From the NCBI RefSeq assembly GCF_009914755.1, contig NC_060940.1: a stretch of 64,000 bases of DNA; one strand, given 5' to 3'. This document shows positions 1-64,000 of the stretch, piece after piece (the stretch's first letter is position 1; each line of letters begins with the position of its first letter). The notes beneath the pieces were generated by a model, which worked only from the letters and a program-made list of their open reading frames with translations, was not told where the DNA came from and did no database searches. The translations under genes were made by a program, and so were the position numbers. This DNA is from the human T2T-CHM13v2.0 reference genome, Homo sapiens.

Positions 1-543
1 GTATTTTCTGTACTTAGGAACAATGTCAGTGAAGACAAAATACGGATTTTGACAATATAGTTTAGTGGGGTTGATTTTTGAGGCTGAAATATTAAAAGCC
101 AATGTACCTGTGGTAAATTAAAAGGTATATATGTTATCTATCAGTAAAAGAGGAAGTGGCCAGAATATTATTACAAATTACATTCTATTAACAAAGTTTC
201 TTTGCTACCTGTTGATATGAAAAATAAATATTGACCTAATGCCAGAACTTTACAATATGGGTACACCTTTCCCTTTCTGGTTAACAAAGTAGGATGGAAG
301 GTTGTCAAATTCAAAAGCGTGTATGCAATTTGAAGAGTGGGGAAAGTATGAGCACAAACATTGAATTGTTTGTATTATTAATCAACTGAAGTTTATTTCT
401 GTTCATTTCATGTGACTTTTTTGTTTATTAGACCAAAGAGTTTAAGATTTATTATAAAAAAGGTCTTTCCTTTTTTAGGCTTTTAAGTTTTATTTTTGAG
501 AAGTAAAGGCTGTAGAACTGACAAATTTGAATAACCCTAAAAC

Positions 544-1297
<754 letters not shown>

Positions 1298-1619
1298 TAG
1301 TTTTTTTTTTAATTTTACTTTATTATGTTACTCTTATACCGCTGAAAGGTGGATGGCAAACGTGAGACAAAAGAAAGGTTAATCGGAAAGTGTTTTTTTG
1401 TTGTTATTTTCCATGTTTTATAATCAATGGGTGCAGTAGGTTCCAAAGAATAGACAGTATTGCAAACCAAACAAAATACAGAACAGTTTCTTTTTCTTTT
1501 TCTTTCCACTTCAGGGTTGAAGAGGGATCCACAGTGGTTGGCAAATTAAACCAAATTGGGAAAGCAAAAAAGATTGTTTTTTTGTTTGTTTTTTTTGTTT
1601 GTTTGTTTGTTTTTTGTGG

Positions 1620-1662
1620 AAAAAAAAAAACGAGAGGTTTAAAACCTCTCGTTTTTTTTTTT
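1620..1662. repeat. Near-perfect 21-bp inverted repeat (hairpin/cruciform)
   Basis: A11-CGAGAGGTTT-a-AAACCTCTCG-T11. Confidence 0.9.
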
Positions 1663-2472
1663 TTAAGAAGCCAGTTTGAATTTCTGTATTCTTTTGATAA
1701 CAAAGTGAATAACCAAACAGGATTTCCTGTTCAATATCTGGCCCCTGTTCACTGAAAGCATAAATACCAAAATACTGACATTCAGAGTCTGCTATTTGTC
1801 CCACTGGGATCTCCCGCAACATAGCCACAGGGTCATATTTGTTAATTTTTTTTTTAATACCAGTTACAAATGCTTTAGTCTTTGGAGTAAGATGTTGCAT
1901 ATTTTGCCTTTCATTTTCCCCTTCGACGATAACGCTTAGGCCCCTCACCAAACTCTCAGTAACCATGGTAACTGTATACAAACCCATGCTGGCGATGGTG
2001 GTGAATGGTAAGTGGTGAAGTCCATCTGCCGTTTCACGTATTTAGTGCTGATATATCTATATACATATATATATATACCACGTGAATTTTTTTGACTTGT
2101 CGTATTAAGTTTTCTTGATGCTCTATTTTTTTGGATATTGGTACGCCTGTAATTGAGTGTACGTTCTAAGCTAGCCTGGGAGGCACTGACTGGATTGAGT
2201 TATGACCGGTGCACATCTTACTCAGATTGTTAACTCCATATTGTGTTAAACAATGCACCCTCTCTTTTATCCTTTTGTTAGCTGTGACGTTAAAGCTTGA
2301 ATGATTTTGTTAATTCTTGCGATGTAAAAGGCTCTTGTTCCAAGTGTTGAATGCTAGATGTTGCTTTCCTGATGGTTCTTTCCTCCTAAAGTGTTGCACA
2401 CGGCTAAGACTTGTTTGTCCCTTTTTTTGACATTTATGTTCCCTTGTACCTTGTCTCTTCTCTCTTCTCCAC

Positions 2473-2794
2473 TGCATGCTCCTTCATATGAATTTTATTT
2501 TATGTTTAAAAAATATTTCTTGTTTCTGTGTTACCATGGAGTACACGCATGCTTTTAAATCTTCAATTATGCAGAATCTTTTAATTTGCTTTTACTGTCC
2601 CTTTATTAAACACTCTTAATGATATGACATTGCTTTATTGAAATGATTTGTAAGTTAAACGGTTATGAAGTAAATGTAATTTTAAAAATGTATGATTTTG
2701 TTATGCACCTACTGCCTTTTATAAATTAAAATGCATTTTACTTTTTAGTTTTCTTTTTTAATAAGTAATCACGGTCATAATGCATGCAACTAAT
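2473..2794 (+). promoter_or_regulatory. RBFOX motifs plus ACTAAT (branch point/QKI-like) upstream of the 61-nt exon
   Basis: TGCATG 2473-2478, GCATG 2547-2551, TGCATG 2781-2786, ACTAAT 2789-2794. Confidence 0.65.
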
Positions 2795-2849
2795 TGAATT
2801 GGGAGCTGGCCCTAGAATATGTGCTTACTTGAGTTTTCTATGTACATAG

Positions 2850-2910
2850 GTAAATAATGCCACAGCACGTGTAATGACAAATAAAAAGACCGTCAACCCT
2901 TATACAAATG
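2850..2910 (+). CDS. RBFOX1: RBFOX1 coding exon, 61 nt (VNNATARVMTNKKTVNPYTN-G), end of RRM
   Basis: tacatAG acceptor, ATG|GTAAGT donor; phase 0 to 1; continues the RRM in frame from 1135. Confidence 0.97.
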
Positions 2911-5118
2911 GTAAGTAGAGATTGGCCTTTTACAAGAAATTCTCTCTACTTCTGACTCTTTAAGTAATTTAACCAGAGATTCTATTACAACAAGCTGTGT
3001 TTGCCTGGGCATTGACACTGTGTTTTTACTACTGACCTGCTACAGTGAACCACCTACATCAATAAGATCATTTTCACAACAAAGGCAAATGGAGTGTTCA
3101 GGTTAAGTGTGCCTGCCCTTCTTCCCTTCTTTCTAGAATAACTCTGTTTGGGATTGAGATGCACTAATTATTTGGAAATTAGTTTGCTAATTTCATTGGT
3201 TATTTCAGTAAGTTGAGGGGAGAATTGGAAGTTTAGTTTGTTTGCTTTTCAATCCCATCTGCTCGTTGATTACTAATCATTCCTGGACGTGCAGTCACGT
3301 AATTTATTCTGTCTTTGAGTCTTCTCCAGAGAGATTAGTCATTTGAAGTGGTTTAGAGGATACCTCATGTCTGAATTCCACAGGGTTAGCAGAATGTGTG
3401 AGTGGGTTATTTGTTCTTCTCTGGGCTGCTCAGTGTTATTTTGGGCTAGTTGAGAATGTTGCTTTGTATTACAGACCCCATCAGGACAATGCAATTTCTG
3501 TTTTTATCAATAAAACTTCTGAAAACTCCTCCTAAAAAGCATTCACATATGAGTTATTAAAAATGTTTGAACATTTTGATTCTTTAATTCCTCTCAAAAT
3601 AAGTATCTCTTAAGATATATGGGGAAGAAACCTGCCACTGTGTTAATCACATACTTAATTGTACCAAAAATTAAAGCAATGCAGTAAGTTAAAGTATATA
3701 CACATGGTAGAATATTATACCCATTAAAATGAGCAGGATAAGGACCATAAAGGGTCTCATAATTAAAAAATTGACATAAATGTTTGTCGCATAACTTTAG
3801 ATAAATGATGATAATATGCCAGAATGCTAATGGTTGTGCTGAATTGTGAGACTGGCAAACATTTTTTCTTTGATTCAGGTTCATAAAAATAGTATAACTT
3901 TATTACATCAAAAGGAGATATGTGGAATTTTATACTTCTAAAGTTTTAATTGCACATGGAGATACGGATTTTTTAAAGTAAAAAAAAAATTAAAAGAAAC
4001 GTTAAAGACAAGTCTAAAATATATTTTAAATAACCCCATTGCCACCCTGGTTTCCTACCTCCCCCCTCACAGGAAGCCGCTATTACAGATTGTTGTCTAT
4101 AGTTTTATTTTGCGTATTCATGCCTATATATGTAGTAGATGTTCATTTATAGTATTCATAGTGTTGTATACATTTTTATGTGAATGATATAAGGATACAC
4201 CTGGCATTTTTAATTGGGTTTTTTAATAAATCTATATAGAGTTCCTTTAATTTAATATATACAGATTAGACTAATTCATTTCAGTGGTTATGTAATATTA
4301 CACAAAACAGATAAATAGGTTCAGTCAGAACTAAATACTGATTGTTTATCACAATAAAAGAAAACAATGATCTAGCAATGTATTATCATTTGGTAGTTTT
4401 GATTTTCCTGTTTCTTTTGCCAGTGACTACCAATTTGACAGTCAGTTTGCTCTTAATTTTAAAAGGGGCATCATTCAACAGGGACATACCGTCTATATAA
4501 TAGGGCTCTAAGTTGAAAGACCAGAAGAATTACCTATTCTGCTATTTTTCTCAGCTTTGTCAACCAAGACATGCCCTTAAATGGTATAGACTATTTTCAC
4601 ACCAGACTTTAAATGCCCAGTGCTGAACTGAAGCAAACCTCTGATTTATATGTCATACAGCCTTTCCAGTTGGGTAAAAGTAATGACTCTGAAACTTGCC
4701 AGATTTCATATATGGTGACATCAACCTGACGGTTGGGCATAGTCTTTAATTATGAAGTTGCACTGGTGCCCAGGCACATGTGTGCTTGTCTACATATGAC
4801 TAGCTGCTCATGTGTGCTGAGTGAGAAACTGGAGCGAGAAAAGCCAAATATTTCATAAGCCATGTGCATGTATATTTATTTTAAAAGAGTTATTGATCAA
4901 TTTTATGACCAGGGACTGAAAACTAGACCTGTAGGATTTTTTTAACACAATTCAAAGCCCATTTATAAATAACTAGCCTTTCTGGAATATGAGGTATGCA
5001 TTATGTGAGGCATTTTAAGTGCACTGGACACAAATGAAGTCCTATAAAGAGGACATCATTATCCCTATTTTAGAGGTGCAACATTGAGGCTAGAGAAGAT
5101 GAAGAAATTAATTAAGAC

Positions 5119-5425
<307 letters not shown>

Positions 5426-8189
5426 TGAAGTAACAAAATCTTGTGACCATGCCTGTGTGTATCAGGCATCGCTTTCCCTTTGTCTTCTTGTAGAAATGCA
5501 CTCAAGTGGCAACCAACTACAATAACAAAAAAATTATTAAATGTGCAACCTCGTGTTCCTGCCAGATTTTGGCATGCACATCCCATGTCCCATTCCAGGT
5601 AGCCATGCACTCAGTTTCCAGGAATAAGTCAGTCATATGGGTCTGTCATCCACGTACCTGCAAAAGGGAACTCAGAGAATTGTTCCTGTCACACATACTG
5701 TGTATGGCACCTAAGGGGTTGATGGATAGACACAGTAGAATTTATTTAAAACACAAATGTCAATTCTAATTATATAAAGACTTTGGCTTCTGTAGTGAAG
5801 ATTATGGAGAACTTTGGTATTCAAAGAAAAGTAGTTCTCCAAGCTATCCCAAGTTTCAACTCAGGAGTATCACCACTACAGATAAATTCCCTGAAGTGGC
5901 AATACAATATTACTGAAAAAATATAGGGCCCTTTCATATCCTTAATAAGCAAGACGATAGAGTTATGGCAAAAGAGGGTAAGTCGGGACCAATAAAGTCA
6001 CATTGAAATGAGAAAATTAAGCCATCGGTGAGGTTCACTCATTAGCTACATAATTCATTCTCACAAAGCATAGAAATTGTACTTCAGCAAAATTATAAAT
6101 TACTGGAGCTATCAAAGTTTCAGGTCATCTCCAGGTGATGAAATATAGTTATCAATGCCAGCATCACCTTCATGCATTACTTCAATCATGTATCCAGAAA
6201 AACTTTTAGCAGCTGCAAAGTTTCCAGTGATAAATAAGACTGAATTCTAAATGTGTTGAGATACCTGTCCATTATAGAGGGTTACAGTTAATAACATGGA
6301 GGGTGTTGATACTATTCTCAGGATATTTAAACAATGACATAATGAAAAGCTGTAGAATGAGCCGTAGGCTTCTGGACATTCTATTAAAAAGTTCCACAAA
6401 GAGGGGATTGGACTATTTCTCTATTGCTATTTCTCCCAAGGACACCTACCCACACGGAGGAGTTGGGGTTTGCTGTGTTCTTTGGGGATCAAATGTTGGA
6501 TCTGCAATACAAGATTGAGAGCTGAATTCACAAGGATTTCCTGGATGCTGGGGAAGCATGGGTGCTAGACATGGCTTTTTCATTTTCTTAGAGATGTTAG
6601 GAAGGATGAAAATGGGGCAAACATATTCAACGCTCCAGAGAGAGGCATACTTTGTTGCCAGGATCAGTTCTTCCATTCACTGGCTCTTGAATTGTAGGAA
6701 GTTGTTTAAACTCTCCATGTGCCAGCTCTCTAGTGGGAACTGTACAAATGATGGGAACTACATCACAGTTCTTTGTGATAATTATGAGAGAAAGTGCTCA
6801 ACACAATGCTAGGTATGCAAAGTGGCCTAAAAGATTATTTTTACTACTATTTATAGCGCAGTAGTATTTGATTACACATAGTTTCAATATTAAGTCATCA
6901 TATTATTCCTTTATTGTCATGGGTAGTTGAATTCCCTGAGAGATACTAGTTTAAGGATCAATTCTTCAGATGCTAAAAGGGGCTGAACAGGTAAAATCAG
7001 CAAACAGACAGTCTTTGAAAAACTCAGTCTTTTGGGACTAGCTATTGTTTTCTTACTGCAGTAAAGCAAAATATTTATCTACGAGGAAAAATCAACACCA
7101 CCACCACCACCACCACGAATTAACAATAAAAGATCTCAAACATTTAATCTCCCTATCAGTCTCACAATGGGGAGCAGTGGTAAATGTGACTAAGTGGGGA
7201 GTTGAATGCAGTAGCCCTTGACCACCTCTAATAAGTCTGTCTGTGAGGCATTCTCAACTTAAAGTTACCATTTCTACCGATGTTTCAAGAGAAATAGAAA
7301 TCCTGTATTTTAGACGGAATTTAAATTTTGGCAATAAATACACGCCGTTAAAGAATATTCAGTGAACCCAAACAAAACACCTTTGTACCCAGTGCGAACC
7401 TCACTTCTTTTTGTTTGGTATTTGAGAGTTGCCACCTGTACCATGTCAGCTGCCAGGTCTCTGACATCCTTAGTATATGTCTTTAGAAAGCATTGACAGG
7501 CAGTTTTTGTAATTCCTGTAGCGTACATAAGGGTGCTCTCTGGAATGCGTTTCTTTGATATGTAACCCAGCAAAGCCTTAAGAGAAAGCCTGTGCTGATG
7601 TTTTTTGTGTACACATTCAGACTTGGCCTTTTAACACCCAATGCAGTCATAGTTAACACTGGAGGTCTTAACCAGCATATTTTAGAAATACTGACACTTG
7701 ACCTTTGACAAGCTAAATTTGGGGAGGGGAGTGCAAATTCAGATGTGGCCCCTTGAGTCCTGGCCACGGAGGGGTCTAAACTGCTTGCGTATCTGATACA
7801 GAGCCAGACCCCAAGACGTCTGTTCTCTGGCTCCATTGCCTTGTTGTGGGGCTGGGGGGGCCCTGGGAGGCTGGGACCAGTGGGCCTTATCAGCCATTCT
7901 CCTTTTGTTGTAAGCCTCATTGTTCAGTTTAATGTCCTTGATCAAAATCTCTGAATTTGCAAGGCCTGGGGACATACACAAACTGCCTAAGAAATTAAAA
8001 AGGGGATCATTTTGTTCATCTTCCTGACAGTGCAGGCTCTTATCTCCAGCAGGGTTATCCCAAGGGTCTCTTTCAGGTACGAGGAGGAGTCACAGGGAAT
8101 GTGGGTTCATTTGCATGTGATTTGCATATATTTACATAAGCCCGCATGAGCTCTGTAAGTCTGAGTGGAGGCGATTTTCAAGGGCTGGA

Positions 8190-8610
8190 TTCTAGACCAA
8201 ATGGACATAACAGACATTTACAGAATACCTTTTCCAACAGCTGCAGAATACATCATCTACTCATCAACACACGGAACATTGTCCAGGATAAGCCACATGT
8301 CAGGCCACCAAACAAGTCTCAACAAATTTTTAAAAAGTCTAAACTATATCAAGTATTTTCTTAGACCATAATAGAATAAAACTAGAAATGAATAGCAAGA
8401 GGAACTTCAGAAACTGTACAAATACATGGAAATTCAACAGTGTGCTCCTGAATGTCCATTGGGTCAGTGAAGGAATTTTAAAAATTCTTGACATAAATTA
8501 AAATGGAAACACGGCATGCCAAAGTCTATGGGATACAGCAAAAGCAGTGCTAATCAAAAAGTGTATAGTAATAAACGCCTACATCAAAAAAGTAATTTCA
8601 ACTAAGCAAC
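8190..8610 (+). mobile_element. Old L1 fragment (ORF2 endonuclease-proximal region)
   Basis: CTAGACCAAATGGACATAACAGACATTTACAGAA... translates to LDQMDITDIYR, typical of L1 ORF2; degenerate. Confidence 0.85.
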
Positions 8611-9339
8611 CGGGACAACAGTCATCCCTAACACGATTCTTCTTTATTTAATGTAGAGTCTATGGAAGGAAGCAGGTCCTTGAAGATTGGAAGGAGACAT
8701 AATCAGAGCCAAAAAAAAATTTGTCTATTAGGAAAAACTATATTCCTTTAGTTTCTTTAGAGAAAAACCAAGTAAATATTTATGGAATGCTTACTTTGCC
8801 AAACAACATTTTAGGTGCTGGAGATTCATGTTGGACAGCAGTCTTGCCTGCTTGACTGTTAATTTTAATGAGGGAGAATGGTTATAAAAGACAAGAGCAA
8901 GCAAAGAAAGAAAGAAGCTAAATCCAGATAGCATTAACGGCAATGCAGAAAATAAAACTGGGAATGGAATCATGGAATCCAAGAGTAACTCTAAGAGGAG
9001 GTGGGAAAGTGACATTAACTGGCATGTTCTGAAAAGACTCCAGAGCCCTAAATAACATGAAGTCGACTTTGTGAAAAGCTAGAGAGTTCTCCAAGAAGAA
9101 GGAGAAGTGGATACAAAGAGACTTTGATATACGGTGGTCTTGGGGGGTTTTATAAAGATGAAAATGGCCAGTGTCACTGTAGCTGGGAGAGACGGGGAAA
9201 GGGAAAAAGGGAAGTGGTACCAAAGAGGTACCAAATAGTTTGGTTAATGGTTAGTGTGTGCTGATTGACTAAGGTAAGACATGTGTGCTTATCCCAAATT
9301 GGGAAGAAGCTATTGAATTCTGAGTATCAGGATGACAAA

Positions 9340-9720
9340 GCTGATGTTTTTTTTAAAAAAATTGCTTTGGTCACCATGACCAGAATGGACAGGGGGAAGG
9401 AGGAGGAAGAGGAGACAGTGAGAATTAGGGCATTTCTGCTGTTGAACTTGTCCAGGCAGAGATAGGAATGCCTTGGTCTGCAGTGGTGGCAATGGAGAAG
9501 AAGGGAAGGACTTTTCAAGTTTTAACCAACAGGATTTTCTAATGGATCACACATGGGGTATGAGGGTAAGAGAAGAATCAAGGAAGTGTTGATGAATTTT
9601 ATTTTGAGCAACCAAGTAGATAGATATGCCATTTGCTAAAGGGAGAAGGACTTGCTGAGTAACAGGTTTCATGAGTGGGGGGAGAAGAGGGAGACTAGAA
9701 ATTGGGTTTTCATTCCCATC
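9340..9720 (-). mobile_element. L2 fragment
   Basis: Purine-rich degenerate L2-like motifs (GGTCTGCAGTGGTGGCAATGGAGA; GCAACCAAGTAGATAGATATGCCATTTGCTAA). Confidence 0.5.
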
Positions 9721-10049
9721 GCAGAGTTCAGAAAGGTCTTTGGTCTCCAACAGTGGGAGTGGAGTAGCCTTGTTTAGAAGGGATCAAGGATGGGAAGAAG
9801 GTTGACACCTGCACTCATGTTCCCATGATGACCCAAGCATTTCATTTTGCAGCACACAGATTCCCAGCTGGTTTCTTGTAGAGGAGACTTTATCAATTAC
9901 CTTTCTCACGATTAATACTTGCAAACATGAGATAGCACAGATCTCCTGATGAAGGAGAGTATCATTTATTTTCTTTATTTTTTTATGAAGAGATTGCCCT
10001 GTGCAGACTTGGCAAACTCATAACTTGCAGAAAGATGGGGAAATAAACA

Positions 10050-10135
10050 GCAGATTATAGGGGGATAGACAGATTATAGATACGTTTATAGATAGATCAG
10101 TAGATAGATGGATAGGTGGGTAGGCAGATGAGATA
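10050..10135. repeat. Degenerate (GATA/TAGA)n simple repeat
   Basis: gatagacagattatagatacg...gatagatcagtagatagatggatag. Confidence 0.6.
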
Positions 10136-11311
10136 AACATGATTTCTAGGTAGCCTCAAATGCCTCTGAGAGATCTGGAATTTTTTGCTTTGTTCTTAGA
10201 AAATGAGAGATCATTGGCAAATTTATAATCTTTAAGAGCTACACCAAAATTCACTGATAAGTATACCTTCAGTGAAAAGGAAAAGGAAGTCTTATATGCA
10301 AAAGAAAGTATTTAAGGTAGTAAGGATATTCAAGAAAGAAGACCTGAGATGCACAGTATGGGAAAGACACCATCTCCACTACCAATAAGAGGTAGGAGCA
10401 TCAGTAGAGTATGAGATGGGTAACAGTGGAAAGATGAAGAGTGATCACTTAATAATTATTCATTTAATATGACCCCATATAGAGTTTACAAATTCTAGGT
10501 TTCTGTGAAAAACTAGAAAGAAAGAACATTAAATATGTCTGCAGCTTTATTTTCAACTAGTTTTTTGTACTTTTTCTTAGACTCCAAGTTGAAATGTAGA
10601 TATTAATTCCCATATCCTCAGGAATTAGACTTTTTTTTAAAAAAAGGAAGCAGTGGAATTTCAGTTGATCAAAATGAAGTCATTTCCATACTCATAAAAC
10701 ACATTCTGAAATGTCTGAACTAATATTTATTTTTACGTCACTATAGAAATTCTTATAAGGCAAGATGTGATTAATACAAGAGAAGAGGGTGTCAGTATGA
10801 AATTTCAGAAACCGCTAGGGCAGTAGGTCTCAGAATTTCATGTTTCTTTCTGTCACTCTAAAAAGGGGGCCCAGGAATTAAATATGCCTCCCAGGTAATA
10901 GAAGTATAACACTTTGAGAATCTCTATTCTGAGATCATCCCGGGGGCTGTAAACCACCTAGCTTCTTCAGGTTGGAACTGAAAGTTCTTAGAAAACATTC
11001 TTATCAAGTTTTAGAAAGTTCTGGATTTCGATAGACATACTGGCCTGTCTGTTGAGTTAGTGAGCCTCTGTTTTCCTTAGTGGATGTTAAGAACACCTCT
11101 GGGCTATTCTTAGTTCGGGCAGAAAATCACACCTCTCTCTTCTCGGCAAACCTCAGAAAGTTCTTACTGTCAAAAATACCTTCCTTCACATTCAAACTTT
11201 AATCATTGCCTTCTCTCAAAAACATTTATTAAAGGACCTTTGGTATTTGGCCTTCTGCTCAAGGACTCAGAGCAAAGGACTACACACCTTACCCTCCTCT
11301 GTCTTTCAAGG

Positions 11312-11891
<580 letters not shown>

Positions 11892-12754
11892 CGCACGGAT
11901 GCTTTTATGAAGACTTAGCCAGCAGGAGCAGGAAACAATAACAAAACCCTAAAACGTGATCAGTCTCTGGAAATTGTTCCCCTAAATAATGCCCAGCATA
12001 TATGTAATGTGCTTTCCAATTTGAGAATATTCTTGTATGCTCTTTTTTTGTGAGTAAAGATTTCTAAAGGGTCAGGATTCATTTTACAAAAAACTCTCCA
12101 TCCAGAACATTTGGAAAATTACAGGATTCCATTAATCATATATACAGATTATTTGAAAGTTACCTTAGATATCATACATTGATTAAGAATTTTTTACAGT
12201 TCCTGAATGCATCAAAATGTAGGCCACAGTAAATCTCTAGGGGATAAAATATCATTTTCTTTGGTTTTTATGAAGCACTTTGGAATTCTCTAGTATCTCG
12301 AGGTTATAATTTGGAATGACAATTGTTAGAATATATTGCTGCCAAGAATTTTGTTTATGCAAGCTTTCTAATTTTTGTGAACTTAATGCAGAGGGGTGTG
12401 ATGGATTATCTAGCAGTGATATATAAAATAAGAAAAAATTGAAATTATTATAGTAGTTCTAAAAAATATTGATGGAGTAGAAAATTAATTACCATGTCAT
12501 TTTCAAAGGGTTCACTTGTGGCTGGTCAGTAGTTTCCATTCCATTAACTTGCACTGGCAGAAAATCAAAGAAGGGCATAAATATATTTTCTTATGTGTGG
12601 TTTTTAAGTATTTTTATGCATGCCCAAACGACACCTCCTTTACATTTTAAAATACAAAATGAGATACTTTAACCCATTTGATTTGTGATTCATTTGCAAT
12701 TATATAAGATGTTGAATCAAATGTGATAATAATGTTTTTGTGTATTTGTTTTAA

Positions 12755-12850
<96 letters not shown>

Positions 12851-14089
12851 TAAATGTGCTTTGCCTGCCAAGAATGAATGAGTTTTGTAAAATAACCTGA
12901 AGCAAGTGAATTCCTATCCTAACAAGTTCTGAATGATTTCTTTGGGCAAAATCAAGAGTGCTTAAAACAGTTTAAAAATTACAAGGGAATCGTCTAAGTT
13001 TCATGGTTGGGGGATCAGCGTGGAGCCACTGCTCCTTAGGACAATTCACATTGATTTTGCCCTAAAAAAAGCATTGTGACTTTGTTCAATAGTGTATTGA
13101 ACAAATGGAGAGCTGCTCACACCCATTGTATTTCAATGTGCCTGAATGTGTGTTTTAGCCATACATTTCCATTTGGGGTTGGCATTTTCTTTTTCCTGGC
13201 AAAGCAGAGAGTCGAGTTGGCTTAATTATTCCAATAATGTGGGAGTGATTTAGAATTGCCAAGGGAAGGCCTTTTTCGATAACTAAAAAGTTGTCCGTCT
13301 TCGTTCATTAATCAAATTCCCTTAGCAATTCCTTTTCTCTCTACTTTGCCTTCCAGAATATGTCTCTCTCCTCACCCCTTCCCTGCCTAAGCACCAATTA
13401 CCTCTCAGCTGGGAAATCCATTCTCTTAGAAATTTTGGGAGAGCATAACCCAGAAGCAGTAGTGGCTGAGATTTCATGTCTCGATGTCCTCGGCTTGGCC
13501 CGTCACTACTGCCTGTATGTCTCCTTGCTCTTGAACAAGGCTGCATTGAATACCTAGGACCTTAGTAGGTTTGCCACATGGCTATTTAAAAGAAGTCTTT
13601 CTTTGATGTGGCTCTTGCTTTTTAATAAGGAGAAATAAATAATCCGTTGATCTAGAGCCACTCCCTTAGTAACCTCTTGACGGTAAGTCATACCCCTTGC
13701 TTTGTTTCTTCCTGGGCTGCCTAACTTTTGTCATTTTCCTAATACTGAACACTGACCCTTGTAGATGAGAAAGGAACACAGAAAACTTAGCTACTCTGGC
13801 ACAACAACCAGTCTGACAAAATTTAAGTTAAAAATCTGGTAAATCTGGAAAGGCTCAACAGGATAACTGATTCCTGGATTTTACGTAGGCGATGTTTGGA
13901 GTTGTTCTTCATGTATGAGTTTTACCGGGAGCCTGGGTTAAGTCCAGGGATTCTAACACTGCAAAATAGCTGTGTTCACTCTTGTGGGGGAAGAGACTTA
14001 GCCGTCAGGCTTTCCATGATCATATTGCAAACCCTACCACCTGAGAAGACACCTCTGCTGAGTAAGGAACATGGAAACCATGCCTACAC

Positions 14090-14300
14090 AGCTCGGGTTC
14101 AAATTCTGCCTCCCCTACTCACCAGCAGTGTGACTCTGGGCAAGTTACTTAACCTCTCTGTGCCTCAGTTTCCTCATCTATTAAATGGAGATGATAGTAA
14201 CAAACTCATAGTAATTTATTAGAATTAAATGGGTTAATATATGAAGAGTGGTGTGTAGCCAGCACCGTGTAAACATTTAGTAAACAAAAATGAATATGTT
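14090..14300 (+). mobile_element. MIR
   Basis: GGGCAAGTTACTTAACCTCTCTGTGCCTCAGTTTCCTCATCT MIR core. Confidence 0.88.
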
Positions 14301-15227
14301 AATCTCTTTACCAGGAAGGCAAAGTTAGCTGCATATTCTGCTGAATTTTGAGTATGCTATGAGACAAAGAGATTCTTTTCTTCATTGATGAGAGTACTAG
14401 TCCTTCAGTTCTCAGTGTGTTCATTTAGGGGGTGTTAATTTCTGGGATCGGGGGCATGGCAGTTTATTCAGGGGACACACAGAACATGGCATGTATTGCT
14501 GGGATGCATCTTTGTGCAAAGCTGCAAGGAAATCAAATACTCCAAATGGTTGAAAAGTCAGACAACAGCTTCCATGTGTCCGCAGCAGGCACTGCCCATG
14601 AATGGAGTAGTTAGACTAAAGAAATGTCAGTTTCTCCTATATGCACATATCTGAGTGCATATTTTCAGCCTAAAATAGTCCAGTGAAGAACAAGAAGCCT
14701 TCTTGTGGGGAGGAAGGGTATGGATGTGAGTGTTGTGGTGGAGAGGGCAAAATGCATTTTTACATTTTTCTGGTCCTGTGCGATGGAGTTGCCAGTCACC
14801 CTTGGGTCTATTAAGCAGGAAAATACCTAATATCCCCGTTACTTGTGCTTTCGTAGCCACAGACATATCTGTGGGTGTTGAGGAGGACATTAAGATGAGA
14901 GAAACAGTTAAGACTGATTTGTAACTATAAGAATAAATTCATCTGCATGACTTCTAGAACATTAGAGCAGCTATTCAGATTAGCCCAGGGCCCAGGTTCA
15001 GAAGTTAGATCATTAGGTTAGAGGAAAAGAAAATGTTATAATGTAAGTTAATATTTACTGGATACTTTCTATGGGCCAGCACTGTTCTAAGCACTGTACA
15101 TAAGTTTAATGTATTTAATGCTCATGGCGATTTTCCAAATGAGGATACCAAAATGCAAAAAGTTGGTATTACTGCTCTGAGATTTCAGCTGGTCAGGAGG
15201 AGGCCAGATTTTGAAATTAGGCTTTGA

Positions 15228-15860
<633 letters not shown>

Positions 15861-16793
15861 TGTTTATTTATTTTTTTTTTTAATATTAAAGGTCATGATT
15901 CCAATCGACTGTCTCCTATGATCATGCTACTGCTCTGTGTGCAAACCAGTGAAATAAAAGAAGAGAGGTAACATAATCATTCTGTATGATTCCAGCTGCC
16001 ACCACCACCACCATATTCACAAGTGTTACATGACAAATCTGAGTATCTGTGTTTCATGCTGCCACTATCCGGATTATCCGGAAAATCCACATGCTTTCCT
16101 CTTTTCAGCTGTACGTTTGTATGTAGGTAGACAGAGCTCATAATATTCAGAAATGTGGGGACATGTAGCTGTAATTTTAACACTGCAGAGCAATTCCTTT
16201 GAAATATTTGAAGACCTGCAAACACTGAAAGTCTGGCTGGCTTAAATCTGAAGTTTCAGGCACCTGCATCTATGGAATGGACCTATGCAAAGCGATAGAT
16301 GCAGAGTGCATTCATTTCCATATCCAGGTATAATTATTACTGTCACGCATCTACAGATCCATGACTAAGAATTTATGGGGCATTTAAAATTTCCCCAGCT
16401 ATAAAAATAGTCTGAATTTATCTTGCAATTCTGAGTGTGCCTCAAAGCTGAAATGAAGACCCCCTTGTCATTGATTTGCTTTGTATTTTTAGTAGGCTGG
16501 CTCTGTATCTGCTTAAGATAGAAAGCCAGACTTATTAGTCATTTCTCTATATAAGGTTGTGTGTTAATGACATGTTTTATAATATTCTCATAGTGTAATT
16601 ATTTGATTTTCTGAAGCTTATGCAGAATTAACAACCCAGCCTCCCGTTGTCTCTCAGAATGAGGCATGAAAAGTTCACATATTTTGTAAATTAAAATCAA
16701 TATTTTCAATCTCTCCTAAAGGTAATTTTCTTAGTTTAGTAGACTTGTCCCTAACATTTATTTTCTCTTTTAATTATAAAATGGCAAGTTATT

Positions 16794-17084
<291 letters not shown>

Positions 17085-17529
17085 GGCAAGTTATTGATTT
17101 TTGTATGTAATGTTTTGACTCCCCGAGTATGTTTTTATTGCAAACTTGGGTGGGGTGGGGGCGAGGCAGGAAGAGCCATTGCACTTAATGAGGACCTTTA
17201 ATTACTATTTGCATTGATAAATTATGACATTCCTTCTCCCTCACACGTGCCTTCCAGAGGAAGCATTGAGAACGTTCTAATGTATTTTGGATGGTTTTTC
17301 TTTTCTGAATTCTCATCAAGTCATACTTATAAAAATCTTTCTAAATGCTTATTCCGTGCCAGTCTTCAGAGCAGATACACATACATCAGCACATCCCATG
17401 ACATATATTAATATAAACCTTCTCCCAGGAGAGATGGATAGTTTTCTATAAAGCAAAAACAGCATTGATAATTTCTTCTAAAATCTAATCATCTCCAGAG
17501 TCCTTGAGGCTTATTCAAGACAAATGATT

Positions 17530-17914
<385 letters not shown>

Positions 17915-20541
17915 TTAGAGTTTAAGTAAAATCAAGGCAGTAAGGAGAAGTAGACTCAGAATATCTCTACCCAGTAGCAGGCCTCATGTTATCTAGTGTA
18001 GTTAAAAATAGTGTTTCCAAGAATGTGGAGGAATAGGCCTCAGAGGGGATTCTTACACTTTCTCTGTCATTGTGAGAATTTCCCTTGTCTTCTAATAAAA
18101 AAATATATATATATATTTTTAAAAGCAGTATCTTCTAGAGATAATCACGATATCCAGCCAATGAAACTGTTGATTTACGGCACCTTTAATCTTCATGAAT
18201 AAGTAAAGCAAAATCAAAATAAATAACAGAAGGTTACACAAAGTTGTCAGCACGGGGCTGTCAAATGGTAAATTTATCTGTTTCTCAATTGCCAGTAAAA
18301 TACACACTGCAAAGCTCACCCACGTTGTATATCATATCTGCCAACTCATTTCTGTGATTAAATATTCCATCAGCGGGACTATAAGGCAGCAAAGCTTAAC
18401 AAGATTCATAAGATGCACCACTTGAACACACATAACTCACTTCCGTGGATGGAGAGCACCCCGCCTGCAAAGGGAAATTGGAATTGAGTTAAATTACTCC
18501 ATGAGACGTGATCAATAGGGAAAGGCAAAGATCTTCTAACGGAAATGCAGATCTAAGATATAGTTAGGTCCCAGAGATGAGATACATACAATTAAAGTAA
18601 AAATAAGGAGATGCAGAGTAGATCAACTTGAAAACCTTGAAGAAAACAAAAACCACCCCTAGGGATATTTATTATTAGTGGAATTTGGGGGGAATAAAGA
18701 GATTCTGAATGGATACTCCTGAAAAGAACAATTTGTGGTTTTGAGAGGGAAAAGAAAATGACAGGAACTAAAAATGCGCCATGCCTGACTGCAAAGTCAC
18801 ATTTGAAAGGTGGTCAGGTCTTGAAACAAGCTCACCCTAGGGTTACAGGGGCGATCAGATAATATGAGCATCAGAGAACATCACAGACTGTAAAATAGAA
18901 ATAGAAGAGATTCATGTGATCACCAAAGTCACCTCGACTGATTATATCCATTTCAGAAAGAACCTGGCCACGGATCACATGACTTGATGCTGGGCTAGGT
19001 GATGGGAAAGTGGATTTGGATCTCAGTATGAAGTTTAAAAATGAAGAGGGTGGTTATAACACTCTTTGATTGCTTATCTCAAAAGGGCAACTGTATTTGA
19101 CCTCGGATTTACCCATACCAAAGGTATTGGTTTTCTGTGGGCTAGAGTGAACCATGATTCATCTCAGAATTGGGTCAAAAGAAGGTCTATGAAGGCTCCC
19201 TCACATTTTTTCCTCCCACTTCCACCACCAAGAGTCTATTACCGTTAAGAGAATGACTTTTAGTCATACTTTTAGCTGTACCTCTTTTCAATTCCCTTCC
19301 TACAATTTGGATACAATAGCATCTGAGAAAAGTTAAGATTGTCTAGAACCCACCTTTGATCACTGTGGTCCCTGACACAAGTTTGCTCTATTTTATTCAG
19401 ATTGGCATTGGGCTCAGGGTGATTTGGCTATAAAAAGTCCTAGGTATAAAGCATGCCCTGTTTGGGATGAAAGAGCACAGTGTGGGTTTACAAGGTAACT
19501 GTTACCATCCAAGCCCTTCAAAGCAGCAAATATTCAGGTGCCCCTCTTGGCTCCAACACTTTCTCATACCCACCAGGAGGACTAGACTCGAATCAATGGC
19601 CATAGGGAGCAGTTCCTCATGAACCATTGACCTTTGGCTCTGGGATGTTTTGCATAGTTTACGCATCTGCCAAATTCAAATGCAGTGCACTTCAGTGAAC
19701 TGGAACAGGAGAGTCCAGATTTAAGTCCCCGAGCAAAGGATTTTCAGCCTGGAAATGTTCCACTTCAAAGAGTTTATCTTGCACATCTGTTTACCTTTGC
19801 CTCCCCTTTTAGTTGTAATTCACTTCGCTTCTCTCCTCTCCTCCCCTCTTCTGTCTTATCAGATTTTATTCCAGCCCTGCCCATATTTGGCCTTAATTTT
19901 TATCTGCGTCCTTCTAGATCCCACAGAGGGAATGCAACTCATCTTTGATGAAGCCTGTGGGGTTTTTTGATCTTCAGATAAGATCAGTACTTGCTTATGT
20001 GCTAAAAACTGCATTTTTGAAGTAAATTGGTTCTTTTTCTTGTGTGTGGGAAGTCTGTCAAGAACTGCTCCCCCCAAAAGCAGGGGGTGTCAAGATAGTC
20101 CTTGTACAAGAAGCTTCACATCCAGGCTATGGGAAGCGAATGAGGTTTGGATATCCGACTCTGGAAAAATTTCACAGGGGAAGTTTTAAGTTACCATTGT
20201 CCACATAGTGAGAAACTCAAACCATCAACAACAGCAAGCCACTTGCAGGTACTTGCTCTGTGCTGAACACCTTGTTTCTCCTCAAATCCTTATGAAAATG
20301 CTATCCCATTATTTTCATGATCAAATTATGAAGTCAAGGTTTCTGGGAAAGCTTACCTCATTCGCCAAATCACAGAACTACCATGTGAAAAATTCTGGTT
20401 ATTATATAAAGGTCTTTTTTCCTAAGTTTCAACCCCATGTTTTTTCACTGCTTTGCTACGCAGCATCCTCAGGAGGTGTAGATGAGGGCATGTCCTCAGT
20501 GTCTTCTATTCATGAGGTCACAGAATATAATAATGAATGAA

Positions 20542-20938
<397 letters not shown>

Positions 20939-21122
20939 TCAGGAGAAGTATTGTTACCTTCGATTTGCAGGTAAATTAGATCCAGTGAAGTTATGATGCC
21001 AGTGGGTGCTGACTCTGAAAGTTAAGGAGTAGGGCCAAAGCTGTTATCTTTGTGACTCCAAAGCTCATTTTCTACCTACAAGCTGCCTCCCACCAATGCT
21101 TTAGTTAACCCAAGTCCTAGAT

Positions 21123-21366
21123 TAGTGATTCTTAATATGGAGTGACCTTTCTCTTAGGGGAATTTGGCAATTTCTGGAAACATTTGTTTCATTGTTACAT
21201 CTTGGGTGGTGGTGGGGGCGGGGATTGGGGAGTGTTGTTCACTGCTGACATCTAGTGGGTGGAGGCCAAGGACGCTTCAAAACACCCTGCAATGCACAAG
21301 ACATTCCTTGACCACAAATCGTTATCTGGCCCAAAATGTCAATAGTGCTGGGTTTGAGAAATTCTG
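21123..21366 (+). mobile_element. MER20 (hAT-Charlie)
   Basis: TTTGGCAATTTCTGGAAACATTT...TTATCTGGCCCAAAATGTCAATAGTGCTG...TTGAGAAA. Confidence 0.8.
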
Positions 21367-21588
21367 TCCTCATTGACGCTATTCGAGATGCCACATATTC
21401 ACGGAATACCTTAACAACTCTCATGCCCCACTGGTTGCTACCACTAATAATGTATGAACAGCTGCAGTCATCAATGGCAGTCAAAGAATTTGAAGACTTT
21501 CATGTAAATGTTTCATCTTTGGAGCATTGTATTGTGATTATTTACTCCAGAAGGGAAAAGCATAAACTTTGATTTGATACCACACAGC

Positions 21589-22472
<884 letters not shown>

Positions 22473-22650
22473 CAACCATTAAAAAAAAAAAAAAGTAAAC
22501 TTGCAATTTATAGTGACATCTGTAATGATGGTAGTAGTGAGGATGATGATGGCATAAGAAACATGATACCACTGGGTAGCTTGACTGTAAGAAAACCAAG
22601 CCAAATTTAGTTATGAAAGAGAAAAGAATGTACAGCTTGTTAGCTTAAAG

Positions 22651-22942
22651 CAGGGGTCTTCAAACAACTTATCAGTGTAGGCACAGCTAGTGTTTTTGAC
22701 TTTGTAATCCCTATGATCCCTGTTTCAACTACTGAGTTCTGCCATTGCCGTGTAAAAGTAGCCATAGACAATGTGTAAATAAATGGGCATGATTGTTTTC
22801 CAGTAAAACTAAGGACGTGGAAATTTAGATTTTATACAATTTTCATGTGTCACAAAATAGTTGTTTTTTTTCAAACATCCAAAAACGTGAAAGCCATTCT
22901 TAGTTTATGGCCCGTACAAAAACATTGTCCCTACTTTGCTGA
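22651..22942 (+). mobile_element. MER58B-like DNA transposon
   Basis: CAGGGGTC...AAAGTAGCCATAGACAATGTGTAAATAAATGGGCATG...CAGTAAAACT. Confidence 0.75.
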
Positions 22943-25900
22943 GCTTGGCTTGAAGAGCTCAGCGGTAATAAAGCCACCAGTTTAAGCCCTTGAGAGTGTT
23001 TCTTTTGGTTTTTTAAATTGCACAGCTTTAGCGGTTATATACTACATGAACCCATGACCTTAGCTGGATGGCACTCAGTTGTTTGATGTTCATCAGGGAA
23101 GGGCCAAAGAGACAGACCGTGTATTAACACTTAATCCTTGTTTCCATGAATTCACCTTTTATTGCAGAATTATAGTATCGGGCGCTAGACACTGTGCTAG
23201 GTGCCGAGGTACCAAAACAGACCCAGGCTTTCCCTCTAGAAGTCAACAGGGTAGTAGAAGGATGCAAAACAAACTGTCAATGCGGGTATAGTACACAGTG
23301 ATACCTGCTAGAGCCAAAAGAATAACAAGGCTCTCTGCATGAGGAGTCAAGGGGGTGGTGTAAATTGAGTCTTAAAGGGTAAGAGTTCACCTGGTAAGAA
23401 AGTGGGTAAAGATCATTGCAGGAGGGAATATGGAGGTGGTTGGTAGGGTCCCCAGCTGTTTCTCAACCTTTATCTTTAGAATCCATTGAGAAAACTTAAA
23501 AAAAAAATACACATGCTTGATCTTCACCTGATACCTACTGATGGGAATTTCTGAGCCAAGTTGACGTTTTTTCCAAAGGCTAAGGTATATTGATCTGTTG
23601 AGATTAGAGAGTACCTTCTAGAGAAAGGTTGCATAAGACCTTAAAATTTTACATAATGAAATCTGAATTTTGGAATTTATCCTTTCAGTGGTAGGCAGCC
23701 ATTGAAAGCTCTATTAAAAATAACAATTATAATTAAAAATAAATAAGGAAGACACCTGTTGGTGAGTTAGTACTTGTATCTATATTCACACTGAGTAACA
23801 GTCTTATAATTAAGACTTGTATTATTACTAATATGTGCGTGAAGCCCTGTGGTGCTGGGAGACTTAGGAGCAGATTATCAACTGTTCAGCAACCCTGCAG
23901 ATTGGGTTCTTAATTACTAATCTAGTGCCTAGGACAAAGGCTATTGTGAAACTTATTTCGTGGTTTTCTCTAAATCTTTTAAGAAAGTAAATTACCAGCG
24001 ATTTCAAACGCAAGGTGACATGTTTTTTTTTAATGTTTTAACTTGTTATCATTAGATTATAAACTCTTTAGTTTGAAAGACTTTTTGCTTCCCACTTTCA
24101 TTGTTCTTTTCAAAATTTATTGTTCTTATTTCCCCAACAAATTAAGTTGGTGTATAAATAGAAATAAATTCACCCAATAGTGTTTAATACCCTTTCTGTT
24201 AATTACATGTAGATACTCATTCTCTACATATAAAACAGAGCTGTCCTGTTGTCTTTTGAAAATGTAGTTTTGAAGAACCAACTGACAAATGGCAAAACCC
24301 TACTTTGAGTAACTTCATCAGTGACAGTTAATGCATTTCTAGAACTTCCATGGAATTGTTATAACACATTACAGTCGACATATTGGTTTATGAAAAATTA
24401 ATAAAGCCAGTGGAAAATGGAATTCCGCATCTGCATTAGCTATTTACACCAAAAGAATCAGCCAGAATTAATTATGCCGTATGCTACGTTCTAATGAGTT
24501 TTTCATTAAACTGTATACCATTATGGAAACTAAACAAGGATTATTCAAAGAATAATGCCAACGGCTGTTATTTTGTTGAGAGATTAAATTAGTTAATGGG
24601 TTATACATTTAAATCTGATGCAAAGGTTAATCGATGCACACTTATTGTATTAAACCCAGTATCATTTTAAAACACAAACACCCCAATATCACTGATATTT
24701 CCTCTGGAGAAAAAAAAAACTATTTGTATGATTCTAGTGTTTGTTTGATGTGCATGTGATATTGTAAAGATTGAAATCCACCCTATTCTCTTTCATTTTT
24801 GAAAATGATTTTCACTAGCTGAAATATTATGTTTGTTTTTAGCCATAGCAGGGGAAGGGGCAGTGTGTGCGAGTATGTGTGTGTATGTTGTGGCAGGCAT
24901 AGACAACTTCATCCAATCACTCTTTGAGAGATTGAAAGGTGACGTGTATTTTCTACTCTCACCAAAAAAGTCAGGTTAAAATTTTAAGCCTAATCTGAGA
25001 AGGCTTAGGAAGGCAATTCAAGATGAAGGATCTCATCCTCATTCCACAAATAGAGTCCCTCCTAAATAGTTCTGTAATAGTACTTGAAATATGAAAGAAG
25101 TGACAATAGAGAAGCCTGTCTAGACAGCTTTTTAGGCTCTTACAGCATCTTAGAGGCTCTTATTCCCAAGAAGATAAGAAGAGAGTATAGAAGGCCTTCT
25201 AGGTTCTTTGCACAGACTTGTAAATTCCACTGTTTTCAGTTGAATGACAGTTTCTAATTTTTTTTTTCCTAATCAGAGATTGCAAACTAAAATGTTTTTA
25301 GGAACAAGCTATGACATAAATAAGTGAAATGTGCCAAATTGGAGGAGCTGTGTCTCAATTATAGCAAGTAGTGGCTTCTCACCTTTGCCTACAGTGGCTC
25401 TGCCGGACAGGAATCCTAGCCCAGACACCTATGGTCTGTCCCCTGACTTCCCACTAGAAGCTAGACATATCTTATCACATTAAAACTCCTAAGTTTAAGT
25501 GCTTGCAATTCATTTAATACTAAAATATTTGCCATTAACTATTATGTTTAGCATTATGTTTAGTGGCCAAACACAATAGTTCAATAGCTATAAATTTGCT
25601 ATTTCCTTTCTGAAAACCAAAGTAAGTCCTCAGAGCATCATTGTTTTAGATACCCAATAATAATTGCTATTTCCATGATTATGATTGATTCACTTACTGA
25701 TTACTATTTGCCAAACACTTTCATGCCATAGTTGTAATCCTCACAGCAATATTCGATCAAGTACACATTTTTATCTCTATTTGACAGATGTAACCACTGA
25801 GGCTCAGAGAAGTACAGAGTTTTACCCAAAGTCAACTCAACTTCCAGTCAGCAAGATCAGGAAACAAAACAAAGTTAAAAGTTTCAAAGCCTACACTTTT

Positions 25901-26469
25901 TCAGTGACACTATAGAAATCTCAGACGTTCATTATTTCTCCTCTGCATTTGCCTCCTCTATGTCTTATTTCAATCTTGCAAGTAGGATTTTTCTTATCTG
26001 TAGAAGATACATTCTGCCCAAAGGCTTCCTTGGTTGGATTTAAAACCCTATCACAGATTCTTAAACATGATCAGGAGGTTCTAGCTAACATCTTTAGCCA
26101 GGAAGAGTCAGGTGTTTCCTGCCAGATGGCAGCTTCGGAATTCTTAGATGTGGCTTTGTTGTAATGGGGGTAATGGATATTGATCATTCTCATGCTGAAG
26201 GATATGTTTTTATCAACTCAGGACCAAGTATCACCATTGATAAACAGGTGTAGCTTTGAGAGAGAGTGTCTGAGCTTTGGAGTCACACAAAACTGACTTA
26301 TAGTTCAGTTTTATTATACTTTTTCTCTGAGCTTTCATTTCCTCTTGGGTTTGATAAGAAAAAGACGTGCATGTGGAGTACATCTTGTATAGCACCTGAA
26401 ACCTAGGGCCACCTTAATGGGCACTGTCAATATTAGCTGTACATGAGGTTCCTATGTAATCCCTAGCAA

Positions 26470-26615
26470 TTTACTGTTGTCAGCACCATCTGCATCCCCT
26501 GGAAGCCTATGAGAAATGCAGAGTCTCAGGCCCCACCCCAGACCCCCTAGATAAGAATCTGCATTTAGAAGAGTCCCAGGGGATTCAGAGCATAGTAGAG
26601 TTTGAGAAGCAAGGC
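26470..26615 (+). mobile_element. MER5A-like
   Basis: AGAAATGCAGAGTCTCAGGCCCCACCCCAGAC...GAATCTGCATTT...AGTTTGAGAAGC. Confidence 0.75.
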
Positions 26616-26746
26616 CCTAGTAGTCTTATCATCTATATATTGACACCTATAACTTTGAAGGACAAACATCTTGCAAGATAGAACTTATTTTCATTGTTTT
26701 TGTTGTGGCTGAATTGATAGACCTCCACAAATACTCTATGGAATAA

Positions 26747-27068
<322 letters not shown>

Positions 27069-27292
27069 TGAAAAACAATCCAAAAGAAATTTTGAGCAAA
27101 TATTTTTAAAAGCCTGTGTTTGAAAAAAGTTTGTTTTGAACAAAAATGAAATAAAATTAATTTTTTGGCAAGTATTGATCAAATGATAGCCTCTGAAATA
27201 CTTAGTGCCAGCTCCCTTGGGAAGGGCTAATGGTGTACTGAGAGACAGTTACTGTTAGTATTTTTGCAAGCAGTAAAGGGATCTTAGAACAC

Positions 27293-27630
27293 TGATCAGC
27301 AAACTTTGTCTGTAAAGGGCCAGACAGTAAACACTTTAGCCTCTGCAGGCCATAAGGTCTCTGTGCAATTACTCAGCCCTGTCATTTTAGCAGAAAAGCA
27401 GCCATACACAAAAATGAATAGATGTAGCTGTCTTCCAATGAAACTTTACTTATTAGATACTGAAACTTGAGTTTCATGCAATTTTCACTAGTCAAATGTT
27501 ACTGTGATTTTTGTCAACCATTTAAAATCGTAAAAAGCATTCCTAGCTCACAGACCATACAAAAATAGGTGGGGGCTCGGGGGAGGGGAGCAGTTGGATT
27601 TGGCCAAAAGTCTGTAGTTGGTCAGCACTT
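27293..27630 (+). mobile_element. MER58B-like DNA transposon
   Basis: TCAGCAAACTTTGTCTGTAAAGGGCCAGACAGTAAA...AAAGCAGCCATA. Confidence 0.75.
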
Positions 27631-27649
27631 GATTTAGAAGATGATTGTT

Positions 27650-27880
27650 AGAACCATGGGTCCAGGAATCTGGTTGGTATGACTTGCAGTTTCAGCATCA
27701 CGAGATCTGTGTCACCTCAGGCAAGGAAAAAGAGTTCTCTATGCTTCAATATCCTCATCTATTAAATGGGTATAAAAATAGTGTCTGTCCTACAGGGTCA
27801 TTAAGAGTAAATGATGATCTAAGTTAAAGTTGAGCAGGATACCCAGTGATTCTCAGGTATTCAGTAAAACACTTTGGGAA
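27650..27880 (+). mobile_element. MIR
   Basis: TCCTCATCTATTAAATGGGTATAAAAATAGTGTCTGTCCTACAGGGT. Confidence 0.6.
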
Positions 27881-28626
27881 CTCTTATTGTTAGGTTTATC
27901 ATATTAAGTTAAATATTTCCTGTCAATGCCACTATTAGCCTACATTTTGGCTGCAGGAGATTAAGTGAACAGTTGGAGTGAGTCATTAAAATTTTCAAAC
28001 AATAAATAGTCAAGGAACAAATTCTTCTTTGTATTATTCTTGTGACTTTTCCAAAAAGTCTCAAGTTATGTCAAAATAAAAAGCAAAAAGAAAACAAACA
28101 AGAAGTGGTGTATTTTTTTTTTGAATATTATGAAAACCAAAGCTTATGAAAATAAATTGGAGTGAGGGATTATTTACACTATAGACAGATGCGCTTCAGG
28201 GCCCCTTTAAATATGGAAATCCCTTGGTACAATTAAAACATGATTTGATTTATAAGAAGTAAACATACAGAGCAACATTTTTTCTGCAACATCTGTGCCC
28301 AAATGGAAATATCCCTATACTTAAAACTCTACCATAACCCTTCAGAGAAGCTCATCTTTCAGGCTGGTGTAAAAGCATTAGGGATTAACTGTGAAAATAT
28401 TCTTACATGGATTAGCTCAATGCTAGTCTTGCGTTCAAAAATGCATGACTGTAAAAGTATCCACCGTCCATTCGGGCTTTGGGTAAATTTTGGAAAAATC
28501 TGTCAATTGAAAGCAGTCACCTCCATTGCTAGGTACCTTATGGCAACCTCTTTGGCTTCTAAGTCCAAGAGAAGTTTGAGGCTTATGGGTCACTTTGTAG
28601 GGGACTCTCATTATAAGGTAGGAAGG

Positions 28627-29470
28627 TGTAGTAGTTGGCTAGTGCTGCCATAGCAAAGTATCACAGACTGGATGGCTTAACAAGCAGTTCCCAACCATTT
28701 TGGCACCCGGGTTGGGTTTTGTGGAAGGCAGTTTTTCCACGGGCCGGGTAGCAGGGATGGTTTCAGGATGATTCCAGTGCATTTCTTGTGTACCTTATTT
28801 CTATTATTATTACATTGTAATATATAATGAATTAATTATACAACTTGCCATAATGTAGAATCAGTGGGAGCCCTGGGCTTCTTTTCTTGTAACTAGACAG
28901 TCCTGTCTGGGAGCGATGGGAGGCAGTGACGGATCAGGCATTAGATTCTCATAAGGAACACACAACCAAGATCCCTAGCTCAGTTCACAATAAGATTCAC
29001 ACTTTTATGAAAATCCAATGCTTCCACTTATCTGACAGGAGGTGGAGCTCAGGTGGTAACATGAAGTAACATGAACAATGAGGAGCGGCTGTCAATACAC
29101 ATGAAGCTTTGCTCGCTCACCTGCAGCTCACCTCCTGCTGTGTGGCCCAGTAGGGTCCGTGGCCCAGGGGTTGGGGAACCCTGGCTTAAACAACAGAAAT
29201 TTATTTTCTCATAATTCTGGATGCTGGAAGTCTGAGATCATGGTGTTGGCAGGGTTGGTTTCTTCTGAGGCCTCTCTCCTTGGCTTGCAGATGACCATCT
29301 TTTCTCTCTCTTCACCTGGGTTTCCCTGTGTGTCCTCATCTCCTCTTCTTGTAAGATCTGTCAGATTAAGGCCCACCCATATGACCTCATTTTAACTTAA
29401 TTACAGCTTTAAAGATCTCTCTGCAAGTAAAGTCACATTCTGAAGTACTCAGAGTTACAGCATTTAAAAA
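28627..29470 (-). mobile_element. MLT1 (ERVL-MaLR) LTR split by a MER1A insertion
   Basis: GCTGCCATAGCAAAGTATCACAGACTGGATGGCTTAA | resumes GCTTAAACAACAGAAATTTATTTTCTCA...CTGGAAGTCTGAGATCA. Confidence 0.8.
28682..29183 (+). mobile_element. MER1A (hAT-Charlie) nested in MLT1
   Basis: TIR-like ends (..CCCAACC / GGTTGGGGAACCCTG); internal TATTATTACATTGTAATATATAATGAA...TAGAATCAGTGGGAGCCCTG; imperfect GCTTAA(A)C TSD. Confidence 0.82.
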
Positions 29471-30318
29471 TGATTCTACAACAGTGGACTGAAGGAAGGA
29501 CTCGATGAAATGAGTGACAGTGTAGGAACCCAAATAGCTTGTTTTTCATCTAAAATTTACCTCTGGTTGGTAAGGTTTTTGGTAAAGGACTTAGTTGTTC
29601 TGTGCCACCTTTGTAATGCCAGTAAAGGAGGACTAATGGCATCAGACGCCTACTATGGAGGGACAAATGCAAAGTAAATATTCTTTGGCAAATATTGAAA
29701 AAAGCTTTTTCTTTATGTAGAATCAAAACATTTCTAGCATTGATTCCTATTACTACTAAACTTTCAGTTATGATAGAATTATATAGCAGAAATAGAGAAT
29801 TTTGGCCAAAGCCATAATAGTTATATCTAATAAAAATTGTTCTCGAATAATTATACTTATCTTAGTGAGCAGTGTGACTAATTATGTAGGCTAAGGTTTG
29901 GTTTGATATTCAGAATCATTCTTTTGTTCCTTTTCATGTATACATTTGTTACTGAACCTATGAGCACTAAACGTGATAACATGTCATCCTCTGGAAAAGC
30001 ACATGGAGTTCAACAGATGTACCCCAAAGCCCAGCACAGTGCCTGGCACATAGACGAGTAGATGCCAATAAGTACCAGCCAAATGAATGATAATACTCAC
30101 TACATCATAGTTGCCTGGCTGAGCACTAGAGGCAGAGGGACTAATAAGCACTTGTGCTACTCAGACATTGCCCTGCAGGGTTCTAGGGTTCTCCTCTTAG
30201 CCTTCTTCCCTGAGTAAGCTCCTTTCCTCGGCTGAGTGACATTAGGAAAGCCAGACATCAGTGGAGAGTTCTATTTTTGTGTGACTCTGCACCACCACAC
30301 AGTAGAGGTTTGTTGAGG

Positions 30319-30942
30319 TGATACGGTTCTGATGACTGGAGAAATGCCAAGGTTGTTGGTTTTGCGCCGATTGGATTAACAATGTGAACACACGTGGAGT
30401 GGTTTTAAGGAGCGAAAAGTGTAATAGGCAAGAAAGGAGGAAGAAAGAAAAGAACAGCTTCCCCATACAGAGACCGGAGAGTGGGGCCTGGAACAGAGAA
30501 ACCTTGTGTGTGGCAGATAAGTGGTAGATTATAGGGGAGGCTTGAGGAGGCGGTGTCTGATTTGCATACAGCCCAGGGGATTGCTTTGGCCAGGTGTGTC
30601 ATTTATGCAGCCTGCAAAAAACCTGGCTCTCCCACCTTAGTCCTTTAATGTGTAAATGCGGGTCGCCATGATGTTCTGAACACATGGTGTTATCTGGAGG
30701 TGGCCATTAAACTGGGCACAGGTGGTGACAAGGAGAAGACAGCAGGAATCGCCACATTGAGTGAACCCTGTTCCTAATGGCGGGTATTTGCATATCAAAG
30801 CTTGCCCACCCAGCCCTTCGAGCAGTCTTTTCTGTTATAAAAGAGATGGTTTGGGGGTGGTTTCTTATTACAGGAAAATTTCCACCTAGAACCTTTACCC
30901 TTACTATCTGCCTAAAATAATTTCTTAATAACTCCTGTATTA
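30319..30942 (-). mobile_element. Solo ERV1 (MER4-group) LTR, 624 bp, 4-bp TSD GAGG
   Basis: TGATAC...GTATTA termini; GAGG at 30315-30318 and 30943-30946; exact subfamily not certain. Confidence 0.78.
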
Positions 30943-33900
30943 GAGGTACAGACAGTGCATGACATATACAGAAACTTCCTGCATGGGGGCCCCAGAATAC
31001 TCATTCCATCTTAGGTATTTCATAAAGTCTAGCTGTTGTTCTTTGTGTCTTCAAGAGCATCCTCCAGATTTCCTAACCCATTTTAATCTTCGAGCTCTTG
31101 AAGCTAATTGGCCACTCCCAGTTGCCAGGCAGTTGAGATGTTCCGTTCACATTTTTTTTTTAAATCCAGAAATTATGTAGGAAAAGTTCTAGTTATTCAC
31201 CATGTACTGACTTGGAACTGTGCCCATTTGATACTAAAAGGGAACGGGCAGACATTGCCAAACAGCCTTTCTTTTCTTCCTTCCCATCCTCCATTTTAAT
31301 TTTATTTCTTGGAAGTGTAGCATGGCTGCCTATCAGAAACCTTTGGATTCTCACTTCATTTGCTCCCTGCCTCTTAGTCTAGGTTCCTGGACTCATGAGG
31401 ATAGGAAGATAAACACATGATTCCTGATCTCTTTGAATTAGTAGCATCAATGGGGGAAGACACTCATTAAATAGATTACACAACACAATTTTAAAAAGAA
31501 GAGAAAGGAAGCTGAACTCTGCCAGACAAAGGTACATAGATAGGGTTTCTAGGAGAAGCCAGAGCTGAGTCCAGAAAGGAGTTACCTAGAGCAAGGAAAA
31601 GATTTCCTGGAAAAAGACAAAGCCTCTGCAAAGGCATGGAGGTGTGAAACTGCACTGCTGTTCCGGTTTGAGTCCAGTTTTCCTCACTTAGGGGGTTGGC
31701 AGCAGAGTAAACAGTTTTCGACACTTCCTCCTTCCTGTCTGTGATGGGAAACATCCCTTCTAGGCTTGTCCCTGCCCCTTCAGGGGCCAGGAATGATCCC
31801 CTGCATGCCGTATGGAGACTACTGCTCAGCAGAAAGGGTTCCGATGCCCCATCTGAGACCTTGGCACTGGCTTACTCCCTTCCTCACTGGAGGATTCAAA
31901 ATCCTGCTGGAGAGTGGCTGTGGGACATCTTGCCAGGTTGTGGGGATGCCGATGATCCCGGCACTCAGAGTGGGCGAACGTGACAGGCTTTGGAACGGGC
32001 TCTGATTATTCTGAGATTGAGGTCTGTCCCATGGAGCCAAATGTCTGCCAGGTGCTGATACAGTCATCGACAGTCCAGGCTGCGCAGGTTTCTTGTTAGA
32101 GTGGGTGAGCCAACTTTATAAGAACCAGGAAAGAAGAGAAAACACGTGAAGTAGATTGAAGCTATTTCAATCTGTAAAAGTTAGTTACATGTAGTGTGTA
32201 AATCTATTTGAACTTCAGGCATGCAAATTTCCTGCCATGAACAGGCGGAAGAAAGATTGGTTGAAAAAAAACACTATTTTTAGCAAAGAGGGTAGAAGTG
32301 GAGACTTGTTTTTAAAAATGTATTATAATTCAATCATATGCATTAATCCTTCTGAGGATCAGGTATTTTCCTAGGTGTTGGGGATGAAAAGATGAGTATG
32401 ATTTGGCTCTACCGCAGGTGGATTTTGTAGTTCAGACGACCAATGTCTAAGTAGAAAATTGTAGTAGAGGACCACGAAGGATCTATCAGGGAGGTTTAAA
32501 AATGCAAGATAAGAGCATAGTGTAGGTAATAACTAATTCACCCCTGAGGACAAGGGAGAGAAGAGGTCACTTTTAAACTATGTTGGAGGAGGACAGGGGA
32601 AGCCCCTCCGCCTCCTTTTTTTTTTTTTTTTCTTTTAAGTTGAACCACATGAACTTGGCAACATTCAATTCTATTTGACAAAAAAAAAAAAAAAGTCAAT
32701 TTGAAATGGTTTAATCTAACTCTAAGAGCAGGAACAGCATGAAGGTTTCATCCACTTCACCAACTCTAATCAAATGGGAATCATTGCCTACTGGCTGTGT
32801 TGAGAATGATTGTGAGGATTCCAGGCCAATAGGAAAGGATAATATTGAAATTGATTAATTCCGTTCTGGCTAAAGAATGGGTAGGTAGTGGTATAAATTG
32901 ACCCCATTTGCCATCCCTAGATTATAAGGAATTTGATAAAAGCACAGAAGTCTGAGAAGTACAGGATGTCATCATGTGATACAAATGAAGGTTCCTGGCA
33001 TTTGGCAGTAGAAGGTTTATGTTGAAGGCTAGGGACAGATAGAAGATCCAGCTCAGTGGACTCAATGAAGAGCTATGTTGAAGCTATATTGAGAAGTGCT
33101 TTGAATGACCTTGTAGGCCCTCTCCATACTGCTGCTTGTACCTTATTACCTATTTGACTTACTTTTTAAAACAAACACACTTACCTTTCCCTGCCCAAAA
33201 AAATGCATGGAGGTTGCAGTGTTCTCTGCTGCTTTGGTTTTGTCGAATTCAAAGCGTCCTTTTAAGAAAAGGTCACAAAGCACTAAGGGAACATACAGTA
33301 AGTACTTTCCAAATTAAATTGGAGGATGCTTTTAGATAAAACAAAAACCAAGTCCTGTGAAGGCATAGATTTTGTTTTACAAAAGGTCAAAATCATTGCA
33401 TAAAGATTTTTTTTTTTTTTAACTACGAAGAAAGTATCCAAAGAAAATATTTCAGTCCAGGTTCTCAGAATCCACAGCATTAAAAAAAATTAGGAATGCT
33501 TCATTATGCCGTGCCAGAGGTTAGCTTTCCAGGCAAAAATCTGTGCTGTGTCCCAGTGGAATTCTATAAATTGCATCGAGGATATTGAAAATTGACCCAA
33601 GGGTTTTAACCATACAATACTGAAATGTCCTTCTGTGTATGTTTGTGTTACAGTTATACATTTTTCTTTTGAAATTTAGCACCCCAAGAAACTTCATAGC
33701 TGATTTTAAGTGTTTTTTTAAACCAGGCGTGCACAGGAGAGAAGGTTGAGGAGCATTCCCTAAATCCACTTGCTAGGATCCTATCGTAGATGATTCCGAC
33801 CTGATAACTCTCTGTATATCCTATAGAAACACATTCATTTATTTCTAAGATTTCTAGCAGTGAGCAGAAGCACATAGATAACCGCTGCAGAGTCACACAG

Positions 33901-34111
33901 GAGTACTCATTGATAAACACCACTGACTGTAGAGGGGACTAACTGTCTTTCCTGGTAGGTAGCTTGCCTCCCCTTGCTTGGTTTCATATCCCAATCTCCA
34001 TTCTTTGGAGTTTGGTTTGTTTGCTGTTAATCCCCAGTGACCTGCTAAAACTGGAAATACCTGAGGCGAGGTTAAACCATGGAAAGTATCATCTCATACG
34101 TTGTGATAAAC

Positions 34112-34404
<293 letters not shown>

Positions 34405-35559
34405 GATAAACTGTTTTTAAATGAAGAAGAAAGAACTATTAGTTTAGCACAGGTGAATCATACTGACACTCCGCCAGACTCTTGATATATTTACTACCCA
34501 GAGAAGGTTAGTTAATTTCGAGTTAATTTCACTGTTGTGTGAAGGGCTATTTTGCGGGTGGGGGTGGCTGTTCTCCAGCTATAAGCATGGGAAACCAGAT
34601 CGAAAAAGACCATGGGACATTCCTTCAGGTAGAACCTCTGGCCCTGGGCTGCTTCTCCCTGGGAAAAAGTGGATGGAGTTGTCAGACCGGTAACAGGGGA
34701 AGAGTGAGATGGGTTAGAAAGAATTGTGTCTGGTTTACTGTCCCTTGATGACATCACCGTGCAGTCCCTCTGTGTGGCAGGACCCCACACGCTTTGGAAG
34801 TTTTAACTACATTTTTGTTGATCATAGGGAAGATACAGAAGGAGCATAGAACCATTCCCTAGGGCAAGTCTCCAAGGATATAGAAAAGTTCCCTGTTCTG
34901 CGGGTGCACTTGTAAGGTTGGCTTCTTATCATGGGAGATTGCTTTCCCGTTGCGGTCCTGACAGGGGAATCCAAATCAAACTGGGGCGGTTGACCTTCCC
35001 CAGTCAAGGAAGTGACCAGAAACCACAGGGAGGTATTTCCATCACCAGTAATGGCCTTAAAACTCCTCAGAATTCTAATTATTTTCAAAGTCTTGGAGTT
35101 TGAGCTTTGCAGCAGTGGGAAAGTAGCACTGATACCCTGACAATTCCTGACCCCAGTCATCCCTGGAGTGGGTGGTTGTTCAAAATCTGTCATAGATTGA
35201 GGAGGTATCTCAGGATTCCACCATTATTTGCCGCTGTAAAATTCCACCTTGCAAGGATGAACCCAGTGCCCTTCGCTTTAAATCAGGAGGAGGCAAGTCA
35301 TTGCTGCAATGCAGCCGCAGTTTGCAGGATGAGCTAGGCAGCCTTTCTGGCTGGAAGGCAGAGAGCTTTAGGGAAGAAAGCGGGAATACAGAAGCCGAAG
35401 ATTCTCTCATCCAGTGTCCAGTGTGGGTCCAGGGTGGGTCCCAGGGATGGCAAAAAGTTGCAATTTTTCTTTCTCCGCCTTACTTCTGTTCTTCCTCTGA
35501 AGAACTGATTCGGAAAGACTGACATTTGAAGGAAGTTACCGTTTTCTCTAAACCTATCA

Positions 35560-35790
35560 ACATGTATGCTTACTATTGATTGAGTGATTATTACATGCCA
35601 GCCCCTGCCCTGGGTACGTCTCCAGTCATATGATGCACAGCCATTCTCGGAGGTAGGTATATTTACCCCTGTTTTCCAGATGGAAACACTGAGGCACAGA
35701 GAGGTACAGTGACTTGCCAAGATCACACAGTGAAGAGGTGTCTGAGTCAGGCTTACTATCTAGCTCCCTCCAATATTTCTCAAGTTCCCT
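35560..35790 (-). mobile_element. MIR
   Basis: CAGATGGAAACACTGAGGCACAGAGAGGTACAGTGACTTGCCAAGATCACACAG. Confidence 0.82.
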
Positions 35791-36048
35791 TTTCAGTATG
35801 CCACGCTGCTTCCATTCCTGATCTGAACCTGGGCCCTGGGGCAACCAGAGTCCGCTACACAACCCCGTGTGAAAAGTCATGACGTGTGCTTGGTGGGCCG
35901 GGTTGTGGTGGGTGGGGGGGCTTCCATTGATTCCCTTTGGCTAAGGCAGGGGGCTTTGTTGGGTACCCTTGTCCTGCGCTCTGGGATGTGGCTATGTTTT
36001 CATTTCTCTGCATTTCTCGGTTGCATTGCCGTGATCTCTCAGGTGTAG

Positions 36049-36207
<159 letters not shown>

Positions 36208-36657
36208 TGACATAAATCTGAGTCCAATCACCTTCCCTGCCATGTAAGTTCTCTCCCCCTCCCTCTGCCCCACCCTCTCTTGTGGCTCTCTCTGAGGTGA
36301 AGTTAATTTTCATAAGCATGTCTGTCTCCCATGCCACTTCCCAGATGTCCTGGACATTCTCTGTTAGATCCGTCAGGATTGGGTCCAATGGTTGGGAATG
36401 TGGGCATGGGGTTGGTGGGGAGGGGCATGGGAGGGTGGGAAGCTTTAGCTCATTGCCTGCCTTCTATCATAGCTTTGCAAATTAATATAAAAATAATTTA
36501 AATAGCATATACAGGCCACCCCAAAGGCACCCTTGCCTAGTAAAAGATGCTTAACCAGGATTCTTGTACACAGTTGTCTCACGATGGAAAATACCACTAG
36601 CCTGCAGCTAGTCACTTGTTTGCAAGGCTGTTCTGTCCTTTGCTATGTAATTCCAAT

Positions 36658-36684
36658 GAGGAGGAGGAGGAGGAGGAGGAGGAG
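36658..36684. repeat. (GAG)n trinucleotide microsatellite
   Basis: About 9 perfect GAG units. Confidence 0.9.
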
Positions 36685-37351
36685 CAGAGAGAGAAATGTG
36701 GTTCCCCCCTCATTTAATCAAGTGCAGGGGCAGCAACATTAAATAACTGTCTTTTAAAAAATCGGGGCACTTTTAAACGTAGATAAGTATACCCATCCAG
36801 TGCGGGAGGGAAGAGACCCAAAATAAATACAGGAAGTAGATCACAACATTGACATGGAAGAACCGAAGATTTCTCTGCCTCGGATGGATGCTCTGGGTTC
36901 AAGGATGCCCTATCCTCACCCCAATTCCCAGAGCAGGTAGAAGAATTAAAGCCGCCACTGACTCTACCATGTTCTCCCAGAGGGTATACCCCTTCTTAAA
37001 GAATCTCCCAGCCACAGCTGAAACTTTAACATCTGTTTTATACAATGTGTGTAAATCCTGTGGAGTTGCCGTAACTGCAGAATGAGTCGTCTTTAGGGTC
37101 AGTGCTTAAAAGTGAGTCTGGGTGCCTGGAGTGGGGGTGGGGCTGTTTCTCAGAGTAGTTGTAAAAGGCAGGGATGGGGAGGAGAGCAGGAGTACCAGGC
37201 TCAAGGGATAAGAGACGTAGGAGAATCCTCACCATCGTGCCAAAACCAAACATCTTCGTTTCCTAAATTGCGAAGCTGAGGAAAACCAACCTCCTCACTG
37301 TTGGGGCAGCACCTCCCTGTTACCAGCAGTCACAGGGAATCAAAAATATAA

Positions 37352-37704
<353 letters not shown>

Positions 37705-40700
37705 AGACTATAATCTTTAATGGCAATTTTGGCATTAATTAAATGCAAGACATTTTTCTGTGCCTCCCAAGAAGCCCAAATCTAATCATATTGGCAAGAA
37801 GTGGTTCTTTCTGAATTTGTGACAACAAATTCAGAAGGGCCTCCTTGGGGCCAGTGTAAATGTGTGTGCATGTATCTCCTGAAATTGTAATGTTACTACA
37901 CATTTTCACATGTCCAGCCTTGTGTATTCCTCTCAAAACCAGCACCAGGTAGGTATCACAATGTTTGCTTTACAACTGAGGAAATGGAGGGCAATCCCAG
38001 AGCCAGTGTGTAATAGATTTGTCTTCTGAACCTGGGAACATTATTCAACCTTCAGCTACCTTTCTGAGTCCATTTGACTAAATCTGATCGCTGTACCGTT
38101 TACCTAGCCTTCCTCGTCTATATTATTTTCTGAAAGAGAGTTGGTGTGCCAAAACTTACCATAGGGCTGGGTCCTAGAGTATTATTTTTTTCTCTAACAT
38201 TGCGGTCCTATAGAAGTGTCTGGGATAAAATCTTTATGCTATCCAGCATAGTGCTGATGGAACTGAGACACTCATTTTTATGTTATATTAATTAGCCATA
38301 TAGGGGCTAATGGTTACCATATTGGACAGTATGGCTCTATATGATGATATGACATATCTATATTTCAATTTTCTTTACAGAAGTGAACAAAACAATCAAC
38401 TCCAAAAGTGTGCTAGTTTGAATTGGTATAGCTATTCTAAAGTGAATTGGGGAAGCATCTCTCACATCACATGAAAATATTTCCCAAATTCTCCATAATA
38501 AAATAGCTGAAGCATAGAGAGAAAATGAAACCATCTAAAGCGAGGGCCACCCAAGCCAGCCCATGGCCTGTGTTACAAGGCTTATGAATGAAGAATGGTG
38601 TTTAGATTTTCCAAGGATTGAAAAAAACAAAACAAAAACAAAGAATGTGCCAGAGACCAAGGTGGCCTGCAAAGCCTAACGTTTTAACAGTCCGGCTCTT
38701 TACAGAAGAAGTGTACTGATCTCCAATTTAAAGGGTGGATTTTAGTATTAAAAATACAAAGTGGCAATATCACTGCACTGTGTGTAGCTGTACCTTTTTC
38801 TATGTTTAAAGTAAAAATTAACAATTATGAAATTGTATAATGTGCATCCAACATCCTTCATTTCTAAATTGTATCAGTCGTATTACCTGCACATTATATG
38901 CCATGTGCTTTTTATAAAAATATGTTAATGAACCCATAGTATTGTTTCATTATATTATATTTTAATCTGTTCCCCCATTCTTGAGAACTTAGGTTCATAG
39001 CAGTTTTTTTTCAAAAATATTAAACAAAATAAACACCCTTCAATAGAGCAGTTTTAAAGAAAATAGCTAATTTTACCACCCCATTAAAAAGCAAAATGAA
39101 AACTAGTTTCTTACATTAAGAATCTTCACTTGTCGAGGCTTAAGCAAGGGCATTCAGATGGTCAATCTCGATTAGTATTTTGTAATGGTGACCAACTCTG
39201 AGACCCCTCCCTCTCCAATTGGGTAGGCAGAGGGGCCTTCAGTTATTTCTGTTTGCAGGCTGTGCATTGGTGTTGAATGTTAAGTTTATCCGCAAATCCC
39301 TAAGACACATTGCTGCGGTTTCCTTTCTCTTTTATGGCTTTTCGGTCTAGGCTGTTTGTGGATTGCTGGCTTGGCAACATTCACTTAGGTTTTTCTCTTC
39401 CAGATTAGGTGCATATTCTACTACAAAACCATTCCCCATTTCCTGCAACAGGTCAGCTGGCACATAAAGGGTTATTTTTACATGCAGGCCTGTGCGCACA
39501 CACACACACGAGTTATATTCATGGTCATCCAGGATTTTTCTTCTCCCAACAGTTTCGATTTGCACAGGGCTGAGAGTCACATATTTTATCTTTGCTCTCT
39601 GATGGGTGCAGACTTTTTCTCTAGGAATCCAACCATTGCCCTCAAAGCTGAGGCTACCATACTTTTCAGCAATTGTGTAGGATGCTCTTGTTTTTTAACT
39701 TGAAAATGCATATGTTCCTCATTTCTGTTTAACAGCTGTGCTCCTGAAGGAAGGTGTGTGTAAATTACACTTTTGTATGTTGGATCCTATGTGTCTACAG
39801 ACTTGCAAGATAACTCTGGAGCTTCGTTTTTGTTTTTTTGCGTTTTTTTCCTCCATGGATCTTTAACTGGCCTTTGATTTTTGTTTTTTTTTTTTTCGAG
39901 ACTTAAATTGTACCTCTTCCTAGTCAAATAGCTAATCATCTGTAAATAACATCCTTAAATGCAGTAGGGGAGATGGTTTTTAAAGGAACCCTGCTGAATT
40001 AGTCTGTAATGAAAATAATTCCTACTGAAGTTATCTGCTTTTGATATGCATTTTTGCATAACAGTGAGGTTTTCTCCCCCATTAAGTGAATCATCCTAAC
40101 AATGTGACCCAGGACTCATAAAAGTATTAAGAGAAAGATTTTCACTGATAACTTTGTGTCCATACAACTAATTCCGTAGACTCTTCCATCGGACCCCAAA
40201 TGACTCCACTTTTTCTCCGTCACCCCTGAACTTCATGCAGGTTTAAAACCCTAGTTCAAATTGTGTCACAGGTCATCATGCATCCTCTTACACGTCCTAA
40301 TAAACTACTCTCATCCAGAGTGTAAAATGGGCCTGCTTTCTATGAAACTTAAATGAAGAAAGAACAAAACTCTAGAGAATTAGGCAACATCACCTAGTGT
40401 CAAATGGAAAACATTTGCAATTAATATTTTTCAATAGGCTTTCAATAGAAACAATTCAACCCCTTAACAGAAAGGTTTAGTGAAATGGGCAGGGCTGCTT
40501 GGTATGTGGACTGTTCATTCCATTCCGAAGGCCAGTGGTCAGCCTGCTCCTCTTGTTGAGGGGAAAGGTACTAGGTGTATTATTGCCAGCGCTGTTTTGC
40601 ATATGGCGAATGCTCAACATCAAAATTGGCACCAGGCAGAAATAGGAAGGTAAAGAACATACCACATCTCTTCCAAATTAATACATGAGTTTCATTTTCA

Positions 40701-41273
40701 TTAGTTGAAGTATCTAAAGGTAAATCATTGGTTCCATGAATGAAAAAGTTCACTTCTGATTCAGATTAGCAAAGCCAGCTACCGCAGATCCTTATTTACA
40801 TATGAAGTAGATGTTTCCAGAAGCACGTAAATGTTTATTTTGTTTTCTTCAGGATTTTATGAATATGTTTTAAATTACAATAGTAACAGGTGCTCATTGC
40901 AATCAATGTGAAGTGTGCAAATAAACATACACACCATTGTAATAATGTGGGAATAATATCCCCACTTTATCCAGTAACATAAACCCTTAAAAGTGTGTGG
41001 ACGCCCAGTATCTTTCTACATTTTCTCCGTGGTTATTCAGGAAAGGACATACACACATGCAATGGTGGGGGCGGGGGACGGTGTGTTATTAGTTTGACTT
41101 TACAGAGGAGAGTATACACAGATGTTACATGGGCATTACATATATCAATCATATTTAGTTTGTTTCACATAATACATTGTGACCGTCTCCCTTTAAGCCT
41201 TTTAGATATTTTCATCCAGTTTGTTTAATGACATAAATGGTTGACAGTCAATTCAACCATTCTCTATCCATAG

Positions 41274-41611
<338 letters not shown>

Positions 41612-42138
41612 AAGCTACCTCTTTTTCTATTCCCTCCACAAGGAGATAGTAAAAATATTTGCAAATACCCTTACGTGCAACTACATCCATTCTACACTTA
41701 ACATTGCCAAACATGGAACTGTTGGTTCCCTTCCAGCATGCTTGCCAGCACTGCCATGTTTTGCTCTATTTTGCAAATTGCATAGTGAAAAATAACATCT
41801 CAATTTGTTTTAGTTTGTCTCTGCCTTTCTCCTATTAATGATCACCGTCTTTCACATTTTTCATTTAGACTTTACCTCTTTGAATTTCCAGTATACATCT
41901 TCCTGTTTGAGATTTTTCTTATTTTATTATCAGTTCACACGTGAGTGACACTTGTTTACTAGGATAACCTATGAATGGTTCAGATGTTACACGTGTATTT
42001 CCTGTTTTGACGATTGATGTTGCTCACATTCCACCATACATTTTTAATTACATAGGCAAATGTATCTGTCTTTTCTGATCATTTTAGACGTCATTTTGGA
42101 TTACAAAATCCCTGTCAAGAGCAAGTTTTGTTTTGCAC

Positions 42139-42544
42139 CGTATCAGTCAGTTTGGGCTGCTATAACAAAATACCGTAGACTGGGAGGCTTAAGCCACAGA
42201 CATTCATTTTCTCAAAGTTCTGGAGGCTGGAAGTCCAAGATCAGGGTGCCAAGAAAGTTAGGTTCCGGTGAGGGCTTTCTTCTTGGCTTACAGATGGCCA
42301 CCTTCTCCCATGTTTTCACAAGAGAGAGACAGAGACAGAGAGAAACAGACAGAGAGAGAGAGGAATAGAGCAATCTCTGGTGTCTCTTCATATAAGGGCA
42401 TGAATCTTATGAAGGGCCCACCCTCAGGACCTCATCTAAACCTAATTACCTCTCAAAAGGCCCCATTTCCACAAAGCATCACATTGGGGGTTACGGCTTC
42501 CACATATGAATTTGAGTGGAGAGGACATAATTTAGTCCGTAGCA
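42139..42544 (-). mobile_element. MLT1A-like MaLR LTR
   Basis: GGGCTGCTATAACAAAATACCGTAGACTGGG...CTGGAGGCTGGAAGTCCAAGATCAGGGTGCC...ATATGAATTT...TAGTCCGTAGCA. Confidence 0.85.
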
Positions 42545-43689
42545 AGCCCCTTGATACAGGGATGTCAGTTTTATTTGTCAAGGGCTAGAAAAGCATTTTC
42601 TGGAAGAAATTTCTTTATTGTTCCGTATGCTTATCAATGCCAATGAGCGCGTTTTCCACAGTTCCATGAAAGCCAGAGTTGAACAGTAGATCCCCATCAG
42701 GATAAATCCTAAAGTTAATAGAAGATTAATTATCGTTTCCCCTGAAATTTTCACCCTGATACCCTTCCCTCCTCAAAAAAAAAAAAGAAGGAAAAAAAAG
42801 ATATCATGGGCAAATGCTTGGGAACCTGAATGTTATCAAAATGCAAAATCAATTCCTCATTTATTCACTTCTATGAAACTCAAGGGCAGGTGGTAGGGGC
42901 ATAGTTTCAACTGATATATTGATTGCAGATTTTAAGGAAGTAATTGTGTGGAATTCATAAAACGATGATTTAAGTGGCAGAAACATACATAAATCAGGCC
43001 TGTACTATTTTACTTTTAGGTAATTGATAGAACTTCCATGGGTTTCTGTAATTAAAGTAAGGACCTAAATTAATTTACGGCTTCCTTTTTCTTCTGCACA
43101 ATACAGAAAATGTCAGTGGGCTGGACTCAGTTACTAGAAAGGACACATACAGGTCATTTTGTTACTGACACATTGGTGTAAAGAATTGTGTCTTCTTTTT
43201 CCCTCACTTGCCAGTGTCTGACAGCTTCTTGATTTCCTCCTAGATATTTTTCTACTATTTTATGGAGGGGGTGCTTAACAATAACTAGCTCCGGGACTAG
43301 GGTAAGCAAGTGACGTGCTCACTTCAAAGATTAAAGGGGTATCCAAATACCTCATAAATAGCATTTTAATGCAATATTTTTAAAAATCTAAAGTAACAGA
43401 AAAAGATCCATGATTAACAGAATATCAAGACAGAATAAGTTTTATTCCTTTTTCCTTTTGGAGCCTTAAGATCCCATATGGCTTAATCCAGCACTATTTC
43501 AATTTTGATAGTCTGCTCATCGTGGATTTAAAAAATAATTTGGGTGTTAAAAGATTGCATTAAAACATGATCTATCTCCATTACAGAGTTTTTTGGTGTT
43601 TCCTCCCTTCCACCCCCCACTTAAGTTCTGCAACTACAGTGAACGCCTGTTAACCTAGTTGCAGCCCTGAAATCATGATGATATCCATA

Positions 43690-43905
43690 ATCATAAGTAG
43701 TGGTTATTGGGCACTCACTATATGTCAGGCATTGTGCTAAGCCCTTCTCATTAGCTTTCTTAAGAAGGAACTATAGGACAGGTATGATTAATTATGCTAC
43801 CTTTTCTCAGGAGGAAATTTAGGCTTGGGGGCGTTAAGAAGCTTGTCCGAGATCACCCAGCTAGATCAGCTTTGAACCAAGCCTGTTTAAATCCCAAGCC
43901 GCCTT
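43690..43905 (-). mobile_element. MIR
   Basis: CACTATATGTCAGGCATTGTGCTAAG...GAGGAAATTTAGGCTT...GATCACCCAGCTAG. Confidence 0.7.
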
Positions 43906-44095
43906 CTTCACTACTCTCTCAACTTAGCCCCAGAGGCTGGAAACAGGATGGACTCCAAGAAATGGCTGAGCAGGGAGTGGTCACGGGGAAACTCTCAGCA
44001 GCTGTCCAGCAACTCTATTTGGGCCAAGGCTGTGCTGTCTCCTCCCCATCCCATCATGTTTGGAGAGGCAGTTTTCCCCTCTTTGAGATGTCTGG

Positions 44096-44350
44096 CCAGG
44101 GCTTAGCAAAATTATTCTGTAAAAGGCTGGATGTTATTAATATTTTCAGCTTTACAGGCCATCTAGCCTCTGTTGCAGCGACTCAACTCTTGTTACAGCT
44201 TGAAAGTAGCCATAGACTACTGTACATATAGCCATAGACTTCTAGGTTGAAACATGAATGAATAGGCGTGACTGTGTTCCAATAAAACTTTATTTACAAA
44301 AATGGTCTGTAGGCCAGATTGGGCCCAAGCGCCATAGTTTACCCATCTCT
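44096..44350 (+). mobile_element. MER58A-like
   Basis: GCAAATTATTCTGTAAAAGGC...GGCGTGACTGTGTTCCAATAAAACTTTATTTACAAAAA...GGCCAGATT. Confidence 0.8.
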
Positions 44351-47300
44351 TTGTCAGGCCGTAATTCTTACTTAAAAGGGCAGAACATGGTGGCTGGCTG
44401 CTTGGGGGTGGAAATAAGGAAAATTCTTTTAAGTGTGCACCCTCATGTATTTTTTGCATTTTGTACCATTTTATCACATTTTAAATGACGTGAAGTAGTA
44501 CATAAAGATAGGTACCCTTCTCCTGGTACCTATTAAGATCAAGATACAAATTGATCTTGATTTAAATGATACAAAATGATCTTGACTTAAATTTGATCAA
44601 GATACAGGAATTGGGTGGTTAGTTTTGCTTGCACAATGATCAAATCTGGTTTCAGAGGCTTAATTCTACTGCCATTAGTCTAAGACCTGCCCCAGTTTCC
44701 TTGGGCAAAATGTGAAGACTCCATTGTCTTACCCAGGATCTTCTGTCTGAACTGTTTCCATTTCTATCCCCACACTTTCAACAATGCTGGCTCTAAAAGA
44801 TCCTCTGGGCTGGACCCTTCCCATCAGGGAATCAGACACTCCTTCTTCTCTTTTGCTATGGTTCAGCATTACGGTGGCAGCCTACCTGTGTCCTCTTTGT
44901 CATTTTCTCAGAGATAATTCCTTCTAGTTTTTAGTCCTTTGATCGGAGAGGGGGTTGAAAGGTGTTACTTCATTCAACCAATCTTTATTGAAGTTTTTTC
45001 TATATGCCAGGTGCAATTCTACATCCTGAAAATATGCTGTGAAGATACTCTCAAGTTGGCTTCTATTATACCTATATTCTTGGGGGGACACATAACAGAC
45101 AAATATATATAATGCTAAGGTTTCAGAATTTCAAACGCAGTGCTCCTAGGGGATATTTGGGAAGTAACACCCAACAGGAGACTTATTCACTGTTAGCACT
45201 GCCATTGGGGTGCCTCTCAGTAGGTGAATTAAGTGTCCCTATTTTCACCATTCTTCAACACTGTAGACAGGTGCCCTTTGCTACTGAGACCCTATTTGCT
45301 TCACCAAACCCATGGATTGAGGTGTTTTCAGACACCTACTAGGTGCCATGCTCTCCCTGCCACCTCAATCATAGCACTTATCTATTTATGAACAATAGTT
45401 GCCCACAGCATTGCAGAATTATCCAGCTACCCCCCACCCACCAATGGTGAACTCCAGAGATTATTCTTTCTCCATCACTGAAGCACCATCTCTGCTTTTC
45501 TCCATCTGCTCAACTTTTCCCATGTCCCAGCACATTTGATTAACAGATGATTTCTAAGAGGCTTTTACTAGTTCTGATATTAACTTAGTTATTCCACCTG
45601 GATCACAGTCCTCAGAATAGGTTCATTTGTATTTTTAATCCCTGCAACCACTACCCCCAACTTCTTCATCCGTGTGTTGTTTCTTTGGCTGTCATAATCA
45701 TAACCCACTTTGTTGTTTGTCCTTTTTAACCAATTCCAAGAAAAAATTAAAACCACTAGTAGAACCTCTCACCCCCAGTTGTTTAAAGGGAAAGTTCTGC
45801 AAAGAGGCAGCCACATTTCAGGCAGCTGCCATGCAGCTCTCTGTCATTGCTTTCGTTATTAATCTCAATGCAGAATGGTGATTTTCATTTTTTCAGATGG
45901 GTGTCTGGCTGCAAAAGGCCGCCAGTTGCAAAAACTACCATCCCATGGTGTGCCCCCAAACATCTTATTTGTCTTGATATTTCTTTCACAGAAATACATA
46001 TGACAGATAAGGAGTCACTAGAGGATGCTTTTGCTTTGTGTCAGACAGATATTAAAACAATAAACTATGTTGCCCTGGGATTCCAATGCATACACAGCCA
46101 GAGAACAAGGCCGAGATGAGATGTTTCAGAAAGGCAGTGAGGCAATTATTCTGGGGGAATTCCCTGGAAACCCCAAGTCCTGTGATAGCATTGACAGAAA
46201 GTGTTTTTTAATGCTCACATTTTCTTAAGAGGATCAACTGGCTAGTGCAGCTCCTGCATTTAACTCCTTGACAAAACTCACCCTCATCCGGCCTCATCAG
46301 AGGCAAGAGAAATCCTTCAATAGTTTGAGAGGCTTATTTTGAGAGTTTATTTTTTAAGCACTTATCTGCCCTTTATTTGCTTCCCCAAACTAATGTGGAT
46401 TTACATTAAAAAAAAAAAAAAAGGAATCCATTTTACATTCAGAGCTCTGAGCAGGTAAGTTGCAGGGGCCAACGGCAAGATCTTGCTTGGTTCTTGGAAT
46501 GTAAAAGAGGACAGTTTGATGCAATGGAGCAGGTGCACATTCCCAAGGGCCCCAGCTTTATAAGTTGAGTCAAGCTCTCTCTGGGTCTACAGACCTGGGA
46601 AGGAACAGCTTAGGAAGGGAGAGGCTGAATCCAAGGGCACTCATAATTCAAGAGCTGGAGCAATCATTCTTTCATCAAATACCAGTCTTCTTGGATAGAA
46701 ATGTGTCCAACCATAGAGGTGGCTGCTGCTTCTTCCCTTGCCTTATTTCTTTTCTAAAATAAATCTCAGTGCAAAGACCATGAGGAGCAGCTCAGGTTGC
46801 CTCTCATCCAAGGGAAAAAGAGCCTGGTGTAGTTCATATAAACCCAGTAATGTAAACACGTGCTTCAAACACCATTTTCTTAAATCATGTTTTTATATAA
46901 AAGAACTGTCATGCCAAAAGCTATTTATCCCTAATGGAGAACTTCGGAGCACTGTTAAGAAAATGCAGTTTCAGAACCAAACACCACACCACATGTTTTA
47001 GATTTATCTCCTTGAGTTTTGTTTGTATGCAACATAGGCTCTTGATGCCTAATACTTTTCATATGAAAGCAAACAGAAAGGCACAACCATCTATGGGTAT
47101 TTATTATCCCTACCCTTACTATTTGCTACAGGAGTCTCAAACATTTCCAGAAGATCATTTTTCCTTTCTCTGGCAAGTCCTAATTCCCACTAGTGGTTTT
47201 ACAGCATTTTTCTTGAGCTACAGCGTGACTTAGTGAAAAGAGCTGGATTCAGGAAAGTCTGGGAGTAAACTGTCACGGTAGACTAGTGCTGTGACCTTGG

Positions 47301-47471
47301 CCAAGTCTCCTCGCCATGTAAATAGCCATGACTACCTACCTACCCATGAGCACTAAATGAGATTGTTGTGCAGCGTCCTCCAGGCTGCTTGAGGCGTTAC
47401 AGCTCCTCAAATGCTACTCTTTCTTTTTCTGGCTCAGAAGCCACCTTCTCCAGGATTTTTTAAAGTCCACC

Positions 47472-47621
47472 AAACCAGATGTGATGGTGTACTTTTACAG
47501 TCCTAGCTACTGGAAGGGCTGAGGTGGGAGGATGACTTGAGCCCAGGAGTTTGAGATTGCAGTGATCCATGACCACGCCACTGCACTCTAGCCTGGGGGA
47601 GACCCTGTCTCAAAAAATAAA
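47472..47621 (+). mobile_element. Alu monomer (FRAM/FLAM-like)
   Basis: GCTGAGGTGGGAGGATGACTTGAGCCCAGGAGTTTGAG...ACCCTGTCTCAAAAAATAAA. Confidence 0.8.
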
Positions 47622-50600
47622 GTTCACCAAAGAAGCGGGTTTGGATGGTTTATATTAGTCCAGTGACTGGACTGGTGGACCACTCCTGGATGGTAGTTCC
47701 TTAGTCTATTCTATATGGGTGTTTTGGAGGCTCTGGCTCAGATATCAGGCAGATGATCCCTAGGCTCAGACAGTACCTGTCCTCCAGGTTGGCTTTGGGC
47801 ATTGATCAAAGGATCAGGACTCTTTTTTTTAAGTCTGAAAGCTGATGCTCAAAATCAGATGGCCTCAGCACTGACACACAGATCAGCTATCCCCACAGCT
47901 ATGGCTGGGACTGAAATGAACAATGCATGTGCGTCGCGTACCCATCTTGTGAGCCACCGTCAGACCCCTCTGAAGGCTTCATGTTCAGGAGCTGCGTCAG
48001 CCCAAGAGAACCTTGGGAAATCCAGCCCAGCATAAGGAAGCTAATTTATCTCACTTGCCCTGTTTCCTACCTGGAGAGGCAATTCACCGAGCTTGCTGTT
48101 TCAGCCAGCTGTTAGATAGAACATGAATGATTTAACAATTGAAACTTCAGTATGTATATGCACTGGATAAAGTAATTATATAAATTATTTGGGTTTTTTT
48201 TTTCCGTGGTTTCCCGGGAAACAACAACATGGTTATCAGTACAGATTTTGTTAAACTAATAGATGATGACGAACTGCTGCATCCAAATTAAAATAAATCT
48301 CAGCTCTTCAGGGCTTTGTCTTCTCCTTCAAAGGACAGAAAGCACCTTTGCAAATGCCTTTTGCAGTTCTGCCAAGTTAAACACTCCAAGACTGAGACTC
48401 ATTCTCATTTTGCCGAATGTTACAAAAATCCTGCCCGGCGGGGGAAATTGTCGATACCTGTGAGTAGGCAAATCACAAATACCTCTTCTGCATAGTAAAA
48501 ACATATCACTACACATTTAGCAGCCATGACATTTGCCACTTGTCTGTTGGATTAATCTAGCCATTTATAACCTGTGAGGAAAGATACAACAGCTAACTTT
48601 GGGAGGTAAGCAGGAACAGCACGCCAATTAGTTACCACCAATTCTACTGCCTTCGCTCAGAGACACAAGGACCTTACATGATCAAAGAATATTCATGTGT
48701 GTGAATGGTGTGTGTGTCTTTTGCTGTTGCTTTAATTTGTTAAGTTAGGGGAACTTTCTCCTTTGGGAACACCAGACTCGTTGCTCAGAGTAAATCCCAG
48801 TGTGCTCATTACATGTAATTTTATTTTCCTAGATGACTATTTTTATTTCCACAAAAAGAAGACTTATTTCAAAAACCCAAGTTGTAATGTGATATTTGAT
48901 AACATATTAAAAAAGCAATTATATATAGAAAAACGTGCAATAGCCCAAAATGTTATGAAGGTTTCTTATGCAGATCTTCCAAGGCTTTGAAATAAGTTTC
49001 TCATTCCAGTCTTCCAAATTAGAAATTTCTAGCTGAATTTAGTTGTAAGGAGCTCATCATTGTGACAGTAATCAGGTTTGTGTTCATCTGCAGCCTTTAC
49101 TCACACTGTACTAGTACAAACCTGCTCACTAACTCTACAGAATCTGCATTCCCAATATTTTTGGGTTGAACACAACCTCCCCCTCACATCGAGATGTAGA
49201 GGTAAACCCTAGTGGCAAAGGGAAACAGCCTGCCTTTGAACTCTTACCAGGAACATAAATCAGTGGTGATCCCTATGGCCGGCATCCAATTAGCAGAAAA
49301 GGAACAGGGCCTTTCCAGGTGTCTTGAAATCTCAGAACTTAAGTATCTAACAGAAGAAATGGCGGGCACACACACAGACCCTCTAATGTCTCCCCTATCC
49401 CCCAACAAGAAGCATATTGAGATCTCTGGGAGGACTGTCAACAGATTCCCCTGCAAATTAACCCAGTCTATGATGAATTGGGGCTGGCTCTGTCTCAGAT
49501 GTGGTATGGATATAGGGAGATGATGTAGCAGCTTGTACAGGCAATAGGAGGGAATCCAAACTGAGAGTCTCTAAGAAGCAGAGAGAGAGTAGAAGTAGAA
49601 AGCTTTTCCCGGAGCCTGACTGGGGTTGCCTTTATGTTGCATGATGGATAAAATCATAGGCTTTGGTGTCAGGCTGCCTTGGTTCAAACCGCTGGGTGAG
49701 TATCTGAGCCACTCTATACCTCCATCTCCACCCCAGGAAAGTGAAGATAGCAACAATCATGGTTCATATGGTTTTGTGAGGCGTTAGTGGGTTAATCTCC
49801 GGGTCTGGCAATTAGCAAGTGCTAGTAAATCCTAGCTGTTATCATCATGCAATTGAATTTTCTCCACCTGATAATGGAGCCTCAGAGGTTGGAATTTTGC
49901 CAACTGCAATCACATCGTTCCTTGAATTACTCCAGTTATCACTGCCTGGGTTTTTAGACAAGGGAGGTCCAGGATCCCTTATCACTAACTCCATCACCCC
50001 AGAGTTTCTGTGGGAATATGCATCCCTCACAGGCCGCTCCTTAGCAACTCTCACCCGTTTGAGGATTGCCACCCATTTTCTTTCGTAACTGTAGGACTAT
50101 GGCATTCCGAGTTCATCACACACCGTAGTCAATACACATATCAGTGATCACCTTGTGCTCGGTCATCTTCTAGATGTTGGAGACACAGTAGGGACCAACA
50201 TAGAGTCCTCAGGACATCCCTATAGAGAGATGTATAAGGAAGTTGAAATCAACTCAGGTGATAAGAAACTAATGGGAAGGAAAAAGAAAACAACAGGGTA
50301 ATATGATGGTAACTGGTAACAGTTGTGGGTGTCAGGAGATGTGAAATTAGATAAAGAGGTAAAGCCTTTGGAGGGAGCGATGTTTGAACTGAGAACTGAA
50401 TTTGGGAGTCAAGTTCACTGTTAGAGACTGGACAAAGGAGAGAGAATCTGCCAAAAGCCACTGAAATACAGCCAAGTGAGGCTGGAGAAAAAAGAGACAT
50501 TTTAGCCTCTTACAATCTTATTCCCGAAGTCTAGCTGAAGTCGAGATTTAGATCAATATATTCAGCTTGGACAATCAGGCCAGCACGTTGTCACCATCTT

Positions 50601-53600
50601 TTTTTTCCCTTTCAAAAATGTGCATTTCTCTCCAAGTTCACATTCTTGCCAATTCCTTCGATGCATCCCAATCAGACCTATAACAGCCTAGAAACTTCTG
50701 GCTAATTTGGATTTGACTAAAACTTTTCTACCATGACGTTATGTAAAGAGATTCAATTATGGTGCGCAGTGTTTTGTGAGTAACTACCACCCATAAAAAG
50801 TTAATTAATCAGGGCTGTGTCAATTTCCTCGTGCCATGTCAATTTGCTGCAAGGTAATTAATCACTAATCACCCACCAAGCAGCAGGCTGAGGGACAATC
50901 CCTGAGTCATTTATTGTCTTTCCCCAAATAAATGGCACACGCAGCCAGGAAGAAACACATCTTGCCTTTCATAATATTTTTATCGACACTTTTGCATGTT
51001 GTAATAGACTGCAGCAACAAGCAGCTGCAGTTCAATGGAATATGAATATTAAAGAAACAAATGAGCAGAGATTTATAGGACATTGCGTTTCTGTAATGTC
51101 AGTGTTGAGATTAAACCAAGCAAATGAACAGTGAAAAATTACTCTTCCATGTGGAGCATGGTGATTAGACTTGTACATTAATTAGAAATTTTTGTTTTCC
51201 TATTCAATGCATTTCAAATGAGAATGTCCTAGAAGAAACTGTTTGTCCAAAATGTAGATTTATTCACTTCTAAACAGCAGTATTTAATATCAACATGCAT
51301 TTCATACTGAAACAAGGGTCAATCCCAAATGTGTGTTTCAGGGATAAATGTATGTGTATATGAGAACTGGAGATTCGACAAATTAAGTGGCCGTTTTGGT
51401 CTTTCTATCAGTGACCGAAAGGATGGAAGCTTTCTCCCCCACCCACCACCCACCCACCTTTTTTTTTTTTCTGCGAAACTCTGAAATTACTGGATTTTTT
51501 TAAAAAAAGAAAAACCTTTCCATTTTTGTTTGGAGCTAGAACTTAATAAGTGCCATCATGTTAAAATTTTAATTTAAGGCCATTTAAAGAGAGTGACCTA
51601 GTTGTCTGTAAAATCCTATGTTATAAACCAATTTGATGTACTTTTGAGATTCGTTCTGAAAAAGGAGAAAACATATTTTGCCATTTGGAAAAAATCAGGT
51701 TTTTTGATTCTTCATTGTGATGTTCATTGCACGATGCCCTGCCTCGGAAATTGCTGCTCTATGAGCTATGGCTGGTGGTTTATTTCGCCTCAGTATGTTA
51801 CCTATTATGCCACTTCTTAATTTATGGTCCAGCACATGGAATGGGAGTTCCCCCAAGGGGAATCCTGCAAAACCATCAACCCGCTGTTGAAAGCACATCT
51901 GCACCCCCAGAATTGTGTAAGTGAATATTTCCTACCATAAATTACCCACAGAACAATTTCACCCCAAATTTGCATGAATCTCTCTCCATCTTAAAACCTT
52001 CCAAGGCTGGGGAAATGTGTCATTATGGAGCAAAGGGAGAGGAGGAGCAGGACAAAGAGAGCCCCCCTCATCCATTCGGATGCCCACCTTTTCCAGGGCA
52101 TCTGGCAGTCTCATGCAAATTCAAACCAGTGCACAAATGCAAAGAATAATTGCCCATTAAAGCGGTTGTATATTTTTATGGCTTTGGTGCAGAATCCGCC
52201 CCCCTGTCGGGTTTTGCATCTGCTACTCTTCCATCTCCCCCAGAGCTCTAAAACTTTAATATGCAGTTTATAACCCTCAAGTATTTTCCACTGGTTTTGT
52301 GTTTTTTCTCTTGGGATTTCCTGGCTGGTGAGATGATCTCATTTGTGTTTATTTTCGAAGGTAAGCACCATGTTCGTAAAAGAGGGAGAGAAGACACACT
52401 CATCACTGTAAATACATTGAGTGCAGGGCTCATTGGAGGTGGGAGGTGGGGGCTTTGTTTTTGAGGGGGAGACAGGCAGTTAGCAGTTGACACTTTAGTA
52501 AATGGCCCATTTGGCTGGTGGATACACCCACACATCTTCCGTTCTAAAATGTTGATTTGCCGTGATACTTGAGCACCACCACAGCGTGCCTCTTGTTACA
52601 TCCCTAAAGCTTCCATTTCATCGAGTTCCATGGGACAGAACTTCTTATTCCCAAGAACTGAGATGGTTACTCTACTAACCTCCCCCAGAATATGCTCTGT
52701 ATATAAATCTAGCTGAAGGGTGAGAGTGGGTGGGCTGGAAATTCTCATGTGTCAACAAGATGCTCAATTGGTATTTTCTCTGAAAGCTCTTGCCTGTTTT
52801 GAGAGAAATTCATTTTTAGCTTATGAGCTGAATCCAATTTGTGTTGTAGTGATACCAGATTTTTCTCTTTGATTCATGCTGGATAAGGCTTCAGAAGGAA
52901 TCTCTTCAGTATAATGAACCTATGGGTTTTCTTGTTTCCCTCATGCCAAAAACTAAGGATTTATACTATATCCACAAATCAACCTGCGTCCTTTCCATTG
53001 TTCCTTATTGATGGTCTGCTTACATGTGAGTTAACTTGAAATTGAACTAGGAAAAAAAAAGAAAAAAGCAAACTTGCAGTGCTGGGGTTTAGAAATGACC
53101 ATTGTTTGGTGTCTTTTTCCCCTAACATTGTTTTTTAATTAACAAAGAGGCATTTACAAATACTGGATAGGGTGATGTTTGACTTTTAACATTGATTTAA
53201 ATATTTTATTTCATATTCTAGAAATGGAGAGAACATTGTGAGTTTCCACTGGGCATTTTGCATTGGCTTTATTAAATAGTCATTCATTGCCCACTTACTG
53301 GATCTAGACTTCTAAGCCAGGGTATTTGGCATGTCTGGATCCAGACATCTAAACTAGGATAGATGACATAACTCTCACTCAACAAAATATAAGTGCCATA
53401 CCTCAAAGTAAACATGTAAGAGGTTCTCTTTCTATGTGGTCAAAAAACAGTTTTAGTCTTGTTTAATTTGTGTCTGAATCATCTGTCCAGGTAATCATCT
53501 CAAATATACATTTTACCATGTTCCAGAATCCTACAGACCACCACACCTGTAGGCAAATAATAAAAGCGTCCATTCTTCCACACTGTGCTGGGTTTTTTAA

Positions 53601-53718
53601 AGGAAGTGTGGCAAACAGTTGTGTGTGTGCATGTGTGTATTTTGCCCTTGAAATGGATTATTCGTGTTAGTGGCATGCGAAGAAGCCATGTTGTCCCTAA
53701 ACCAACAATTGAGGAAAA

Positions 53719-54028
53719 AATTATTTATTTATTTATTTTTTTTGAGACTGAGTCTTGGTCTGTCACCCAGGCTGGAGTGCATTGGCGCGATTTCTGCTCA
53801 CTGCAACCTCCTCTACCTCTCCTGGGTTCAAGCGATTCTCCTGCCTCAGCCTCCCAAGTAGCTGGGACTACAGATGCATACCACCACACCCAGCTAATTT
53901 TTGTATTTTTAGTAGAGACGGGGTTACATCATGTTTCCCAGGATGATCTTGATCTCTTGACCTTGTGATCTGCCCACCTTGGCCTCCCAAAGTGTTGGGA
54001 TTACAGGTGTGAGACACTGTGCCTGACC
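53719..54028 (-). mobile_element. AluSc-like, antisense, (TTTA)n tail
   Basis: Full dimer; CCAGGATGATCTTGATCTCTTGACCTTGTGATC. Confidence 0.92.
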
Positions 54029-54505
54029 AGGAAAATTCTTCTAATAAAGATGGGAAGAAACACAGAAGGCACAGTCATAAGTCAGAAGAGTTTGGAATTA
54101 TCAAGATTGTTATTTTCTATTGTTCCTGGTTGCACATAATTATTTTATTCAGGGACTGTTGTTGCTGGGTTGTCAGAGAGCATTGTCTGGGGCTATATGG
54201 AAGGGTGAGATGTGATGAAGACCCTTTAATAGGTGTTACCTGTCTGGGGCCAAAACTGGAGTCCCGCTTTTCCCCTGAACAAGAAACAATTTTAAATCCT
54301 GATAGTGTGCTGCCATCGAGGAGAATTTAAATGAATTGAGGGCTCTGACAATTCCAAGTGCAACAAACTTGGTCCAAGCAGCCTCCCCTTGCTTGATTGA
54401 AATCATACTCTTTCAAAATCTGGTTACTTTTTCCGAGACAGTGAAAAACGTACAAGGGTAGAAGTGGAAATTATCTTTCTAGGGATTGTGACTAAGTTTC
54501 AGTTG

Positions 54506-55047
54506 TGTTACAGGAAAAGGGTTCCTATCCAGACCCTAAGAGAGGATTCTTGGATCTTGTGCAAAAAAAGAATTCGGGGCGAGTCCACAGTGCAAAGCAA
54601 AAGGAAGCTTATAAAGAAAGTAAAATGGGGAAAGTACAGCTACTCCATAGACAGTAGGATGTTCCCAAAAGTAAGAGGAGGAGCATGTCCACCCCTTGGT
54701 ATAATACTTGTTTATATAGGATAAAAAAAAATAAGATCATGGGGAAATGTGCTCTGCTACAAGGGTTTGTGATAAAGGATTAATTTTCTTAATTACTATA
54801 TTTTGCAAGAATCAATATTATCTTTAAAGCAAATTTAGGAATGCTTCTGTTCACAAGATATTGGGATATCAGGACACTCCTAAAGTCTGGGTCTGTTTAG
54901 TAAACATAATCAATCTGTTTCCTTAACCACAAACATCTAGAGGCCAGGAATACCTAACTTTCTGGAAATGTAGTCCAGCATGTCTTGGCCTCATTTTTCC
55001 TAGCCTTCACTTACGATGGAGTCGCTGTGGTTCGAACACCTCTAATG
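54506..55047 (-). mobile_element. MER41-family solo LTR (ERV1), 4-bp TSD GTTG
   Basis: TGTTACAGGAAAAGGGTTCCTATCCAGACCCTAAGAGAGGATTCTTGGATCT...GATGGAGTCGCTGTGGTTCGAACACCTCT; GTTG at 54502-54505 and 55048-55051. Confidence 0.85.
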
Positions 55048-55425
55048 GTTGTGTTGCTTGCATGCTGTTTATCTGCAAATTCTGAGCAGGTCACTTTGTA
55101 CACAGGACAGTGTTATAGAAGGTGGACAGTGAAGAGGTGGTGGCTGTACTCTCCCAGAAGGAAGACAAACATTGGTTAACCACTGACAGGGTGTCCAGGC
55201 ACAGTATTAGGTACCTGATACCTGCTTGGTACCAGTTACTCATCCTAACTGATGAGCAGAACGTGGAGATCACCACCCTTACGCAGCTTGCATGCACGCA
55301 CCAGTAAGCGTCCTTCTCCTTCATTTCTGTGACTCAAGCTAATGATTTTTACATGAACCAGGGGAGGAACAGGGCAGCCCTCTTTAGAAAAAAAATTCCA
55401 AAGTGACTGAAAGGAAGGATTGTAA

Positions 55426-55670
55426 TGAAGGCAGGAATTAATAAAGAAATGAAGGGAGAGGAGAGGAAGAAGAGGGAGAGGAAGAAGAGCGAGGGGAGAA
55501 AGGAAAAGGAGGAGGGAAGGACAGGAAGGAGGGAAGACAAAAGGAAGAAAGAGGGAGGGAAGGACAGGAGGGAGGGAAGACAAAAGGAAGGAAGAAAAAG
55601 GGAGGGGAGAAGGAATAAAAAAGGAGCAAGTATAAGAAGGAAGGAAGGAATGTAAGAAAGAAAGGAATGT
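55426..55670. repeat. Polypurine (GA-rich) low-complexity tract with internal ~45-bp duplication
   Basis: GAGGGAAGGACAGGA(A)GGAGGGAAGACAAAAGGAAG occurs twice. Confidence 0.85.
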
Positions 55671-57370
55671 GATCGATGAGCATTTTTCTAACTAGAGATT
55701 TCACGAAAGGGCCCCTTGGCCAGCCCTAGATTAACAAGAAAGAGACCACTGAAAATACCAACCACCCAGGACACTTGAATCCTCCAGCCCTTTCTCCATG
55801 AAGCCTCTGGCCCAAAGCATGACCTGTGGAACTCTCTTTTTTTTTTTTTTTTGGCCAAGGGTACCTAGCCTTCCAGGAAGGCACTATTTAAGCCAGGAAT
55901 TGATTTTCAGTCCTTCCTGTGTTCTTTTCACAAAATAAGAAGTCCCCCAATGTGCCCTGCTTGGGAGAGCCCAAAGAACCTCCTAGGAAGCCTTGTAAAT
56001 ATCCTGCCTCAGGAAATCCATTTTCTCCCTGTAATGAAGAGGGTACAAAATGGAATCCTGGCTCCACGCTCTTAACAGCACGTGCTCCCCTCTCTCTCTC
56101 TTGCCAAGCTTCTGTTTCATGTTATATCTCAACATCTAAATCCTCCAAGAATTATTGTAAAAGCTGCTTGTGGCTGAGAGGGAGCTTGTCTGGCTCACTC
56201 GGCTCCATAGCCAGTGACAATGAATGGGTCAGCATAATTACCGTGTTTCCTCACACAGGCAGCCAGCTGCTCTGCCAGATTGTGAATTTTTCATTTTCTT
56301 TATTTCAAAATCCAGGGTGTTCCTCTGAAAACTTAATAGTTGAACTGTGGCAAGACAGATTTGGAGTCAAGGCCATTCCCACTCATTTTCTCCCCAGTCC
56401 TGAAGCAAGCGTCTCATCTCTCATTACTTATGGGCTTTTATGATATTAGGATTTACTCGTGTTCCCCATTAAGACCCCACACGTCTCTGCGGTTTCAAGC
56501 ATACCAGTTGCCACGTGATCCAAGAAACTCAGGTGCTAGGAGCTGGCAAAAAAAGTTAAATAAAATGGCATGATCTATCTTTAGCAAGAATAAAAAAAGT
56601 TAAAAATAACCTTTATGGTCTTCTCAGATACAAATAGAAAGACGGAATCATTCTGGGTTCTACAATCCTCGTATTTTACCCGCATTGTGATAGAAAGATG
56701 CGGTAGAATCCATAGAACAGGACGGCTGTGGGACCTTTAAGAACACACAGAATTCCAGATAATAGCCATTTGGTCTTCACTTTGGTCGGGTTCGGGGGTT
56801 TTATTTGGGCCCTTAAAATTGCAAGAGTAATTTGGAATGGCTGCTGTGGCAAACCCCACCCGCTCCCTTCACCCACCATGTAAGTACAAACATACCCTAT
56901 CTATGGGTGTAGGTGTAATTCTTGGAGTTCTAAGTGCACTACATGGTCACCCCGTCCAACCTCCTTGGTCGCAGCCAGGGCCTCCAGTGAGGCTTCTCAT
57001 GCACATTTTTTTCTTCCAATTCTTTTGCCTTTTGCTCCTTCTGCAACCCTCACCTGGGTCCATGCATCAGTGTATGTGGAAAGGACTCTGAATAATGGGG
57101 AGACATAAGGTGGAACGCTTCTACTCCTGAAGCTGATAGCGGGAAGGGAAGAAGCTCTTCTTGGCAGTTTGGATAGAGGGTGGAGACAACTTTAACATGA
57201 AATGAACTACAACCCCTGCCCCTTGAGAGGTTTGCTCTTCTGCAGAAAGCCTGGAAAAGGAGTTGGTTGTGCTGGGTTAACTAAGAGCATTTCCTTCATG
57301 GTGGGCCTTTTGAGCCTTTGCTGTGGCTCTCCTGGGACAGGGACTTACCAAATGCATTTTTTCAGAAAAG

Positions 57371-58228
<858 letters not shown>

Positions 58229-58537
58229 CCCACATTCTCTTTTTAAGGGTCGGGGTCCCAGACTTATCCCGTATTTGTAATCATGCTGGTTGCCTTTGCC
58301 TTTAAATGCTGCACAGGAGTTCAGCAGACTTATCAGATGTTGGTAATAAGCTGTTTCTCATGGCATGTGTGGTTTGTGCACTCATACCACATACATGTGT
58401 CAGTGGGAATACTTCAATTAGAAGTTTTAAGAAGTGATATCTGTACATGAAGGAAACTGGAAAAATAGGATGGGGGAAAGTTATGAATAAAAACCACTCA
58501 TGCAGTTCGGCCCCAGAGATTGCTAGCATGTGGAAAG

Positions 58538-59036
<499 letters not shown>

Positions 59037-59209
59037 TCATTAATTAAATACTCATGCAGTGAGCTTTTCTCCCGTTATATAGAATTATTTGCAAATGTTT
59101 GTCAGTCACCACATTCTCCTGGGCAAAGGGCCCACTGTGTTAACTACTCATCCTCTCTGGAGTCCCACCCTGGCCACCGTGCTGCTCTCTGCTTTTTAAC
59201 CTCTTGATT

Positions 59210-59615
<406 letters not shown>

Positions 59616-60284
59616 TGCAGTGGAGCACCTTGCTAAGAGTATTGAAAAATGAGTGTAATTTGTCCTGTCATGGTTGGTGCCTTTAAGCATTCTACATGTC
59701 ACATGTTGTTATGTAAATTCTCTCTGAGACTGAATGCTGGAGAACAGAGAAATGGTTACAGCCAAAGATGTATTTCTGATGATTGCAAACATCTGGTTAT
59801 TAAGGAGGTTGGACCACATTTGCCCCTTGAATTCCTCCACAGAAAGAAGTGAGGTTTTCATACATAAAAATCACTGGGGTCGTCTTGCTCGCCTCCCCAG
59901 GGATATCTTGGCTTCAAGGGTCACGAACCTTTGCCTGCAAAGAGAAAATTAGGTGTTGAGTCACATGCAAACATACAAGAATTAATGAAATTGGAGTTAA
60001 GATGCGTTGCAGTTGCGTTTTCCAAAATGGCATTTGCCTTCCTTTCTCCTCTGTGGGAACAATGCAGATTAGTTTGTTTCCCATTGCCAATTTGGTCCTT
60101 CTCTGCACAGACTTTGATATTGCCAGGCGAATGTCAAGGAATGGTGTGAATGCTCAGTAAAAGAAAAAAAAAAATGATACTGGTGTGTTTGGTGGCAGTC
60201 TTGAAATGCTAGTCTGTCCCTCTTTTAAGGCTCCTGCTAGAATATTCTTGCACCTCTGCAGCCAGGGAGAAAGGGATACCTCCA

Positions 60285-60465
60285 AGGCAGTGGCCCTAGA
60301 CCAGGGGACATTTGCAAGGTCTAGAGACATTTTTGGTTGTCACAACAGGAATGGAGAGATGCTATGTCCTCTATTGGGTAGAGTCTAGGGATGTTGTTTG
60401 ACAGCCCCCAACAAGAAAGAATTATCAGACTCAAAGTCAGTCATGCTGCAGCTGAGAAACCCTGC
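60285..60465 (+). mobile_element. MER20
   Basis: CCAGGGGACATTTGCAAGGTCTAGAGACATTTTTGGTTGTCACAAC...GCTGAGAAACCCTG. Confidence 0.8.
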
Positions 60466-61957
60466 TCTATGTTAAATTCAGCGATCCCCAGAAAGCCTGG
60501 CACTAGGCTTCCCTGGCCAGTGACTGGCTTTCTGGTGTGTAGAAGAAAATATGGCTGCATTTAAGACTGTGTGAAAAGGGTTAAATGCCCTTTTCATAGC
60601 TCTGTTGCTTGTAAATCTTTCAGAAAATCTACATTAGCCTAGATCATCTATTATACTCATGACAAAAAGAAACACTTTTTTTCATTACATATTCATTCTA
60701 AACCAGAGCATTTGAAATGTTTGTTTCAAAAATAAACGCAATAAAGTTAATGGTAAAAAGAAATGAGAGTAGGTAAAACCATCAGAGAAGGGAAAGTTAA
60801 GGAAAAGTAGTAAGACAAAGTCCATCAAATTTCTTGTGTAGTCATTTGAATTGGGTCAACTTTGAGCTTCTTGGACAAAACAAGAGCTCTCTCTATGCAT
60901 ACACATATTTTAACTGAAAAGACGGTGGATAGTAACAAACCAACAATGAACTGGCTATAAATTCTCCCTAATGCCTGTCAAATGTATTTGTATGTCTTAA
61001 GCCTTTTATGTGACCATGCAATATAAGGAGTTGTCGATAGTATAATTTTTATCTCTGGTATCACAGCAATGAGCCCATTTTATGGATCCAGAAATGTAAA
61101 AATAAAGATTTGTTATTCCCAAGATCATGTAATGAGTTATGAAGGAAAAAGAAAATCCCAAGTTACCTTTGGGCTCATGCAATTACTAAAGCAAGATTTG
61201 TATGCTATAAATGCAAAATTGCACTTATACCACATTCGTTTGAAAATTGTTCTCAGTACATGGGAGTTGAAGGGTTTTAGTATATCTACCATCAGTATCT
61301 CACTACTATATTGAAGAGCAAAAGAAACAATAGAGGAAAATTATATGGTTTATCCTCACATGACCAATTTATAAACATCTCAGAATGACACACCTGCTGT
61401 AAAATCAAAATTAAATTAGCTAACTTATAATGAACATGCTCTTTGCTGGGAATAACCATGCATAACTAATTAATGCCATGTTTCACCAGGGAGAGACACA
61501 GGCATTTCCAAATGATGAAACAATGTGTTTGGGATGAAAATTAATTTTAATATTCCAGCAATATCTGTGATCAGTTTGGTTATAGTGGTGGATTGTGCCT
61601 CCTTGCTGATAATAGTATGGCTGGCATTCTAAAGCCATACTTGGAAGCAAGATCAAATTCTCAGCAGAGAAGCAGGAGCCCCAGCAGGACTAAGATTGCA
61701 AGCATTCATGTCTGCAATAACCTATTAGAGCAAGGTACTGGTCAAAAAGAAGGAAATTCGTCTTGTTGCCTGGGTGTTTCACTGGATTACAGACTCCTGG
61801 GAATGAATTGGCACGGAATGAAAAACTTTGAGGCCACCATCTTAGAGGTTTCCTTTTCCTGTGGAATAAACAGATTAGGTTGCAGGAGATGGCAAGGGGA
61901 TGGCTCCTCTTGGAAAGGAAGAGAGCAGAGTGGGACCCAGGGCAGGAGCTGGCTGGA

Positions 61958-62025
61958 AGAGCAAGAACCCCTATCTTGTGTTCAGGGAGAGCAAGAACCC
62001 CTATGTTGTGTTCAGGGAAAGCAAG
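61958..62025. repeat. 30-bp tandem repeat x2.3
   Basis: AGAGCAAGAACCCCTAT(C/G)TTGTGTTCAGGG twice plus AAAGCAAG. Confidence 0.9.
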
Positions 62026-62821
62026 TAGCATAGAGGTTAGAAATACTTGTTTTCAGAAAGTAACATCATCAGGATTCAGGTGGTCCAGAGAGCAGATTTC
62101 CTGTAGCCTTTTATCTCTAAATTCCTTTGGAGGAAAACTAAGATTTGACTGACGTCTTTACCCCAGCCCAGTGCAGCTCACCCTATGACTCACACCTATT
62201 GTGTTTTAGGCACTGTTGTGTGCTGAAGAGACAAATGGCACCTTGAGAGGTATTTCTTCTGGTTGGGGCAGGGGGTGACATACAAGCCAACAATTTCAAT
62301 AAATGTGATAAGTGATACAAGAGGATATTGTGTGAACACTAGGGAAAGGTCCTTAGCCCAGCTTGGGTGTTTACAGAAGGCATCCCAGAAGAGAAGAAAT
62401 ATGGGGTATATATAAGTCCAAACATTTCCTAAATTGCCACAGTGAAATCTTATCCTGTGACCCCTCCTCCACCCACACCCCCAGCAATCTCCATCTTTTC
62501 TAAGATGTCACCTAACCAACTACATTTAAGAATTTGTTTCCACTGTCACCAATTGAAGGCATATCTGCCAACCTAAATCTGTTCTTCCTGAAGTATCCAA
62601 TATGAATCTATATTGTTACTAAAATACCAGTCAAAAAGGTGTCCTAGGTCCATGCATGGCTTCCACATTTTCTTCCTCCTGGGAGATTGAAGAAAATATC
62701 CTTTAGGATCTCCATGGCTACCTTTATGGAAGCTTGGGTAACCCTTGGAGATATCCAACATAAAGATAGTCACACCAGTAGAGTCCCTAAGGATGCCCTA
62801 CATTCATCCATTTCCTTTTAA

Positions 62822-63112
<291 letters not shown>

Positions 63113-64000
63113 CAGACATTCATCAATTTCCTTTTATTGATTTGCCTTTTCCTTCCATGTCTTGATATTTTCTGAAGCCCTTCCATGCAGCTGAAGAACA
63201 TCGGTTATGAAGAGGCCCTTTTTTGTCTCACATGCCTAAATAGAAACCTCTTGGGACATTAACACATGATCATTCCTCCAGGGGTAGGGAAAGTTGTGGA
63301 CCATGGTGGGATCATAGGTACAAGTGGAAAACCCTGTACCAAACCAACCAACTCCCAATTGATTGCCAACATCAATTGAATGAGACTGAAGAGTTAGAAA
63401 GTAATGTCTACATAGTCTATGGAATTTTACAGTCCTAGGAAGACACTGGATTTAAGGTAAATAAGACTGGGCCCCAATATTCTACCCATACTGGCTTGGA
63501 TAGCTTACTTAACGTCTATAGACACAGTTTGCTTAAGCGAGAGTGGGGGATATATCTGCCCCCATAGAGTCGATAGAGGGTGAAGCAGGGAAATCCATGT
63601 AAGGTGACAACTTGGTCCATCTTATGACATGCATTCAGTGAACTGTACCTACTGTTCTCCAGGTTGATGAACTTAGCGACTTTATTAACCACCCACAGTC
63701 TTCTTTCTCAACATCCCCCTTTTGCTTGTGGTTGAGTACAAAAGAAGATCCCATGTCTCTCCCTCTATGCATTATTTATCTTTGCTAGGGGGCACTTGCA
63801 GTTTCACAGACCTCCATTTCCTTCAAGCCACAGAAATGGTTGAGGCACTTGCATTGCTTATGGAATATGTAGATTGAAAATACAATATTGAGTAGGGAAC
63901 AGTCACAGAGCAGAGTAGAGTTTTCCTTATTTCTCCTTGCATTTGATCCTGGACTCAATTTGACTGAGAAGCCACAATGCCCAGTCTAGCTTCCTATGAC

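What the first reader, a model, noticed from the sequence alone, without database searches (positions are those of the whole stretch)
1940..2007. Candidate hidden 68-nt exon with a perfect donor: poison exon, or start of an RRM-less isoform
Seen: a pyrimidine-rich stretch (1902-1924) and cttAG at 1938-1939, then a consensus donor AATG|GTAAGT at 2007/2008, the same ending as the true next exon (AATG|GTAAGT at 2910). (a) Inserted between 1135 and 2850 it reads APHQTLSNHGNCIQTHAGDGGE then TG|G TAA, an immediate PTC and thus an NMD poison exon. The downstream TGCATG/GCATG (2473, 2547, 2781) are in the position where RBFOX activates inclusion. (b) It also has a strong-Kozak ACCATGG (ATG 1965), giving MVTVYKPMLAMVVN-G in phase 1. 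That joins exon 12756 in frame (VNG-WKLNP mirrors TNG-WKLNP) and would make a C-terminal-domain-only protein. Established: cryptic NMD exons flanking the RRM exon have been reported for the paralog Rbfox2. Inference: an equivalent second feedback arm exists in RBFOX1. I cannot tell whether it is already annotated.
Basis: partly seen in the sequence, partly recalled or inferred. Interest (0 to 1): 0.8.

Follow-up and report, generated by a model that had tools for sequence, protein, structure and literature searches.

The report
RBFOX1 counterpart of RBFOX2 poison exon
A 68-base stretch inside an RBFOX1 intron is the sister copy of a proven self-destruct ("poison") exon of the related gene RBFOX2, so it very probably lets brain cells dial RBFOX1 down, though its actual use in RBFOX1 messages was not checked here.

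Summary
The described signals are all there: pyrimidine tract 1902-1924, AG 1938-39, a 68-nt body 1940-2007 and a strong donor (ATG|GTAAGT) at 2007/2008. On their own they prove little: 20 of 36 strong donors in the window have an exon-like partner. What makes this one different is homology. Window 1881-2000 is the only intronic, non-repeat block shared with the RBFOX2 gene (E 8e-10; 0 of 200 resampled introns reach its score). It lies in the same intron, 804 vs 815 nt after the RRM exon. The RBFOX2 block is bounded by an AG exactly 74 nt upstream of the same GGTAAGTG donor. That is the size published for human RBFOX2 cryptic exon 6*, an NMD target induced by Rbfox3 (Dredge & Jensen 2011). Inclusion in RBFOX1 shifts the frame and stops at TAA 2851-2853. 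Reading (a), a poison exon, is therefore supported by homology. Junction use, NMD sensitivity and Rbfox control are inferred, not shown. Reading (b), an RRM-less isoform from ATG 1965, is not supported: its frame is not conserved in RBFOX2 and there are no promoter features. I found no paper describing this exon for RBFOX1. Its annotation status is unknown.

The parts
1881..1939 (+). Conserved upstream intronic flank: pyrimidine tract 1902-1924, AG-free zone 1892-1937, acceptor AG 1938-1939
   Evidence: 72% identical columns to RBFOX2 over -60..-1, against 50% over -120..-61. AG positions listed. Pyrimidines in -22..-3 are 13 of 20, equal to the true exon at 2850.
1940..2007 (+). Candidate 68-nt cassette (poison) exon, homologue of RBFOX2 exon 6*
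   Evidence: sequence, length, frame. (68% identical columns to RBFOX2; core stretches identical). (804 vs 815 nt after the RRM exon).
2008..2015 (+). 5' splice site GTAAGTGG
   Evidence: 7 of 8 bases identical to RBFOX2. U1 duplex -10.2 kcal/mol, rank 11 of 3465. RBFOX2 donor -10.1.
2020..2039 (+). Downstream intronic element shared with RBFOX2, displaced there by about 61 nt
   Evidence: An identical 11-mer starts 13 nt after the donor in RBFOX1 and 74 nt after it in RBFOX2.
2210..2226 (+). 17-nt intronic element identical in RBFOX2, colinear
   Evidence: blastn 17 of 17, E 0.01; sequences shown.
2851..2853 (+). Premature TAA reached after inclusion of the 68-nt exon
   Evidence: Translation. 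It lies 57 nt before the 2910 junction, with further junctions downstream (hub gene table).
1960..2007 (+). Alternative 48-nt version using AG 1958-1959; it would open with an in-frame TAA
   Evidence: Sequence; acceptor features. The AG is not conserved in RBFOX2.
1043..1135 (+). 93-nt RRM exon (context); TGCATG at 921, 1008, 1034 upstream and at 1137 inside its donor
   Evidence: Hub gene table; motif positions. RBFOX2 has TGCATG just upstream of this exon and inside its donor; the RBFOX3 donor does not.
2473..2786 (+). Distal downstream (T)GCATG motifs at 2473, 2547, 2781
   Evidence: not positionally conserved in RBFOX2.

Best explanation
Window 1940-2007 is a conserved alternative cassette exon of RBFOX1 that couples splicing to nonsense-mediated decay (a poison exon). 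It is the RBFOX1 counterpart of the experimentally shown RBFOX2 exon 6*. Shown here: it has usable splice signals. It lies in the same intron at the same distance from the RRM exon. It is the only non-repeat intronic block that the two genes still share around that exon. Its inclusion shifts the frame by 2 and ends the reading frame at TAA 2851-2853, far upstream of later exon junctions. That holds whether it follows the 93-nt RRM exon or replaces it, because both enter in phase 0. Inferred from RBFOX2 and not shown for RBFOX1: the exon is normally skipped. Nuclear Rbfox proteins raise its inclusion, directly or as a by-product of repressing the RRM exon through the TGCATG cluster. The resulting mRNA is then degraded, giving auto- and cross-regulatory negative feedback on RBFOX1 dosage.
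For: (1) Signals are present. (2) A genome-wide search with window 1880-2060 found 2 places: itself and chr22 at 73% identity, so it is not a repeat family. (3) Window 1-4000 against 10 kb of RBFOX2 gave only the RRM exon, the 61-nt exon, this block (E 8e-10) and one 17-mer. The best intron-to-intron HSP is 56.3 bits, against mean 26.7, sd 2.7 and max 41.0 in 200 resampled introns; 0 of 200 reach it. (4) The conservation profile is exon-shaped: 50%, 72%, 68%, 7 of 8, then 46%. (5) The RBFOX2 block has an AG exactly 74 nt upstream of the shared donor. Of 10 AG-N74-GT segments in that intron, it alone has a strong donor (-10.1, others -4.2 or weaker) and a 15 of 15 pyrimidine tract. Dredge & Jensen report exon 6* as 74 nt in human cells, derived from intron 6, enhanced by nuclear Rbfox3 and stabilised by emetine. 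(6) Gaps in the alignment are not multiples of three, and the RBFOX2 copy carries an in-frame TGA. Conservation is therefore at the nucleotide level, not protein-coding. (7) Two preprints report lower Rbfox1 mRNA after Rbfox3 or Rbfox2 overexpression, the first 'likely through splicing' (passages read).
Against: No expression data were available, so no junction read, cDNA or NMD-inhibition result for RBFOX1 was seen. The acceptor RBFOX2 apparently uses (the AG 74 nt upstream of its donor) is absent in RBFOX1. RBFOX1 keeps only the second AG, and 14 mixed bases separate its pyrimidine tract from that AG. The supplementary tables of a brain AS-NMD study (PMC13078869) list other Rbfox1/RBFOX1 exons, but my coordinate-prefix searches returned no entry at the estimated mouse or human position of this exon. 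Lim et al. 2020 supplements do not contain RBFOX1 at all. A preprint that lists RBFOX1 among genes with brain-specific poison exons could not detect 'the respective' exon in iPSC-derived neurons at any stage; which exon it meant is in a supplement I could not open. RBFOX3 has no counterpart: the nhmmer profile gave no hit and none of the 7 block-derived motifs tried is present. The assignment of the RBFOX2 block to published exon 6* rests on size and position; the paper's sequence figure is not held.
Confidence: 0.7

Rival explanations
1. The block is a conserved intronic regulatory element that is not productively included in RBFOX1. It could be a relic or 'decoy' of the ancestral exon: it binds U1/U2AF or other factors to tune splicing or retention of this intron and use of the RRM exon, but yields little or no exon-containing mRNA.
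For: RBFOX1 lacks the upstream AG that RBFOX2 uses, and its acceptor is less tidy. Conserved elements extend beyond the exon at 2020-2039 and 2210-2226. The exon is absent from the AS-NMD tables I could search. The RBFOX1 poison exon tested in one preprint was not detected in iPSC-derived neurons.
Against: Both splice sites are intact. The donor is as strong as in RBFOX2 (-10.2 vs -10.1). The acceptor's pyrimidine content equals that of a constitutive exon of the same gene. The frame-shifting length class (2 mod 3) is kept (68 here, 74 in human RBFOX2 by my assignment and by the paper). NMD isoforms are expected to be scarce in steady-state data.
Confidence: 0.18
2. Reading (b): the segment is the first coding exon of an RRM-less isoform that starts at ATG 1965 and splices 2007>12756.
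For: ACCATGG context; the frame joins exon 12756.
Against: It needs an intronic promoter in a region of 35% GC with 6 CpG against 16.8 expected, plus skipping of the 61-nt exon. Joined to exon 2850 it stops after 16 codons. In RBFOX2 the homologous ATG has a pyrimidine at -3 and leaves 41 nt, so the frame is not conserved. The block's indels are not multiples of three.
Confidence: 0.03
3. A DNA-level conserved non-coding element (transcriptional enhancer) that only resembles an exon.
For: RBFOX1 introns are rich in conserved non-coding sequence (my general knowledge). RefSeq marks enhancers elsewhere in the window (hub table).
Against: The conservation is strand-specific in meaning: pyrimidine tract and AG on one edge, GGTAAGTG on the other. 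It is colinear with, and equidistant from, the RRM exon in both genes, and the RBFOX2 copy is a demonstrated exon.
Confidence: 0.05
4. A chance pseudoexon of no function.
For: Exon-like signal pairs are common: 20 of 36 strong donors have a partner.
Against: Paralogue conservation: 0 of 200 resamples reach the real score, and only 2 places match in the genome.
Confidence: 0.02
5. A structured RNA, a small RNA gene or a minus-strand coding sequence.
For: A 176-aa stop-free frame on the minus strand, 1514-2041.
Against: Rfam at E up to 1 gives nothing over 1880-2040; all 21 matches lie over or beside the 1620-1662 hairpin (span 1487-1748) and score below gathering. Fold z-scores are -0.06 (RBFOX1) and +0.80 (RBFOX2), with different structures. 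The frame has 0 Pfam families and is the 4th longest of 53 frames of 100 aa or more in the window. Indels against RBFOX2 break any frame.
Confidence: 0.02

Closest known systems
RBFOX2 cryptic exon 6* (Dredge & Jensen 2011, PLoS One 6:e21585; PMC3126832; passages and section 10 read)
   Same: Same intron (after the 93-nt RRM exon) and the same distance from that exon (804 vs 815 nt). Alignable sequence with the same GGTAAGTG donor. Length class 2 mod 3. Premature stops at the start of the next exon.
   Different: 68 nt instead of 74 (human) or 71 (mouse). RBFOX1 lacks the upstream AG apparently used in RBFOX2. The RBFOX1 copy is open in frame 0, while the human RBFOX2 copy, as I assign it, has an internal TGA. 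Inclusion, NMD sensitivity and Rbfox3 induction are shown for Rbfox2 only.
RBFOX2 cryptic exon 5* (41 nt, intron 5; same paper)
   Same: Second arm of the same NMD circuit flanking the RRM exon.
   Different: No RBFOX1 counterpart was detected. The upstream introns (about 8.3 vs 9.7 kb) share only Alu-like repeats, the upstream exon and the RRM-exon flank at E of 0.01 or better. The sequence of 5* was not available to me.
Rbfox autoregulation by skipping of the RRM exon (dominant-negative delta-RRM isoform; Damianov & Black 2010, known to me only through citing passages; the paper is not held)
   Same: Same gene region. TGCATG lies close upstream of the exon and inside its donor in RBFOX1 and RBFOX2. 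In the RBFOX2 experiments the 6* product splices exon 5 directly to 6*.
   Different: Exon skipping keeps the frame and makes a protein. The 68-nt exon destroys the frame.
Conserved poison exons of splicing regulators (SR and hnRNP genes; Ni 2007 and Lareau 2007 as cited in Jangi 2014) and the Rbfox-promoted Ptbp1 exon 9N (Ruan et al. preprint)
   Same: A conserved non-coding cassette exon in an RNA-binding-protein gene that triggers NMD and is controlled by splicing factors.
   Different: For Ptbp1 9N, conserved proximal downstream GCAUG motifs were shown to be required. Here no GCATG lies within 460 nt of the donor.

Membership tests
AS-NMD (poison) cassette exon | Bounded by a usable 3' splice site (pyrimidine tract + AG) and 5' splice site | tested here: met
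   AG 1938-39 after a tract with 21 of 23 pyrimidines and a 46-nt AG-free zone. Donor rank 11 of 3465. These are signals only, not proof of use.
AS-NMD (poison) cassette exon | Inclusion creates a stop codon more than about 50 nt upstream of a later exon junction | tested here: met
   68 nt is 2 mod 3. TAA at 2851-2853 lies 57 nt before the 2910 junction, and more junctions follow (hub table). The 48-nt variant opens with TAA.
AS-NMD (poison) cassette exon | Exon-containing mRNA exists (junction reads or cDNA) | not testable with these tools
   No transcript data are held. No entry at the estimated coordinates was returned by my prefix searches of the supplementary tables of PMC13078869, and RBFOX1 is absent from those of PMC7347940.
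AS-NMD (poison) cassette exon | The isoform rises when NMD or translation is blocked | not testable with these tools
   Shown only for Rbfox2 6* (emetine).
RBFOX2 exon 6* homologue | Sequence homology and same intron position | tested here: met
   E 8e-10; 0 of 200 resamples reach the score; 804 vs 815 nt after the RRM exon.
RBFOX2 exon 6* homologue | The RBFOX2 block really is the published exon 6* | tested here: met
   An AG lies exactly 74 nt upstream of the donor. It is the only 1 of 10 AG-N74-GT segments with a strong donor and a 15 of 15 pyrimidine tract. The published size is 74 nt, in intron 6. The published sequence figure was not visible, so this is a strong inference.
RBFOX2 exon 6* homologue | Inclusion enhanced by nuclear Rbfox protein | not testable with these tools
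   Only indirect reports exist: Rbfox1 mRNA falls after Rbfox3 or Rbfox2 overexpression. The relevant supplementary figure was closed.
Rbfox-activated exon (downstream GCAUG enhancer) | Conserved (U)GCAUG in the proximal downstream intron | tested here: not met
   The nearest downstream GCATG is 466 nt after the donor (715 nt in RBFOX2) and is not aligned. Distal action is not excluded.
Alternative first exon / internal-start isoform (reading b) | Promoter-like sequence, and a start codon and frame conserved in the paralogue | tested here: not met
   GC 35%, CpG 6 against 16.8 expected. The RBFOX2 ATG leaves 41 nt, not 43. CAGE data are not available.
Ultraconserved-element poison exon | Near-perfect identity across mammals | not testable with these tools
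   No other vertebrate genome is held. Only the human paralogues were compared.

The most novel reading that the evidence does not exclude
The 6* module is an ancient poison exon inherited by both RBFOX1 and RBFOX2 from their common ancestor gene and missing from RBFOX3. RBFOX3, and high total Rbfox activity, could then throttle RBFOX1 and RBFOX2 through the same conserved switch while RBFOX3 escapes it. Because RBFOX1 deletions are linked to autism and epilepsy, the 68-nt exon would also be a concrete splice-switching target for raising RBFOX1 output.
Probability: 0.5. Interest if true: 0.6.

Novelty: new member of a known kind. Interest (0 to 1): 0.45.

Why it matters
RBFOX1 is a master neuronal and muscle splicing regulator, and its pathogenic variants and deletions are linked to autism, intellectual disability and epilepsy (review passages). 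A real poison exon next to the RRM exon would explain several reports. Rbfox1 mRNA falls when Rbfox3 or Rbfox2 is raised. Rbfox paralogues also compensate for one another. It would extend the RBFOX2 circuit of Dredge & Jensen to the disease gene of the family. It would also give a defined exon for splice-switching oligonucleotides of the kind surveyed in PMC13078869 and PMC7347940, neither of which lists it. The paralogue comparison also pins down conserved flanking elements (1881-1939, 2020-2039, 2210-2226) that can be tested as its control sites.

Tried and rejected
Structured RNA or small RNA:
- Rfam at E up to 1 gave 21 sub-threshold matches, all over or beside the 1620-1662 hairpin and none over 1880-2040.
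- Folding gave z-scores of -0.06 and +0.80.

Minus-strand coding:
- A 176-aa open frame at 1514-2041 has 0 Pfam families.
- It is the 4th longest of 53 frames of 100 aa or more.

Repeat family:
- Only 2 genomic places match.

RBFOX3 counterpart:
- blastn found only the two coding exons.
- The nhmmer profile found nothing in the 1517-nt intron (after a format error).
- None of the 7 block-derived motifs tried occurs there.

Exon 5* counterpart:
- None was found in 11 kb upstream.

Literature (8 of 10 searches used):
- No paper in the library describes an NMD exon between the RRM exon and the 61-nt exon of RBFOX1.
- No paper pairs Rbfox1 with a 68-nt exon (0 relevant of 2 listed).

Papers not held:
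- Damianov & Black 2010, Yan 2015, Ruan 2025 J Neurosci, and the Conboy review under the id I recalled.

- Earlier findings of this scan were not open.

Technical:
- The first shuffle script timed out. It was replaced by first-order Markov resampling.

Full report
**Observation.** The sequence is as described. Positions 1902-1924 hold 21 pyrimidines in 23. AG is at 1938-1939, the body 1940-2007 is 68 nt, and the donor reads ATG|GTAAGT with G at 2008. That 9-mer occurs only twice in the 64,000-base window, here and at the true donor 2910/2911. GTAAGT occurs 17 times. Spliced between 1135 and 2850, the segment is read through for 22 codons, then TG+G, then TAA at 2851-2853. That stop is 57 nt before the next junction, and more junctions follow. 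No combination of skipping the neighbouring 93-, 61- or 54-nt exons restores the frame (my arithmetic on the lengths).

**Are the signals alone more than chance? No.**
- By duplex energy with the U1 5' end (a short motif recalled from memory), the donor scores -10.2 kcal/mol, rank 11 of 3465 GT sites.
- It is better than 3 of the 5 annotated donors in the window, which rank 358, 9, 114, 624 and 2.
- But 36 sites score -9.0 or better, and 20 of those 36 have an AG behind a 13-of-15 pyrimidine tract 30-300 nt upstream.
- Pseudoexon-like pairs are therefore common here.
- The acceptor is middling: 13 of 20 pyrimidines in -22..-3, equal to the constitutive exon at 2850. The tract is separated from the AG by 14 mixed bases, and the zone 1892-1937 is free of AG.

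**Paralogue evidence.** The held assembly is searchable.
- Window 1880-2060 matches only two places in 3.1 Gb: itself and chr22:36227126-36227246 on the minus strand, at 73% identity.
- The 31-residue RRM exon finds the three RBFOX genes on chr16, chr22 (100%) and chr17 (87%).
- With 10 kb fetched around each, window 1-4000 against RBFOX2 gives four hits: the RRM exon, the 61-nt exon, the block 1881-2000 (E 8e-10) and a 17-mer at 2210-2226 (E 0.01).
- Intron against intron, the best HSP is 56.3 bits. In 200 first-order Markov resamples of the RBFOX2 intron the mean is 26.7, sd 2.7 and max 41.0, so 0 of 200 reach it.
- The block starts 804 nt after the RRM exon in RBFOX1 and 815 nt after it in RBFOX2.
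- Identity is exon-shaped: 50% at -120..-61, 72% at -60..-1, 68% in the body, 7 of 8 at donor +1..+8, and 46% at +9..+68.
- An 11-mer shared just downstream is displaced by about 61 nt in RBFOX2.
- Gaps are not multiples of three, and the RBFOX2 copy has an in-frame TGA. What is conserved is therefore RNA signal, not protein.
- Across the upstream introns (about 8.3 and 9.7 kb) only Alu-like repeats, the upstream exon and the RRM-exon flank align.
- RBFOX3 has no counterpart. blastn finds only the two exons, the nhmmer profile gives no hit, and none of the 7 block-derived motifs tried occurs in its 1517-nt, 65% GC intron.

**Link to the published exon.** Dredge & Jensen 2011 (PMC3126832; passages and section 10 read) describe cryptic exon 6* from Rbfox2 intron 6.
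- It is 74 nt in human 293T cells and 71 nt in mouse.
- Nuclear Rbfox3 raises it to 20-25% of product.
- It accumulates further with emetine and puts premature stops into exon 7.
- A 41-nt exon 5* lies in intron 5.
- In the RBFOX2 block an AG lies exactly 74 nt upstream of the shared donor. Among the 10 AG-N74-GT segments of that intron, it alone has a strong donor (-10.1 kcal/mol, next best -4.2) and a 15-of-15 pyrimidine tract.
- I therefore equate the block with exon 6*. The paper's sequence figure is not held, so this step is a strong inference.
- One discrepancy: as I assign it, the human exon already contains an in-frame TGA, whereas the paper speaks of stops in exon 7. Either way the message is a predicted NMD target.

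**Differences from RBFOX2.** RBFOX1 lacks the upstream AG and keeps only the AG homologous to the second one in RBFOX2. With other small indels this gives 68 nt, the same 2-mod-3 class as 74 and 71. A second AG at 1958-59 would give a 48-nt exon that opens with TAA, but it is not conserved in RBFOX2.

**Reading (b).** From ATG 1965 the 43 remaining bases join exon 12756 in frame, but joined to exon 2850 the frame stops.
- In RBFOX2 the homologous ATG has a pyrimidine at -3 and leaves 41 bases, so neither the context nor the frame is conserved.
- Region 1400-1960 is 35% GC with 6 CpG against 16.8 expected.
- The shared AATG ending of the two RBFOX1 exons is not seen in RBFOX2.
- I rate (b) at about 3%.

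**Regulation.**
They are unaligned with those of RBFOX2, which lie 715 and 1009 nt after its donor.
- They are only mildly enriched: 4 in 1714 nt against about 2.1 expected from 78 in 64,000.
- What both genes share is TGCATG close upstream of the RRM exon and inside its donor.
- In the published experiments the 6* product joins exon 5 directly to 6*.
- I therefore favour a model in which Rbfox proteins repress the RRM exon and the 68-nt exon is used in its place or after it. This step is inferred.
- Independent hints exist. Rbfox3 expression lowered Rbfox1 and Rbfox2 mRNA 'likely through splicing' (preprint 10.1101/2024.09.09.612108, passages; the figure is in a closed supplement). Rbfox2 overexpression lowered Rbfox1 (preprint 10.1101/2024.09.20.614071, passage).

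**Other explanations tested.** The block is not a known RNA family and not unusually structured. It is not a repeat. It is not a minus-strand gene.

**Is it known?**
- Eight literature searches and the passages read found the Rbfox2 exons repeatedly, but no statement of an RBFOX1 equivalent. The passages read include a 2026 review of NMD in neurodevelopment.
- A preprint lists RBFOX1 among genes with brain-specific poison exons and failed to detect 'the respective' exon in iPSC-derived neurons.
- The tables of PMC13078869 list other Rbfox1/RBFOX1 exons, but my coordinate-prefix searches returned nothing at the estimated position.
- The supplements of PMC7347940 do not contain RBFOX1.

**Verdict.** The stretch is a real, conserved feature and the RBFOX1 member of a known kind. 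That it is homologous to RBFOX2 exon 6* I hold at about 0.95. That it works as a poison exon in vivo I hold at about 0.7. Use in mRNA, NMD sensitivity and Rbfox control remain to be shown.

Noticed in passing
window 1620-1662: A perfect 21-nt inverted repeat with a 1-nt spacer, each arm an A/T run plus a 10-base core. It is unique in the genome apart from itself. It draws only sub-threshold Rfam matches and is not shared with RBFOX2. Function unknown.
   Followed up: partly
window 921-1142: TGCATG at 921, 1008 and 1034 upstream of the RRM exon, and inside its donor at 1137 (GTGCATG). RBFOX2 has TGCATG just upstream of the exon and the same donor; the RBFOX3 donor lacks the motif. This fits the known autoregulatory skipping of this exon.
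   Followed up: partly
window 2020-2039 and 2210-2226: Two short intronic elements downstream of the candidate exon are shared with RBFOX2. One is an 11-mer plus similar bases, displaced by about 61 nt in RBFOX2. The other is an identical 17-mer. They are candidate splicing control sites; their binding factors are unknown.
   Followed up: partly
window 1965-1975: An internal 5' splice-site-like ATG|GTAACT is conserved base for base in RBFOX2. Its U1 duplex is weak, -5.0 kcal/mol in both genes. It could be an alternative donor, a decoy or an exonic control element.
   Followed up: no
window 1514-2041, minus strand: A 176-codon stop-free frame overlaps the candidate exon. It is the 4th longest of 53 frames of 100 aa or more in the window and has no Pfam match. 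I judge it a composition effect.
   Followed up: yes
L013 plus window 1-1042 against L014/L011: No RBFOX1 counterpart of RBFOX2 exon 5* was detected in the upstream intron. Only Alu-like repeats, the upstream exon and the RRM-exon flank align.
   Followed up: partly
L012 (chr17, RBFOX3): The equivalent RBFOX3 intron is 1517 nt and 65% GC, against 34-36% in RBFOX1 and RBFOX2, and lacks the whole module.
   Followed up: yes
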